Shown in pieces: positions 1 to 64,000 of a stretch of 64,000 nt of DNA. Origin of the DNA: an uncultured Candidatus Saccharibacteria bacterium (lineage in GTDB: Bacteria; Patescibacteriota; JACMRA01); NCBI GenBank assembly GCA_964434775.1, contig CAYSWH010000005.1, forward strand, positions 2,706 through 66,705, written 5' to 3'. The notes under the pieces are model-generated. The model saw only the letters and a program-made list of their open reading frames with translations, was not told the DNA's origin and did not search any database. The translations under genes and the position numbers were made by a program. Each line of letters begins with the position of its first letter. Position 1 is the first letter of the stretch.

Positions 1-9187: not shown

Positions 9188-9271
9188 TTCCATTGGTGGA
9201 AAAACATCAGGATCAAAAATTCGTAGTCTCCGCTTTCGCCCTGGTAGAGTGGGTGTTTGGGGTTTAGAATC
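9188..9271 (+). repeat. ~80-bp repeat unit, copy A (TTCCATTGGTGGAAA..CATCAGGAT..AAAAATTC..TCTCC.CTTTCG.CC.GGTAG.GTGGGTGT..GGGTT)
   Basis: Aligns with 11376-11455. It is preceded by a degenerate GTAG hairpin starting at 9170. Confidence 0.7.
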
Positions 9272-9333
9272 TAAACTTGACTAAATTAACAGTAGCTGTT
9301 AGAATATTTAACATAAGTTGTTAAAATTAGTAT

Positions 9334-10572
9334 ATGAGTCAAAATTTAGCTAGAAATATAAATGAAGATTTAATCTTGAATATCCAAAACACTCCTGTCA
9401 CTCTTCTCAATGGAGTGCGTCAAAGTGGTAAAAGCACCCTTTTAAAAGAACTGCAAAAACAAAAAATTGTAAGTGAATATATCACTTTAGATAGCCTGGA
9501 AACTCAAGCTCTACTTTCAGAATCTCCAGAAAAATATTTAGAAAGTCTGCCAACTGGAACTGCTATTGATGAAATCCAAAGGATGCCAGAGGTTTTTTTA
9601 AGCATCAAAAAAGTAGTAGATGAAAACCGCATGCCTGGCAGGTTTATTTTGAGTGGTTCTGCAAATGTTTTAGCTCTACCAAAACTGGCTGACTCTTTAG
9701 CTGGACGGATGCAGATCAATACTCTTTACCCTCTATCTTCTGGTGAAAAAAATGGAATTAAAGAAAACTTTATCGACTGGGCTTTTAATTCAAGTTCAAC
9801 TTTAAAAAGGGAAAAATCTGAAAAATTAGATTGGGAGGAAATGGTTTTAAATACTGGGTTCCCTGAAACTTATAAATCTAGTGGAACGGTTTTAGAAAAT
9901 TGGTATCAAGCCTTTGAAACTACTTTGATTCAAAAAGATATAAGAGAATTAAGCGACATTGAAAAACTTGGCTATATTCCTAAACTTTTGAGGTTAACTG
10001 CTGGCAGAGTGGCTTCTACGGTTAGTTATTCTGATCTAGCTAGAAGTCTTGAAATCTCCAATATGTCGGTCAAAAGATATTTAGAACTTTTAAAGGCTCT
10101 TTATTTAATTTTGGAAGTACCTGCTTGGAGTGGTAGTTATACCAAAAGACTGACTAAATCACCAAAGATTTTCTTTTTAGATAACGGGTTTTTGGGTTAT
10201 CAACTAGGTTTAGATAAAAATTATTTATTAAAAAACAGGGAAGTTTTTGGTAAAATGCTAGAAAACCTGATAGCTACGGAGTTAATTAAACAAGTCTCTT
10301 GGAGCGATGCCAGACCAAAAATTTATCATTTCAGAGAAGTTTCTGGGGAAGAAATTGATTTGATTTTGGAAAACAGACGAGGTGAAATTGTAGCCATTGA
10401 AGTAAAATCTAGTAATAGAATCAAACCAGAATATTTAAAAAACTTAAATAAATTTAAAGAAAAAATGGGGAATAAGGTTATCAAATATATTTTGGTTTAT
10501 ACTGGAGATCAGGTGGAAGTAGTCGGAGATACTTTGGTTTTGCCAGCCCAGAAGTTGTTTGAGAAATTTTAG
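9334..10572 (+). CDS. AAA+ ATPase with DUF4143 C-terminal domain (AAA_14 family), copy 2 (divergent paralogue)
   Basis: Walker A NGVRQSGKSTLL and Walker B GTAIDEIQ, with C-terminal KIFFLDNGF...EEIDLIL. It has the same architecture as 2778-3911 and shares AAATTAGTAT immediately before the start codon. Confidence 0.8.
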   Translation: MSQNLARNINEDLILNIQNTPVTLLNGVRQSGKSTLLKELQKQKIVSEYITLDSLETQALLSESPEKYLESLPTGTAIDEIQRMPEVFLSIKKVVDENRMPGRFILSGSANVLALPKLADSLAGRMQINTLYPLSSGEKNGIKENFIDWAFNSSSTLKREKSEKLDWEEMVLNTGFPETYKSSGTVLENWYQAFETTLIQKDIRELSDIEKLGYIPKLLRLTAGRVASTVSYSDLARSLEISNMSVKRYLELLKALYLILEVPAWSGSYTKRLTKSPKIFFLDNGFLGYQLGLDKNYLLKNREVFGKMLENLIATELIKQVSWSDARPKIYHFREVSGEEIDLILENRRGEIVAIEVKSSNRIKPEYLKNLNKFKEKMGNKVIKYILVYTGDQVEVVGDTLVLPAQKLFEKF

Positions 10573-10674
10573 TGTTTCAAATCACTTCTAAAAAACTGCA
10601 TGGGGTTTGGGGGTTTAGATTCCGTCAAGTTTATCCCAGTTTTGGTAGGTAAAATAATAACTTCACTTGCTCCT

Positions 10675-11283
10675 TCATTTTTTGAATATTTTTGATTTAG
10701 GATTAAGTGAGTCCAAATGCCAATTTAGAGGATTATAAAAAATATATTCTCGAATCCGATCCAAATCTTCTTGATCTCGAATAATATGATCATGAAATGA
10801 TTTTTGCCAGATTGTGTTATATTTTTGAATCAAAGTAGAGGCGATGCCCACATCGCCAACCGCTCCATTACCACCCACAACGCCAATTTCATTACCACAA
10901 ATAATCTCATCTTGTTTGATATAAAAAAGTGTCTTTTTCTTAAAAGCTTTTATAGTATTTCCTAAATTATTCTTATAATTATTAAATCCAATTATTGCAT
11001 GAAAATGATTTGGCATAATTACAAATTCATCCAAAATAATATCGTCATAAAATTTTAAACCATCCAACCAAGCTTTTTCTACATATTCCCCGATTATTGT
11101 TTTTTGTGGTTGTGGGGTTTTTGATTCTTGTAAATATGGCGATGAGGGCATCGCCTCTACGATATGGGATAAAATTTGTTTTTTGTCTTGCACACAAATC
11201 GTCACAAAATACCAATACCCGCCTTGATATAATTCTCTAAATGGTAATCGGTTTCGTTTTCGAATGAATTTTGGTTTTGGCAT
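10675..11283 (-). CDS. REP-associated tyrosine transposase (RAYT, IS200/IS605-like Y1 HUH transposase)
   Basis: YWYFVTICVQDKK near the N-terminus, HUH motif MPNHFHAIIGF, then WQKSFHDHIIRD and REYIFYNPLNW near the C-terminus. GTAG-hairpin REP elements lie in and around the gene. Confidence 0.75.
   Translation of the reverse strand: MPKPKFIRKRNRLPFRELYQGGYWYFVTICVQDKKQILSHIVEAMPSSPYLQESKTPQPQKTIIGEYVEKAWLDGLKFYDDIILDEFVIMPNHFHAIIGFNNYKNNLGNTIKAFKKKTLFYIKQDEIICGNEIGVVGGNGAVGDVGIASTLIQKYNTIWQKSFHDHIIRDQEDLDRIREYIFYNPLNWHLDSLNPKSKIFKK
10835..10857 (+). repeat. REP element (GTAG + hairpin) inside the RAYT gene
   Basis: GTAGAGGCGATGCCCACATCGCC, with stem GGCGATG/CATCGCC. It is read in-frame on the minus strand as GAVGDVGIASTL. 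Confidence 0.75.
11138..11160 (-). repeat. REP element (GTAG + hairpin) inside the RAYT gene, inverted relative to 10835-10857
   Basis: The plus strand is GGCGATGAGGGCATCGCCTCTAC. It encodes VEAMPSSP in the RAYT frame. A 26-nt segment (11136-11161) is identical to 15489-15514. Confidence 0.8.
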
Positions 11284-11305
11284 TTTGTCGTAAGTTAATT
11301 TTTTG

Positions 11306-11379
11306 GTAGCGGAAGACCTCCTCTTCCATTTTGACCGTACAATTTTATATTCCGTAGTAGCGGAAGTCCCCTGACTTCC
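11306..11379 (+). repeat. Two REP elements of a second family (GTAGCGGAAG..CTTCC)
   Basis: GTAGCGGAAGACCTCCTCTTCC (11306-11327) and GTAGCGGAAGTCCCCTGACTTCC (11357-11379). A degenerate relative, TTAGCGGAAGTCTCTGCTTTCC, lies at 8948-8969. Confidence 0.7.
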
Positions 11380-11455
11380 ATTGGTGGAAACACATCAGGA
11401 TTAAAAATTCCACCGTCTCCACTTTCGTCCAGGTAGGGTGGGTGTATGTTGGGTT
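11376..11455 (+). repeat. ~80-bp repeat unit, copy B
   Basis: Aligns with 9188-9271 and lies between the RAYT start and the OLD-gene stop. Confidence 0.7.
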
Positions 11456-11459
11456 ATTT

Positions 11460-13208
11460 TTAAAAAGGCATTTTTACTTCATCTAGCAAATCGCCTTCTT
11501 GACCATCTTCTAAATTGCCGAAATTATACTCCTCTGTTTTTATTTTTCCATCAATAAAATCAAGTAAATTTTGAGGCAAGAGATTATTAGGGAAATCTGC
11601 CTTTTGAAACTCTCTAACTTTATTCCAAACTGCAATATCACTCTTGTTTGTTTTATCAATTTCTAAAACTTTTTCTAAATTTCTTTTATTAAAATGAAGT
11701 CTATCTTCACTCTCAACTAATTCCATAATCTTTTGATTTTTAGTCCATTGTTGCCTATCTGCTTTTAGCTTATTTCTTACTTTTTGATTTTCTTTATCAC
11801 CTTCAATTTTTTCTATGTTTCGCAACTTATGAGGATTGATGTCATCATCTAAATCCCAGTCATGAATAATAAAATAATCTATTTTTAGAGCTTTGCAAAT
11901 TTGAATCAAGATTATTGACTTATCTTTGCCGTGAACTGGTAAAATAGCGATATTGTTATAATTTAAATAATGCTCATCTTCAAAATAAATACTGATAGCT
12001 TTAGAATAAGCCAATAAATCCATAGGTCCCTCAACCAAAATAACTTTATCACTAAAAACCAGTTTTCCTAAATTCGGTTCAATTTGTTGAATAAATTTTG
12101 AATTGTCTTTATATCTTTCTAAATTATAAGAAACAACAGCTTCTGGGTTTTCATCTGAAATATTTTCATTTGGCAATTTTGGTTCGAATGCTCCAGTCAA
12201 CTGATGAACTTTTGTTGATTTGCCATCATGAGAAAGCCTTATAATTGTTTCTGGACTAAATATATCAACCATTTTTTTACTATGAGTCGTATAAATTACT
12301 TGATTATTTTTTGCTAGTTCACAGAGGACTTTATTGTAAAAATATTCTTGATGGTTTTCGTGTAAAAATGTTTCTGGTTCTTCAAAAATAAAAACATTTC
12401 CTTTCTCGTTATTATCTTTCGCAATAGCTTGAAGCATGGCGATTATAAACATTGAAATATAGCCATCACCAAAATTTTCAATAGGCAAAATTCCATTTTC
12501 GGTTTTCAAGCTAAAAACCATTTTATAAAAAATATCTTCATAATTAGGAAGCCCAAATTTAAGTTCAAAATCTTCTTTTTCCTTTCTTAAAATTTCTTTT
12601 AAATGGGTTTGAGTATTATCTTTAAAGGTTTTAAAATCAGGAGCTAAACCTACATAATTTTCAATAGCAGGTTGTAAGGTTTGTTCTATCCAGTCTTTAA
12701 AATTACCATTATTGTCGTACTTATCTCTAAATTTTTTAAGAGTTTTACCAAGAAAGGTTTTTATTGAACCCCAGCTTGATTTAGTTTCCAACTGTTTTTT
12801 AATTTCGTGGAAATTTATATAGTAGATTGGTAGAGTTTTACCAAAGAAGCTCTTTTCCAGTCTCGGCTTCCAGCTATCACCTTCTCTATGCATGTAAAGA
12901 TGAGAAAGAGTATGGTCATAATCTAAACCGCATTCTTTACTTTCAAAAAAACTATTTATTTCTAAGTTTATATTTTTATCACAGTTAAAAAAATCTTTTT
13001 CGGAAAATTTATCTTCACCAAGCCATTCAACCCCCATTGTGTAAAGTAGTGATTTTATAATATTAGTTTTTCCAGTGTTGTTGTAACCTACAATTGAAAT
13101 TGGTTTGCCATTGCCCTCTTCAAAATCAGGAAAAACAATTTTTTGACCCTCACCATCAAAAGACCGATAATTTTTAATTTCTATTGAATTTATTTTTAAA
13201 TAAGACAC
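11460..13208 (-). CDS. OLD-family nuclease (ABC-type ATPase + C-terminal Toprim domain)
   Basis: The N-terminus INSIEIKNYRSF plus Walker A GYNNTGKTNIIKSL, and Walker B-like VFIFEEPETFLHENHQ. Toprim motifs are VILVEGPMDLLAY and IIHDWDLDDD. The start is a GTG 3 nt after the preceding small ORF. Confidence 0.75.
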   Translation of the reverse strand: MSYLKINSIEIKNYRSFDGEGQKIVFPDFEEGNGKPISIVGYNNTGKTNIIKSLLYTMGVEWLGEDKFSEKDFFNCDKNINLEINSFFESKECGLDYDHTLSHLYMHREGDSWKPRLEKSFFGKTLPIYYINFHEIKKQLETKSSWGSIKTFLGKTLKKFRDKYDNNGNFKDWIEQTLQPAIENYVGLAPDFKTFKDNTQTHLKEILRKEKEDFELKFGLPNYEDIFYKMVFSLKTENGILPIENFGDGYISMFIIAMLQAIAKDNNEKGNVFIFEEPETFLHENHQEYFYNKVLCELAKNNQVIYTTHSKKMVDIFSPETIIRLSHDGKSTKVHQLTGAFEPKLPNENISDENPEAVVSYNLERYKDNSKFIQQIEPNLGKLVFSDKVILVEGPMDLLAYSKAISIYFEDEHYLNYNNIAILPVHGKDKSIILIQICKALKIDYFIIHDWDLDDDINPHKLRNIEKIEGDKENQKVRNKLKADRQQWTKNQKIMELVESEDRLHFNKRNLEKVLEIDKTNKSDIAVWNKVREFQKADFPNNLLPQNLLDFIDGKIKTEEYNFGNLEDGQEGDLLDEVKMPF

Positions 13209-13211
13209 AAT

Positions 13212-13346
13212 TTATTTATTAAAGTTAATTTTAAATTCTTCTAAAAAATTTTTAAGATCAACTGCTTGATCATTATCTTTGTATTTTTCTTGAATTATTT
13301 GTCTTTGCTCATCTGTTAAAACATCTTCTAAAATTCTAATTTTCAT
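13212..13346 (-). CDS. 44-aa ORF translationally coupled between the Abi_C gene and the OLD gene
   Basis: MKIRILEDVLTDEQRQIIQEKYKDNDQAVDLKNFLEEFKINFNK*. Its ATG overlaps the TGA of the upstream gene (ATGA), and its stop is 3 nt before the GTG of the OLD gene. It falls below the ORF-track size cutoff. Confidence 0.45.
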   Translation of the reverse strand: MKIRILEDVLTDEQRQIIQEKYKDNDQAVDLKNFLEEFKINFNK

Positions 13347-14446
13347 AAAAAAACCGCACTGTCACTAAAACTTCTAATTTTTCCATTTTCAATAACATAT
13401 TCTAACAATTTTCGTTTTAAAAAATTATCACATTTTTCTAAAAAACTTTTTACTTCTGACTCTTTCAGTAATTCATCTCTTGTTTTTCGTTCATATTTTT
13501 CTCTAAATGGCTCTGAACGATTTTTATACGGTAAATTTTTATCAAAATTATCCAGTTCACTTTGCAACTCTTCAATTCTAAACTTTTGGTATTCTAAAAC
13601 ATCGTAAATAAAATCAATAAAAGCAAAAGCAGAATTTACAGCTAATTTTGCATGTCGTTTTGAAGGTTTAAACTTCCTACTATGACCATCTCCAGCAATG
13701 TTTCTTAAAGAAGCTAAACCGTTTAATATAGATGATAAACCTGTAATAATCTGCTTTAGAGAGTCATTTAATTGATTTTTTGGATCTAAATTTAATTCTT
13801 TTTTTAGTTTATTCCAGTATTGTTCAATTTTGCCATTTCTATCCAATTCTATATTAGTAGCTTCTTTATAAATTTCAATTAACACATCCTCAAGCAAACT
13901 TCTTACATTAGTAATTACCCCATCAAAATCACCTGAATCTAATTTTTTCTCTATTTTATCAAATTGCTCTAAAGCAAATTCTCTTGTAATTTTACCCTGA
14001 TTATAAATTTTAATTGTTGAATTATCATCTTGAATAAAAAATACTGGTTCAATATCTGTTATTTCTATTTCTTGGTAATCTTCTGGAATCTCACTACCAT
14101 ATCTTGGTACTAAAAATTTTGAAGTATAGTTTATTGGTTGTTTATAATAATTATCAATTTTAAAAACTTTACCAATTTTACTATATAATTTTTCAACTTC
14201 TTTTATATCTTGGATTAATTTAATCAATTCTCTACTGGGCTCTGCATTAAAATTACGATTTGTTTTACTTTTTTGATTCATGAAATCAAACAAATCATTC
14301 AATCTACTATGAAAACTTATACAAATTTCTTTTTCTAAACCTTTTAAATTTGAATATATTTCTTCATATAAATAATTTTTAGAGTAATCAAACTCTTCTA
14401 ATATTTGCTGAATTTTCTTATAAATTACTTCTTTTGAAACTGACAT
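13343..14446 (-). CDS. Abi_C (abortive-infection C-terminal)-domain protein with unknown N- and C-terminal regions
   Basis: The central segment ...GVITNVRSLLEDVLIEIYK...SSILNGLASLRNIAGDGHSRKFKPSKRHAKLAVNSAFAFIDFI matches the ..lRN..g.aHg......A.lavn.a..l..fl pattern I associate with Pfam Abi_C. The gene starts 5 nt after the MmeI-like gene stop. Confidence 0.55.
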   Translation of the reverse strand: MSVSKEVIYKKIQQILEEFDYSKNYLYEEIYSNLKGLEKEICISFHSRLNDLFDFMNQKSKTNRNFNAEPSRELIKLIQDIKEVEKLYSKIGKVFKIDNYYKQPINYTSKFLVPRYGSEIPEDYQEIEITDIEPVFFIQDDNSTIKIYNQGKITREFALEQFDKIEKKLDSGDFDGVITNVRSLLEDVLIEIYKEATNIELDRNGKIEQYWNKLKKELNLDPKNQLNDSLKQIITGLSSILNGLASLRNIAGDGHSRKFKPSKRHAKLAVNSAFAFIDFIYDVLEYQKFRIEELQSELDNFDKNLPYKNRSEPFREKYERKTRDELLKESEVKSFLEKCDNFLKRKLLEYVIENGKIRSFSDSAVFL

Positions 14447-14451
14447 AAATC

Positions 14452-17409
14452 CTACCCATTAAACCCCTTATAAATTTCAAACAACCACTCCACCCTCTCT
14501 ACATCGTCTTTGAAGCTGGTTTTTTTGGAAAACACCCCGTCAACCTTACGGTTGCCACCCCTCAAGAGGGGAATTGTCTGTAGGTAAGCTTCATCTACGG
14601 CTTTGTCCAATATCTGGTGAGCTTTGGTAAGTTCCGGTGGCATGGCTAAGGGGTCGTAGAGGTCGGCTAGGCTGGTATCTTTAAATTTGGCTCTGATTTC
14701 CAAAACCTCCTTTGCACATTTTTCTATTTTGGTTTTTAGATTCTCATTTTTGAGTTCTGGTTTATTTGGGATTTCACCGTCCACGCCTGACCATGGGAAG
14801 TTGTTGTAAACTACTAGATTTGAATAGCGATAATCAGATTTCATTCTTCCACAGGTATATTTTACCCAAGCCATATGCATTTTTGAAGTTAAGACTCCAA
14901 AGTGATAAAGATTTACATTTGGAACAATCAAACAAGTATCTCCAGCAATAAAATTAGACTGGAATAAACTTATTGGTATGTATTTTCTTCTTTCTGAACT
15001 AACTCTAGGAATTAAGATATAATCTGTATCAGGTTGTCTAATTTCTCCAAAAAGCATTGGAAATTCTCCTAATTTTCTGGTTGCTTCTCGACTACTTGAT
15101 AATCTCAATTCTTTAACTTTTTCTACTCTTTCCATAACTAACGGAAGTTTTTTGAGTTCGGTCGGCAAAACATCTTTTAGCCATAAACACCACCTATTCT
15201 GTCCGTTTAGGTATTCCTTAGCACTCAAAAGTGGTTTGATATATTTCTCTGCTTCTGGCTCTTTGGCTATAAATTCTTGTTTTTCTTGCTCTGTAAACAA
15301 AAAATTACCTCCATCGTTTGGCATGTTTCCAAAAACAATTTCAGGCACATTACAAATTGGCTTGCTCCTTTTGGTTATCACCACATTATCCGCTTCCACC
15401 AAATACGGATTGATATTTTTGACGGTTTTGGGGACTGGTTCGGCTTTTAAATCTGGGTAGGTGAAGAGGATTTTTGGTTGCGATGAAAATGGCGATGAGG
15501 GCATCGCCTCTACGGAGGATGCTACTCTAAACCCAATAATAATTACGGTTACTTGGGCTTTTCCTCGTGCCTCACTTGTCCAGCTAAAACTCTTGTGAGC
15601 AAATTTAATCTCCACCCCAAACCGTTTAAACATCTCGCCCCAAAGTATTCCCACCTGTTCACCTTGACTAATCGAATTAGTGGATACAAAAGCCGCTTCA
15701 ATTTTTGGATTTTGATTTAATAGCTCCCCAGCCTTGATATACCAAGCGGTTACATAATCCATAACTCCAGCACCATTCACCCCACTAAAAATTTCTTTCA
15801 TCTCGTTTCGTTGCTCTTTAGATTGAAGCCGTGAACCCACAAACGGAGGATTGCCGATGATGTAGATTTGTTGATTTTGCCAATTTTGTTGTAGAGGCGA
15901 ACCTGTTTCGCCATTATGGAGGGATAGACCCTCCGCTACAGAATCGTTGTTCGTCATCAAATTCTCCAGTCCAGCCAAATTTCCTTTTGGCGAATAATTG
16001 CCGTTTAGCACTTCCTCCCAGCTAACTTTTAAGGCATTTTCATGAACTATAGTTGCCTGTTTTTTTAGAGGAATACGGACAAAATACTGACCCAGATCTT
16101 TAGAAAGTTCTATATTAGCAATGTGATCCATCAGCCACAGAGCAGTTTCAGCGATTTTGGCAGGAAATTCCTCTATTTCAATTCCATAAAATTGATCAAC
16201 ATCAACTACAGAAAACAAAGAGGAATCTAAGGCTTCAGATCCATTTTTGTTTAAAAGTTTGATAACTTCCAATTCCAAATTTCGAATTTCTCGATAAGTT
16301 ATAACCAAAAAATTTCCACAACCACAGGCAGGGTCAAAGAATTTTAATTTTCCAAGTTTTTTGTGAAATTCCTTTAGCTTGTTTATATTCTTTTTACTCT
16401 TTTCAAATTCTTCCCAAAGATCATCCAAAAATAATGGCTTGATAGTTCTAAGAATTATTTTCTCTTCAGTGTAATGAGCTCCAAAACTTCTTCTTTTGTC
16501 TTTGTCCATGACGTATTGAAACAGTGAGCCAAAAATGGCAGGGCTAATTCCAGACCAATTGAATTTGCAAGCTTTGATCAAAGTTTGTCTCATTTTGGAA
16601 TCAAACTGTGGAGTTTCCATATTTCTAGCGAAAGCAAAAAGACCTCCGTTAATGTAGCAAAACCTAGCCAAATCTTCATCCAAATTTTTTAATCTTTCCT
16701 CTTCAGGTTTGTTTAAAATCTCAAAAATATATTTAATTTGAGAACCTAAATCACTACCATCCTTATTAGTCCTATTGATTAAATAGTCTGTAAAAATCGA
16801 CTTTTCAAAAATATTTGTATCTTCAGCAAAAAGAATAAAAAGCAGTCTAACCAAAAAAATCTCCAAATCATGTCCATGATAACCAACCTCAAACAAATCA
16901 TCGTGAATTTGCCCCATCAATTCAGCAGCCTGAATATTCACCATCTCCTGATTTTCATGAATTGTAGAGATTTGCCCACCCATGAACTTAAAACTGTCAA
17001 GATGTTCAGGTAAATTTTCAGTTTTTATTTCTAAAACTTTACCTGCCTGTTTATCTTCTAATCTTATATTTTCAAAATCTGAAACGATTGCGTAATTTGG
17101 ATATTCTTCATCACTCAAATCAACCAAATATTCACTACTTTGGGTTTGAGCTTTGTCCAAATCTTCCCCTTTTGATTTATGTTCACAAATCAAAATACCA
17201 GGCCAAAAAACATCGATAAAACCTCCTTTTTTATTCCCTAATCTTTGGGTATATTTTTCAAAGTCAGCCACTCTTTTTCTTTCAATTCCAAAGATATGAA
17301 AAAACTCATTCCAAAAAGTATCTTTTTCGGCTCGTTCCCGACTTTCATCTTTCCAATCATTAGCAAATTTAATCGCTCTACTTTTGATTTCGTTTGGAGA
17401 AATAGGCAT
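14452..17409 (-). CDS. MmeI-family type IIL/IIG restriction-modification enzyme (nuclease + N6-adenine methyltransferase + TRD)
   Basis: N-terminal nuclease motif D-X9-E-X-K in GFIDVFWPGILICEHKSKGEDLDKA. Methyltransferase motif I is FFDPACGCGNFLV and motif IV is IIGNPPFVGS. The ~985-aa length includes three in-frame REP-derived inserts. Confidence 0.8.
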   Translation of the reverse strand: MPISPNEIKSRAIKFANDWKDESRERAEKDTFWNEFFHIFGIERKRVADFEKYTQRLGNKKGGFIDVFWPGILICEHKSKGEDLDKAQTQSSEYLVDLSDEEYPNYAIVSDFENIRLEDKQAGKVLEIKTENLPEHLDSFKFMGGQISTIHENQEMVNIQAAELMGQIHDDLFEVGYHGHDLEIFLVRLLFILFAEDTNIFEKSIFTDYLINRTNKDGSDLGSQIKYIFEILNKPEEERLKNLDEDLARFCYINGGLFAFARNMETPQFDSKMRQTLIKACKFNWSGISPAIFGSLFQYVMDKDKRRSFGAHYTEEKIILRTIKPLFLDDLWEEFEKSKKNINKLKEFHKKLGKLKFFDPACGCGNFLVITYREIRNLELEVIKLLNKNGSEALDSSLFSVVDVDQFYGIEIEEFPAKIAETALWLMDHIANIELSKDLGQYFVRIPLKKQATIVHENALKVSWEEVLNGNYSPKGNLAGLENLMTNNDSVAEGLSLHNGETGSPLQQNWQNQQIYIIGNPPFVGSRLQSKEQRNEMKEIFSGVNGAGVMDYVTAWYIKAGELLNQNPKIEAAFVSTNSISQGEQVGILWGEMFKRFGVEIKFAHKSFSWTSEARGKAQVTVIIIGFRVASSVEAMPSSPFSSQPKILFTYPDLKAEPVPKTVKNINPYLVEADNVVITKRSKPICNVPEIVFGNMPNDGGNFLFTEQEKQEFIAKEPEAEKYIKPLLSAKEYLNGQNRWCLWLKDVLPTELKKLPLVMERVEKVKELRLSSSREATRKLGEFPMLFGEIRQPDTDYILIPRVSSERRKYIPISLFQSNFIAGDTCLIVPNVNLYHFGVLTSKMHMAWVKYTCGRMKSDYRYSNLVVYNNFPWSGVDGEIPNKPELKNENLKTKIEKCAKEVLEIRAKFKDTSLADLYDPLAMPPELTKAHQILDKAVDEAYLQTIPLLRGGNRKVDGVFSKKTSFKDDVERVEWLFEIYKGFNG
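15491..15513 (-). repeat. REP element inserted in-frame in the MmeI-like gene
   Basis: GGCGATGAGGGCATCGCCTCTAC, the same 23-mer as 11138-11160. It is translated as SVEAMPSSPFSS. Confidence 0.8.
15891..15939 (+). repeat. REP doublet (REPIN-like inverted pair) inserted in-frame in the MmeI-like gene
   Basis: GTAGAGGCGAACCTGTTTCGCC-ATTAT-GGAGGGATAGACCCTCCGCTAC, which is GTAG-hairpin ... hairpin-CTAC. It is translated on the minus strand as VAEGLSLHNGETGSPL, 13 codons upstream of NPPF. Confidence 0.75.
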
Positions 17410-17600
17410 GTCCCAAAATTCTTTAGAAGTTTTGAATTTTAGACAAGTTTAAAAGGTGAGTGAAGAATTTGAAAAGCAGAAGCTTTCCTCTACGGATTTT
17501 ATTTTTAAAAACCACCCTGTCAAAATGGCAAGGCAGGCCTACCTCTACGACCACTTCTTAGTCTTGAAACCGCAAGGGTTGTGTTGCGGGATGATTAGGT

Positions 17601-17897
17601 GATTAGAATTTTAATTTATAGTCTATCCGAATATAACCTATACATGCTTGTTACGGCGATCTTGTTTCGGCATCTCTTTCGAGAGTAGATCCTGAAATAA
17701 TAATTGTCATTCCGAACTTGTTTCGGAATCTCTTTCGAATAGATCCTGAAATAAATTCAGGATGACGGGGCAGTTTTGGTTTTCAGGATGACTGTGTGGT
17801 AAATTCAGGATGACGGGATAGCAAATTCAGCATGACCATTTGGCAATTGACGGAGTAAAATTTGGAATTGTCTAGATTTAAGAGGGGCTATATCTCA
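17601..17897 (+). repeat. Repeat cluster A: a third REP-like family ((G/A)TAGATCCTGAAATAAATTCAGGATGAC), a tandemly duplicated ~57-bp unit, and 4-5 copies of TTCAGGATGAC at 22-26 bp spacing
   Basis: Units at 17655-17711 and 17712-17766. TTCAGGATGAC occurs at 17756, 17782 and 17804, with TTCAGCATGAC at 17826. The 5' and 3' parts align with 20028-20186. Confidence 0.75.
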
Positions 17898-18010
17898 AGA
17901 AATAACGAGTTCCATCAAAACCTTTATCCAAAGAGGATCAAAAGGATGCCGCCGGCGCGAGTAATCAGGCCAATATGGGTATCATCAAGTTTGTTTTTGA
18001 TTATTATATG
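17895..18010 (-). pseudogene. Diverged, frameshifted 3' fragment of a LysE-family gene
   Basis: The minus strand reads ..KNKLDDTHIGLITRAGGILLILFG*, compared with ..KSKLLPKHITLITRLGGIFLILFGIKVLMELIIS* in the intact gene at 8063. There is a 1-nt deletion relative to 8085-8095, and the same junction motif GCTATATCTCA abuts it. Confidence 0.7.
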
Positions 18011-18127
18011 CAAGTAAATTAGTTAAATTAAGTACCGCGGAGCAGAATAGAAGTGTAACTCCATTTTGTAAGGCTCGTTGACTTACTTAATCTTTGGATT
18101 AAAAATGTTAAACCCGGTCTTGACTGA

Positions 18128-18529
18128 ATGTGGCTGGAGGTCTATCAAGTTTATATGCTTGATAATCGAATTATTCTCTCAGGTTTATGGGTAGCGGTTA
18201 TGCTTGTCTACCTTCTTGGAGACGTACTCAGGATTTTTAGCGAGGATTACAACACCGGAAAAATGGGTGAGGACAAAAAAAAGATTACTAAATCTATGTG
18301 GTTGGGTATCTCTTTTTTGATGGTTTTGCCCATTATCATGATGGTTTTTTCGTTAATCCTGGATTATCAACTAATCAGATGGACAAACATTGTCCTAGCC
18401 GGATTTTTCTTTCTTTTTAACCTCGTAGGTCTACCAACTTACCCTTCGGCTTACGATAAATTTTTGTTGGTGGTGAGCATGGTTTTTAACGGGATGACTA
18501 TTTGGTACGCCTGGACTTGGATTATTTAG
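18128..18529 (+). CDS. Small integral membrane protein (4 predicted TM segments), unknown function
   Basis: Hydrophobic segments alternate with short loops. No motif was recognised. Confidence 0.5.
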   Translation: MWLEVYQVYMLDNRIILSGLWVAVMLVYLLGDVLRIFSEDYNTGKMGEDKKKITKSMWLGISFLMVLPIIMMVFSLILDYQLIRWTNIVLAGFFFLFNLVGLPTYPSAYDKFLLVVSMVFNGMTIWYAWTWII

Positions 18530-18750
18530 TTTTTATTTTTGGTCCGAACTGAACCAGCCCATTTCTAAGCCTAATTATATTACCCGTCTTTCGATCAGGA
18601 AAAACAGGGTTTTTGTTATTCAAAGACAAACAGAGCTATCTTGTTCTTAATTTTCTTTCCTTGTAACAGCATTAATTGATAAAGAGCCATGGATGATATT
18701 TGTAAATATAAGAAATATTCTGAATTATTTACGGATAAAACCCAAACAAA

Positions 18751-19704
18751 CTACTCCCCAAGCAATAAGCTGAAAATAGCCATCCTGGCCCATAGTCCGT
18801 TAGCAGCTTGTTCAAAGTAAATGGCTCTTGGATCCTTGTCGATTGTCGGGTGTATTTCCGGTTTGATTTTGGAATCAATGGGAAGCGGACTCATTATCAG
18901 AGCTTTACTACTGCCCAAGGTTTTTTTATCAAGTTGATACACCCCGTTTTGATATCTTTCCTTGTCTTCTTTATCCATTCTTTCCAGCTGGGGCCTGGTG
19001 GAGTAAATTACGTCCAAATCGGCAATTTCTTTTTTAAGGTTTTCCATTTTACCTTCTTGATAATCAATTTCACACTCGCTAAGTTCTTCTTTCGCATGTA
19101 AACTTGCCGGAGCAATAAACTTCATTTTGACTTCGTATAACTTAAGAAGTTTTGCCAAAGACTTAACCGTTCTCCCGTGCTTGATATCTCCTACAAAGCC
19201 TATTTTGAGACTTTTCAGATCACCAAATCTTTGTTTGAGAGTGAACAGATCCAATAAGGCCTGAGTGGGATGCTCATTACTTCCGTCTCCACAATTTACC
19301 CAACTGATTTGAGAAAAATTTTCGGCAGCAAAACTTGGAATGAAGGGGATATGAGTACGTAGAGCGATAAAATCCGGCTCATAACCGGCATACATTTGTA
19401 GAGTATGTTCCAGCGTCTCCCCCTTTTGAATTGAGCTGTCCTGTGTACCAACCACTGTAACAATCCCGCCTCCCAGCTTGAGCCAAGCAGTTTCCGTGGA
19501 CACTCTAGTCCTGGTGGAGTTGGCCCAAAAAATTGAATACAGGACCTTCCCTTCAGCTATTCTGCTGTACTTCTTGGAATTCTTTTTGATCGACGTGGCC
19601 CTTTTTAAAAATGTTTCTAAGGCTTTGGTTGAAAATTGCTCTATAGAAACCAGACTGTTACCCTTAAAATCTTTCTTTGAGTTGATTTTACGTATTTCCA
19701 CCAT
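18751..19704 (-). CDS. pyrB: Aspartate carbamoyltransferase catalytic chain
   Basis: Motifs STRTR (WANSTRTRVSTE), HPTQALLD, HGRTVKSL and SPLP. The track ORF extends to 19791, but the ATG at 19704 (MVEIRKIN) gives a normal N-terminus. Confidence 0.8.
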   Translation of the reverse strand: MVEIRKINSKKDFKGNSLVSIEQFSTKALETFLKRATSIKKNSKKYSRIAEGKVLYSIFWANSTRTRVSTETAWLKLGGGIVTVVGTQDSSIQKGETLEHTLQMYAGYEPDFIALRTHIPFIPSFAAENFSQISWVNCGDGSNEHPTQALLDLFTLKQRFGDLKSLKIGFVGDIKHGRTVKSLAKLLKLYEVKMKFIAPASLHAKEELSECEIDYQEGKMENLKKEIADLDVIYSTRPQLERMDKEDKERYQNGVYQLDKKTLGSSKALIMSPLPIDSKIKPEIHPTIDKDPRAIYFEQAANGLWARMAIFSLLLGE

Positions 19705-20027
19705 AGCAGTATTTTTCCAATAATAGGTAAGATGCCTTGAAATGTCAATTAAATTGGCAACTTTGGTCTGCAGGTTAAAGAACCAAGCCAATACTTACGA
19801 TTACAGCAGTTCCATATATTAGTAAACCTAAATCTACGATTACGAAGGAAATTTGGCAGCAATTTGAAATACTAATTTGAGAAATTTCACCCTGAATCAT
19901 TTCAGGGTCGTTTTGTTTGAAGTCACTGGATTCAATGGCAGATTTGAAATGATAATCATAAAGAATTGGCGTCTAGAAAAACTAATTATCCATGCTTATG
20001 AATAAGTCAAAGACGGCGTGAAGGTTT

Positions 20028-20186
20028 GATTAGTTATAGTCTATCCGAATATAACCTATACACCTGTCACGGCGAACTTGTTTCGACATCTCTTCGAATA
20101 GATCCTGAAATAAATTCAGGATGACCGATTGGCAAGTGACGGAGTGGAATTTGAAAATGTCTAGGTTTAAGAGGAGTTAGCTATAC
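20028..20186 (+). repeat. Repeat cluster B (single-unit version of cluster A)
   Basis: GATTAGTTATAGTCTATCCGAATATAACCTATAC...GAATAGATCCTGAAATAAATTCAGGATGAC...ATGTCTAGGTTTAAGAGG..GCTATAC aligns with 17601-17897. More degenerate related hairpins lie at 19850-20020. Confidence 0.75.
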
Positions 20187-20277
20187 AAGAACTTAACTGA
20201 CAAATTTTTTTACGAAAAAAGGATTCGAGTCGACTCCCGTTATAAACAATAATTCAGTGTATCCAACCAATGAACGC

Positions 20278-21288
20278 TTATTTAGACGTCATAAAGTATT
20301 TTTTGAGAAAGTAGTTAAAAAAAGGTTTTTGTAGAAAGGGAAATGTATCAAAGAGCCAGAGGAGTCTTTCTTGGTATTTTTTGTATTTTAGGATTTCCTT
20401 AAGTTTCTCAAAATTATAATTTTCGTCCAAAATGTGTTTTGCTACATCTACACTGCTGGTCATGGCAAAGGCAATTCCTTCCCCGGTAGGAGCGGAAGTT
20501 AACCCGGCAGCTTCGCCGACCAAATATTTATTCCCGAAGTGGTGACCCTGATAAAGACAGTTAACAGGCATCCCTTCAATCTTTCCTTTGGAATAGTCAA
20601 CTCCGAATTTGTCCAAATAATCATTTAATATCTCTCTGGCTTTTTTGGAAGAAGTAATTAATTTGGGATTATAGTAAATTCCGGCAGATAACTTGTCTTT
20701 GAGCGGGAATATCCAGACGTAACTGGTTTTCATTTTGTCAAAATCAATTACCCAGAGAAATTCTTTGTAATCCATATCCGGAATGATGTATTGCATTCCT
20801 TGAAAGAGCCGATTTTCCAGTCTCAGAAAACGTCTAACCATGGAAGTAGAGCCGTCGGCATCGATCAGATATTTATAAAAAATTTTCTTGGTTTCCTTGT
20901 TTTCATTGATTAAAATATAGTCTTCGTGGACCTCTTTTGCCGTAGTCTTGTTTCTCACTTCAATGTTATTATACTGCTCAAGTTGTTTGAGTTGGAATTG
21001 CCCAAGGTCACCCCTATCTACAGTACTTATCGGATAATCAGCATAGAATTTTTTACCCCCAACTTCAAAGTACTGTCTTTCAAAATCTCTAACCCTATCT
21101 TCCGGCAAATCAAATTCCTTATCCCACTCAGTGAGGCCACCGGCACAAGTTTTAGGTCCAATAACCTCTTTTCTATCGATTATCAAAACTTTTTTGTCCG
21201 AACCGCCCAGTGTTTTGGCAGCATTTAAACCACCGGGACCGGCACCGATAATAACTACATCAAAATTCTCCGAAACAACTTCCGCCAT
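20278..21288 (-). CDS. Geranylgeranyl reductase-family FAD-dependent oxidoreductase
   Basis: N-terminal dinucleotide-binding motif DVVIIGAGPGGLNAAKTL, then KTCAGG and DADGSTSMVRR. The ~336-aa length is typical of the GGR family. Confidence 0.65.
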   Translation of the reverse strand: MAEVVSENFDVVIIGAGPGGLNAAKTLGGSDKKVLIIDRKEVIGPKTCAGGLTEWDKEFDLPEDRVRDFERQYFEVGGKKFYADYPISTVDRGDLGQFQLKQLEQYNNIEVRNKTTAKEVHEDYILINENKETKKIFYKYLIDADGSTSMVRRFLRLENRLFQGMQYIIPDMDYKEFLWVIDFDKMKTSYVWIFPLKDKLSAGIYYNPKLITSSKKAREILNDYLDKFGVDYSKGKIEGMPVNCLYQGHHFGNKYLVGEAAGLTSAPTGEGIAFAMTSSVDVAKHILDENYNFEKLKEILKYKKYQERLLWLFDTFPFLQKPFFNYFLKKYFMTSK

Positions 21289-21525
21289 AAATCAAAAAAA
21301 AATATATTAAACAAGTAAAATAATTGTTTTCATTATAAAAATTTGCCTATCCGGTAATTTTGTCAAGGGTGCTTATACAGATAAAAAAGATATTTTTAAG
21401 AGTTAGAAATTTTACTAAACCAAATTTTGTTTTATGACTAAAACATCCGAGAATACTTAATTTTTCAGAAAATAACCAGGGTTGATTAAATTTCTTTTTT
21501 CCTGAAATCTTATGAAGAAACTATT

Positions 21526-22818
21526 ATGGAGTATTATTTTATTAGTGACTTACATATTGGCGGTGACAGCTTTCTGCATAAATGCCAATTTGAAGAAGAG
21601 CTGATACGGTTTTTGAAATTCCTGGAGAAGGATAGACAAGACTTAGAATTAATTTTGGTGGGTGACACCTTCGGTCTCTGGGAAATGACCGAAGAGGAAG
21701 GAGTTAATAAGCTAAAAACCATCATTGAAACCCACCCCTTGCTTTTCAAACAATTCCGAGAAAGCGGAAAAAAATATCAAATAACTATAATTCCCGGAAA
21801 CCATGATCATGACCTGGCTTGTTTCCCGAAGTTCGTCGATTTGCTAAGTGAATACAATCTTAATTTAATTCAAAAACCTCATATTCTCAGGAAATTGGAG
21901 GAGGTAAAAATATGGATTGAGCACGGCAGTCAATATGACGAATTTAACCGAACTCCGGATTTTGGAAATGCTTACGCCCACCCTCTCGGATATTGGGTAA
22001 CTTCACTGATCGTTTCAGCAGCCGCCAAAAGAGCCAGGCTTGTTAAACACAAATGGATCAAGGATATTCAATCCGTATATCCGGGAGAGCTAATTCCCCA
22101 CTGGTTTTTATCCAATTATTTTTATAAAGAAATGAGTCTTTGGCTCAAAATTATCTTCTACCCTTTTGTTTTCTTGATATTTATGATAATTCTGGCTTTT
22201 TTCTTTGTAGCTTTGGAGCAAACTCCTTTATTTGACATTGATTTAATCAGACAATCTGCCGGCTGGCTCGGCTTTCTTAGCAACCTGGCAGAATTGCTCA
22301 CAGTTATAGCCATTTACTATCTGTTTGCCCTACTCTTAGTCTCACTTCCGATTTTCTTGATACTTCTGGATCTGAGACAAACTCTCAAAAGATACGGACT
22401 CACCGGGTTTTCTACTTTTAAAAAAGTTAAGCATGAAGAATATCGAAAGGCTGCCGGAAAAATCTTTGCTGAAAACAAAGAAGTGCAAATATTTGTTTAT
22501 GGTCACACACATATGCCTTCGCTTACCGTAAAAAACAATAGAATAGCCATAAACACGGGTACTTGGGTAAAATACCTGCATAGAATACCTGCCAAAGTAT
22601 TTTTTCTTCCGGATATTTACTATCCAACTTACAATCTTAACTATTTTAAAGTGACCAAAGAGAAGAAGAATATCGTAGTTGAATACCACTCCATCTCCAA
22701 AGAGTTTGATATTCGGGAGGATTTGACCTTTTTGCAAAGAAGGCTAATTACTCAAAAAAACATTACCAAATTGCGTTCTAAAGTTCCTTCAAGAACTACT
22801 ATTCCAGTTAAAAACTAA
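21526..22818 (+). CDS. Calcineurin-like metallophosphoesterase with an internal membrane-spanning insertion
   Basis: ISDLHIGGD, GDTFGLWE, GNHDHD and GHTHMP motifs. Three to four hydrophobic helices lie between the third and fourth motifs. Confidence 0.7.
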   Translation: MEYYFISDLHIGGDSFLHKCQFEEELIRFLKFLEKDRQDLELILVGDTFGLWEMTEEEGVNKLKTIIETHPLLFKQFRESGKKYQITIIPGNHDHDLACFPKFVDLLSEYNLNLIQKPHILRKLEEVKIWIEHGSQYDEFNRTPDFGNAYAHPLGYWVTSLIVSAAAKRARLVKHKWIKDIQSVYPGELIPHWFLSNYFYKEMSLWLKIIFYPFVFLIFMIILAFFFVALEQTPLFDIDLIRQSAGWLGFLSNLAELLTVIAIYYLFALLLVSLPIFLILLDLRQTLKRYGLTGFSTFKKVKHEEYRKAAGKIFAENKEVQIFVYGHTHMPSLTVKNNRIAINTGTWVKYLHRIPAKVFFLPDIYYPTYNLNYFKVTKEKKNIVVEYHSISKEFDIREDLTFLQRRLITQKNITKLRSKVPSRTTIPVKN

Positions 22819-22824
22819 TATGCT

Positions 22825-23799
22825 ATGTCTTCTGTCAAAATCGTCTACCCAATTCCCAGTGCTTTTAAGCCTGAGCAAATTTCCAAGCTTAAACAATCAT
22901 ATCCTAAAATCAAATTCTATGACACCTTTCCTGAAAAAAAAGATGAATTAATTGAAAGAATTAACGAAGCGGAGATTGTTATTGCTTCTTCGCTAAACTT
23001 CTACTACGAAGATAGCATATTTCAAAGTTGTCCCAGATTAAAATATATAATTTGTTTGGCAGTCGGTTATCAAAATATGATCGACGTTGAACAAGCCTCA
23101 AAAAGAAACATTCGTGTTAGTAATATCCCCGGTTTTAACATCCAAGCAGTTGCCGAAATGGCTTTTGGGCTTTTGTTAAACCTAATTAAGAAAATATCCA
23201 AAGTAAATGCTGAATTTAAAAAAGGTTGGTGGCCGGAAAATGAGTTTGATGATTGGCACCTGGGACAAAACTTACAAGGAAAAGAATTCCTGCAAATCGG
23301 TTACGGCTCAATCGGACAAAAAATAGCCAAATTTGCAGAAGCCTTCGGTTGCCGAGTAAATTATATTAATTCCCGTACTGGTTCTGACGAGATTCAAAAA
23401 CTTCTCTCCGAAGCGGACGTAATATCCATGACCCTTCCTTCCAACCCTTCTACCCTTAATTTTATGAACAAAGAAAGGCTTAATAACCTCAAAGAAACAG
23501 CTTTTCTGATTAATGTGGGCCGGAGAAGTACTCTCGATCAAAAATATTTACTAAAGTTACTCACAGAGGAAAAAATTGCCGGAGCCGGACTCGATGTCTA
23601 CACCAATGAGCCGCAACTAGGAGAAAATCCGATTTTTGAACCTGAACTGGAAGAACTCATCAACCTACCCAACGTCACAGCCACTCCACATATCGCTGCC
23701 GATACTTATCAAACCCTGGAAAATCTACAAGAGGAGCTAATTAAAATCTTGGATGCGTATTTTCAGAATAAACCTATCTACCTGGTGAATGAAAAATAA
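22825..23799 (+). CDS. D-isomer-specific 2-hydroxyacid dehydrogenase family protein
   Basis: NAD-binding motif IGYGSIGQKIAKFAEAFG, INVGRRS and the catalytic His context TPHIAA. Confidence 0.75.
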   Translation: MSSVKIVYPIPSAFKPEQISKLKQSYPKIKFYDTFPEKKDELIERINEAEIVIASSLNFYYEDSIFQSCPRLKYIICLAVGYQNMIDVEQASKRNIRVSNIPGFNIQAVAEMAFGLLLNLIKKISKVNAEFKKGWWPENEFDDWHLGQNLQGKEFLQIGYGSIGQKIAKFAEAFGCRVNYINSRTGSDEIQKLLSEADVISMTLPSNPSTLNFMNKERLNNLKETAFLINVGRRSTLDQKYLLKLLTEEKIAGAGLDVYTNEPQLGENPIFEPELEELINLPNVTATPHIAADTYQTLENLQEELIKILDAYFQNKPIYLVNEK

Positions 23800-23800
23800 A

Positions 23801-25489
23801 TTATTGCGGAGGTGGACACCCTTCCAATTGCTGGCCCGGAACTTCTTGCTGTCTGGCCTCACAACCTAAAAGACCCAACAGAACATTGTAAGGAGGTTGA
23901 TTTTCCGGATGTAATTCCATCCTGGCCCTCTCAAACCACTGTACTTGATACTCATTACCTTCAATTTCCATAGGAATTACCGGAGTAAGAGGTAGACCAA
24001 AAAGAGCTAAACTATCATTGTGTTCAATTACTCCATTACCATTCAAATCTATTCCGTCGCTTTGCCATCTTTGCAAAATTTCGCCGCAAACATTTTTCTT
24101 GGTTTCAGCAAAATATAGACAGCCGTCGATAGGTGCTTCTTGCCATTCGCCCTTTTGCCAGTCAATCCCTCTGTATTCTAAAAGCTCAGCACCTAGTCTC
24201 CCCAACAATACATCATATGGAGGTTGATTTTCCGGATGTAATTCCATTCTATTTCTTTGAAACCATTGAATGTTGTATTCACCGCCTTCAATAAGATCTA
24301 CTCTCTCATTCTCCATAGGCAAACCAAAAACAGAAAGACCTCCCCAATTATTCCACCGCTGTTTTATAAGACCTTGGGTTACACTAGAAACACCTACAAA
24401 ACTTTGAGGATATTCATCATAGATACCAACCTCCCCTTCAATAGGGCCGGAAGAGTTATTCCTTATTTGTAAGAAAGCTTGATTCTGTAATTTCATGATT
24501 TCCTTTTGAAGAGGTGTCATATATTTAACCCCGGGAGTATCCATGAGATTCTCTACTCCCGGATAGAATTCGTAAACAGGTGCACCAAAACAGGTGTTTC
24601 CGTTTTCTTCATATGGCACTTCCTGATTGAGATTGTTGTAAGCCTCCCTAGTAAAATCATTTAGATCATTAATATCCAAAAACAACTCCGTCCCTTTTAA
24701 CCAGATTTCCAAGAAAAAAGTCTCGTAACCTTCATTTAATCCAAAATTATGGCTTAATTCATGTAGCACACTATAGTCAATATATCCTTGATCAGCGTTA
24801 GAGACAAAGGCTGTATCTACTTGTTCACGCTCAGTAAAAGTAAATGATTTGGCCCTGTACTTAACATTTGTATTTAAAATAAAGACTATGGAATCAGGTT
24901 CTTGACTGCCAAGGTTTTTTGCTATCTCGTCAGCCTCACGATTGTCTCTAATAATTAATACATCGGAACCCTCTTCATAGTCAATATTCATAGATGTGGG
25001 AACGTTCAAATAAGCAAAAGACAGGTTATCCAAAAAATTGAGATCGTTTTTGGCTTGTCTGGCAACAGATTCAAGCTGAGAAGTCATTTGTCCGTTATCC
25101 GAAAAACCGATGCCGGCAAACAGTATATTTCTGGTACTTTGAGAAAAACTGCCACCATCTAAACCAATTACATTCTCTTCATTTGGTAAAGCCAAGTTCT
25201 CATCAAGTGTAAAAAGATTATTTACATTGGTATACCCGCTATGAACATTTTCTGGACTGAAAGTCTTACTTTCAGGAAACGACTGTGCTGAAAAACCTTC
25301 TTGGACAGTGGAATTTGTGTTAGGGTCAGTGTTAGGGTCAGTGTCAAGCTCACAGTAATCATAACCGCTAGCCTCTACAACAATATTTTGAGCGGGAATC
25401 AAGAGAAAACTTGAAGCTATAATTATATTTACCGCTATAAATTGAAATATTTTATTAAGTATATTTTTATTGGCCATATGGATTAGCAT
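23801..25489 (-). CDS. Secreted/anchored putative zinc metallopeptidase with two C-terminal repeat modules
   Basis: N-terminal hydrophobic segment and HExxH in LHELSHNFG. Duplicated modules are Y.(I/V)QWF(Q/E)R.RMELHPENQPPY(D/N)VLLG.LG. The DTDPNTDPNT stretch comes from a 12-bp tandem repeat at ~25315-25345. Confidence 0.55.
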   Translation of the reverse strand: MLIHMANKNILNKIFQFIAVNIIIASSFLLIPAQNIVVEASGYDYCELDTDPNTDPNTNSTVQEGFSAQSFPESKTFSPENVHSGYTNVNNLFTLDENLALPNEENVIGLDGGSFSQSTRNILFAGIGFSDNGQMTSQLESVARQAKNDLNFLDNLSFAYLNVPTSMNIDYEEGSDVLIIRDNREADEIAKNLGSQEPDSIVFILNTNVKYRAKSFTFTEREQVDTAFVSNADQGYIDYSVLHELSHNFGLNEGYETFFLEIWLKGTELFLDINDLNDFTREAYNNLNQEVPYEENGNTCFGAPVYEFYPGVENLMDTPGVKYMTPLQKEIMKLQNQAFLQIRNNSSGPIEGEVGIYDEYPQSFVGVSSVTQGLIKQRWNNWGGLSVFGLPMENERVDLIEGGEYNIQWFQRNRMELHPENQPPYDVLLGRLGAELLEYRGIDWQKGEWQEAPIDGCLYFAETKKNVCGEILQRWQSDGIDLNGNGVIEHNDSLALFGLPLTPVIPMEIEGNEYQVQWFERARMELHPENQPPYNVLLGLLGCEARQQEVPGQQLEGCPPPQ

Positions 25490-25494
25490 TCTTT

Positions 25495-26574
25495 TTACTT
25501 ACAATTATCAAAATTAAAGGTGGCGACTCTCTCAATTTTCGATAGATCCAATTTTCGATATTGGTCCTCGACCTTGATATGCAAAACTTGATCCGGCACC
25601 TCATTGATATTAATTAACTCAGGAGTTTCTCCTTTTTTTGCGAAATCTGATTCTAAGCCATAAACTAAGTAATTCTTTTGCAGGTCAGCCCGATTTTCCT
25701 CACAGATTGCCTGGATTTTTATTTGGTTAGGGGTTGGATTAGGTAAAGAAAACCTATTCTTGGAGCTGTCAGCTAAAGCGCAATCGGAAAATTCTACCAA
25801 GACTTCCTCGGACTTTGTATATGAGCTAACTGTTCGAAAAATATCTTTTCCATCTTCTCCGGTAATAGCAATAACCAGACTCCCTTTTTCTGTCCCTCCG
25901 GGAATTTCTATTGTTTCCGGAGTTTTTCCTTCCTGCTTTATATCACCCTCTCTGACTGCCAGAAAGTCTCTGGAAAGTTCCCTGCCGTCGTCCAGACAAA
26001 CTGCCTTTAAATTAATCGAAGTAAAATTACTCGATCCACTCGAACCATCAACGTTACATTTATCCAAGTGAAAGACTACATTGTTTTCAGGTTGAACTTT
26101 TTCTACCGGCTTAGTGGCGATTTGATTTCCTTGATTATCAACTAATACTACGTTAATCCAACCGCCTAAAGAAACTCTTCGAGTGTGAGGGGTAACAAAC
26201 TTATTTCCTTGCTCGTCTTGATAAGAATTATGTTTAAATTCTTGCCCGTCCGGAGACATTCTATGCAACTCATGAACAACATTTAATTCTCTATTGTCGG
26301 TTTTGCAATAAGCTCTTACAGTCAAATTTGCTCCGGTAGAAGCACCGGCTAGATTAAATTGATTGTAGAGAAAACTAATCGAGGCAACAGAAACAATTAT
26401 TATTAAAGAAATAGCTCCCGCCAAAATTGATCCGTATCTTACCGGGTTATCATCAAATTTCTTTCGGTAATTGTGAATATACTTGCTCACTTTTTTGGAT
26501 AAACCTTTGAATTCAGGCGAATCTTTCTTCTTTTTTTCTTTGTGTTCGGTATTTTTTTTAGATTTAAGACTCAT
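25495..26574 (-). CDS. Membrane-anchored protein with three Cys-bracketed ~85-95-aa repeat domains
   Basis: Lys-rich N-terminus and one TM segment, followed by modules VRAYCKTDNREL...HLDKCN, LKAVCLDDGREL...EFSDC and IQAICEENRADL...NFDNC. Confidence 0.5.
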   Translation of the reverse strand: MSLKSKKNTEHKEKKKKDSPEFKGLSKKVSKYIHNYRKKFDDNPVRYGSILAGAISLIIIVSVASISFLYNQFNLAGASTGANLTVRAYCKTDNRELNVVHELHRMSPDGQEFKHNSYQDEQGNKFVTPHTRRVSLGGWINVVLVDNQGNQIATKPVEKVQPENNVVFHLDKCNVDGSSGSSNFTSINLKAVCLDDGRELSRDFLAVREGDIKQEGKTPETIEIPGGTEKGSLVIAITGEDGKDIFRTVSSYTKSEEVLVEFSDCALADSSKNRFSLPNPTPNQIKIQAICEENRADLQKNYLVYGLESDFAKKGETPELININEVPDQVLHIKVEDQYRKLDLSKIERVATFNFDNCK

Positions 26575-26728
26575 AAATAAGGAAGTTTAGTAATAATTAT
26601 TTAGAAAGAGACTAAATTATATGAAAAAAGGAAATTTCTCCACCTTCAATTTAATTATCACGTAAGAAAATAATATAGTCAAAAAACAATAAACTTGCGC
26701 CCAAAAATGTCCGTCTCAACAAAATTAT

Positions 26729-28825
26729 TTATTCAACCAATTTATAATTTTCGGTTAAGCTCTCTACCTCCTTTTTCTTTCCGTAAATCAAAACTCCCAG
26801 TAGGCCTACTTCATCACTTTGTTTAGATTCATGGGCCTGTTTTACTTTTTCGTCATCACTGCTGTCCTGCATTTCTTGGGTAAAGACAGTCACTTGCAAA
26901 CCTTGCTTTTCTGCCTCTCTTTTCAGCTCCCATAATTTCTGCCTGTTATCTGTCTGTTTATTCATTATAGAATGTTGAATATTCATCGGTAGATATTCAC
27001 CTTCCTTAGTTTTGGAGCCGTCCAGGTGAATCAACTGCTTTCCCTCTCTTGCTCCCAAAGAAGCTGTCAGATGAGCAACAGTATTTAATTTGGACCAAAA
27101 TGGTCTCTCGGGGGTATTCAAAATAACTGCATGAGCAGTCATAGTAACCCCGGATTTACCTATCGAGTTATCCTCGGAACGAACATGAGGGAATGTGACA
27201 CACTCTTTAATGTGCTTTCCAAGTAAAAACGACAATATTCTTTCACTGGCACCAAAACCGGCCATCGGCGGCGTGCCTAACTCCAAAGCCTTGACGTAAT
27301 CGTTATCCATAAACTGAGCCTCTTCGTCTCCGGCATCACGGGCAGCCTGTTGATCTTCAAAACGACCAAATTGATCCACAGGATCATTTAGTTCACTAAA
27401 ACACTTACCAAGTTCGGCTGTGCCTGCCACAATTTGCCATCTCTCGGTCAAATGAGGTTGATCGGGATTTCGCTTGGCTAGTGGCTCTAATTCAACAGGC
27501 ACGAGAGCTAAAAATATTGGATTATGCATATTGATCCTGGCAGTCTTTTTGTAAATTTTGTCCATTACCCTAGGAACATCGGCGTTAACTTCCAACTCAA
27601 CATTATTCTTTTCAGCTATTTCCTTGAGTTCCTGCAAATCCTTGTTTTCCAAGTCAACTTTCCCGGAAGAATAATGTCTAATAGCATCAAAGTAAGAAAT
27701 TACCGGCCACCCTTTTAAGTCTTGATCTAAGTCTACTTGCTTCTTGACCTCTTCGGCCGAAATAACTGTATCATGCCCAATCACCAAACCCCAACCGTTT
27801 TCTTTAGCCTCTCTTAAGGTACACCATTCTCCCCAATCTACTTCATGTCCGTAATAATCTATCTGAGTTAATTGGCCCAATATTTCCTCAACAATCCTTT
27901 GGTATACTCTTTTCATTAATTTCATTCCGTCTGTATAATCGGCATATGCCCAATACCATTCAATCTGAGTGTATTCCTGCAAATGCTGCGGACTGGAGCC
28001 TTCATTCCGAAAGATTCTCCCGATCTCAAAGACCTTTTCAAAACCCCCGGCAATTAATTTTTTTAAAGGCAACTCCAAAGAAATTCGTAAATAAACATCT
28101 TGATCTAATTCATTGTAAAAAGTAGTAAAAGGCTTCGCCTCGGCCCCTCCCGGGATGTGTTCAAAGATAGGACACTCTACTTCCAAAAAACCTTCCTTAA
28201 TAAGCTCTTCTCTCCAAATACTCCAATATTTGTGCTTTAATCTGACTAAATCACGAACCGAAAGATCATTTTGATCTTTAGTATTCATTTTAAAATCAAC
28301 TACCCTGTTGGTGTATCGCTCTTCAAAGTTCTCATAATCCATTTTTTCCGGCAATATTCGTAAAGATTTAGTCAAAATTGAAAGTTTACGCACAAAAAGA
28401 CTTGGCTCGCCCCTTTGAGAGTAGTCCAGATAACCTTCAGCCTGAATATAATCACCCTCGTCAACCAGAGACTTTAGAGAAGAAAAACTCAAACCTTGTT
28501 CTACGGAATCTTCTGCCGGTAGAAAATCCCTTCGAAATATTAACTGGAAACCTTCTGGAAGACTCTCATCCTCGATTGTTGTAAAAGCGATTTTCCCACT
28601 TACTCTCTTGGATTTAATGCGACCAACTAAAGTCCCTTCTTTGTCTTGATTGCCTACAAGATAACTTTTTTCTTGAAAGAGTTTTTTTGCTTCAGATAAA
28701 TTATAATCTCGCCTACTCTTTACAGAATAAGGATCGTGCCCGAGTTCTCGAATTCTTTTTACCTTTTCAAGCCTTATATCTCTCTGAGTCTCTGCAGAAG
28801 AGTAAGAAATGTTTTTATCTTGCAT
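26729..28825 (-). CDS. lysS: Lysine--tRNA ligase (class II) with internal insertion and ~150-aa C-terminal DUF2000-like extension
   Basis: OB-fold segment LVGRIKSKRVSGKIAFTTIED, GAEAKPF, motif 2 FRNEGSSPQHLQEYTQIEWY and motif 3 GFGASERILSFLLG. The usual end ..TFPHVRSED is followed by MTAHAVILNTPERPFWSKLNTVAHLTASLGAR... Confidence 0.85.
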   Translation of the reverse strand: MQDKNISYSSAETQRDIRLEKVKRIRELGHDPYSVKSRRDYNLSEAKKLFQEKSYLVGNQDKEGTLVGRIKSKRVSGKIAFTTIEDESLPEGFQLIFRRDFLPAEDSVEQGLSFSSLKSLVDEGDYIQAEGYLDYSQRGEPSLFVRKLSILTKSLRILPEKMDYENFEERYTNRVVDFKMNTKDQNDLSVRDLVRLKHKYWSIWREELIKEGFLEVECPIFEHIPGGAEAKPFTTFYNELDQDVYLRISLELPLKKLIAGGFEKVFEIGRIFRNEGSSPQHLQEYTQIEWYWAYADYTDGMKLMKRVYQRIVEEILGQLTQIDYYGHEVDWGEWCTLREAKENGWGLVIGHDTVISAEEVKKQVDLDQDLKGWPVISYFDAIRHYSSGKVDLENKDLQELKEIAEKNNVELEVNADVPRVMDKIYKKTARINMHNPIFLALVPVELEPLAKRNPDQPHLTERWQIVAGTAELGKCFSELNDPVDQFGRFEDQQAARDAGDEEAQFMDNDYVKALELGTPPMAGFGASERILSFLLGKHIKECVTFPHVRSEDNSIGKSGVTMTAHAVILNTPERPFWSKLNTVAHLTASLGAREGKQLIHLDGSKTKEGEYLPMNIQHSIMNKQTDNRQKLWELKREAEKQGLQVTVFTQEMQDSSDDEKVKQAHESKQSDEVGLLGVLIYGKKKEVESLTENYKLVE

Positions 28826-28988
28826 AATTTAAATCGATTTACCCAATAATTGTTTATGAAATTGAGTAAATTAGCCCTTTTCGTCAAATGATGTGCTTTG
28901 ATCGATTGCCCTATTGTGTCAACCGAAGCTCTCATAATACAGCCATATTTAATCATAACAACTCAAATACTAATTAAATCCAACTTCT

Positions 28989-30551
28989 TTAACTGCTTCG
29001 GCTATAAGAATCTATTTCTCGAAAAGCAGGGTTAATATACTTAATTATATCAGTCGGTAACAGACAATTTTCGTTATATTCATTCACCGCTAAATCGGCA
29101 GCCAACCCATGTAAAAAAACTCCCAAGTGACAAGTATCCAAACCGGAGTATCCTTGGGCCAGCAAACCCGTTAAAATACCTGTCAAGACATCGCCGGTCC
29201 CGGCTTTAGCCATCCCCGGATTACCTGTTGAATTAAAAAAAAGTCTACTATCAGGAGAAGCAATCACCGTGTGAGCACCTTTGAGAACCAGGAATACATT
29301 AAACTCAGCAGAAAACTCCCGGGCTAACTCAAGTCTTTTTTTACTATCAACCAAGAAATGCTTTTTACTGTCCTTGCTGTGACGGGCATAACCTTTCCAT
29401 GAATTGACTATCCTCTGAAACTCTTTGAGGTGAGGTGTGAGTATACTGCCGGATGGAATTAAATTAAACAATTTATGTTCGGCAATTAAATTTAAGGCAT
29501 CAGCATCCGCTACTACAGGTTTTTGAGTTTTATCAAAAAGATTTTTTAGTGCTTTTACCGTCAAATATTTTTTACCAAGACCCGGTCCCAGTCCTATAGC
29601 CGAGAAAGTATCAACTTCCAAAGTTTCAAAGCCGGTAAGCTCATACTCATCAATATCGGTTTTCACAATTACCTCCGGAAGTCTGGATTGAAAAGGTATC
29701 GAACCGCTTCTCGGGATATAGGCAAATGTGTAGCCAACTCCGCTTCTAATACAGGCCTGTGCAGCCATCAAAATCGACCCAAAAAGACCGTAACTGCCAC
29801 CGACTAAAAGGGCCTTACCGTAAGTACCCTTGTGAGTAAATTTTTTTCTTCCGGAAATTAGTTTACCAACAGTTTCACGGTCGATCATTTCACCATATGG
29901 TTCTAACTTTTCCAGTTTTTCTCTACTGAGAGATAGAGGGATTAACCCCCACTCTCCGACATACTCATAATTTTCGGCAAAGAATAGACCTAGTTTGGGC
30001 AAGCCTAGTGTTAAAGTATGATCGGCTCTTACAATCACTCCTGAATTAATCTCGTCGCTAAAGAAACCTGAGGGTAAGTCAAGAGAAATCACTTTTGAGG
30101 AACTATTGCTTATGAATTTTACAGCTTCTTTCGGCAACCCTTCCAAAGGTCTGTTAAGCCCCGTGCCAAAAATACAATCAACCAGGATGTCACTAAAATT
30201 AGTCTTCGAAAGATCTTCTGAATTTTTAACTTCAATAATCTCTATCTCTTTTTGAATTTCTGAGAGATATTTAAGAAAGAGATGCGAATAGTCGTTTTTG
30301 TATTTAAGTATAATTACTTGCGTTTTAAAACCGATTTTGTGAAGTCGACCTGCAATCGCCAGGCCATCTACTCCATTCGTTCCAAGACCGCAAATCACTT
30401 GAACATGTTTATCCTTTCTCCCTTCTTCCAACTTAAGCACCGCCTTTTCAAAACCGTCAACCACCTCGGAAATAAGCTCATCTACTAAAAGACAGTTAGT
30501 GGTGGTATGCTTGTCCAAGAGAATGTACTTATCGATAGGAAGAATTTTCAT
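28989..30551 (-). CDS. nnr: Bifunctional NAD(P)H-hydrate repair enzyme (epimerase + ADP-dependent dehydratase)
   Basis: The N-terminal YjeF_N-type domain has CGLGTNGVDGLAIA. The C-terminal carbohydrate-kinase-type domain has GTYGKALLVGGS, VADADALN and GNPGMAKAGTGDVLTG. Confidence 0.85.
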   Translation of the reverse strand: MKILPIDKYILLDKHTTTNCLLVDELISEVVDGFEKAVLKLEEGRKDKHVQVICGLGTNGVDGLAIAGRLHKIGFKTQVIILKYKNDYSHLFLKYLSEIQKEIEIIEVKNSEDLSKTNFSDILVDCIFGTGLNRPLEGLPKEAVKFISNSSSKVISLDLPSGFFSDEINSGVIVRADHTLTLGLPKLGLFFAENYEYVGEWGLIPLSLSREKLEKLEPYGEMIDRETVGKLISGRKKFTHKGTYGKALLVGGSYGLFGSILMAAQACIRSGVGYTFAYIPRSGSIPFQSRLPEVIVKTDIDEYELTGFETLEVDTFSAIGLGPGLGKKYLTVKALKNLFDKTQKPVVADADALNLIAEHKLFNLIPSGSILTPHLKEFQRIVNSWKGYARHSKDSKKHFLVDSKKRLELAREFSAEFNVFLVLKGAHTVIASPDSRLFFNSTGNPGMAKAGTGDVLTGILTGLLAQGYSGLDTCHLGVFLHGLAADLAVNEYNENCLLPTDIIKYINPAFREIDSYSRSS

Positions 30552-30610
30552 AACAAAATCAATTCACTAACTAAAAAAATCAGAGAAACATCTAAAATGT
30601 CAATGGTATT

Positions 30611-31039
30611 TTATTTAACGTCTTCACAACTGTCCACGTAAAAGACTACCGGAATACTTTCATGTACTTCCAGAGTTCTACTCTCGATCGGCTCTCTATT
30701 TCCTTCTAAAATAGTAATATTAACGTAACTACCCACATCGACTTTTTCACTACCAGGAGTATACTTTAGACTACTAAAATCATTCTTCAAAATTTTTGAA
30801 TTACTTGAGTTAGGCATATTTAGATGATAGTATTTTACTACCGGTACAGTCCTTGAGGATTCACAGAAGGTTTTAATCACTATTTCCACCTCATTTACTG
30901 AGGCACCTGCCTCTCCTTGCCTCTCAGAAAAATCTGTCATCAAGAAATCGATTAAAACAAAGACAGCAATTATAATCATCAATAAGACCAAGAGATGAAA
31001 TTTGTATATTTTAACACGCTTAAAAAGTTTATTGATCAT
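30611..31039 (-). CDS. Membrane-anchored protein with one Cys-bracketed domain (paralogue of the 25495-26574 modules)
   Basis: One TM segment, then VIKTFCESSRTVP...VVFYVDSC, the same C...C module layout. Confidence 0.45.
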   Translation of the reverse strand: MINKLFKRVKIYKFHLLVLLMIIIAVFVLIDFLMTDFSERQGEAGASVNEVEIVIKTFCESSRTVPVVKYYHLNMPNSSNSKILKNDFSSLKYTPGSEKVDVGSYVNITILEGNREPIESRTLEVHESIPVVFYVDSCEDVK

Positions 31040-31262
31040 ATATTCCGGTCTACATAATGAAAACGAGAACTAACCGGAGATGACTCCTTACTCTCGATTC
31101 AAAAAAATAAAGTACGCTTTTTCACAAGTTTAATCTATTAAATTATACCCCATAATCCAAAACTTGCCAAATTTGAAATAATTGCTTCTTTATGGGAGAA
31201 AGTAAGGGCCTGCTAAATTGACAAAGATAAGCAACTAGATTATCCTCTAAAAAACAAAAAAT

Positions 31263-31733
31263 ATGGTTGAGTTTAAAACTAAAAAAAATAAGAATTTTGT
31301 AACAAACTTTTTTTCTGCTCTAGTTGGTCTCTTAGTAGGGGTTTTTGGCTCTTTGATTTTTCAAGACTACAAAAACAGGAAAGATCTATCTGCAAAAATT
31401 CAAAAACTAAGCACAAAGGATTTAAAAGCCGGCACCGGACGAGAAGTTAAACAGGGTGACTACCTTTTAGCTCATTATGTTGGGTACTTGGCGGATGGAA
31501 TTAAATTTGATGATACCTACGAAAAAGACCAGCCTCTGGTTGCCCAAATCGGAGTTGGCCAGTTGATTTTAGGCTTGGAGAAGGGAATACTTGGCATGAG
31601 AGAAGGAGGTACCAGAAAAATAATTATTCCGGCTGAATTAGCTTACGGAAAACAAACAATGCCGAGCATTCCAATTGATTCAGCTCTAATTTTTGAAGTA
31701 GAAGTTCTTGAAGTCTTAGACCTTTCCGGTTAA
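31263..31733 (+). CDS. FKBP-type peptidyl-prolyl cis-trans isomerase with N-terminal membrane anchor
   Basis: KDLKAGTGREVKQGDYLLAHYVGYLADGIKFDDTY...GVGQLILGLEKGILGMREGGTRKIIIPAELAYG matches the FKBP core. Confidence 0.85.
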   Translation: MVEFKTKKNKNFVTNFFSALVGLLVGVFGSLIFQDYKNRKDLSAKIQKLSTKDLKAGTGREVKQGDYLLAHYVGYLADGIKFDDTYEKDQPLVAQIGVGQLILGLEKGILGMREGGTRKIIIPAELAYGKQTMPSIPIDSALIFEVEVLEVLDLSG

Positions 31734-32335
31734 TGTTTAAATCTCAAAACTTTCCAAATTTAATTAGTCTCAGCAGAGGCCTTGTATTAAGTCCACTGTT
31801 CATACTTGTAGTTTATGTAATCCAAAAAACCGAACAAGAAAATTTACTTTTTTGGCTAATTCCGGCCTGGATTATTCTTTTTGCTTCTCTTTTAAGTGAC
31901 ATATTGGACGGCAGTTTAGCGAGAAAATATCAGACAACTTCGGATCTTGGAGTATATCTGGACCCTCTAATAGATAAAATATTCATTAATTCAGCATATT
32001 TGAGTCTAATTATTTGTAATTTTGTACCTGTCTACCATTTTCTGTTTTTACTTATCTGGGTCATTAGGGATATAACAATCATTTATTTGCGTACAATTAA
32101 AAGGGGTCTTTCTCTAAAAGAGCCTTTTCTCTTGGCAAAGGGAAAAACATTTTTTCAAGGAATTTTATTGTCATTAATCGTCTTTTCATTTACCCTGAAA
32201 GAAATTTATATACCCCTTTATGAAAATATTAAAAGTTTACTTAACTTGAGTATCATTGTTTTGACAATTATTATAACAAGTTTAATTATCTTTACATTTT
32301 TCGGGTATTTATGGAAATTCTCTACCAAACGCTAG
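31733..32335 (+). CDS. CDP-alcohol phosphatidyltransferase family protein
   Basis: DILDGSLARKYQTTSDLGVYLDPLIDK matches D(x)2DG(x)2AR(x)8G(x)3D(x)3D. The protein is multi-TM. Confidence 0.8.
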   Translation: MFKSQNFPNLISLSRGLVLSPLFILVVYVIQKTEQENLLFWLIPAWIILFASLLSDILDGSLARKYQTTSDLGVYLDPLIDKIFINSAYLSLIICNFVPVYHFLFLLIWVIRDITIIYLRTIKRGLSLKEPFLLAKGKTFFQGILLSLIVFSFTLKEIYIPLYENIKSLLNLSIIVLTIIITSLIIFTFFGYLWKFSTKR

Positions 32336-32835
32336 TTTTTTTGCTGATCCCCGGCTTGGCCAATATTTTTCCCTCCTTACTAAAAAATATCAAAATAATG
32401 GAAGGACCGGTAGATCTTGGCCTTAAATATAAAGGGAAAAGAATCTTCGGTGATAATAAAACGATTAGAGGTATTGTTTTGGGAAGTCTACTCGCCACTT
32501 TATTAGGTTTTTTATTGTTTGGATTTTATGAGATTAACCCAAATCTGGGGCATTTAAGCAATCTCGAAATTTTTTCTTTTTGTTTCATAATGTCTTTACT
32601 TAGCCTTAGCGGAGATTTACTTGGAAGCTTTCTTAAGAGACAGCTTAATATTACTCCCGGTGACTCACTCTTGTTAGTCGATCAAATTGATTGGATAGTT
32701 TTTCCTTTGATATATTATTACATACTTTTTGGCCCTCAAGACTTGATATGGGCAACAATTTTTCTTGCCCCGATATGTCACCTTAGTATTAAATTGATTG
32801 CCTATTATCTAAGAATTGAGAAAAAAGCGATTTAG
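32311..32835 (+). CDS. CDP-archaeol synthase (CarS/DUF46)-like membrane protein
   Basis: GPVDLGLKYKGKRIFGDNKTIRG and GDLLGSFLKRQLNITPGDSLLLVDQIDW resemble conserved CarS motifs. It is ~170 aa, multi-TM, and overlaps the upstream gene by 25 nt. Confidence 0.65.
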   Translation: MEILYQTLVFLLIPGLANIFPSLLKNIKIMEGPVDLGLKYKGKRIFGDNKTIRGIVLGSLLATLLGFLLFGFYEINPNLGHLSNLEIFSFCFIMSLLSLSGDLLGSFLKRQLNITPGDSLLLVDQIDWIVFPLIYYYILFGPQDLIWATIFLAPICHLSIKLIAYYLRIEKKAI

Positions 32836-32837
32836 AT

Positions 32838-33521
32838 ATGGAAAAAAAATTAATTATCTTTGACTTTGACGGAGTAATTGCTGACGGATTTCCTTTTGGA
32901 AGAAAAAATCTACATTCTTCTTACATAGAATTGGCCGAGAAATATGAAAGTTTAAGTCGCCTTAAATTTGAAGAATTCACAATTAAAAATCTAATTAAGT
33001 CAGGTATAAAATTAAATCCTCTCAAATATCCCAACTTTCTTAAAGATCTGTTTCATATATATAAGCGAAAAAAATATGACTTGATCCTTCATGAAGGGAT
33101 TGACGAAGTAGTTAAGAGTCTTGCCGGAAAAGAGTACCTCATTACTATTGCTTCCTACACTTTTTCAAACGTAATCAACTGGTTCTTAAAAAAACACTTG
33201 TTGCAAGAACACTTTATCAAAGTATTGGGACCTAATCACAATTTGCACAAATATCACAATTTATTAAAGTTAATGAAAACATTTAAGGTCAAACCTGAAA
33301 ACACCGTTTTGATAACCGATACCGTAATTGATCTCAAACAAGCTAACAGAGCCGGAATTAAAACCATCGCAGTTTCATATGGTCATGGTAAAATCAATGA
33401 TTTAAAAGAGGAGGGCTTTAATCAACTGGTTCATGCTCCAAGTGATATTCTAAAGGCTATTGAGAAAATTTTTAATACCAATATCAATAATGAAGAAAGA
33501 AACAATCAAGGAATTAGTTAG
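32838..33521 (+). CDS. HAD-superfamily hydrolase
   Basis: Motif I IIFDFDGVIAD and late motif ITDTVIDLKQANRAGIKTIAV. Confidence 0.7.
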   Translation: MEKKLIIFDFDGVIADGFPFGRKNLHSSYIELAEKYESLSRLKFEEFTIKNLIKSGIKLNPLKYPNFLKDLFHIYKRKKYDLILHEGIDEVVKSLAGKEYLITIASYTFSNVINWFLKKHLLQEHFIKVLGPNHNLHKYHNLLKLMKTFKVKPENTVLITDTVIDLKQANRAGIKTIAVSYGHGKINDLKEEGFNQLVHAPSDILKAIEKIFNTNINNEERNNQGIS

Positions 33522-34281
33522 TCTGAACCGGGATTTTTATGAAAGAATAGGTAAATATTGGAATAACCAAGAGTCATTCGAATGGTCGGGATGGGATAGA
33601 CTTACACCAATGATAAACAATCTCGACAGGAGGAGTCCCAAAAGCAAGCTGCGAGTGCTTGACCTGGGTTGTGGGAACGGTAGATTTTTACAATTTATAA
33701 AAAAAAATTGCCCTGATTTTGAACTTGATTACTTTGGTTTAGACTTTTCCGATTTCTATTTAGAAGAAACTGCGTCCAAAGAAGGAACCTTTATTAAGGC
33801 TGACCTGATTTTTGATGATTGGCCAAAACTAATTACAAAAAGAATCCAAACCAAAAGAGGCCAAGGTTGGTTTGATTTGATTGTCCTTTTTGGAGTGGTA
33901 CACCATATCCCGGGAATTACATCCAGACAAAATCTTTTTCATAACATTTCGAAATTACTGAAGACTAACGGAATATTCGTCTTTACTAAATGGAACTTTG
34001 CAAGCCTACCAAGATTGCAAAAGCGTATACTTGATTTAACCGGTCAATCAGAACTGGTTCAATTAGGAAATTTTGCTATTAAAAAGAAAGAGTTGGAAAA
34101 AAATGATTACATTCTTGATTGGGTAAAATATGAAAAAGCCTATCGCTTTGCTCATGACCTGCAAAACGAGGAAATTTACTTATTTCTAAGGACAAGTGAT
34201 CTCGAGTTGGTTTATACCTTTGAAGCTGACGGCAGCAGTGAAAGACAGAACAGATATTATGTTGGAGTCAAGAATGGTTGA
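33490..34281 (+). CDS. Class I SAM-dependent methyltransferase
   Basis: Motif I VLDLGCGNGRF and post-I motif. The ATG at 33490 is preferred over the track start at 33460. Confidence 0.7.
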   Translation: MKKETIKELVSLNRDFYERIGKYWNNQESFEWSGWDRLTPMINNLDRRSPKSKLRVLDLGCGNGRFLQFIKKNCPDFELDYFGLDFSDFYLEETASKEGTFIKADLIFDDWPKLITKRIQTKRGQGWFDLIVLFGVVHHIPGITSRQNLFHNISKLLKTNGIFVFTKWNFASLPRLQKRILDLTGQSELVQLGNFAIKKKELEKNDYILDWVKYEKAYRFAHDLQNEEIYLFLRTSDLELVYTFEADGSSERQNRYYVGVKNG

Positions 34282-34336
34282 TTTTGTTATCTCTAAATAA
34301 ATTAAATTTTAACGGCGTCCTACCAATTTCGTAAAC

Positions 34337-35653
34337 TTATCGAAAGGTTTGAAACACTCCTTCCAAAGCTTCCGGATCACCGTCTTGTCGACCGGCAATG
34401 TAATAAATGTAGCCTTCTTTCTTAATAAAGTAATATATCTCCAAGACTCCTTGTGCATTTAGAATTGTAACCTTCTTAGAGTTGTGAACGGAATTACGTA
34501 TATCAACTGATTCTTGCACTTGCAGGCCCAGAGTAAATTGGCTTACTATCTCTTCGAGGCCGGCAGCACTCTGCTGACGATTAACAAAGATTTTTCCGCT
34601 GGCACCTTCCAAAATCAAGGCATCATTTAACTGACTATTCGGTTTGACTTGATAGTTGGAAGGGTATCTAAAGGTCACTCCAAAACCATCATTGTATTCC
34701 TGCCAAGATTGGTACTTCGAATCAACCTCCTGATTGTCCGGAGCCTGAGGCAATTCAGAAGGGACATCTTCTACAGGTTGCTCCGTTACAACTTCCTCTT
34801 CTTGAGACCGTTTCTCCTCTTCTTGTTTTGGCTCTTCTTCAACCACCTCCGGAGCTTCTTCTCCATTAAAAGTATTTTTTTCTCCTTCTGAAAGATCTCT
34901 AGTGTATAACTTGCCGCCGATTAAGCATTTTTCTTTAAAAACACCCGATATTTTCCCACCTTCATCTTTACAGCCTTCGAAGTTCGAAACTATAACCGGG
35001 CCTTTCTCTTCCAGCTCAGGTTTATTTACAGAGGTCGACTCTTCTTTTTTCTCCGATTTATTTTCTACATTTGCTTTTGACTGTCCGCTACTTACAAAAC
35101 TGTATATACCAAAAGTAAAAGCGGTAGTTGAAACTAGAATTACAGCAACGACTAAGATAGCATGTTTGGGCTTAATTTTTTTTAATAATGAATCAAATAT
35201 TTTTTTCTTGGAATCATTTTTAGCATCCTGACCGTACAATAGGCTGAATTTATGTTTATAACGCTCATATTTTTCTTTAGAATCGGTCACATACTTTTCA
35301 TCTTTCAAAATGTCTTCTTCTTCTGCTACAAAAGTATTCAGGTAATTCTTTTGCTCAGATTGTTCAATTGCTTGTCTATTAATTAGTCTCTTTAGATTGC
35401 TTCCGGGGAAAATTTTACTCCTAACTACTTTCCAGACTCCTTGCCAATCAAACAACCTTTCCTTGGTATATATTATTAAAAAGTATTCTTGGAGGATTTG
35501 ACCGGTAATCTTTTGAGAATATTTCACTCTTCCGTCGTGCTTGAGTAGAAACTTCAAAGTCTTAAAATACACTTCTTCCCACTGGTTGTAAGAAATAATC
35601 TGAGGTCTGGGAGCCGTTTTAAGATTCTTTGATTTATTTTGGAGAATATCCAT
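34337..35653 (-). CDS. Single-pass membrane protein with Glu/Lys-rich linker, unknown function
   Basis: Long ORF with one central TM segment (AILVVAVILVSTTAFTFGIYSFV). No motif was recognised. Confidence 0.45.
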   Translation of the reverse strand: MDILQNKSKNLKTAPRPQIISYNQWEEVYFKTLKFLLKHDGRVKYSQKITGQILQEYFLIIYTKERLFDWQGVWKVVRSKIFPGSNLKRLINRQAIEQSEQKNYLNTFVAEEEDILKDEKYVTDSKEKYERYKHKFSLLYGQDAKNDSKKKIFDSLLKKIKPKHAILVVAVILVSTTAFTFGIYSFVSSGQSKANVENKSEKKEESTSVNKPELEEKGPVIVSNFEGCKDEGGKISGVFKEKCLIGGKLYTRDLSEGEKNTFNGEEAPEVVEEEPKQEEEKRSQEEEVVTEQPVEDVPSELPQAPDNQEVDSKYQSWQEYNDGFGVTFRYPSNYQVKPNSQLNDALILEGASGKIFVNRQQSAAGLEEIVSQFTLGLQVQESVDIRNSVHNSKKVTILNAQGVLEIYYFIKKEGYIYYIAGRQDGDPEALEGVFQTFR

Positions 35654-35763
35654 ATCTACTTCAAAGTATAATTTATGTTTATTGTTTTGTCGAAATTTCT
35701 TGACTATTTTTGAAAAAATAGAAAATTATTTTTAGCTATTTCAATTTTCCTTCAAAAAACAGT

Positions 35764-36357
35764 ATGATCCAGTCAATTTTTGAGTTTTTGGTTTTGATAA
35801 ATCCTTTTGCTTTATTTCTTTATCTTTTGCCTATAATGCAAGAGCTGGACAACAAAACTTTCGACAAAGTCCTCTTTAGAGCCAGTTTAATTTCCTTAGC
35901 CCTGTTCGTAATGTTCTTATTCGGAGGAACTTACATTTTTACCGAAATCTTCCGAGTTGATATCGAATCATTTCGCTTGTTTGGTGGTATTATTATTTTC
36001 GCCTTTGCTTTTTTGTATATTATCAAAGGGGATAAAGCTTTTATTAGACTCAAAGACCTTCACGACCTCCCGGCTGATATCGCTTTGCCTTTTATGGTTG
36101 GAGCCGGAACAATCTCCTTGAGTATGTTTTACGGAACTAAGCATGGAACCTTGAATGGGGTTGGGGTTATTGTTATTGCTCTTGTCATTAATTTTGCAAT
36201 AATTCTCGTACTAAAATACTCCAGAGACAAAATGCCCAAAAACCTTAAACTTGGTTTTGATAGACTTATGGACGTGTTTCTAAGACTAAACGGGTTTTTT
36301 GTCGGGTCTATCGGCGTGGAAATGATTAGGTCTGCTCTGAATAACATTTATTTTTAG
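35764..36357 (+). CDS. MarC/UPF0056-family integral membrane protein
   Basis: ~197 aa with 6 hydrophobic segments. The N-terminal LINPFALF and overall layout are typical of the MarC family. Confidence 0.6.
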   Translation: MIQSIFEFLVLINPFALFLYLLPIMQELDNKTFDKVLFRASLISLALFVMFLFGGTYIFTEIFRVDIESFRLFGGIIIFAFAFLYIIKGDKAFIRLKDLHDLPADIALPFMVGAGTISLSMFYGTKHGTLNGVGVIVIALVINFAIILVLKYSRDKMPKNLKLGFDRLMDVFLRLNGFFVGSIGVEMIRSALNNIYF

Positions 36358-36466
36358 TTTAATAGTAAGCGTTAAGGAAGGAATTTGACCTATCGTTATT
36401 ACTATACTATAATTGTTATTAGCCTGTTATTGACTTAAAAAAAATTAGCAACAAACACAAAAAATT

Positions 36467-37138
36467 ATGAAAACAAAAAAAGCTGCCCAACACAGTTCAA
36501 AAAAAGTTCAGAAAAAGAAAAATGATCTTAAAGAACAAACAAAGATCAAAATAATCTTTGCTTTAGGAGTTTTATTTGCGATTATCCTAGCCGGTTTTAG
36601 CTTATATACTTACAACCAAAGCCAAGAAGACGCCAAGGCCAGCGAATGGTACAACTTTTATATATCCGGTAACGGTAAGCACATATGTGTCGAAGGAACC
36701 TTGCAATATTATGACGGTTTTAGTATAGACTGGAATGAACATCCTAATGTTGGCCTACCTGTAGCCAACAATGCAAATAATGGCTACTATTGTCTACCAA
36801 ACCAGTCCGGAGCTGCAACTGCTTATCTAGTAAGAAATGGTAATGTAATTGCAAGCAAACACTTCAGGAGTGAAGGCAGTCCATATAACACCCTCCCACC
36901 CGGACATTACGGTCCTACATTAAGTATTACTTACGGTATTAGCGGTAATCAAGTTTGTGCCCATAATATTCAGCAAGGTTATACAGTACAAGCCAACATA
37001 GACGGCACTAATATTATCCATAGTGCGGTAAGTCCGGGAAACGGATCATCTGTATGCTTTCCTAACCAACAAGGATCCTTTCATTTTACAGTCTACGATA
37101 CTAATGGTGGATGGGTTCATAATGGAACAGTTTGGTAA
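36467..37138 (+). CDS. Membrane-anchored/secreted hypothetical protein (Gly/Asn/Tyr-rich)
   Basis: Lys-rich N-terminus, one TM segment, then a beta-rich composition. It is followed by a clear terminator. Confidence 0.45.
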   Translation: MKTKKAAQHSSKKVQKKKNDLKEQTKIKIIFALGVLFAIILAGFSLYTYNQSQEDAKASEWYNFYISGNGKHICVEGTLQYYDGFSIDWNEHPNVGLPVANNANNGYYCLPNQSGAATAYLVRNGNVIASKHFRSEGSPYNTLPPGHYGPTLSITYGISGNQVCAHNIQQGYTVQANIDGTNIIHSAVSPGNGSSVCFPNQQGSFHFTVYDTNGGWVHNGTVW

Positions 37139-37164
37139 AAACTATTTAACAAAACCGATAATAG

Positions 37165-37190
37165 CCACGGAACAAATCCGTGGTTTTTTA
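37165..37190 (+). terminator. Rho-independent terminator
   Basis: CCACGGA-ACAAA-TCCGTGG followed by TTTTTTATT. Confidence 0.75.
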
Positions 37191-37219
37191 TTCTATATTA
37201 ATGAGATTTTTAAAACACC

Positions 37220-37248
37220 TTGACACTCCTTGTAAATAATTTTATGCT
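37220..37248 (+). promoter_or_regulatory. Candidate sigma70-type promoter
   Basis: TTGACA (37220-37225), a 17-nt spacer, then TATGCT (37243-37248). Confidence 0.4.
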
Positions 37249-37276
37249 ATTGCAAATTTTTTACCTACCTCGTTTT

Positions 37277-37573
37277 ATGTCTCTACACAAAGTTCTCGCC
37301 ATTTTACATAAACAAAAACAACTGCCACCTTGGATTAAATGCTCAAGAGAAAGCTCTGATTTAGAAGACGAAGAGTTTGTGATTCAACTTAATAAACAAT
37401 CTGTTACAGCAAAAGATGTTGAAGAAAATGTTGATCTGCTTTTCACTTTTACCAGCCGGTTAAGGCACGATATTCATTTTGATACAAATACTCTCACCCC
37501 GCAACCAAATTCCGACTCCTGTAATGAAGTTCTTAATCAAATAGCCAAAACCTTGGTGAGGAGGATTAGATAA
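37277..37573 (+). CDS. Hypothetical protein
   Basis: The ORF is MSLHKVLAILHKQ.... The start is chosen downstream of the candidate promoter. No motif was recognised. Confidence 0.3.
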   Translation: MSLHKVLAILHKQKQLPPWIKCSRESSDLEDEEFVIQLNKQSVTAKDVEENVDLLFTFTSRLRHDIHFDTNTLTPQPNSDSCNEVLNQIAKTLVRRIR

Positions 37574-37641
37574 TTATTTTAAGATAATATAATCAAGTCG
37601 ATACCTACAGTTTTTTATTTTGCCTCAAGATCAAAAGCACT

Positions 37642-38445
37642 CTACCAAATACTCGCAAAGTGATGCACCGGACCGTGACCCTGACCTAATTTATAATCTC
37701 GACCGGTTGAAATAGCCTTGGAAATATAATTCTTGGCTTCTTTTACAGCATTTTCCAAAGAATAATCTTTAGCCAAAAATCCGGTAATCGCTGATGAAAG
37801 GGTACAGCCCGTACCATGTAAATTATTTGTTTCTATTCTCCGACAAGAATATTTTTGAATTGATGAACCTGTTGCTAGCCAGTCACTACTTAAATCGCCA
37901 CCCAAATGACCTCCTTTGAGTAAGACGGCATTACTTCCTAATTTTAAGAGATCGCGACAAGCTTGCTTAGCCTGATTAGCATTCAAACTATTTAAACCAA
38001 GTAGGATCTTAGTTTCATAAACATTCGGAGTAATTATTGTAGCTAGAGGAAATAGTAATTCTTTCAAGGCATCTATCGATTCGTCCAGCAAGAGCTTATC
38101 TCCGCTTTTAGCTACCATGACAGGATCTAAAATAATTTTTTTTACTTCGTATAAAGCTAAAGTATCAGCTACAACTTTGATTATTTCAGGAGTTTGAAGC
38201 ATACCTATTTTCACAGCATCAACTCCGATATCATCCATAACCGCTTGAATTTGCTTCTTTACAAAAATGGGATCAATCGCCAAAACTTCACGTACTTCTT
38301 TGGTATTTTGAGCGGTCAGTGCAGTTATAACGGACATCCCATAGCATCCAAGAGAAGAAAATGTTTTTAAGTCGGCCTGAATTCCTGCACCACCTCCACT
38401 ATCCGATCCGGCTATTGTCAAAGTCCTATAGTATTGTTTGCTCAT
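37642..38445 (-). CDS. thiD: Hydroxymethylpyrimidine/phosphomethylpyrimidine kinase
   Basis: TIAGSDSGGGAGIQADLKTF, KIGML and GTGCTLSSAI motifs. Confidence 0.9.
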   Translation of the reverse strand: MSKQYYRTLTIAGSDSGGGAGIQADLKTFSSLGCYGMSVITALTAQNTKEVREVLAIDPIFVKKQIQAVMDDIGVDAVKIGMLQTPEIIKVVADTLALYEVKKIILDPVMVAKSGDKLLLDESIDALKELLFPLATIITPNVYETKILLGLNSLNANQAKQACRDLLKLGSNAVLLKGGHLGGDLSSDWLATGSSIQKYSCRRIETNNLHGTGCTLSSAITGFLAKDYSLENAVKEAKNYISKAISTGRDYKLGQGHGPVHHFASIW

Positions 38446-38457
38446 ATATAAGTTTGT

Positions 38458-39126
38458 TCAAATCTTTGAATCAGGAAAATTAAAATGATTCAACATTTTT
38501 CGAATATCGCCGAAAATATTATCAGACTGAGAAATAGCAGTAACCACGGCCACTCCGTCAACTCCCGTTGAAAGAACCTTTTGAAGATTACTTGTTTTAA
38601 CTGAACCGATTGCTACCGCAGGTAACCCAACTTCTTTTTTTATCTCCTCCACTGCATTCAAACCTATGCCTTCAGGAGCTTCTTTCTTGGTTTGAGTAGA
38701 AAAAACCGGACCAATACCAAGATAGTCAGCTCCCTGAGATTTAGCTTCCACAGCCTCTTGCATGATCGTTGCTGAGATTCCAACTATTTTGTCAGGACCT
38801 AATATCTTCCTTGCTTCTCTAATCGGCAAATCATCCCAACCCAAATGTACTCCGTCAGCATCAACTGCTGCAGCCAAATCAATTCTGTCATTGATCACGA
38901 AGGGAATATTGTGTTTATCTGTCATCAGTTTAATTCGCTTAGCTTGCAAGTACAAATCTGCATCACTGGCTTCTTTGTTCCTTAGTTGCAAAAAAGTTAT
39001 ACCTGCTTTTAAGGCTTCCTTAATTATTTTTTCTATTTGTCGGTTCAAAGTTAATTTCGGATCAGTTACAAAATATACTTTAAGATATTTTGAGATATTT
39101 TGCTTATATTTTTCTGATTTGGACAT
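38458..39126 (-). CDS. thiE: Thiamine-phosphate synthase
   Basis: LQLRNKEASD, FVINDRIDLA, DGVHLG and GIGPVFSTQTK motifs. Confidence 0.9.
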   Translation of the reverse strand: MSKSEKYKQNISKYLKVYFVTDPKLTLNRQIEKIIKEALKAGITFLQLRNKEASDADLYLQAKRIKLMTDKHNIPFVINDRIDLAAAVDADGVHLGWDDLPIREARKILGPDKIVGISATIMQEAVEAKSQGADYLGIGPVFSTQTKKEAPEGIGLNAVEEIKKEVGLPAVAIGSVKTSNLQKVLSTGVDGVAVVTAISQSDNIFGDIRKMLNHFNFPDSKI

Positions 39127-39925
39127 AATTCTTAATTTCTTGATCGCTTAAATTATAAAATTTATCGAAGAAGGCAACTCTAAAGGAGCCTGGTCCTTCA
39201 GTTTTTTGAGAAACCAACTCGGCAGCCAGACCGTAAAGCGAGATCGCAGCCAAAGCGCCAACTAAATTGTCACTTGGACCTTCGGAGGCTCCGAGATAAG
39301 TAGCTACAACTGCGGTCGCCATACAACCTGTGCCAACTAAAGACTGCATCCATGAGGTATCATTTTCCACTATAAAGGTTTTTTCGCCGTCAGTAACAAT
39401 ATCACTAACACCTGTCATTACAACAATTGTAGAATATTTTTTTGCTGCTTGCTTGGCTATCTTAACCGGATCTCCTTCCAATCCGGCAGAATCGACGCCT
39501 TTAACCTTGCTTTTAACCCCGGCCATAACACCTATTTCTCCTTGATTAGCTCTAATAGCATCAATTTTAATTTTTTGCGAGAATTCTTTTATCAACCTTG
39601 TTCGAGAATTAGTAGCTCCAATACCTACCGGATCTAAAATCACCGGAATTCTTTTTTGGTTAGCCTCTCTTCCAGCCATAATCGCTGAAGCCTGCCATTC
39701 ACTGTTTAAATTTCCCGGATTGACACACAGACTACTGCAAACGGCAGTCATTTCTTCAACTTCCGGAAGAGAATGCCCCATCACCGGAGAACCTCCGGCA
39801 TGAAGAGTAATATTCGCCACTTCACTCATAGTTACCAAATTGGTAACATGATTAATCAAAGGGTTTTTTTTCTTCAATTTTTTTCTATAGTCAACAATTT
39901 TATCAACAATTATTTTATCTACCAT
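39104..39925 (-). CDS. thiM: Hydroxyethylthiazole kinase
   Basis: PLINHVTNLVTMSEVANITLHAGGSPVM, DPVGIGAT and GTGCMATAV motifs. It overlaps thiE by 23 nt. Confidence 0.9.
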   Translation of the reverse strand: MVDKIIVDKIVDYRKKLKKKNPLINHVTNLVTMSEVANITLHAGGSPVMGHSLPEVEEMTAVCSSLCVNPGNLNSEWQASAIMAGREANQKRIPVILDPVGIGATNSRTRLIKEFSQKIKIDAIRANQGEIGVMAGVKSKVKGVDSAGLEGDPVKIAKQAAKKYSTIVVMTGVSDIVTDGEKTFIVENDTSWMQSLVGTGCMATAVVATYLGASEGPSDNLVGALAAISLYGLAAELVSQKTEGPGSFRVAFFDKFYNLSDQEIKNYVQIRKI

Positions 39926-40065
39926 ACATTATTTAGTGTAATAAAAGTTAAAAATAGATTAACCCAAAATACTCTTAGAATGATCAACAACACTCTTTTT
40001 ATTTGTCAATTGCCTAAAAAGTTTTTTTATTTTATAATGTTTTTCCAGAACAAATATACCGTCAA

Positions 40066-40716
40066 ATGAAAGTCGCTATAATCAAATATAACTCCGGTAA
40101 TATTCAATCCGTTATTTACGCTTTAGAAAAACTTGGTGTGGAAACAGTATATACTGACGACCCGCAAGCTATTCAAAATAGTGACAAAGTGGTCTTTCCC
40201 GGACAAGGGGAGGCTTCTTCAGCTATGAAATATTTACAAAACAAAGGTTTAGACAAAGTAATCAAAGATCTTACCCAGCCAGTACTTGGAATCTGTCTTG
40301 GTCAACAGTTATTTTGCCGTTCTACCGAAGAAGGCGAAGATACAAAATGCCTTGATCTAATTCCGGTGGAAGTTAAGAAATTCAATAAAGAGCCTCTAAA
40401 GTTGACTCTTTCACAAGAGCAAGAAGACTTAAATTCGGAGGTTGAAACATACCAAAACTTTAAAATTCCCCAAATTGGATGGAATAGTATTTACAACTTG
40501 AAATCAAAACTGTTTAAGGATATAGCGGAAAATTCTTTTGTTTACTTTATTCACAGTTACTATTGTCTACCAAATGAATTTAGTATTGCTTCGTGCAGTT
40601 ATATCAATAATTTCTCCGCAGCTATCAAAAAAGACAACTTTTATGCTACTCAGTTTCACCCGGAGAAAAGTGGGGACGTAGGTAGTAAAATTTTAGAAAA
40701 TTTTTTGAAGTTATAA
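40066..40716 (+). CDS. hisH: Imidazole glycerol phosphate synthase, glutamine amidotransferase subunit
   Basis: VFPGQGEAS, GICLGQQL and FHPEKSG (the Cys-His-Glu triad context). An ~35-aa insert lies before IPQIGWN. Confidence 0.85.
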   Translation: MKVAIIKYNSGNIQSVIYALEKLGVETVYTDDPQAIQNSDKVVFPGQGEASSAMKYLQNKGLDKVIKDLTQPVLGICLGQQLFCRSTEEGEDTKCLDLIPVEVKKFNKEPLKLTLSQEQEDLNSEVETYQNFKIPQIGWNSIYNLKSKLFKDIAENSFVYFIHSYYCLPNEFSIASCSYINNFSAAIKKDNFYATQFHPEKSGDVGSKILENFLKL

Positions 40717-40848
40717 GTATCCGGTAACTATTTTGCCAATTTTTTTTATCTGTATATTTTTACATTAATACTTACAATTACTCAGTAAGAACGATCTCAC
40801 TCCATAAAGTATACTTACTTGAGAAATTAGCTAATCAAAAAATTGATC

Positions 40849-40877
40849 TTGACAGAAAGAAGGAAGTGTCTTAATAC
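40849..40877 (+). promoter_or_regulatory. Candidate sigma70-type promoter of the yerC-like/hisG operon
   Basis: TTGACA (40849-40854), a 17-nt spacer, then TAATAC (40872-40877). Confidence 0.5.
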
Positions 40878-40896
40878 TTTACTTTGTTAAAGTAAA
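40878..40896 (+). promoter_or_regulatory. Perfect 8-bp inverted repeat (candidate operator)
   Basis: TTTACTTT-GTT-AAAGTAAA sits immediately after the -10 box and 5 nt before the ATG of the TrpR-like gene. Confidence 0.45.
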
Positions 40897-40901
40897 ATAC
40901 T

Positions 40902-41216
40902 ATGTCTACACACAACAACAAAAAATCGTTAAACCATGCAGAAGTTACAAGTCTAACTGAAGCGGTTTTGGAGCTTAACAATCCTGATGAGGCCAAGAAA
41001 TTTTTTCGAGACTTGCTTACGGAATCTGAAATGGAAGAATTCGGAAAGAGATGGAAGGTGGCAAGAATGCTCTATCAAAAAATTCCCTACTCGCAAATCG
41101 AAAAAACCACAGGCATGAGTTCCACCACTATTGCCAGAATTTCCAGGTGGCTCAATAAGGGTACCGGTGGTTATAAATTAATGCTGGAACGAGTTATGAA
41201 AAAAGAAGAAGCATGA
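40902..41216 (+). CDS. YerC/YecD-family TrpR-like DNA-binding protein
   Basis: ~100 aa with FFRDLLTESEMEEFGKRWKVARML...YSQIEKTTGMSSTTIARISRWL, which matches the YerC/YecD (TrpR-related) pattern. Its stop overlaps the hisG start. Confidence 0.7.
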   Translation: MSTHNNKKSLNHAEVTSLTEAVLELNNPDEAKKFFRDLLTESEMEEFGKRWKVARMLYQKIPYSQIEKTTGMSSTTIARISRWLNKGTGGYKLMLERVMKKEEA

Positions 41217-41812
41217 CACTTAGAATCGCTTTACAATCAAAGGGAAGGCTGTTAGAGGGTAGTCTGGAATATCTAAAAAAATCAGGATTGGACTTGTCTG
41301 ACAAGCAATCAAAATATTCATGGATAGATCAAAGTAAGGATATTGAAATTGTTTTTTTAAGAGATGACGATATTCCCGAGTTGGTATCTAGAGGTTTGCT
41401 GGACTTTGGAGTTATTGGTTACAACGAAGTACTGGAAAAAAACCCAAGAATAAAAATATGTCGCCATCTAAATTTTGCACAGTGTAAACTTGTTTTGGCC
41501 GTCCCGGAAACGAGTCGAATAAAAGCTCCGGAGGATCTCAATTTGGAAAGAATTTTCACCTCCTACCCTCAAATAACAAATAATTATTTAATAAAAAAAC
41601 AAATTAAAGCTTCGGTAATCCCCTTTCACGGTTCAGTAGAAATTACTCCGGAATTAGGACTTGCTGATGCAATTAGCGACCTTACTCAATCAGGAAAAAC
41701 TCTAGAGGAACATAACTTAAGGGTTATCGATACCATTTTGAAATCAACGGCAGTTCTAATCGAGAGTTCTTTAGAAAAGGAAGAGAAGAGAAATTTATAT
41801 AACTTATTATAA
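41213..41812 (+). CDS. hisG: ATP phosphoribosyltransferase, short form
   Basis: LRIALQSKGRL, DIPELVSRGLLDFGVIGYN and DLTQSGKTLEEHNL. The 199-aa length matches the HisZ-dependent short form. Confidence 0.85.
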   Translation: MTLRIALQSKGRLLEGSLEYLKKSGLDLSDKQSKYSWIDQSKDIEIVFLRDDDIPELVSRGLLDFGVIGYNEVLEKNPRIKICRHLNFAQCKLVLAVPETSRIKAPEDLNLERIFTSYPQITNNYLIKKQIKASVIPFHGSVEITPELGLADAISDLTQSGKTLEEHNLRVIDTILKSTAVLIESSLEKEEKRNLYNLL

Positions 41813-41818
41813 TTAATT

Positions 41819-43105
41819 ATGCAGGTATTTAAAGAATATAATTATGAAGAACTTCCCAAGTTACTAAAAAGACCTTTTTTAAACTATACCGAAGTTGAGA
41901 AAATCATTATCCCCATATTTGAAAAAGTCCAAGAAGAGGGTGACGAGGCGCTTTATGAATTAACGGAAAAATTTGATAGAGTAAGACCGGATTCATTGTT
42001 AGTAACCCGGGAAGAGGTTGAAGAATCCAAGATTCTTTTAGACAAAGATCTGATTAAGTCAATCCATACCGCCAAAGAAAATATCGAAAAGTACCACCAA
42101 AGTCAGGTCCAAGACCAAGGCATGGTAGAAACTTCTTCGGAAGTATTTTGTTGGAGTAAATATGTTCCTATTGAAAAAGTCGGTTTGTATGTTCCCGGAG
42201 GAACTGCCCCTCTATTTTCTACAGCCTTAATGCTGGGAATTCCGGCAAAAATTGCGAACTGTAAAGAAATTTGTTTTGTTACTCCGCCAATGAAAAACGG
42301 GAAAATACACCCGGCAACCCTCTACGCCATGAATCTTGCAGGAGCTGATAAGATTATCAAGGTCGGAGGTGCTCAAGCGATTGCTGCCTTAATCTTTGGA
42401 ACTGAAACAATTTCCGGGGTTCACAAAATTTTTGGACCGGGGAACCAGTTCGTCACCGCTGCAAAACAGCTTGCTCAAAAATACGGAGTAGCCGTTGATC
42501 TTCCGGCAGGACCTTCGGAAGTAGCAGTGTTGGCAGATAAATCAGCCAATCCGACATTTCTGGCAGCAGATCTACTTTCTCAGGCCGAACACGGCGAAGA
42601 TAGTCAAGTAATTTTGGTTTCCGACAACCTGAATATTATAATTAAAACTCTAGAACAAATAAATTTACAGATAAAAAAACTTCCCCGAAGCCAAATAGCG
42701 AGAACCTCATTGGAAAGCAGTAAAGCCTTCCTAGTCCAAAATCTGGATGAAGGAATGGATATCCTTAACCAATATGCTCCGGAACACTTAATCCTGCAAG
42801 TAGAAAATCCAAAAATAATTGCAGAAAAAGTTGTCAATGCCGGTTCTGTATTTTTGGGTCAGTATACTCCTGAATCAGCCGGAGATTATGCCAGTGGTAC
42901 AAATCATGTTTTACCTACAGGAGGTTGGGCTGCTTCTATTAGCGGTTTAAACTTAAGTAATTTCCAAAAGAGAATTAGTTTTCAGGAAATAAGCCTGACC
43001 GGATTGCAGAAGCTGGGACCTACAATAGAAAAACTGGCCGAAGCAGAAGGATTGGATGCTCACAAACAAGCTGTTACTCTCAGACTTTTACATGGCAAAT
43101 CTTAA
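41819..43105 (+). CDS. hisD: Histidinol dehydrogenase
   Basis: GLYVPGGTAPLFSTALM, GPGNQFV, SQAEHGEDSQ and GDYASGTNHVLPT motifs. Confidence 0.9.
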   Translation: MQVFKEYNYEELPKLLKRPFLNYTEVEKIIIPIFEKVQEEGDEALYELTEKFDRVRPDSLLVTREEVEESKILLDKDLIKSIHTAKENIEKYHQSQVQDQGMVETSSEVFCWSKYVPIEKVGLYVPGGTAPLFSTALMLGIPAKIANCKEICFVTPPMKNGKIHPATLYAMNLAGADKIIKVGGAQAIAALIFGTETISGVHKIFGPGNQFVTAAKQLAQKYGVAVDLPAGPSEVAVLADKSANPTFLAADLLSQAEHGEDSQVILVSDNLNIIIKTLEQINLQIKKLPRSQIARTSLESSKAFLVQNLDEGMDILNQYAPEHLILQVENPKIIAEKVVNAGSVFLGQYTPESAGDYASGTNHVLPTGGWAASISGLNLSNFQKRISFQEISLTGLQKLGPTIEKLAEAEGLDAHKQAVTLRLLHGKS

Positions 43106-43108
43106 GTT

Positions 43109-43900
43109 ATGAATTTGAAAAGTAAAAAAATTTTGATCTTTGATGTTGACGACACCTTGATTGATACTTCCAAGTCATATGACTTGGTCATAAAATCAAC
43201 GGTAAAACATTTTACAAACCAAGAACCAAACAATGAAGACCTAAACCTTATTAGAAAAGAAGGTATTAAATATGGAGTTAATAACGATTGGAACGTGACT
43301 TGGGTGTTGATTCAGTTAATCAAGAATCACTCAAAAGAGGGTTGGTCACAAATTCTAAGACAAGAAAAACTGGATAAGCCTCAACCTGATTCCTCTTTTT
43401 ACCGGGAAATAAAAGAAAAGTTCCAACAAATGTACCTGGGTAATCCGGCTTTTGGCGGTCAAGGTCTGATTGACACAGGTGAAACTCCAATGTGGCAAAC
43501 CGATTTCTTTGAAGAGTTGACCAAAAGAGGTTATCAGCTGGCCGTGGTTACTTCCAGACCGGAAAAGGAGGCTGGTCATACCCTCTATCGAGTAAATAAT
43601 TTACAAAGATTCTTGCCTGAAGAATTTATGATTTCTGCCGGAAGTTTGGATTTCAAGGGACAGTTAATTCCGGAAAAACCTTCTCCTGAACCTATTATTG
43701 AAATTCTAAGAAGAACAAAAAAGAAAGAAAATGAAGCAGTCTACATAGGAAATTCTAATAGTGATTATTTAGCAAGTAAATCAGCCGAAATAGATTTTAT
43801 TCAAGTTGGAACCAGTCAAATTACAAGAATTGAAGAGCCTGAAAATTTTGACTATCTCAAGCTAAATTCAGTGAATGATTTGCTTACAATAATAAATTAA
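43109..43900 (+). CDS. HAD-superfamily hydrolase embedded in the his cluster (candidate histidinol-phosphatase)
   Basis: Motif I ILIFDVDDTLID, VVTSRPEKEA and YIGNSNSDYLAS. Its position between hisD and hisC supports the candidate role. Confidence 0.55.
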   Translation: MNLKSKKILIFDVDDTLIDTSKSYDLVIKSTVKHFTNQEPNNEDLNLIRKEGIKYGVNNDWNVTWVLIQLIKNHSKEGWSQILRQEKLDKPQPDSSFYREIKEKFQQMYLGNPAFGGQGLIDTGETPMWQTDFFEELTKRGYQLAVVTSRPEKEAGHTLYRVNNLQRFLPEEFMISAGSLDFKGQLIPEKPSPEPIIEILRRTKKKENEAVYIGNSNSDYLASKSAEIDFIQVGTSQITRIEEPENFDYLKLNSVNDLLTIIN

Positions 43901-43960
43901 AAAGATAAAAATTAAAGCTGTTAGTGTTTACCTATTTTTCAAATCTTAATTTATACAATT

Positions 43961-45040
43961 ATGTCTAAAATATCTCTAAATAAATTAATTCGGCCAAACG
44001 TTTCCACTCTCAAACCATACTCTTCAGCCAGAGATGAATTTGACGGTCAAGGAGAGGATTACATTTTCTTGGATGCCAATGAAAACCCCTACCCCGTAGT
44101 TCAAAGTCTTTCTTTGGAGAATCTAAAATTAAATCGCTACCCGGACCCTTACCAAAACGAATTAAAAAAACAAATCGGGGAGATGCAACAAGTTGATCCC
44201 GGTAAAATCTTTATCAGTGCCGGACTTGATCAAGCCATTGAGCATTTAATCAGAGCCTTCTGTGAACCGGGAAGAGATAACATTCTTGTAAACCCCCCTA
44301 CTTTTGGTATGTATCAAGTAGCTGCAGAAATAAATGATATCCAAGTAATCAAAACACCCTTGCAATATCCAAGTTTTGATCTGGACGTAGAAGCAGTTTT
44401 GGAAAAGGTTAATGAAAACACCAAGATAATATTTATTTGTAGCCCCAATAACCCAACCGGAGATATTGTTTCCAAGGAAAAGATTCTTCAAATACTACAA
44501 AATTTTTCCGGATTGGTAGTAGTCGACGAAGCCTATATTGATTTTTGTGCCCAAGAAAGTATCTTATGCGATTTATATAGTTATCCTAACTTGCTGGTAA
44601 TGCAAACCTTTTCTAAAGCCTGGGGTCTAACCTCGGCCAGACTAGGACGAACTTTTTGCTCTCCGGAAATTGTCGGCATTTTGAATAAAGTAAAGGACCC
44701 CTATAACATTCCGTCTTTAACTATGCATGCAGGTCTAAAATCTCTGGAAAGCGAACAAAGGAAAAACCAAATAGTAGAACAATTGATAGAAGATAGAGAA
44801 AAACTTAATATCGAACTACTAAAAGTACCGGCAGTTACTAAAATATTTCCTTCCAAATCAAATTTCCTGCTAGTTCAAACAGTAAATGCCGATAAAGTTT
44901 ACGATTATCTAATTAAGGAAAAAATTGTTGTTAGAAATAGAACTACTCAGCTAAATTGTAAAAATTGTCTTAGAATTACTATAGGTACCGGAGAAGAAAA
45001 TCAAGCTTTAATTGATGCTTTAACAAAATTTGAATCTTAA
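43961..45040 (+). CDS. hisC: Histidinol-phosphate aminotransferase
   Basis: LDANENPYP, NRYPDP, SPNNPTG and the PLP-lysine context QTFSKAWGL. Confidence 0.9.
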   Translation: MSKISLNKLIRPNVSTLKPYSSARDEFDGQGEDYIFLDANENPYPVVQSLSLENLKLNRYPDPYQNELKKQIGEMQQVDPGKIFISAGLDQAIEHLIRAFCEPGRDNILVNPPTFGMYQVAAEINDIQVIKTPLQYPSFDLDVEAVLEKVNENTKIIFICSPNNPTGDIVSKEKILQILQNFSGLVVVDEAYIDFCAQESILCDLYSYPNLLVMQTFSKAWGLTSARLGRTFCSPEIVGILNKVKDPYNIPSLTMHAGLKSLESEQRKNQIVEQLIEDREKLNIELLKVPAVTKIFPSKSNFLLVQTVNADKVYDYLIKEKIVVRNRTTQLNCKNCLRITIGTGEENQALIDALTKFES

Positions 45041-45107
45041 GCTGTTAAAATTAAAATAAGACCTGTTGTTATTTACAATTATTTCAATTTATAATAAAGT
45101 ATGATAT

Positions 45108-45695
45108 ATGAGAACCGCCCAAATCAAAAGGAAAACCAAAGAAACAAATGTTATTATTAAGCTCAACCTTGACGGAAAAGGAAGGTCAAAAATCTCTTCC
45201 GGAATTCCTTTTATGGATCATATGCTTGAACAAATCTCCAGGCACGGAAATTTTGATTTGGAAATAAAAGCTGAAGGAGATCTGGTAATTGAAGCTCATC
45301 ATACCATAGAAGATTTGGCTCTAGTCTTGGGCCAGGCTTTCAAAGAAGCTTTGGGTGATAAGAAAGGAATTGAGAGGTATGGTTTTTATCTTTGCCCTCT
45401 AGATGAAGCCCTATCTCAAACGGTTCTGGACTTTTCCGGAAGGCCGTACTTGGTTTGGAAGGCCAGATATCAAAGAGAAAACATAGGGAACTGCCCCACT
45501 GAGATGTTTGAACATTTTTTTAAGTCATTTTCCGACACTGCTCAATGTAATCTACATATTAAAAGTGAGGGTAAAAACGATCACCATAAGATTGAAAGCA
45601 CCTTTAAGGCTTTTGCTCGGAGCTTAAGAATGGCCACTTCATATACTAGAGATAAAAACGAAGTTACCAGCACCAAAGGAAGTCTTAACGAATAA
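45108..45695 (+). CDS. hisB: Imidazoleglycerol-phosphate dehydratase
   Basis: RKTKETNV, GIPFMDHML, HHTIEDLALVLG and NDHHKIES motifs. Confidence 0.9.
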   Translation: MRTAQIKRKTKETNVIIKLNLDGKGRSKISSGIPFMDHMLEQISRHGNFDLEIKAEGDLVIEAHHTIEDLALVLGQAFKEALGDKKGIERYGFYLCPLDEALSQTVLDFSGRPYLVWKARYQRENIGNCPTEMFEHFFKSFSDTAQCNLHIKSEGKNDHHKIESTFKAFARSLRMATSYTRDKNEVTSTKGSLNE

Positions 45696-45754
45696 GACTT
45701 AGTATGGTTGCAAGTTTGACAGTTTTCCCATGATGGTTCAATCTAACCATAATT

Positions 45755-46396
45755 ATGACCTTTGCTGACCTTTTTAACAGGTTTAAGAAGTTTTGGCTAC
45801 TGCTAATTATCTTCCCTGTATTTATGAACTTGCTTGCTGCCCCCTTTTTGTTTCAGGAGAAATATCAAGCCCAGGTAAGCTATGGATTAAGTGTGCCGCT
45901 TACTGAAACATTGCAAGAGGAAGAAAAAGAAGAAATCAATTTTGAAAAAGAGAGAATTAAGTACGCCAACCTTTTGGAAGGAATTTCTTACTACTTGGTA
46001 AAACAATTCGCCTCCGTGCAAATCCAAACGACAATTGCTGAAATAATAGGCTTAGAAACTGCCAATTTATCCGAAAATAGCCCTTTTTACGAAGTAAAAA
46101 ATCAAGACATGGGTTACGTCAATTTGATTTATACAGGAAATAACGAAGAAGAGGTGCAAAGATTTGTCGTCGCCAGTAACGAAGGATATGAGGAAATAAT
46201 TACCAAATGGAATCAGAATCGTCCTGATGAAGCAAAAATCTCTGCTCAGGAACCTGATAGCCGAATAATCAAACTGGAACCGACCATCCAAGAATTTTTT
46301 TTCCCGACCGTCTCCGGAATTATAATCGGTTTTTCAGTTATTGTATTATTGCCTGAAAAATTAAAGATTAATCTAAAACCCAAGAAGGAAAAGTAG
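45755..46396 (+). CDS. Bitopic membrane protein (TM at both ends; Wzz-like topology), unknown function
   Basis: N-terminal and C-terminal hydrophobic helices flank a ~150-aa soluble region. The assignment is weak. Confidence 0.35.
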   Translation: MTFADLFNRFKKFWLLLIIFPVFMNLLAAPFLFQEKYQAQVSYGLSVPLTETLQEEEKEEINFEKERIKYANLLEGISYYLVKQFASVQIQTTIAEIIGLETANLSENSPFYEVKNQDMGYVNLIYTGNNEEEVQRFVVASNEGYEEIITKWNQNRPDEAKISAQEPDSRIIKLEPTIQEFFFPTVSGIIIGFSVIVLLPEKLKINLKPKKEK

Positions 46397-46406
46397 CCGA
46401 ATCCTA

Positions 46407-47534
46407 CTAAAGTCCAAAGTGTTCTTTTATCTTTAAAAAGGCCTCCTGAATTTCCAGATCACTGTAACCATCGTTTTGTAACTCCCATAGCCGACCCCAT
46501 TTGGCAGTATCTATAGCCTCCAGGATTTTCTCTCTCTTAAGTTTAGTTGTATACTGACTATTAGCTCTGTTTCTAATTTGTTCATTGGTAAAGCCCCTTT
46601 CTTTGAGACGATAGATTTGAGTCTTCTTATCCGCTTTGACCAAGAGAGTATTATTATTGGAAAAGGCAGTTATGCCGGCTTCGACAATCAAAGCACCGTT
46701 TAACAACAAGATCCCTTTTTTTCCATACATTTCACGTCGCAAACGAACCAGAAGCGGCTGATATAATATTTGATCTAACCGATCTAAAGCTTGTCTGTTA
46801 TTAAAAACAATCCTTCCTAACTCCCGCCTATCAATAGTACCGTCCCGATTCGCTATTTCTTTACCGAAATACTCGACAATTTCTTCTCGAATTAGTTTAT
46901 ATCTGGGCTCGGACAAAGTAGAAGTAATCTGATGACCGATTTTATCCATATCAATGTTATAGACCGGTATTCCGTATTGCCTGCCAATTTCAACCAAACG
47001 CTCACAAACATATGATTTACCCATGGCAATCTCACCGGTTACGCTAACCGTATACTGCCCTAAAATCTTCTCTTCCAAAGACTGTTTAACAAAAAGAGGC
47101 ACATATTCATGGATTAAGCCTTGTTCTTTGATTAAAGCTTTAATGGCCCTAGAGCTTATGTGTAGCTTGTTTTTGGAGCCAAACATAGGAGCAAACTCAA
47201 TTCCAAGTTCTTGACTGGAACTAACGTTAAACAGATCAACCTCGTCTTGAAAATCTCCATCATTTCGCATACCTCTTATAATCAAGTTGATATTCTGTTC
47301 CCAAGCATAGTCAACCAGCAAACCGCCATATGCTACAACTTCAACGTTAGATAAATGATCAACTGCCCTCCTAGTCGATTCCAACCTTTCTTCCAAGGTA
47401 AATAAGTATTCTTTATCAGGATTTTTGCCAATACCTACTATAACCGAAGTATATACATTCGCAGCCCTCTCAATGAGATCTATGTGTCCATTGGTAATTG
47501 GATCTGCCGATAAGGGGTAAAGAACTCGTGTCAT
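46407..47534 (-). CDS. coaD/coaE: Fused phosphopantetheine adenylyltransferase (CoaD) / dephospho-CoA kinase (CoaE)
   Basis: The N-terminal half has YPLSADPITNGHIDLIERA, RGMRNDGDF and ISSRAIK (CoaD). The C-terminal half has the P-loop VTGEIAMGKSYV followed by NIDMDKIGH (CoaE-like). Confidence 0.75.
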   Translation of the reverse strand: MTRVLYPLSADPITNGHIDLIERAANVYTSVIVGIGKNPDKEYLFTLEERLESTRRAVDHLSNVEVVAYGGLLVDYAWEQNINLIIRGMRNDGDFQDEVDLFNVSSSQELGIEFAPMFGSKNKLHISSRAIKALIKEQGLIHEYVPLFVKQSLEEKILGQYTVSVTGEIAMGKSYVCERLVEIGRQYGIPVYNIDMDKIGHQITSTLSEPRYKLIREEIVEYFGKEIANRDGTIDRRELGRIVFNNRQALDRLDQILYQPLLVRLRREMYGKKGILLLNGALIVEAGITAFSNNNTLLVKADKKTQIYRLKERGFTNEQIRNRANSQYTTKLKREKILEAIDTAKWGRLWELQNDGYSDLEIQEAFLKIKEHFGL

Positions 47535-47730
47535 TTCTTGTGATCTAAGTCTAGTTCAGATTTTCTGTAAAGTCAATCCTTAAGGAATGAAGTTGGAAGA
47601 CTTAAAACATCTTTACCGCAATAGTCACAAGATATGTTACTTGGTTATTAAAATACAATTTAATCGAAGCTCAGAATTGACAGGGTTAAAATAATCAAAT
47701 TTACTAAAGTAATAATCCACTTCGATATTC

Positions 47731-48633
47731 ATGCCTCAAAAAGATTTTGAGTACCGCTACATTAAGAAAGTTGACACTTATCTCAAAGAAGAGCTGGCAA
47801 GAAAGTATGGTATTCAGGAGCTGGATATTGACGATGTAGTTACGGATACTCAACTGTCTAAGCTGGAAAAGCGTCCTGATTATCTTTATGTGGCTCTGCA
47901 ATTTCCTGAGTATATCAAGACCAACAGACATTTTGTTCCCAAAGAAATTCACTGTTTTGTAAGCAATAAATTTATTTTAATCATTGATAAGCATGATTTT
48001 AAACATGTTCAGCAATTTCATAACCTGAAGGATAGCCTACTAGATTACGAACCTGATTCATTTAATGTATTTTACGAACTATTGGATTTTTGTGTTAAAA
48101 AAGAGTATAGAGTTTTAGGAAAGTTTAAAAAGGAGATTGATCAGCTCGAATCTGATATATTTGACTTCTATGACGGAAGTCGTGATTTGCTTAAAGAAAT
48201 TCTTATAGTCAAGAGAAACTTGATCAATTTTACCAGTATAATCTTCCCTCTCAAAGAGGTCATTAACGAAATACAAACCAAACACATTGCCGCTTTTGAT
48301 AAAAAAGAGGGTATTGAAGAATTGGATGACAGCCTTGATAAGATTAAAAAAATCTTGAATAACCTGGCCAACTTCAAAGAGCAGATGACTTTGCTTACTG
48401 AAACAAACGAGAGTTTAATTGCCAGAAACACTAATCAAAGCATTCGAGCATTAACAGTTATTAATTTTATCTTTATTATCCCTACGGTAATCACTAGTTT
48501 TTTTGGGATGAACGTATATTTTGGTTGGAATGAAGGTCAGTATAATTTGTTTCCGCTTATTAGCATAATAATCTTTATTGCCATTTTTACACTGATTATC
48601 TTCTTTATTATCAAAAAAAAGAAGTTTATTTGA
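47731..48633 (+). CDS. corA: CorA-family magnesium/cobalt transporter
   Basis: C-terminal FFGMNVYF (GMN motif) between two TM helices in a ~300-aa protein. Confidence 0.8.
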   Translation: MPQKDFEYRYIKKVDTYLKEELARKYGIQELDIDDVVTDTQLSKLEKRPDYLYVALQFPEYIKTNRHFVPKEIHCFVSNKFILIIDKHDFKHVQQFHNLKDSLLDYEPDSFNVFYELLDFCVKKEYRVLGKFKKEIDQLESDIFDFYDGSRDLLKEILIVKRNLINFTSIIFPLKEVINEIQTKHIAAFDKKEGIEELDDSLDKIKKILNNLANFKEQMTLLTETNESLIARNTNQSIRALTVINFIFIIPTVITSFFGMNVYFGWNEGQYNLFPLISIIIFIAIFTLIIFFIIKKKKFI

Positions 48634-51541
48634 GTTTGAGAGAATTTTTGAGGTATTGCCCGGTAAAAGAAGCGGAATCCGTAGCTACCTCTTCAGGGGT
48701 TCCGGTAGAAACAACCTCCCCTCCTTTTTCTCCACCTTCAGGCCCTAGATCAATTATCCAATCGGCAACTTTAATTACGTCCAAATTGTGTTCAATTACT
48801 AGCACTGTATTTCCTTTATCAACTAATTTCTGTAAAACTTCCAAAAGTTTTTTGACATCTAGAGGATGTAAACCGGTGGTGGGTTCGTCTAAAATATATA
48901 AAGTATTACCCGTACCGATTTTGGAAAGTTCCGTAGCCAGCTTAATCCTTTGAGCTTCACCACCGGATAGAGTAGTAGCTGATTGTCCAAGTTGAATATA
49001 GCCTAGACCAACGTCTTTGAGAGTCTGTAGTTTTCGGCTTATGTTGGAGTGATTAGCAAAAAATTCCAAGGCCTCTTCTACATTCATGGCTAGAATGTCA
49101 GCAATATTCTTTTCTTTATACTCGACTTCCAGAGTTTCTCGATTGTATCTTTTCCCTCCGCAATCTTCGCAAACCACATAAACATCAGGTAAAAAATTCA
49201 TTTCTACTTTGATATAACCATCTCCCTCACAAGTTTCACATCTCCCTCCCGGAACATTAAAACTAAATCTTCCTTGAGTATATCCTCTGGCTTTGGACTC
49301 GGGCAAAGAAGAAAACAGTTCCCGAATCGGAGTAAATAAGCTTGTATAAGTTGCCGGGTTACTTCTGGGAGTCCTTCCTATGGGGCTTTGATCAATGATT
49401 ACCGGCTTATCTATATTATCCAAACCTATTATTTCATCAAATTTACCGGTTGGTAACCTGGAATCGTAAAAATAATTCATTAATTCATTGGCAAAGATGT
49501 CATTAATTAAAGTAGATTTACCACTCCCGGAAACTCCTGTTATACAAACAAACTTTCTTAACGGGAGATCAATGGTTATCTTTTTAAGGTTGTTCTCCAC
49601 GGCATTTACGATAGTTATATATTTATCTAGATTTTTTCCGGCCTTACTTAAATTTACTTTTCTCCTCTCTTTTGGTGTTTCAATAAATTCTTTTCCCGCT
49701 AAAAACCTTCCGGTCGGTGAATTTTTATCAGTGGCAACTTTTTCCGGGTGTCCCACGGAAACTATATTTCCACCATGCTTTCCTGCCAAAGGTCCAATAT
49801 CAATCAAATAATCACTTTCTCTCATGGTCTCTTCATCGTGTTCAACTACCAAGACAGTGTTTCCTAAATCCCGAAGATGTTTAAGAGTATTCAAAAGTTT
49901 GGTGTTATCTCTCTGATGCAAACCGATAGATGGTTCGTCTAGAATGTATAGAACTCCGGTGAGTCCTGATCCGATTTGGGTGGCCAAGCGAATTCTTTGA
50001 GCTTCTCCTCCGGAAAGTGTTTGACTACTCCTGGCTAAATTAAGATAACCAAGTCCGACATCAACCAAAAAACTAAGTCTGGCAACTATTTCTTTAAGTA
50101 TCATCCTGGAAATCTCCCTATCTTTGGAAGAAAGTGGAGTGCTTTCTTTATCGTAAAGTCGGCTAAACTCTTTGGAACAATCATAGATCGGTAAATTGGA
50201 ATAATAGGCAATATTCTTGCCGGCAACGGTTACAGCCAGACTTTCCTTTTTTAGCCTGGCACCTCCACATGCATGACAAACCCTTTTGGTCATATAACTT
50301 TCAATATCCCGCCTACTAGCCTCGCTTGTAGTTTCTTTATACCTGCGATTCAAATTTGTAATTACCCCTTCAAATTTACTGTCTCCGTATAAAATAATCT
50401 TTTTCTGCTTCTCGGTAAGATTTTTCCATGGTTGGGTTAAAGAAAATCTATGCTTTTTAGCCAGGGATTCAAAAACTTTGGTTAGCCAGCCTCCGCTAAT
50501 ACTTAATCTGGATAGAGGCCTGATACAGCCTTCCGATATGGAAAGGGTTTTGTTAGGCACGATTAAATCGGGATCTATCTCGGTTATAACACCCAGTCCC
50601 GTGCAGACGGGACAGGCTCCGTGAGGCGAGTTAAAACTAAACTGTCTCGGCTCCAAATCACCGGGAGACCCATGTCCGTTTGGGCACGCCTTGTTTTTGT
50701 TAAAATGAATTTTTTGTTCCTGACCCTGCTCGTCAATCGTTAAAACAATAGCCTTACTTTTTCCAAATTTTAAAGCAGTCTCCATCGAATCAACTATTCT
50801 ACTTCGGTTTTCCTGACTTACCGAAATCCGATCTACAACAATTTCCAGGCTATGTTTATGCTGCTTGTTTAAGTCTAATTTTTCAATTTCTTCAAGAAGT
50901 ATTATTTGACCATTTACTCTCATCCTGCGAAAACCGTTCTTTTTGGCTTCCAAAACATGCTGACGATGCCAACCCTTTTGATCTTCAACCAAGGGTGCCA
51001 GTAAAATCATATTAGTACCTTTGGGCAGTTTCATTATTCGATCAATCATCCTGGTTACTGATTCGGCCTTGATTTCTGCCCCACAAACATGACAGTGTTG
51101 AATACCGATTTTTGCAAAAAGAAGTCTGAGATAATCGTATATTTCAGTAGTAGTTCCGACAGTAGATCTAGGATTATGCGAAGTTGATTTTTGATCGATA
51201 GAAATGGCCGGAGACAAACCGTCAATACTATCAACATCCGGCTTCTCCTTTAAGCCCAAAAATTGCCTGGCATATGAACTGAGGCTCTCTACATACCTTC
51301 TTTGACCTTCAGCGTAAATAGTATCGAAAACTAAACTGGATTTACCGGAGCCGGAAAGACCGGAAAAAACTACAAACTGATTTTTGGGAATAACTACAGA
51401 GACGTTATTCAGATTATGTTCTCTGGCACCTCTTACGGTAATATATTCGTGAGGGTTGGGTATAAAACCGGGGTCTTGTAAGTGGTCAGTTAAATTATAA
51501 TCAACTTCACTTTCAGAGGAAGAATTTTTTTTGCTTAGCAT
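48626..51541 (-). CDS. uvrA: Excinuclease ABC subunit A
   Basis: VRGAREHNLNNVSV, two ABC cassettes (GLSGSGKSSL and GVSGSGKSTL, LSGGEAQR twice) and zinc-finger cysteines. The protein is 971 aa. Confidence 0.95.
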   Translation of the reverse strand: MLSKKNSSSESEVDYNLTDHLQDPGFIPNPHEYITVRGAREHNLNNVSVVIPKNQFVVFSGLSGSGKSSLVFDTIYAEGQRRYVESLSSYARQFLGLKEKPDVDSIDGLSPAISIDQKSTSHNPRSTVGTTTEIYDYLRLLFAKIGIQHCHVCGAEIKAESVTRMIDRIMKLPKGTNMILLAPLVEDQKGWHRQHVLEAKKNGFRRMRVNGQIILLEEIEKLDLNKQHKHSLEIVVDRISVSQENRSRIVDSMETALKFGKSKAIVLTIDEQGQEQKIHFNKNKACPNGHGSPGDLEPRQFSFNSPHGACPVCTGLGVITEIDPDLIVPNKTLSISEGCIRPLSRLSISGGWLTKVFESLAKKHRFSLTQPWKNLTEKQKKIILYGDSKFEGVITNLNRRYKETTSEASRRDIESYMTKRVCHACGGARLKKESLAVTVAGKNIAYYSNLPIYDCSKEFSRLYDKESTPLSSKDREISRMILKEIVARLSFLVDVGLGYLNLARSSQTLSGGEAQRIRLATQIGSGLTGVLYILDEPSIGLHQRDNTKLLNTLKHLRDLGNTVLVVEHDEETMRESDYLIDIGPLAGKHGGNIVSVGHPEKVATDKNSPTGRFLAGKEFIETPKERRKVNLSKAGKNLDKYITIVNAVENNLKKITIDLPLRKFVCITGVSGSGKSTLINDIFANELMNYFYDSRLPTGKFDEIIGLDNIDKPVIIDQSPIGRTPRSNPATYTSLFTPIRELFSSLPESKARGYTQGRFSFNVPGGRCETCEGDGYIKVEMNFLPDVYVVCEDCGGKRYNRETLEVEYKEKNIADILAMNVEEALEFFANHSNISRKLQTLKDVGLGYIQLGQSATTLSGGEAQRIKLATELSKIGTGNTLYILDEPTTGLHPLDVKKLLEVLQKLVDKGNTVLVIEHNLDVIKVADWIIDLGPEGGEKGGEVVSTGTPEEVATDSASFTGQYLKNSLKLK

Positions 51542-51729
51542 CTAAAATATTTTATTTATCGTTTTTATAGACTACGATCAAGTGCATACAAATATCAGGG
51601 TTTTGTCAATTACTTAAGTGTCAAAGGAATATTGAATATTTAAGTATACCGGGTACAATTAATTATTTAAAGAAAAGTCTTATAACCGGAATTATAAAAA
51701 TTATACCCCACCCCTTTGATAATAAAAAA

Positions 51730-52593
51730 TCAAATTTCCACCGCCAAGAATCCGGCTGGTTTGTTTTTTTGGATGTCTTCTTTGACAAATAGTAAGTAGA
51801 GATCCTTTTCGGCTAAAATGTTCGTATTGCCTTCCTTGGCTATTAGAGCTCCTTTTGAAACTTTATCAAAGTTTTTGAAATCTTTTTCATACCTAAAACT
51901 ATCGGATTGAGGAATTATGGCCTTCTCAATAAGTAAATGTTTTGGCGAACAAGGATTCTTTGAGTAGTCCTGCAATTCAAATGTAGTAAGCCCTAAATAG
52001 TTCAAATATTTTTTGGTCTTGAGGAACACCTGCTCGAAGGAAGAATTGTCTTTATGCCATCCGGACTCGTAGGTAAGACCTACACCGCCTTGAGAATCAA
52101 CAAAATTATCCGTACAGGAAGCTAGGTCCAGACAATTGAGATTGGGTTTTACAGAAACAATAAACTCAGTTTCAAAGATAGTGGCCAACTCCAAATGCTT
52201 ATCTGTATTTTCCACAAAAATAAATGGGACCGAAGGTTTGATAGTGGAGTGCAAATCCAGTAAAAATTCAGCTTTTTCCAAAATAGGCAAAACCTCCCCT
52301 ACACGTCTTTGCTCCAGATTTAAAAGACTTCCGGATTTTCTGATTACCGACAAATTCTCTTGGTCAAAGAGCCTATTCATATCGGTCTCTACAAATCTAT
52401 GATTCAGTTTGTAAGCTTCCGGGTTCCCCAGGATTAAATAAAGTTCTCCTTTAAGCAAATTATCACTCAAATTTCTTTCCAGCTCTTCAATAACTCTCAC
52501 CCCAACCCTTTCGTTTCCATGCACTCCTCCCATAACCACAACAGTCGGACCTCTTTGTTTGGTAGTAAAGTGTTTGGTAAAAGAAGGCAACAT
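51730..52593 (-). CDS. Succinylglutamate desuccinylase/aspartoacylase (AstE/AspA)-family zinc hydrolase; candidate acyl-citrulline deacylase
   Basis: MGGVHGNERVG, NPEAYKLNHRFVETDMNRLF and LLDLHST motifs. It is the last gene of the arg operon. Confidence 0.65.
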   Translation of the reverse strand: MLPSFTKHFTTKQRGPTVVVMGGVHGNERVGVRVIEELERNLSDNLLKGELYLILGNPEAYKLNHRFVETDMNRLFDQENLSVIRKSGSLLNLEQRRVGEVLPILEKAEFLLDLHSTIKPSVPFIFVENTDKHLELATIFETEFIVSVKPNLNCLDLASCTDNFVDSQGGVGLTYESGWHKDNSSFEQVFLKTKKYLNYLGLTTFELQDYSKNPCSPKHLLIEKAIIPQSDSFRYEKDFKNFDKVSKGALIAKEGNTNILAEKDLYLLFVKEDIQKNKPAGFLAVEI

Positions 52594-52598
52594 AAAAA

Positions 52599-53402
52599 TT
52601 AATTATCAACTGTTAGACAAGTGCCAATCTTTTTTCCTCTATTGATTAAAGTCAAGGCTTGATTGTTTTTAAGACCGTTAGTAATATAAATTGATCCTAC
52701 GCCTCCTTGCAAAGCTCTAATACAATTTTCCAGCTTCACCACCATTCCTCCTTGAATAAAATCCTCAGAAAGCATTTTTTTGAGGTCAGATAAACATATT
52801 TTGGTTAATAATTCGCCTTTGCCGTTCAAAACTCCGTCTATACCCGAAAATAAAATTAGTTTATCAGCTTGTAAGGACAAAGCAGTCTCAATAGCCACCG
52901 TATCGGCATTAATATTAAGTATTTCTCCTTCATCATCGCAGCCAAGCGGTGAAACCACAGGAATAATCCGATTTTCAAGTAGCAAATTCAAAATCTGCGG
53001 ATCAGTTTGAACAACGTCACCGACAAATCCGTAATCAATTTCCTTAACCGGCCTTTTGACTGCTTTTAAAAAATGTCCGTCGAGTCCGCTTACTCTAGAC
53101 CCTTTCAAGCCAAAACTAATTAAATCACTTAAAATATCCAGGTTGAGACTGCCACCATAGAGCATCTTGATAATTTCTTGATCTTTCTTGGTAGTAATTC
53201 TTCTGCCATTAATTTTCCTAGGTACATGCCCCATCTGATTAGCTAAAGAGTCAGCCTGAGAACCTCCTCCATGGACTAAAACAACTTTTTTGTTTTCTTT
53301 AACTAATTTAGCAACTTGCCCCAAAATATCACCCAAAGACTCTTTGGAATCCACCACTTCTCCGCCTAATTTAACTACAATTATTTCTTTGTAAGAATTC
53401 AT
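52599..53402 (-). CDS. argB: Acetylglutamate-kinase-family (amino acid kinase) protein
   Basis: IVVKLGGEVV, VLVHGGGSQ and NINADTVA motifs, in arg operon context. Confidence 0.85.
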   Translation of the reverse strand: MNSYKEIIVVKLGGEVVDSKESLGDILGQVAKLVKENKKVVLVHGGGSQADSLANQMGHVPRKINGRRITTKKDQEIIKMLYGGSLNLDILSDLISFGLKGSRVSGLDGHFLKAVKRPVKEIDYGFVGDVVQTDPQILNLLLENRIIPVVSPLGCDDEGEILNINADTVAIETALSLQADKLILFSGIDGVLNGKGELLTKICLSDLKKMLSEDFIQGGMVVKLENCIRALQGGVGSIYITNGLKNNQALTLINRGKKIGTCLTVDN

Positions 53403-53411
53403 AACTGAAAA

Positions 53412-54566
53412 TCAATCAAAAAGAGAAGTAAATATTTGTACAAACATATTAATCTCTTCCTTGGTGGTATTTAAGGGAGGCATTAATCGAACTACTTCAG
53501 GATTATAGGATGTACCAATAATCAAGCCCTTTTCTAAAGCCATATCAACTAAATCTTTTCCGGAAATGCGGGTTTTTACCCCCACCAAAAAGCCTTGACC
53601 TAATGTTTCAAAACCCTTCTCATTCAAAATAGTTCTTAAATAAGTTGAGTTTTCTCTAACTGTTTCCAAAAAACCTCTACTAAGAATTATTTCCATAGTT
53701 GCTTTTCCTGCAGCGCAAACTGCCGGGGCCCCTCCAAAAGTCGTAGCATGATCACCCAATTGAATAGTCTCGGCTAAACTTTCTTTGAGAAGTACAGCCG
53801 CCAGTGGCAAACCTGATGCAATTCCTTTGGCAGATGTGATTATGTCCGGATAAATACCAAGCTGTTCAGAAAACCAGAAAGTGCCTGTACGACCAAGACC
53901 TGTTTGAATCTCATCCAAAATCAGAATAAGACCTTTTTCACGACAGAAGCGACTAAGTTCTTGGTAAAACTCTTTAGAGGCCAGGTTAACTCCACCGATA
54001 CTCTGAATTGATTCACAAATCACTGCCGCCGTTTCTCGTTCCAGATAGGCTCTTTTAACTGATTCGATATCTCCCAATCTGGCGAAAGAAGTGTAATTGT
54101 CAAAATCAGGAGAATATTTCCGGTATGAATCAATACCCGTAGCAGCTAATGGATACATACCTCGACCGTGGAAAGACTTATTAAAAGAAATTATGTGGTT
54201 TTTACCGATAGCTTTTCTGGCAATTTTGAGAGCCGTTTCGTTGGCTTCGGAACCTGAGTTGGTAAAATATACTTTGTATTTTTCCGGTTCCAACGTGACT
54301 GCCAACTTTTCAGCTAATGTTACTGCCGGCTCCAAATCAAAGATATTAGAATAGAAAATCAACTTCTCCATCTGCTCCTTAACCGCTTCTATTACCGGCT
54401 CCGGACTATGACCGAGTAGACAAACGGCATGGCCGCCGTAAAAGTCCAGATATTTACGACCTTTCTCGTCCCATACGAAGCTGCCCTTTCCTTGGACCAG
54501 TTGAATAGGATACTTGGAGTAAGTTTGGAGTAAGTATTTTTTAGATTTTTCTGAAAGTGAGGTCAT
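53412..54566 (-). CDS. argD: Acetylornithine-type class III aminotransferase
   Basis: NSGSEANE, LDEIQTGLGRTG and TSAKGIASG (PLP lysine), in arg operon context. Confidence 0.85.
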   Translation of the reverse strand: MTSLSEKSKKYLLQTYSKYPIQLVQGKGSFVWDEKGRKYLDFYGGHAVCLLGHSPEPVIEAVKEQMEKLIFYSNIFDLEPAVTLAEKLAVTLEPEKYKVYFTNSGSEANETALKIARKAIGKNHIISFNKSFHGRGMYPLAATGIDSYRKYSPDFDNYTSFARLGDIESVKRAYLERETAAVICESIQSIGGVNLASKEFYQELSRFCREKGLILILDEIQTGLGRTGTFWFSEQLGIYPDIITSAKGIASGLPLAAVLLKESLAETIQLGDHATTFGGAPAVCAAGKATMEIILSRGFLETVRENSTYLRTILNEKGFETLGQGFLVGVKTRISGKDLVDMALEKGLIIGTSYNPEVVRLMPPLNTTKEEINMFVQIFTSLFD

Positions 54567-55573
54567 ACAAACAAAGGATAAAGATTATTTATAGCTGTTT
54601 CTTGAGGTAAATCAAACATTAGGTTGAGATTCTCAATAGCATTTCCCGAGGCTCCCTTAATTAGATTATCAATAACTGCCTGTACAACTAATTTTCCGTT
54701 CAGACCGGTTACGGAAATATCCGCAAAATTAGAACCTACAACATCCACTAATTGAACCTGTTCTTTGATCCTTACAAAGGGAGCCTTTTTATAATATTCT
54801 TCATATAAATATTTTAGATCATTTTCCAAGGAATATTTCAACTTGATTATGGCTGTTAAGTGAATTCCTCTGGCAAAAGGACCACTTGAAGGAATAAAGT
54901 TTAATTGAGATTCTTTCAAATCCAAGACTTGTGCAATTTCGGGTATATGCTGGTGCTCTCCGATTTTGTAGCTTTTAAGATTTCTACTCCTAACCGGATG
55001 ATGGGTTGTAGAAGAGGGGCTTTTTCCGGAACCTGTAGAACCGGTGATTGACAGAAGATCTACCTCATCTATCATACCTTGCAAAGGGAGTAAGGCTAAA
55101 TCCGAGGCTATGGCAAAACATCCGGGATTGGCAATATTTTGAGCCAACTTAATTTCTTCTTTGCACTGTTCGGGTAAACCGTAAACGAACTCAGTAAGTA
55201 GCTTGGGACACTCATGAACCTTATGATAGTATTTCCTGTATTCAAAAGGTTTGTTCAAACGAAAATCACCGGAAAGATCTATAATTTTTACCTTATCAAT
55301 TAATTCCGGGACTATCTTTTGAGATTCTTTGTGTGGCAAAGCTAAAATAACCAAATCATTTTCTCTGACAATTTTTTTTACATCAAATTCTTCCAGTAAC
55401 AAGTCACACAAACCTTCCAAATGGGGGTAAATTTCCGAAATCCTTTGTCCCATTTGGGTAAAAGAAACCAGTTGATTAATTCTAACCTGAGGGTGATTCC
55501 TTAAATAGCGCAGAAGCTCCAGACCGGCGTAACCGGTAACTCCCAAAATCGAAACTTTTATTTTTTCAGACAT
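54563..55573 (-). CDS. argC: N-acyl-gamma-glutamyl-phosphate reductase
   Basis: ILGVTGYAGLELLR and the catalytic Cys context IANPGCFA. Confidence 0.9.
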   Translation of the reverse strand: MSEKIKVSILGVTGYAGLELLRYLRNHPQVRINQLVSFTQMGQRISEIYPHLEGLCDLLLEEFDVKKIVRENDLVILALPHKESQKIVPELIDKVKIIDLSGDFRLNKPFEYRKYYHKVHECPKLLTEFVYGLPEQCKEEIKLAQNIANPGCFAIASDLALLPLQGMIDEVDLLSITGSTGSGKSPSSTTHHPVRSRNLKSYKIGEHQHIPEIAQVLDLKESQLNFIPSSGPFARGIHLTAIIKLKYSLENDLKYLYEEYYKKAPFVRIKEQVQLVDVVGSNFADISVTGLNGKLVVQAVIDNLIKGASGNAIENLNLMFDLPQETAINNLYPLFV

Positions 55574-56589
55574 TGATTTAACACATATTTAAAAAGCTCT
55601 TTATTGTAATACATAGCGTTAAAACCGGACAAACCCAAATTCTTACTGATAAAACTCTGACCGACGCTGTTGTCTGTAACCGGCCCTGAAATTGCATTTA
55701 AAGGTAGCCCAATTTCTTCACATACTTCAGCCAGTTTTGCTGCACCCATGGGATCATGAGCACAACCGATATGTGCTGCCGTATTAGCCTGAATCTCTAA
55801 GTCTTCCAAAATTTCCATTACCCCATATTCTCCGTAAACTCCGTCTCCCAATTCAACCACAATAAAATCGGGCCTATCCTTGGAAAGGTAATTGATAGCC
55901 CCTTTGGTAATTTTCACTGCCAATCCATCCTGTTCAACAGTAGAGGTTAAGCCTGCTTCCAAAAAAGAAATTGCTTTTTTGGCTCCATAGTCTTTCATTT
56001 TTTCTACATCCTTAAGAGAGGCTACCCCGGCCATTTTGGTGGCATAAATTTTCATACCGTGCCTAGAAGCATGAGCAATTATTTCAGAGGCGACCGAAGT
56101 TTTACCTACATGCATACAAGTTCCGCTAATAATAATCAAGGGTGAAGGGTTTATCAATTTTTCCGCCGGTGCAAACTCCGCTCGGTCTTTTATATTAACA
56201 GCTTTACCGTCTCTAATTACGACCCCTTGAATCCTTACCGGAAAAGCATGGCCAACCTCGGTTACATTTTCGCTTACGCAAACTCCGGCAACTCCGGCTA
56301 AGTTTAGCACTTGAATAACATCCCCGGCTTCCAATTTTTCCGGAATTTTACCTACAAAACCTTTGAGTGCCCGTCTGTTACCCAGTGCCAGAGCTACAAT
56401 GTCTCCTTTTTTGAGTGTAGAGAAGCGACCGGAAGGTAACTCTAGTTGGTTATACTCCCTCTTTTCTTCTAAAACTTCACCAACTACAACCAACCCTTCT
56501 TGAGCCGAAATTGTTTGACTTATTTCTTCTTCATGCTGAATATTTGCATTTTTGGTAACGGACCCGATTTTATCAATTGAGATCTGCAT
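55558..56589 (-). CDS. Uncharacterised P-loop protein (BioD/DUF1611-like GT....VGKTS loop) embedded in the arg operon
   Basis: 343 aa. The N-terminal half looks beta-rich (GDIVALALGNRRALKGFVGKIPEKLEAGDVIQV). The C-terminal half has IIISGTCMHVGKTSVASEII and FIVVELGDGVYGEYG. I cannot assign a family confidently by eye. Confidence 0.4.
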   Translation of the reverse strand: MQISIDKIGSVTKNANIQHEEEISQTISAQEGLVVVGEVLEEKREYNQLELPSGRFSTLKKGDIVALALGNRRALKGFVGKIPEKLEAGDVIQVLNLAGVAGVCVSENVTEVGHAFPVRIQGVVIRDGKAVNIKDRAEFAPAEKLINPSPLIIISGTCMHVGKTSVASEIIAHASRHGMKIYATKMAGVASLKDVEKMKDYGAKKAISFLEAGLTSTVEQDGLAVKITKGAINYLSKDRPDFIVVELGDGVYGEYGVMEILEDLEIQANTAAHIGCAHDPMGAAKLAEVCEEIGLPLNAISGPVTDNSVGQSFISKNLGLSGFNAMYYNKELFKYVLNQCLKK

Positions 56590-56645
56590 ATTTTTTTAAT
56601 AGTTAAATAAATAAAAAATTATAGTACTTTGAGTCAAGTATTTAA

Positions 56646-57650
56646 TTATTGTAAAAGCTTAGAAATAATAGCAATTTGTGACCACATTCGATTTTCGGCC
56701 CCCTCGATTATTTTTGATTTCGACGACTCAAGAACCTCATCGGTAGCTACTATGTTTCGACGAATCGGCAGGCAGTGCATAAAAATTGCTTCCTTAGTTA
56801 AATCCATTTTTTTTTGATCAATAATCCAGTCGTTAAATTGAAGACGATGTTTTTTCTCCTGCTCCCACTCTCCGAAAAATTCTAAAGAAGCCCAACTTTT
56901 GGCAACCACCACTTCTGCTCCCTGCAAGGCTTCTTCCTGGTTATTAGTAATTGTTAGTTTTCCGTCAAAATTTTGTGTCATTTGCAAAACCGACCTGTCC
57001 AAATTAAATCCGGGAGGGTGAGACAAAGTGACCTCCATTCCAAAAACCAAAGGAGTTAGTAATTGCGAATGAGCGGTAGCTAACGGTAAAGGCTTGGGGT
57101 GAGGTGCCCAAGTCAAAACAAACTTTTTCCCTTTCACTTGGCCCAGATTTTCCGTAATAGTCTGCATATCCGCTATTGATTGGCAAGGGTGAAAAAGGTT
57201 GGACTCCAGATTTATTACGGGTTTGGAAGAATATTTGGCCAATTGATTTAAGGCTTCGTCTTTCTTTAATTCTGACCAAGTGCTTAAAGCAGATCTTTCT
57301 TTATTCATCAAATCACATTTTCTTAGACCTATTAAATCAGAATAGCTTGCAACCACTGGAGCTGCTTCTTTAATATGCTCTTGAGTATTTCCATCCATTG
57401 TTGCACCCTCAGCATACTCAAAATCCCAGGAATCACCTGCATTCAAAACATTTACTTGTCCGCCGGCTTTTTTCATGCCGGACTCAAAGGACAGCCTGGT
57501 TCTTAAAGAAGGGTTGGCAAAAATCAAGGTCAAAATTTTACCGGCAAAATCAGGCAAAGGTCTAATCCCTTTCTTGTAATCTATGGCTAATTTAATTATT
57601 TCTTTTTGCTCTGTGGGAGAAAACTCTTGACCGGTTAAAAAGTGTTTCAT
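56646..57650 (-). CDS. argF': N-acyl-L-ornithine (acetyl- or succinyl-ornithine) carbamoyltransferase
   Basis: NPSLRTR rather than STRTR, plus HPCQS and HCLPIRRN, match the AOTCase/SOTCase subgroup rather than classical OTCase. The protein is ~334 aa. Confidence 0.7.
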   Translation of the reverse strand: MKHFLTGQEFSPTEQKEIIKLAIDYKKGIRPLPDFAGKILTLIFANPSLRTRLSFESGMKKAGGQVNVLNAGDSWDFEYAEGATMDGNTQEHIKEAAPVVASYSDLIGLRKCDLMNKERSALSTWSELKKDEALNQLAKYSSKPVINLESNLFHPCQSIADMQTITENLGQVKGKKFVLTWAPHPKPLPLATAHSQLLTPLVFGMEVTLSHPPGFNLDRSVLQMTQNFDGKLTITNNQEEALQGAEVVVAKSWASLEFFGEWEQEKKHRLQFNDWIIDQKKMDLTKEAIFMHCLPIRRNIVATDEVLESSKSKIIEGAENRMWSQIAIISKLLQ

Positions 57651-57655
57651 AGATC

Positions 57656-58852
57656 TTAAGTTTTAGAACTTTGGTTAATAAAAGAAGTTATGCTCTCAAG
57701 ACCATACAATTTACAAAAACCTTCCGCATCTCGTCCGTCCCAGGCTCCGTTTTTTTCTCCGTATATAGCCCCCTTACCAAATAGGCTGTTTGGACTTTCT
57801 AAGGAAGAAATAGTCAGGTTTCCCCGGTAAATCCTAATCTTGACCTTCCCTGTAACCGGCTTACTAGCCGAATCAAAGAAAGCTTCCAAATTACTAATCA
57901 GCGGATCAAAATAAAGTCCTTCATGAATTAGGTCTCCGTACAAATTACCTAAGTGATTTTTCCAAAAAATTTGCTTGGAGGTTAGTACTAATTTATCCAA
58001 CTCAGAACCTGCTTTAATTAATAGTTTGATTGCCGGCGACTCAAAGGCAACTCGCGCTTTCACTCCAATAATTGTGGTGCCGATATGATAATCCTTCCCA
58101 AAACCGTACTTAGCAGCCAAATAGTTAAGCTTTTTGATAATTTCTACTCCTGAAAAAGATTGCTCATTTAATTTTACGGGTAAACCTTCTTTAAACTCAA
58201 TTTCCACCTCCAGCTGGTCATCAGGCAAATCAGCAGAAGAGCATACGGAAGGAAATATATTTTCCGGAATTTCCTGCTTCGTATCATGGGTTTCCTTTCC
58301 GCCAATGGTAGTGCCTAAAAGACCGATGTTAATTGAATAATCTTTGGTTTCTTCAGAAACCGGAAATCCTTTTTTTCTAAGGTATTCTACTTCTTCAGCC
58401 CTTTGCAAGCCGTGCTCTCTAATCGGAGCAAGAATTCGTGCATGAGGTAAATATGCCTGGATAGCAGTTTCAAACCTGACTTGATCATTACCTGCTCCGG
58501 TAGAACCGTGAACGATTGTCGAAACTTCTTCATTCTGGGCCACTTGGGCAATTTTTTGAGCAATTAAAACTCTCTCCGGACCAACACAAGCAGGGTAAAC
58601 ACCACCTTTAAGATAACCGGCCTTCAAGATATAACTTGCAAACTGTTCGTAAAGATCTTTTTCAGCTTCAATCATGAAGTGCTTGGATGCTCCGTATTGT
58701 TTTGACTTATTTGCAATACCCTTTATCTCTTGAATGGAAAAGCCTCCGGTGTTAACTGAAACGGTTATAACTTCGTATCCTTTGTCGACAAGATAGGGAA
58801 CGCAAAAACCTGTATCAAGGCCTCCCGAAAATGCTAAAATTGCTTTTTTCAT
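57656..58852 (-). CDS. argG: Argininosuccinate synthase
   Basis: AFSGGLDT, GSTGAGNDQVRFE and the overall length of 398 aa. Confidence 0.9.
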   Translation of the reverse strand: MKKAILAFSGGLDTGFCVPYLVDKGYEVITVSVNTGGFSIQEIKGIANKSKQYGASKHFMIEAEKDLYEQFASYILKAGYLKGGVYPACVGPERVLIAQKIAQVAQNEEVSTIVHGSTGAGNDQVRFETAIQAYLPHARILAPIREHGLQRAEEVEYLRKKGFPVSEETKDYSINIGLLGTTIGGKETHDTKQEIPENIFPSVCSSADLPDDQLEVEIEFKEGLPVKLNEQSFSGVEIIKKLNYLAAKYGFGKDYHIGTTIIGVKARVAFESPAIKLLIKAGSELDKLVLTSKQIFWKNHLGNLYGDLIHEGLYFDPLISNLEAFFDSASKPVTGKVKIRIYRGNLTISSLESPNSLFGKGAIYGEKNGAWDGRDAEGFCKLYGLESITSFINQSSKT

Positions 58853-58911
58853 ATCTCAGTTATTGAATAAATGTAAATTTTTAAAGTAGTTGAATCTTTT
58901 TTAAAAAGAAG

Positions 58912-58941
58912 AAAATAAAAAAACTTCCGGTAACTCGGAAG
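58912..58941 (-). terminator. Leader terminator ~60 nt upstream of argG (candidate attenuator)
   Basis: The minus strand reads GCUUCCG-AGUUAC-CGGAAG followed by UUUUUUUAUUUU. It lies in a divergent intergenic region, so it cannot be ending an upstream gene. Confidence 0.55.
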
Positions 58942-58967
58942 CAGATAAGAATAAAATAGTAAACAAA

Positions 58968-59042
58968 CTAACTCGTACGCTTCCGGACTTCAAGTAAGAT
59001 GAAGCGGCGAGAGAGGTTAGAAAAAGATTTAAAGCTAAACAT
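58968..59042 (-). promoter_or_regulatory. Candidate 24-codon leader peptide with four CGN arginine codons
   Basis: ATG TTT AGC TTT AAA TCT TTT TCT AAC CTC TCT CGC CGC TTC ATC TTA CTT GAA GTC CGG AAG CGT ACG AGT TAG translates to MFSFKSFSNLSRRFILLEVRKRTS*. UCCGGAAGC within it can pair with the terminator 5' arm GCUUCCG. Confidence 0.45.
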
Positions 59043-59073
59043 TTCGCTATAAATTAAAATAGGAAAGAATTTA

Positions 59074-59102
59074 ATTTCATCAAAATTTTCCGAATCTGTC
59101 AA
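59074..59102 (-). promoter_or_regulatory. Candidate promoter of the arg leader/operon
   Basis: On the minus strand, TTGACA (59102-59097), a 17-nt spacer, then TGAAAT (59079-59074), ~30 nt upstream of the leader ATG. Confidence 0.4.
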
Positions 59103-59307
59103 CAGAATAACTTACTTTCACGTTGACAATGAGCAAAAAAAGTTTTAACTCTCGCTAAGAAAATTGCTTCTTTTGTAAATAAGTCAAAAAACAAAATGGT
59201 GGGTATTTCTAGAAAAAATAACTTTATTAATTGGTTCTGGCCGATTATTATGTGCACCATCAAAGGGAAGATGCAATTATTTATTGGTGACTTTTATTAA
59301 TCTATCG

Positions 59308-59335
59308 ATCTGGGAAGTATTCCCGGATTTTTTTT
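59308..59335 (+). terminator. Terminator-like hairpin + U8 tract 11 nt upstream of carA (candidate attenuator)
   Basis: ATCTGGGAA-GTA-TTCCCGGAT is a 9-bp stem with one G-U pair, running into TTTTTTTT. A 34-codon ORF (59196-59300) ends 8 nt before the stem. Confidence 0.5.
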
Positions 59336-59346
59336 GAAAAAACGTT

Positions 59347-60552
59347 ATGAAACAAGCTCAATTAATTCTTCAAAATAACCGGATCTTTAGAGGTCAGGGT
59401 TTGGGAACTAGCGGCTACACTTACGGAGAGGTTGTCTTTAACACATCCATGAGCGGTTACAGCGAATCTATCACCGACCCTTCATATGCCGGCCAAATTC
59501 TCACTTTTTCTTACCCTCTTATTGGCAACTACGGTTTTTCTCCCGATTGGGGAGAGTCCAAAATGGTTCATGTCAGCGGGATAGTGGTTTCCCAGCTCTC
59601 CAAGAAGAGTTTTCATAATCAAAAAGAATTGGCTTTGGAAGAAGTTTTGGAAAAATATCAAAAAGGCGGTATCTCAGACATAGATACCAGAGAATTAGTC
59701 AAAATCATCCGTAACACCGGCACCATGCCGGCAGTTCTAATAGTCGGTAAAGAAGGGGAATATCTTCAAGAAGACTTAACTTACGAGCAGGCCTTGGAAA
59801 GAGTACATAATTCAAATGATGTTGGTTTTACTGACTGGGTCAATAGGGTCAGGCCGGAGGAAATTAAAATTTATCAAAGTCAACAACCCGAAAGTGATAA
59901 TTCTGCGGAAACAATAGAAGATATTTGCGAGTACCAACCAAACCCAAGCTTGAAGGACGAAAAACAAACTATTGGTCTAATTGACTGCGGAGCAAAAGAA
60001 AATATCATCCGAGAACTTTGTAAAAGACAATTTCGAGTAGTGGTTTTTCCGGCGGATACAGACTTTGAAATAATGAAAGGATATGATCTAGACGGTTTTG
60101 TTATTTCTAATGGACCGGGCGACCCTAGAGATTATCCATATGTACATAGTACAGTACAAAAAATTCTTCAAAGTGATAAACCGGTACTAGGTATTTGCTT
60201 AGGCCATCAGTTAATAGCACACACTATCGGAGCTGAGATTTTTAAGATGAAGTTCGGAAATCGGGGAATCAATCAACCGGTTGTAAATTTACTGGACGGG
60301 AAGGCCTATCTAACTTCTCAAAATCATAGCTATGCGGTCAAACCGGAGACTTTGCCGGAAGACTGGGAGGTTCTGTTTAAGAATCTAAATGATGATACCG
60401 TAGAAGGATTAAGACACAAAAACAAGTCTATTTTTAGTGTGCAGTTTCATCCGGAAGCCTGCGGCGGACCTAGAGATACCAACTTCCTTTTTGACGATTT
60501 TGCTAAATTAGTTAAGCAGCGTATTTCTACCAAAAAACCTAATTTTTCATAA
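59347..60552 (+). CDS. carA: Carbamoyl-phosphate synthase small (glutaminase) subunit
   Basis: FNTSMSGYSESITDPSY, GICLGHQL and QFHPEA. An ~40-aa linker insert lies between the domains. Confidence 0.9.
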   Translation: MKQAQLILQNNRIFRGQGLGTSGYTYGEVVFNTSMSGYSESITDPSYAGQILTFSYPLIGNYGFSPDWGESKMVHVSGIVVSQLSKKSFHNQKELALEEVLEKYQKGGISDIDTRELVKIIRNTGTMPAVLIVGKEGEYLQEDLTYEQALERVHNSNDVGFTDWVNRVRPEEIKIYQSQQPESDNSAETIEDICEYQPNPSLKDEKQTIGLIDCGAKENIIRELCKRQFRVVVFPADTDFEIMKGYDLDGFVISNGPGDPRDYPYVHSTVQKILQSDKPVLGICLGHQLIAHTIGAEIFKMKFGNRGINQPVVNLLDGKAYLTSQNHSYAVKPETLPEDWEVLFKNLNDDTVEGLRHKNKSIFSVQFHPEACGGPRDTNFLFDDFAKLVKQRISTKKPNFS

Positions 60553-60571
60553 CAAGAATATTTTCCCAAAC

Positions 60572-64000: not shown

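Follow-up and report, generated by a model that had tools for sequence, protein, structure and literature searches.

The question raised by this locus is why a gene for a RAYT (TnpA-REP) enzyme contains two REP elements inside its own reading frame. The window analyzed here is the whole stretch of 64,000 nucleotides, and its features are listed in Table 1. We consider it probable that the ORF encodes a TnpA-REP (RAYT) of subclass 2.4, or group 4 of Bertels et al., and that the 23-24-nt GC-rich elements are its REPs.

Table 1. Positions of the RAYT gene, the MmeI-like gene and the REP elements, counted from the first letter of the window
Feature	Position	Strand	Remarks
Degenerate family-2 relic TTAGCGGAAGTCTCTGCTTTCC	8948..8969	+	foot TTAG (G lost), imperfect stem
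Composite element, second copy, ~95 nt	9170..9265	+	REP head degenerate, GTAGAGGAGGGCTGGCCGTTCC
RAYT / TnpA-REP subclass 2.4-like gene	10675..11283	-	ORF, 202 aa
Intragenic REP site 2	10835..10858	+	antisense within gene, alphaC-to-beta4 junction, just before WQ motif
Intragenic REP site 1, GTAGAGGCGATGccctCATCGCCA	11137..11160	-	sense within gene, beta1-to-alphaA loop, upstream of HuH
Extragenic REP GTAGC GGAAGA cctcc TCTTCC, family 2	11306..11327	+	upstream of RAYT start codon, 6-bp perfect stem
Composite element, ~95 nt	11357..11450	+	REP head + ~70-nt conserved tail
MmeI-like type IIG restriction-modification gene	14452..17409	-	985 aa, carries in-frame REP insertions
Third family-1 23-mer copy	15491..15513	-	in frame in MmeI-like gene, peptide VEAMPSSP
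REP dimer, feet outward	15891..15939	.	in frame in MmeI-like gene
Extragenic REP GTAGA GGAAAGC ttct GCTTTTC	17471..17493	-	one stem mismatch, upstream of MmeI-like gene
Degenerate REP relic	~17525-17548		near the 17471-17493 REP

Both MPNHFHAII and YIFYNP were present in the translated 202-aa RAYT ORF. NHFH lies at residues 92-95 (HuH = H93/H95), the WQ motif at W159/Q160 and YIFYNP at 180-185 with Y180 as the tyrosine, and H93, H95, Y180 and N184 were invariant in the alignment of 30 homologues. The best Foldseek match of the AF2 model was 4ER8_A (E 1.2e-5, prob 1.00), with a TM-score of only 0.47/0.57, and the profile of the 30 homologues matched the PDB sequence 4ER8 (E. coli TnpA-REP) with E 4e-6. 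The segment WQKSFxDHxIR of this profile aligned with the GTAG-contact segment WQPRFWEHAIR of 4ER8, W159, Q160, D165, H166 and R169 of the RAYT corresponding to W94, Q95, E100, H101 and R104. Based on residue conservation (PMC6006769), the segment W-Q...D-H..R is expected to touch the GTAG foot. Two curated models scored below their cut-offs: NCBIfam NF047646 REP_Tyr_transpos reached E 8e-20 and 71.3 bits (cut-off 80), and Pfam Y1_Tnp reached E 7e-4 and 20.2 bits (cut-off 23). Insert-free proteins served to build both models, which cover residues 83-186 or less of the RAYT, and the inserts are probably the reason for these near-misses. A RAYT with an IS200-like Y1 HUH layout had been proposed in a preliminary description of the locus; the motifs, the profile and Foldseek matches to 4ER8 and the NF047646 match all agree with it. 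The identification as a RAYT/TnpA-REP-type HuH-Y1 enzyme is supported by these comparisons and by the predicted fold.

Subclass 2.4 is characterized by NH[IFV]H, WQ and YIxNNP motifs, a median length of 194 aa and no tail domain (PMC6006769 Table 1), and corresponds to RAYT group 4 of Bertels et al. 2017 (PMC5581495). NHFH, WQ and the length of 202 aa fit this description, while YIFYNP deviates in that the second N is Y; the consensus of the close homologues is EYIxNNP. From its motifs and its cyanobacterial, Bacteroidetes and Chloroflexi homologues, the protein appears to fit subclass 2.4.

The family-1 23-mer GTAGAGGCGATGCCCACATCGCC was found, as had been described before, at 10835-10857 (+) and again at 11138-11160 (-); the latter copy has one mismatch, which falls in a loop base only. 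The GTAG REP rule (PMC6006769 Methods) calls for a GT[AG]G foot that stands 0-2 nt 5' of its stem; the stem must be fully paired over 7 nt or more, with G/C at three or more of its first four bases, and the loop must have 2-5 nt. In family 1 the GTAG foot is followed after 1 nt by a stem of 7 bp (GGCGATG) that closes a loop of 4 nt. This conforms to the rule, and the classical GTAG-foot REP architecture claimed earlier for the repeats is upheld. In the RAYT gene the two arms make up an inverted repeat of 24 nt; they are 96% complementary and lie 278 nt apart. Since site 1 is in sense and site 2 is inverted, the feet point outward and the pair brackets the HuH-coding core. Both copies are indeed read through in frame, site 1 as VEAMPSSP (residues 42-49) and site 2 as GDVGIAST (residues 143-150). 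The arms were identical at 22 of 23 positions as DNA, although the opposite reading directions give different peptides.

The in-gene copies had been regarded as extra sequence, and the alignment with insert-free homologues bears this out: site 1 has about 11-13 additional aa and site 2 about 22. In the AF2 model, pLDDT was below 50 across residues 43-54 at site 1. At site 2 a neighbouring loop (residues 133-141) was likewise below 50, and residues 145-155 were partly predicted as the start of a helix with moderate confidence. Both copies thus fall where the model shows coil or has low pLDDT, but site 2 is no clean loop because of the partial helix start, and we count this against the preferred explanation.

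Extra residues occurred at both alignment positions in every close homologue, as would be expected if the inserts were native loops retained for the function of the protein, with palindromic DNA that is only incidental. This reading is very improbable. The peptides at the insert sites were unconserved among the homologues (VEAMPSSP, VAEPLRFQ, VESATSPT, VGAGSIPP and others), in contrast to the conserved architecture of the palindromic DNA, and the arms encode unrelated peptides while their DNA is about 96-100% identical. None of the homologues had the peptides without palindromes, the outcome that the preliminary description had named as refuting; they carried different palindromic DNA at both sites, and homologues free of inserts exist. 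The identical 23-mer was also located in unrelated genes and intergenic DNA: in frame in the MmeI-like gene and in an unrelated ORF of locus L087, and intergenic in L084, L086 and L090. As judged from the sequences, the repeat signal lies at the DNA level and not at the protein level.

The site 1/site 2 pair was the best intragenic inverted repeat in 8/8 close homologues with DNA. Arms measured 24-34 nt in these genes and 66 identical nt in L095, where a composite of two hairpins and the spacer occurs twice, the second time exactly mirrored. The hairpins varied by gene (GGCGATG, GGAACC, GTCGGCG, and GGCGGG plus GGGAAAC), while L088 (69% aa identity) has two identical arms, and the arms within L085 and within L093 (about 49%) are near-identical. 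Among the related genes, 14 elements before HuH were '+' and two were '-'. An inverted repeat with at least 16 matches was detected in 19/46 RAYT genes and in 24/707 control ORFs. By these comparisons the arms evolve in concert, and the pair is conserved, polarised and inverted in each close homologue examined. The earlier view of two incidental insertions is not supported by this pattern.

Since the arms co-vary, being near-identical within a gene and different between genes, the inverted pair might be a selected cis-acting element and not a tolerated passenger; we regard this as unlikely. Such an element could take three forms. The arms could pair in the mRNA as a stem of about 24 bp round the HuH core, serving as an RNase III target or translation block in autoregulation; the enzyme could bind the hairpins of its own gene or mRNA and thereby limit its own expression; or the DNA pair could permit inversion or excision of the core as an on/off switch. 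The minimum free energy RNA fold of 10820-11175 paired both arms (-93.5 kcal/mol, z -4.0), but translation would unwind such a long-range stem. A strict polarity, with '+' before HuH and '-' after it, was found in two clades with different second loops, and in most loci the in-gene hairpin variant had no further copy within +/-10 kb. Internalised REPtron ends would explain this polarity in independent clades, the mirror image in L095 and the fact that the arms are usually the sole close copies nearby. However, template switching or gene conversion can give concerted inverted repeats without selection. A split pair is not required in the family, because in many subclass 2.4 genes a single loop holds a double-foot palindrome or an adjacent dimer instead, and other genes bear none. 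One foot is changed to GTAA in L092, and the arms have drifted to 21/24 in L061 and 19/25 in L008, which also speaks against a selected element. Logan contigs from four microbial-mat runs, compared with 8800-17700, gave no joint at the arms that would mark excision or inversion, contigs being a weak test of this; the result counts against the preferred explanation as well. It is rather doubtful that the feet-outward pair is a functional, co-evolving cis element in which internalised REPtron ends act on their own gene or transcript, and this low estimate covers both self-limitation and inversion or excision of the HuH core.

The 'skips' in the Logan contig layout turned out to be partial matches of paralogous contigs and not joints. 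The idea that the core is swapped as a cassette was also considered. Identities of the N-terminal, core and C-terminal parts were uneven (e.g., 79/50/85% vs L090), as ordinary differences in conservation predict likewise, and L085 and L093 share a hairpin yet have divergent cores.

Besides the two REPs inside the RAYT gene, two more were found 23-96 nt upstream of its start codon. The preliminary description had grouped them with 8948-8969 as a second family. The hairpins at 11306-11327 and 11357-11379 were confirmed, while the third member could be sustained in part only, with its TTAG foot and imperfect stem. The REP head of the composite element (GTAGC GGAAGTC ccct GACTTCC at 11357-11379) has a 7-bp perfect stem and conforms to the GTAG REP rule, and elements with 6-bp stems (11306, 15891, 15918) miss its stem length by 1 bp. 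In L092 the RAYT homologue is preceded by a third copy of this ~95-nt composite. The elements at 15491-15513, 9170 and 17471-17493, the 15891-15939 dimer and the relic at ~17525-17548 had been absent from the preliminary description. Folded as ssDNA, the hairpins of the window were stable, at -4.2 to -8.5 kcal/mol (z -3.3 to -6.6). tRNA and Rfam scans of the window gave no match at the repeats, Rfam being empty at the gathering threshold; the sole Rfam match with E<1 had E 0.26 and is attributed to chance.

The family-1 23-mer had three matches in the window against 0 expected from dinucleotide shuffles, and the heptamer GTAG[AC]GG occurred 21 times against 5.7 expected (200 Markov simulations, maximum 15). 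About ten REP elements were detected in the 64-kb window, all of them in one 8.7-kb stretch (8.9-17.6 kb), which is a lower-GC defence island. In the metagenome scan the exact 23-mer was found on only four other contigs. The over-representation named in the preliminary description stands as a local excess of low-copy elements clustered near the gene, and its genome-wide part is not supported. Active proliferation is unsupported as well, because the REP family is low-copy and clustered; this too counts against the preferred explanation.

The second gene of the island with in-frame REPs is MmeI-like (PDB 5HR4, MmeI, E 6e-269; PADLOC call REase_MTase_IIG). The alignment with MmeI shows an 11-aa gap exactly at the 15491-15513 REP. 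P0129 is the closest MmeI-like orthologue without this REP, and other orthologues have different inserts in the same loop. The halves of the dimer lie at 15891-15912 (+) and 15918-15939 (-), with GTAGCGGAGGGtctatCCCTCC on the - strand and GTAGAGGCGAAcctgtTTCGCC on the + strand; together they encode SVAEGLSLHNGETGSPLQ. The dimer belongs to a linker, about 41 aa long, which is missing from MmeI and distant orthologues, and P0129 has a dimer of equal architecture but different stems. The two loops of the MmeI-like orthologues thus carry differing REPs or none; in-frame insertion is recurrent in this lineage, and the different REPs imply turnover. The filled and empty sites (window vs P0129) differed in length by 30 nt; no clean boundary or target duplication was seen between them at the REP site, where the loop has diverged. 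An apparent REP insertion or deletion in UvrB (741 aa in L090 vs 724 aa in L091) was rejected; these loci are 99.8% identical with 3 gap positions.

The low copy number and the confinement of all elements to the lower-GC defence island would also suit hairpins that are not mobilised by the RAYT. They would then be passive or otherwise-spread repeats, propagated for example through recombination or another enzyme, or brought along when a defence island was acquired horizontally; the RAYT loops would merely tolerate GC-rich palindromes, and the protein would be a domesticated HuH enzyme with another role. L090 has intergenic REPs with GGCGATG, but a GGAACC hairpin in its RAYT gene. This mismatch means that enzyme and nearby REPs are not always matched, and it weighs against the preferred explanation. 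For group 4 RAYTs only low-abundance flanking 16-mers were found (Bertels et al., PMC5581495), and REP mobility through any RAYT is a hypothesis in the literature that has never been directly demonstrated (PMC3733652, PMC6006769). However, GT[AG]G hairpins, counted at 52 related genes, had a density of 2.54/kb in the gene, which fell to 0.69/kb in the first kilobase around it and to about 0.1/kb further away. Such a peak in the gene, about 25 times the density at distances above 1 kb and seen across many phyla, is unexpected for passengers. The GTAG foot common to all elements, which W-Q...D-H..R is predicted to contact, and the turnover in the MmeI-like loops also argue against passive repeats, and we judge them improbable.

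The preferred explanation is that of a subclass 2.4 enzyme with its own REPs, of the consensus GTAG, A or C, a GG...CC stem of 6-7 bp, a 4-5-nt loop and AT. As is usual in this subclass, the REP DNA sits in the enzyme's own frame, in surface loops tolerating at least eight added residues. Like E. coli TnpA-REP, the enzyme would bind the GTAG foot and hairpin on ssDNA, nick and rejoin it, a candidate substrate being GTAGAGGCGATGCCCTCATCGCCA on either strand, and would thereby seed copies mainly near its own gene. The RAYT is in this sense a putative mobiliser of the repeats, which had been called 'cognate' before. The arms may be kept alike because one is copied from the other, as when neighbouring inverted repeats undergo gene conversion or template switching, or through selection matching the specificity of the enzyme. 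As a consequence, enzyme and recognition site would be inseparable by recombination or transfer, and the arrangement may represent a REPtron whose ends moved inside the ORF.

The insertions had been called 'unusual' and 'particularly odd', which is not supported. REPs inserted in frame within tnpA-REP genes are a described hallmark of subclass 2.4 (Quentin, Siguier, Chandler & Fichant 2018, PMC6006769), and intragenic GTAG REPs were listed by Di Nocera, De Gregorio & Rocco 2013 (PMC3733652). The locus shares with subclass 2.4 the GTAG-footed REPs with G-C pairs opening the stem, their in-frame position in peripheral loops, a scattered taxonomic distribution and low-abundance associated repeats. 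It differs from that account in having one copy before HuH (beta1:alphaA) and the other in the alphaC:beta4 loop. A feet-outward pair around the core with concerted arms is not described in the text of PMC6006769, Figure S10 aside.

The fold, the WQ...[ED]H..R segment and the inverted REPs adjoining the gene are shared with the E. coli TnpA-REP/REPtron (4ER8, subclass 2.2). However, E. coli REPs/BIMEs are extragenic, flanking, long and bulged with hundreds of copies, whereas here short perfect hairpins in low copy lie inside the ORF, and the motifs are NHFH and YIFYNP instead of DHLH and YIHYNP. In-frame palindromes in functional genes are also known from intragenic GTAG/CGTC REPs (PMC3733652) and Rickettsia palindromic elements (RPEs), with Proteobacteria, Opitutus and Rickettsia as hosts. 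These are often single units or dimers of about 8-30 aa, plausibly in loops, and the MmeI-like gene is such a case. RPEs measure 100-150 bp and are unrelated in sequence to the REPs here, and in the PMC3733652 survey the overlap of REPs with a transposase gene is confined to its 5' or 3' end, in contrast to the internal pair of this gene. Two inverted REPs as a unit recall REPINs (Bertels & Rainey 2011, PMC3116915), and the 15891-15939 dimer fits this layout but occurs once in the window. Unlike a REPIN, which is a repeated unit with a short spacer and can fold into one long hairpin, the RAYT pair is split by 278 nt of essential coding sequence and is neither dispersed nor repeated. The Y1 HuH and imperfect ssDNA hairpins bracketing enzyme-coding DNA are shared with IS200/IS605 TnpA, to which the gene does not belong. 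Those elements have multi-copy, direct-orientation LE/RE hairpins outside the ORF, the motifs DH[VI]H and Y...Q and often tnpB, whereas the hairpins here are inverted and intragenic, in one copy in the window, with NHFH and YIFYNP and no adjoining tnpB.

The locus is thus a fresh example, or a modest variant, of an arrangement in which in-gene REPs are already published as an enzyme subclass hallmark. Added here are the two-site inverted pair in 8/8 close homologues, the near-identity of the arms per gene with hairpins that differ between genes, the density gradient and the low-copy clustering. The gene offers a compact natural test bed for how REPs spread and what RAYTs do, since 600 bp give the protein together with two putative substrates, and natural variants bear different hairpins. 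Should the pair prove functional, a domesticated transposase would have a new means of staying linked to its target or of regulating itself through it. Otherwise, the locus still shows that loops of defence genes (MmeI-like) in AT-rich uncultivated bacteria repeatedly tolerate short GTAG hairpins in frame. The GC-rich peptides VEAMPSSP, GxxGIAST and SPLQ are repeat-derived and are therefore relevant to annotation.

The ORF previously taken for a REP-associated tyrosine transposase (RAYT) on its two signature motifs was borne out as such. Two family models were narrowly missed: Pfam Y1_Tnp matched at 20 bits (cut-off 23) and NCBIfam NF047646 (REP-associated tyrosine transposase) at 71 bits (cut-off 80). 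A profile built on 30 homologues found E. coli TnpA-REP (4ER8) at E 4e-6, aligning WQKSFxDHxIR...EYIxNNP to its GTAG-foot contact segment and tyrosine motif. The best PDB match of the AlphaFold model (pLDDT 75.5) was 4ER8_A, with the ISDra2 and IS608 transposases ranking next, and the NHFH, WQ and YIFYNP motifs and the length agreed with subclass 2.4 (Table 1 of Quentin et al., 2018, PMC6006769). By likeness to E. coli TnpA-REP, the enzyme would recognise the GTAG foot and hairpin on single-stranded DNA.

The two family-1 copies described inside the RAYT gene were both present and read in frame, and a third had been overlooked. Three family-1 matches were observed versus 0 in dinucleotide shuffles. 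Both family-2 hairpins were real, while their supposed degenerate copy is a relic whose GTAG foot has lost its G. Folded as single-stranded DNA, each element comprised GTAG and one base, then a 6-7-bp stem with a 4-5-nt loop (-4.2 to -8.5 kcal/mol). Sites 1 and 2 form a 24-nt inverted repeat, 96% complementary, with 278 nt between the arms.

Hairpin elements and the genes carrying them in the window
Feature	Coordinates	Strand	Remarks
RAYT ORF	10675-11283	-	202 aa; MPNHFHAII and YIFYNP
Family-1 23-mer, GTAGAGGCGATGCCCACATCGCC	10835-10857	+	in RAYT gene (site 2); GDVGIAST, residues 143-150
Family-1 copy, one loop base different	11138-11160	-	in RAYT gene (site 1); VEAMPSSP, residues 42-49
Third family-1 copy	15491-15513	-	in MmeI-like gene
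Family-2 hairpin	11306-11327	+	confirmed
Family-2 hairpin	11357-11379	+	confirmed
Decayed relic	8948		TTAG replaces GTAG
MmeI-like ORF	14452-17409	-	MmeI (5HR4) match, E 6e-269

A longer composite element, about 95 nt in length, was also seen at 9170-9265 and 11357-11450 of the window and at 3099-3170 of locus L092, upstream of RAYT in the window and of a 51%-identical homologue in L092. Its head is a GTAG REP with compensatory changes in the stem, and its tail, some 70 nt long (CCATTGGTGGAAAnACATCAGGATnAAAAATTCC...GTCTCCACTTTCGTCCAGGTAGGGTGGGTGT), is conserved. The element had no match in Rfam.

The window RAYT exceeds insert-free subclass members in length at both sites, by about 11-13 residues in the beta1-to-alphaA loop (site 1) and by about 22 in the alphaC/beta4 interval (site 2). 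The model shows residues 32-62 as coil, pLDDT falling under 50 at 43-54; it is likewise under 50 at 133-141, the residues that site 2 adjoins. The proposal that both segments are insertions is thus upheld, and their reading as native peptide was contradicted. The arms are 22/23 identical as DNA although they are read oppositely into unrelated peptides. Those of homologue L088 are identical, its protein being merely 69% identical to the window RAYT, and those of L085 and L093 are near-identical at about 49% protein identity. The 23-mer is also read through in frame by the adjacent MmeI-like gene and by a 372-aa ORF on L087 that is unrelated, and it lies between genes on L084, L086 and L090. Judged from these sequence comparisons, the signal resides in the DNA and not in the protein. 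On the most likely reading, the gene is probably a RAYT of subclass 2.4 whose surface loops tolerate REPs of its own. Right beside site 2, its CTAC foot included, a 21-nt inverted repeat (CTACTTTGATTCAAAAAGATA; 9920-9940 and 10818-10838, 95% complementary) joins the PDC-S01 gene to the RAYT gene. Both copies encode TLIQK in sense, and the repeat is probably a codon-usage coincidence in an AT-rich genome.

The MmeI-like gene provided an independent control: MmeI has a gap of 11 residues exactly opposite SVEAMPSSPFS and lacks about 41 residues at the position of a REP dimer (15891-15939). The loop is plain in P0129 (71% identity), the closest orthologue without the first-site insert; the orthologues P0128, P0130, P0131 and P0132 carry other GTAG-type inserts there, and distant ones none. 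P0129 does have a dimer at the second site, built to the same plan, with stems that are different yet self-complementary. Permissive loops in this lineage therefore commonly acquire REPs in frame, with turnover among them. The two loops (window residues 471-514 and 630-642) were hot spots for differing GTAG-hairpin inserts among P0128-P0132. P0132 has long arrays (VEAGFTHQ..VAEDLSLQ..VEESLGFQ..VAQNLGFQ..) plus WNHRGSAT, the same peptide type as site 2 of the L090 RAYT.

The site 1/site 2 pair was the best intragenic inverted repeat in all eight close homologues for which DNA was obtained, with arms of 24-34 nt. The hairpin varies from gene to gene (GGCGATG in the window, L088, L085 and L093; GGAACC in L090; GTCGGCG in L092 and L094; GGCGGG plus GGGAAAC in L095), though the arms agree within each gene, and L095 has an exact mirror image of a 66-nt composite of two hairpins and a spacer. 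At most loci the in-gene variant had no further copy within +/-10 kb, which argues that the arms are each other's closest relatives rather than two draws from an abundant pool. Their concerted evolution may reflect copying between close inverted repeats, or selection. It is doubtful that the pair has a cis function of its own. An RNA fold of 10820-11175 pairs the arms, as a matter of thermodynamics only, and neither excision nor inversion at the arms was seen in assembled contigs, the sole form of data for the runs holding the sequence. The arms are partly re-duplicated in tandem beside the in-gene REPs of L085 (525-1343), L093 (3784-4494) and L094 (10001-10663), which yields low-complexity peptide runs: SPSPCESPSPCESPSPYETPSPPS and DGDAIDGDAIDGDGGIAST in L085, and GDGGIAST / VGEGADST units repeated two or three times in L093 and L094. 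A possible decayed arm copy adjoins site 2 in the window (10858-10890; GGCGTTGTGGGTGG vs GGCGATGTGGGCAT).

A survey of 52 subclass-2.4-like genes, drawn from many phyla, put the density of GT[AG]G hairpins at 2.54/kb in the gene itself, 0.69/kb up to 1 kb away and about 0.1/kb at greater distances. At least one in-gene hairpin was found in 36/52 genes and at least two in 32/52. Three layouts were seen: a one-loop double-foot palindrome, a one-loop adjacent dimer and a pair split around the HuH motif. The split pair, invariably sense and then antisense, occurred in the window's clade and six other genome loci, mainly Clostridia/Eubacteriales MAGs; elements before HuH were '+' in 14 cases and '-' in 2. 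Inverted repeats with at least 16 matches were present in 19/46 RAYT genes vs 24/707 control ORFs of the same loci.

REPs within the RAYT's own gene, called particularly odd in the preliminary description, are a published hallmark of subclass 2.4, and intragenic GTAG REPs in many genes, as well as REPs overlapping transposase-gene ends, were catalogued by Di Nocera et al. (2013, PMC3733652). The earlier interpretation is correct in substance, but what it describes is not new in the form given. This locus adds a fresh case of a known phenomenon, with a modestly new architecture. No description of the split, co-varying pair was found in the text, figures aside, of the cited papers.

The GTAG REP family is low-copy and local. 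About 10 hairpin-supported elements were found in the 64-kb window, every one at 8.9-17.6 kb and none in the remaining 55 kb, and the exact family-1 23-mer is carried by only four other metagenome contigs. These 8.9-17.6 kb make up a defence island of lower GC (PDC-S01 ATPase, RAYT, Old/GajA-like nuclease, AbiJ, MmeI-like enzyme), so the clustering could mean cis-preferential action or co-transfer. That the RAYT protein is not what mobilises the hairpins seems quite improbable. L090 has intergenic REPs of the window type, while its own RAYT carries a different hairpin (GGAACC). In this related organism the exact 23-mer occurs twice outside called genes (13997-14019 and 16770-16792). Probably the organism possesses several RAYT/REP pairs, or else strains share their REP families.

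The island genes with the RAYT span 9334-17409, the MmeI-like enzyme being type IIG. Homologues likewise lie amid defence or toxin-antitoxin genes in L088 (YafQ and PemK toxins), L093 (GmrSD), L094 (inside a type I system, flanked by its hsdS and hsdR genes) and L095 (a methylase/helicase/PIN set). Two paralogous AAA_14/DUF4143 (PADLOC PDC-S01) ATPase genes lie less than 7 kb apart (2778-3911 and 9334-10572), separated by two large ORFs (4311-6329 and 6274-7527), neither matching Pfam. Another, non-GTAG palindromic repeat clusters at 17640-17830 (e.g. CATTCCGAActtgtTTCGGAATC; ATCCTGAAataaaTTCAGGAT about four times). Assembler depth reaches about 74 in this cluster vs about 12 around it, and many separate contigs terminate inside, so the repeat is truly high-copy, whether in the community or in the genome. 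At 26729-28825, an ORF for a class II (Asp/Lys/Asn-type) tRNA synthetase is fused to a C-terminal DUF2000 domain.

Follow-up and report, generated by a model that had tools for sequence, protein, structure and literature searches.

A cluster of four minus-strand open reading frames (ORFs) occupies positions 11460-17409 of the window, the whole 64,000-nt stretch of DNA that was analysed. This cluster very likely comprises three genes of known defence kinds, one of which is frameshifted, and not a new two-protein system. We consider it highly probable that the cluster is a defence islet, ordinary in kind, in which a restriction-modification (R-M) gene would be co-transcribed with two independently acquired, AT-rich passengers of known types. 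The initial annotation had described a tightly coupled four-gene operon; the coordinates and spacings of the four ORFs were recovered in the ORF list, but the gene count drops to three because the 44-aa ORF aligns as the tail of the AbiJ-family gene that precedes it. The features of the cluster and its surroundings are as follows.

17496..17523, minus strand: candidate sigma-70-like promoter, TTGACA-16-TAAAAT, matching the consensus at 11 of 12 positions, the best match in the region
14452..17409, minus strand: MmeI-family type IIL/IIG R-M enzyme, 985 aa (Pfam and PADLOC)
13343..14446, minus strand: AbiJ-family abortive-infection gene, 5' part, 367 aa (Pfam Abi_C, PADLOC AbiJ)
13347..13353, minus strand: T7 homopolymer, the frameshift site, one base short compared with intact homologues
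13212..13346, minus strand: severed C-terminal tail of the AbiJ-family gene, the 44-aa ORF (tblastn and alignment)
11460..13208, minus strand: Class 1-type OLD-family nuclease, 582 aa, GTG start (Pfam, PADLOC and alignment with 6P74)
10675..11283, minus strand: REP-associated tyrosine transposase-like gene, 202 aa (NF047646 at 71.3 bits, below the 80-bit cut-off; weak Y1_Tnp match)
9334..10572, plus strand: AAA_14/DUF4143 ATPase, PADLOC candidate system PDC-S01 (426.3 bits)

The MmeI gene is separated from the AbiJ-family gene by a 5-nt gap (TAG gattt ATG), the junction between the 5' part of the latter and the 44-aa ORF reads TTATGA, and a 3-nt gap (TAA att GTG) precedes the OLD gene. Gaps of 3-5 nt fit coupled expression. 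No terminator-like site was found between the cluster genes in a sequence scan of the region, and the candidate promoter is located ~90 nt upstream of the MmeI start. The whole cluster is probably transcribed from this promoter, a prediction to be read together with the frequency of promoter-like sites overall, which is near the chance level (35 vs 28.5 +/- 5.8 in shuffles). The islet would then amount to one transcript joining three defence genes that function separately.

The AbiJ-family and OLD ORFs have the lowest GC content among the 47 window ORFs of at least 200 aa (0.245 and 0.286 vs the window mean of 0.370), as had been pointed out in the initial annotation, and their GC3 values are unequal (0.128 vs 0.204). 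The separate acquisition suggested there agrees with the very low GC and GC3 of these passengers, both of which were probably acquired horizontally and then inserted into a variable slot behind the R-M gene. The transposase-like gene, 176 nt downstream of the OLD gene, contains two copies of a 24-nt palindrome and is a neighbour located outside the set of defence genes. The AAA_14/DUF4143 ATPase is a candidate for a further defence gene of this island, and another copy of it is located at 2778-3911 (501 bits).

The first gene had been assigned to the MmeI-like type IIL enzymes, and this identity is borne out by five Pfam domains that are all far above the cut-offs and follow one another in a single polypeptide (MmeI_N, 11-173; MmeI_hel, 180-258; MmeI_Mtase, 335-630; MmeI_TRD, 673-874; MmeI_C, 891-944), as well as by a match to PADLOC REase_MTase_IIG at 1150.9 bits. 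Enzymes of this family combine a nuclease, a helical spacer, a gamma-class N6-adenine methyltransferase, a TRD and a C-terminal domain; they cleave ~20/18 nt away from an asymmetric site and methylate a single strand. The motifs that define these activities, namely the D-x9-E-x-K motif of PD-(D/E)xK-type nucleases, the AdoMet motif I and the NPPF motif IV, are represented in the translation by DVFWPGILICEHK (D-VFWPGILIC-E-H-K), FDPACGCGNF and IGNPPFVG, respectively, and the NPPF is conserved in the alignment of homologues, of which there are thousands at 50% identity or above. The enzyme is predicted to methylate its own recognition sites and to cut unmodified incoming DNA at a fixed distance.

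The slot downstream of the MmeI gene is variable and tightly spaced, with different passengers in the two closest relatives. In one of them, this slot holds a gene for a 992-aa protein without a Pfam match, 13 nt away, and in the other one a gene for a SLFN_AlbA_2/HATPase_c_4 protein, 5 nt away. The presence of unrelated genes in the same tight slot bears out the docking behind the R-M gene that had been proposed initially. Seen as an islet, the cluster would represent a clean example of a known pattern, an R-M gene with a variable, tight downstream slot for unrelated defence passengers.

The OLD-family nuclease and restriction operons

The 582-aa protein combines an N-terminal ABC ATPase with a C-terminal Toprim domain (Pfam matches to AAA_15, AAA_21 and OLD-like_TOPRIM), and its best PADLOC match is 'Old' (1.5e-28), PADLOC assignments being HMM matches made one protein at a time. 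The motifs that had been read as intact in the initial annotation are invariant in 22 homologues (Walker A, GYNNTGKT; Walker B, FEEPE; Toprim E393 and D450/D452), as are K47, E276/E277/E279, H309 and D397. The Walker A, Walker B, H-loop and Toprim motifs align with those of the solved Class 1 nuclease TsOLD (6P74), the only OLD-family relative found by sequence in the PDB. The ORF is full-length, and its N-terminus is colinear with those of the homologues. The absence of the partners that accompany OLD proteins in Gabija, PARIS and retrons was likewise upheld: the ATPase and Toprim domains are encoded in one ORF, and according to the ORFs and their Pfam matches its neighbours include neither a UvrD-like helicase (as in Class 2 OLD systems) nor a reverse transcriptase (Class 3) nor an HNH gene. 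When the neighbouring protein-coding genes of 43 loci of this OLD subfamily were clustered, the only recurrent families were Hsd subunits. By its domain content and surroundings, the window OLD is a single-polypeptide, partner-less nuclease of Class 1 type. Class 1 OLD nucleases are stand-alone genes with variable neighbourhoods (PMC12796447, PMC10568477), and some of them defend alone (PMC12392090). The window protein is predicted to act alone as well, as a two-metal nuclease that is gated by the binding or hydrolysis of ATP and becomes unleashed during infection.

Genes for HsdS, HsdM and HsdR, confirmed by Pfam, flank the OLD subfamily in 16 of the 43 loci, mostly in the order hsdM-hsdS-OLD-hsdR; the remaining loci (~27) contain no Hsd neighbour. 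The literature on full-length OLD genes between hsdS and hsdR that we found is confined to RloAB, which is split, and to general 'embedded gene' surveys. A sizeable Class 1-type OLD subfamily located preferentially between hsdS and hsdR bears on the question of the triggers of stand-alone OLD nucleases. Type I R-M genes adjoin 7 of the 80 AbiJ loci, and one AbiJ relative (P0005, 45% identity) is placed between an HsdS-like gene and hsdR.

Given that both families ride inside R-M operons, the AbiJ-family and OLD passengers plausibly represent back-up layers that come into play once restriction has been evaded. The initial suggestion of a second line behind restriction fits, by analogy, with proposals made for HEPN and ABC-ATPase/Toprim genes that are embedded in R-M loci (PMC3710099; PMC10802264; 10.1101/2024.01.29.577857). 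A closer relationship, in which OLD and perhaps AbiJ are functionally tied to the R-M enzyme as guards whose activity is triggered once restriction has been disabled by an anti-restriction protein of a phage, is possible but rather unlikely. It would be analogous to PrrC with EcoprrI and to PARIS, which is triggered by Ocr, and it draws on the location of the OLD subfamily between hsdS and hsdR in many loci, on the AbiJ relatives inside type I R-M operons (see also PMC3710099) and on the synergy proposed for RloAB, PARIS and HEPN-RM combinations (PMC10802264; PMC3710099; 10.1101/2024.01.29.577857). However, more than half of the OLD-subfamily loci have no Hsd neighbour, and the two closest OLD relatives (P0014, 76%, and P0015, 71%) are not beside an R-M gene. 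Moreover, a specific dependency of one protein on the other is hard to reconcile with the R-M partner in the window, which belongs to type IIL instead of type I. Embedded ATPase-TOPRIM genes, such as HEC-04, defend alone (10.1101/2024.01.29.577857), and the embedded systems tested to date (TgvAB, HEC-04) are functional in the absence of the host system (PMC11411939; 10.1101/2024.01.29.577857).

The most elaborate version of this relationship, which we regard as unlikely, holds that the OLD protein belongs to a distinct, undescribed, partner-less clade that is native to R-M operons and guards against phage anti-restriction, and that together with the long-form AbiJ it makes up a co-transcribed three-layer operon, beyond a chance neighbourhood. 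The layers would then act in the order of restriction, DNA/tRNA nuclease and RNase-mediated suicide.

The AbiJ-family gene and its severed tail

In the 367-aa product of the 5' part, a modular N-terminal domain (residues ~28-139) is followed by a HEPN/Abi_C RNase domain at ~160-287, after which a helical C-terminal extension begins. An Abi_C domain had been recognised in the central part of this protein, and Pfam places PF14355 at residues 211-281 with 63.6 bits against a cut-off of 24 (E 1.8e-17). The flanks, which had been considered unknown, are in part accounted for by the PADLOC AbiJ model PDLC02347, which covers residues 38-287 (E 3.8e-27; model positions 42-280 of 281, 85%). The HEPN motif of the window protein is R248-NIAGDG-H255 (R-x6-H); in the family alignment, N249 and H255 are invariant and D253 is nearly so. 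The fold was assessed on a 65%-identical homologue (P0002) in place of the window protein, and the predicted model of this homologue superposes on the HEPN structures 2hsb (prob 1.00, TMt 0.72), 1wol (0.99) and 1o3u (0.97). These are local matches to the HEPN domain; no global fold match at E<=0.001 was obtained for the P0002 model, and its C-terminal extension had no structural match. When the AbiJ profile was run against PDB sequences, the only matches were to hemerythrins and at chance level, and a search of NCBIfam returned no match for the AbiJ-family or the OLD protein.

The N-terminal domain is common to proteins with other C-terminal effectors (a kinase; another C-terminal domain), and among named genomes the C-terminal extension is present in only a few relatives, mostly Patescibacteria MAGs. 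The window gene represents an AbiJ variant extended by a C-terminal domain that is uncharacterised. AbiJ has been described as a HEPN protein with modular N-terminal domains that occurs in R-M operons (PMC3710099), and SadR, an Abi_C protein, is a single-gene RNase defence (PMC13590631); mechanistic data for L. lactis AbiJ are absent (PMC13064643). The N-terminal domain is predicted to sense a phage component and to release the HEPN RNase, leading to abortive infection.

The 44-aa ORF on its own has no family match in Pfam, PADLOC or NCBIfam. In a tblastn search it matches positions 9129-9242 of a homologous locus (L001), contiguous and in frame with the match of the AbiJ-family gene at 8001-9128, and it aligns without gaps with the C-termini of P0002 (420 aa), P0003 (416 aa) and P0005 (422 aa). 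Judging from these alignments, the 44-aa ORF is the tail of the AbiJ-family gene and not an independent gene. The junction reads TTT ATA ATG AAA in the intact homologues (416-422 aa) and GTT TTT TT- ATG AAA in the window. Given that one base is missing at the T7 run, the ATGA 'overlap', which had been taken as evidence of co-translation, is either the scar of a frameshift or a sequencing error in the homopolymer and does not reflect translational coupling, and the supposed tiny acidic/basic third gene is an artefact of the frameshift. As a result of this one-base frameshift, the AbiJ-family gene is truncated, that is, either impaired or mis-sequenced. The only other assembly of the same genome (L008), 100% identical over 11.66 kb, ends inside the OLD gene before the T7 site; its first 47 nt are Illumina adapter. 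The 76%-identical OLD gene (L006, L007) is preceded by a 60-aa ORF, which was considered as a counterpart of the 44-aa ORF and shows no similarity to it. The case calls for caution in annotation: where 4-nt ATGA overlaps occur beside tiny ORFs at homopolymers, a frameshift should be checked for before coupling is claimed.

The frameshift, together with the mobile-element debris nearby (the RAYT-like gene and palindromic insertions even within coding regions), could also be taken to indicate that the passengers are decaying remnants and that the R-M enzyme alone is functional. This appears improbable given that all catalytic residues of the full-length, colinear OLD protein are intact, that the frameshift removes only the last 44 of ~411 residues of the AbiJ-family protein, sparing the N-terminal and HEPN domains, and that there are no further stops or frameshifts.

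Very improbable is a deliberate split of the AbiJ-family gene, whereby a programmed -1 ribosomal frameshift on U_UUU_UUA before UGA would yield isoforms of 367 and 411 aa. The T7 run does form this heptamer, with UGA directly after it; T_TTT_TTA in the 0 frame with TGA right behind it is arranged like a classic slippery site, and the product of a -1 slip would be colinear with the intact homologues. The homologues, however, use one frame, TTT ATA ATG, without a slippery run, and the 90 nt downstream of the T7 run fold weakly (-6.1 kcal/mol), which is not a convincing stimulatory structure. Furthermore, A/T runs of at least 7 occur 8 times in the 6-kb region, so that the T7 run is unremarkable; loss of one base from the homopolymer, or an error in sequencing, explains the split more simply.

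Conservation of the OLD and AbiJ pairing

The OLD and Abi_C genes had been proposed to form a new sensor/effector module. Neighbourhoods were scanned reciprocally with OLD and AbiJ HMMs that are centred on the subfamilies, so that very distant members could escape. Among 80 genome loci of the AbiJ family, of which 60 have at least 3 kb of flanking sequence on both sides, a single one contains an OLD gene within 10 kb, at a distance of 7 kb, and this count is unchanged at E<=10. Conversely, an AbiJ-family gene was found beside OLD in none of the 80 OLD-family metagenome loci; as a positive control, the same AbiJ HMM recovers 84 AbiJ-bearing loci. The closest relatives agree with these counts. 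None of the OLD relatives P0014 (76%), P0015 (71%) and P0016 (51%) has an Abi_C neighbour, and no OLD gene is present near the AbiJ relatives P0003 (54% identity), which has DUF218, NYN and RmuC genes as neighbours, and P0005; the comparison covers three independent contexts on either side, at identities above 50% for OLD and above 45% for AbiJ. In general, the neighbours of AbiJ-family genes vary among relatives, as befits a single gene without a conserved partner.

The pairing of OLD and Abi_C is not conserved. We infer the independence of the three genes from this missing co-conservation, which is compatible with a locally evolved interaction as well. Two of the checks proposed along with the module, defence HMMs and neighbourhood conservation, turned out essentially against it: PADLOC names the two proteins separately as known single-gene systems, AbiJ and Old, and the pairing is not recurrent. 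Had OLD and Abi_C formed a new system, it would have counted as a further defence family, but the evidence says otherwise. A dedicated, undescribed sensor/effector system made of the Abi_C protein, the 44-aa peptide and OLD and docked behind the R-M gene is hardly credible: the shared strand and the gaps of 3-5 nt, the low GC of both genes, compatible with joint acquisition, and an OLD gene without a known class-defining partner would suit it, but the peptide is a frameshifted tail, the nearest relatives of either gene lack the other, the reciprocal scans and the separate system names contradict a pair, GC3 is unequal, and the spacing is just as tight between the MmeI relatives and unrelated passengers.

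Comparison with known defence systems

The islet of one R-M gene and two passengers can be compared with known systems gene by gene. The first gene resembles the MmeI-family type IIL (IIG) enzymes in its five ordered Pfam domains and in its nuclease and methyltransferase motifs, and differs from them by short, lineage-specific in-frame insertions, one of which is encoded by a local palindromic repeat. The AbiJ-family protein shares the Abi_C domain, the R-x6-H motif and, according to the model of its homologue, the HEPN fold with L. lactis AbiJ (Abi-859) and S. aureus SadR. As described for AbiJ-NTD1 (PMC3710099), the modular N-terminal domain is combined with varied C-terminal partners among relatives of the window protein. 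Classical AbiJ (~280 aa), in contrast, is devoid of the ~125-aa helical C-terminal extension.

Several systems contain proteins that are related to the window OLD but are organised differently. Models of GajA, from Gabija (GajA + GajB; Class 2 OLD), match the window OLD because GajA itself is an OLD-family ATPase-Toprim protein; the best of these matches (2.2e-25) is below the score of PADLOC 'Old', the PDB sequence search with OLD retrieved the Class 1 TsOLD and no GajA chain, and a GajB/UvrD-like helicase is absent beside the window OLD and its relatives. In the Class 4-like systems PARIS, AbiL and RloAB, the ATPase and the Toprim (DUF4435/RloB-type) are two proteins, whereas the window protein is encoded by one 582-aa ORF, and the AriA and AbiLi models of PADLOC match its ATPase part only. 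Campylobacter RloAB in type I R-M loci follows the same genomic logic, with an ATPase-Toprim inside or behind an R-M operon, but is split into two genes (PMC10802264). HEC-04 has the architecture of the window OLD, a single fused ATPase-TOPRIM that needs its Walker A and metal-site residues (10.1101/2024.01.29.577857); it is likened here by architecture, and among the 25 PADLOC families listed of the 52 matched, the HEC match is HEC-01A (1.1e-09). The hosts of RloAB and HEC-04 are type I R-M or Hma systems, whereas the host in the window is a type IIL enzyme.

The closest counterparts in organisation are the Class 1 OLD proteins (P2 Old, Thermus scotoductus OLD 6P74, V. cholerae Class 1 OLD and E. 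coli YbjD/OldB), with which the window protein shares the fusion of ABC ATPase and Toprim and, likewise, the lack of a dedicated helicase, reverse-transcriptase or split partner, its identity to those that have been characterised being ~23% or less. Class 1 OLD genes are not near other defence genes according to a review (PMC10568477), a generalisation that is contradicted by the window OLD and by the often R-M-embedded subfamily to which it belongs.

Gene layout and the split AbiJ-family gene

The reading frames of the cluster are as follows:

14452-17409, minus strand: MmeI ORF, 985 aa
13343-14446, minus strand: Abi_C/AbiJ-like ORF, 367 aa
13212-13346, minus strand: 44-aa ORF
11460-13208, minus strand: OLD ORF, 582 aa, GTG start

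The coordinates, the junctions along the cluster (TAG-gattt-ATG, TTATGA and TAA-att-GTG), the domains, the motifs and the low GC content agree with the initial annotation, with the exception of the 44-aa ORF, which had been taken for a separate gene. When the four cluster proteins were used as tblastn queries against the first related loci, the 367-aa protein matched positions 8001-9128 of one such locus (L001) and the 44-aa peptide matched positions 9129-9242, contiguously and in the same frame. The C-termini of the closest full-length relatives (P0002, 420 aa, 65% identity; P0003, 416 aa, 54%; P0005, 422 aa, 45%) align without gaps with the joined 367-aa and 44-aa pieces (around the join, ...SAVF[F/L]MKIRILEDV... 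in the window, ...CNTFIMKLIILENV... in P0002 and ...CDLFIMKLRILSEV... in P0003); the supposed small gene, for which a Pfam search returned no domain match, corresponds to the in-frame C-terminal tail of these 416-422-aa homologues.

At the junction, the intact homologues read TTT ATA ATG AAA and the window reads GTT TTT TT- ATG AAA. Because one base is missing at the T7 run (13347-13353) compared to the homologues, the ATGA stop-start overlap, previously interpreted as a sign of co-translation, is either the mark of a frameshift or a sequencing error in the homopolymer. Programmed -1 frameshifting is unlikely: although U_UUU_UUA with UGA directly after it is a heptamer that might allow slipping, the 90 nt downstream form no structure (-6.1 kcal/mol), and a single frame encodes each homologue. 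The one other assembly of the genome, L008 (100% identity across 11.66 kb), breaks off within the OLD gene at an Illumina adapter and stops short of the AbiJ junction. Positions 1-47 of this public metagenome contig (Ga0153773_1001940) are an Illumina TruSeq adapter fused to genomic sequence, that is, adapter contamination at the contig end.

The cluster consists of three genes, not four. The three share one strand with gaps of 3-5 nt and no intervening terminator-like site, and the sequence most like a promoter lies approximately 90 nt upstream of MmeI. As originally noted, the most AT-rich coding DNA is found here: the AbiJ-like ORF (GC 0.245, GC3 0.128) and the OLD ORF (0.286 and 0.204, respectively) are the two lowest in GC among the 47 window ORFs of at least 200 aa (window mean 0.370).

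Protein families represented in the cluster

Each component is a member of a known family. The MmeI protein contains all five MmeI Pfam domains in order and matches the PADLOC model REase_MTase_IIG (1150.9 bits); its translation shows the D-x9-E-x-K motif of the nuclease as well as motif I and NPPF, and homologues at about 50% identity number in the thousands. It is a typical MmeI-family type IIL/IIG enzyme.

The OLD protein combines AAA_15/AAA_21 and OLD-like_TOPRIM Pfam domains. In an alignment of 22 homologues, the Walker A (GYNNTGKT), Walker B (FEEPE), H-loop, Toprim E393 and the DxD residues D450 and D452 are invariant, and these motifs align with those of the solved Class 1 OLD of Thermus scotoductus (6P74), the only OLD-family structure retrieved by sequence (for the classes, see PMC10568477, PMC12392090, PMC12796447). 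The best PADLOC match is 'Old' (1.5e-28), above the GajA models.

In the 367-aa protein, Abi_C occupies residues 211-281 (63.6 bits; cut-off 24), and 85% of the PADLOC AbiJ model is matched (E 3.8e-27). A HEPN-type R-x6-H motif is present; across the family, N249 and H255 do not vary and D253 hardly does. The fold was compared using the AlphaFold model of the intact 65%-identical homologue P0002 (mean pLDDT 75), which superposes locally on solved HEPN domains (2hsb, probability 1.00, TMt 0.72; 1wol, 0.99; 1o3u, 0.97). The N-terminal domain (approximately residues 28-139) recurs with a protein kinase (P0011, 393 aa) and with a different C-terminal domain (P0012, 356 aa), which indicates a putative sensor domain shuffled among several effectors; AbiJ-NTD1, a modular sensor domain, is described as behaving in this way (PMC3710099). 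By eye, the C-terminal domain of P0012 resembles a PD-(D/E)xK/DUF559-type nuclease; Pfam gave no match. A helical, confidently modelled C-terminal extension of approximately 125 aa, for which a structure search of the model gave no match, sets apart the long form, found among the named genomes in Patescibacteria MAGs.

Genomic contexts of the three genes

The OLD and Abi_C genes had been proposed to form a new module, with conservation of their neighbourhood set beforehand as a check. Among the AbiJ relatives, P0003 is encoded next to DUF218, NYN and RmuC genes, and P0005 in a type I R-M operon, where an HsdS-like gene lies on one side of it and hsdR on the other. Of the OLD relatives, the one at 71% identity is flanked by housekeeping genes and an HTH/SocA_Panacea gene, the one at 76% comes after genes for a 959-aa protein and Ntox21 and a set of small ORFs, and the one at 51% lies directly behind hsdM-hsdS. 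At all five of these closest-relative loci, the other partner is absent. A scan with the AbiJ alignment, one genome per GTDB species, yielded 80 loci, whose flanks total 1.21 Mb and reach at least 3 kb on each side in 60 cases; an OLD HMM built from 121 homologues matched a single locus (L070), 7 kb away, a result unchanged at E<=10. Reciprocally, the AbiJ HMM matched none of the 80 loci from a metagenome scan with the OLD alignment (47 in the close subfamily), and as a positive control recovered 84 AbiJ-bearing loci. Because the closest relatives lack the partner and the reciprocal scans gave 1/80 and 0/80, the pair is not a conserved module. The two proteins fall under named single-gene models, AbiJ and Old, rather than an undescribed system, and both outcomes that the initial annotation had named as refuting its proposal have in essence come about.

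The two closest relatives of MmeI (73% and 71% identity) hold different genes in the downstream slot: a 992-aa protein without Pfam or other annotation, starting 13 nt past the stop (L171, 6679-9657), and a SLFN_AlbA_2/HATPase_c_4 protein, 5 nt past the stop and followed by a serine recombinase (L173, 11655-13283). Tight spacing is therefore a property of the slot and does not speak for a dedicated partnership; the idea that the genes behind the R-M enzyme were acquired separately and docked there holds up, as a generic cassette phenomenon. By 'guilt by embedding', the uncharacterised 992-aa protein becomes a candidate for a defence role.

The most interesting by-product of this analysis is the R-M-embedded habit of the close OLD subfamily. 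Clustering of its neighbours gave three recurrent families, identified by Pfam as HsdS (15 loci), HsdM (11) and HsdR (10); of the 43 subfamily loci with usable flanks, 16 contain them, mostly as hsdM-hsdS-OLD-hsdR on one strand. The two closest OLD relatives (71% and 76%) are not R-M-linked. AbiJ-family genes adjoin type I R-M genes in at least 7 of the 80 loci, in line with PMC3710099. The publications consulted on R-M-embedded genes deal with RloAB, which is a split pair, or survey embedded genes in general; none of them explicitly describes a full-length OLD gene located between hsdS and hsdR. The embedded, partner-less full-length OLD nucleases (L092-L148, e.g., L100 3182-12493, L110, L123, L132 and L134; also L009) are 35-40% identical to the window protein, and their habit is at odds with a textbook picture in which Class 1 OLD genes stand isolated from other defence genes.

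A defence or mobile island probably spans at least 1-17.5 kb and includes the following:

760-1278: zeta-toxin-like gene
1304-1849: aminoglycoside-2''-adenylyltransferase-like nucleotidyltransferase gene
2778-3911: AAA_14/DUF4143 ATPase, PADLOC candidate PDC-S01, 501 bits
4311-6329 and 6274-7527: overlapping ORFs between the ATPase copies (672 and 417 aa), without Pfam or PADLOC match
9334-10572: AAA_14/DUF4143 ATPase, PADLOC candidate PDC-S01, 426 bits
10835-10858, 11137-11160 and 15490-15513: copies of a 24-nt palindrome

A 35-nt direct repeat (9188-9222 and 11376-11410, 94% identity), present just twice in the window where 0 copies would be expected, encloses a 2.2-kb segment with the second ATPase and the RAYT-like gene, and may mark mobile cassette boundaries. 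The palindrome, GTAGAGGCGATG-N4-CATCGCCA (three copies in the 64-kb window, 0 expected by chance), occurs twice within the RAYT-like ORF and once within the MmeI ORF, always in frame, with extended similarity between 11115-11161 and 15468-15514. The MmeI copy is translated as ...VEAMPSSPF... and, judged against the homologue at 71% identity, is an insertion that separates the methyltransferase domain from the TRD; at this site the 73% homologue carries a different insertion. The element is reminiscent of REP-like hairpins that insert into coding genes without breaking the frame, and Rickettsia palindromic elements offer a parallel. Near the MmeI C-terminus, a 19-aa in-frame insertion (LQTIPLLRGGNRKVDGVFS, 14528-14584), absent from all six aligned homologues and overlapping a short G+C-rich hairpin (CCCCTCAAGAGGGG, 14558-14571), may be a second small palindromic insertion. 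The intergenic region upstream of MmeI (17640-17850) contains short tandem and interspersed repeats (three TTCAGGATGAC-type 22-nt units; two copies of TTGTTTCGG(C/A)ATCTCTTTCGA).

Possible mode of action and comparison with known systems

The three genes would be co-transcribed, with MmeI restricting unmodified DNA, the AbiJ N-terminal domain sensing a phage component and thereby releasing HEPN RNase activity (as hypothesized in PMC3710099), and the OLD protein acting without a partner as a two-metal nuclease regulated by ATP, in the manner of those Class 1 enzymes that protect on their own (PMC12392090, PMC13261556). A layered role behind the R-M enzyme is plausible because embedded ATPase/Toprim and HEPN genes have been proposed as R-M back-up under phage anti-restriction (PMC10802264; 10.1101/2024.01.29.577857; PMC3710099). 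The missing R-M linkage of the two closest OLD relatives speaks against an actual dependence on the R-M enzyme. Of the original interpretation, horizontal acquisition, docking behind the R-M gene and a possible second-line role are supported, and the central OLD + Abi_C module is not.

One Abi_C protein, SadR, is an established RNase defence encoded by a single gene (PMC13590631), but AbiJ proper is described as lacking mechanistic data (PMC13064643). Compared to the AbiJ family, the window gene is frameshifted and represents a long form with a C-terminal domain lacking a structural match. The OLD gene fits Class 1 OLD in architecture and in its partner-less state but is located in a defence neighbourhood, unlike Class 1 genes, which are said to avoid such neighbourhoods (PMC10568477).
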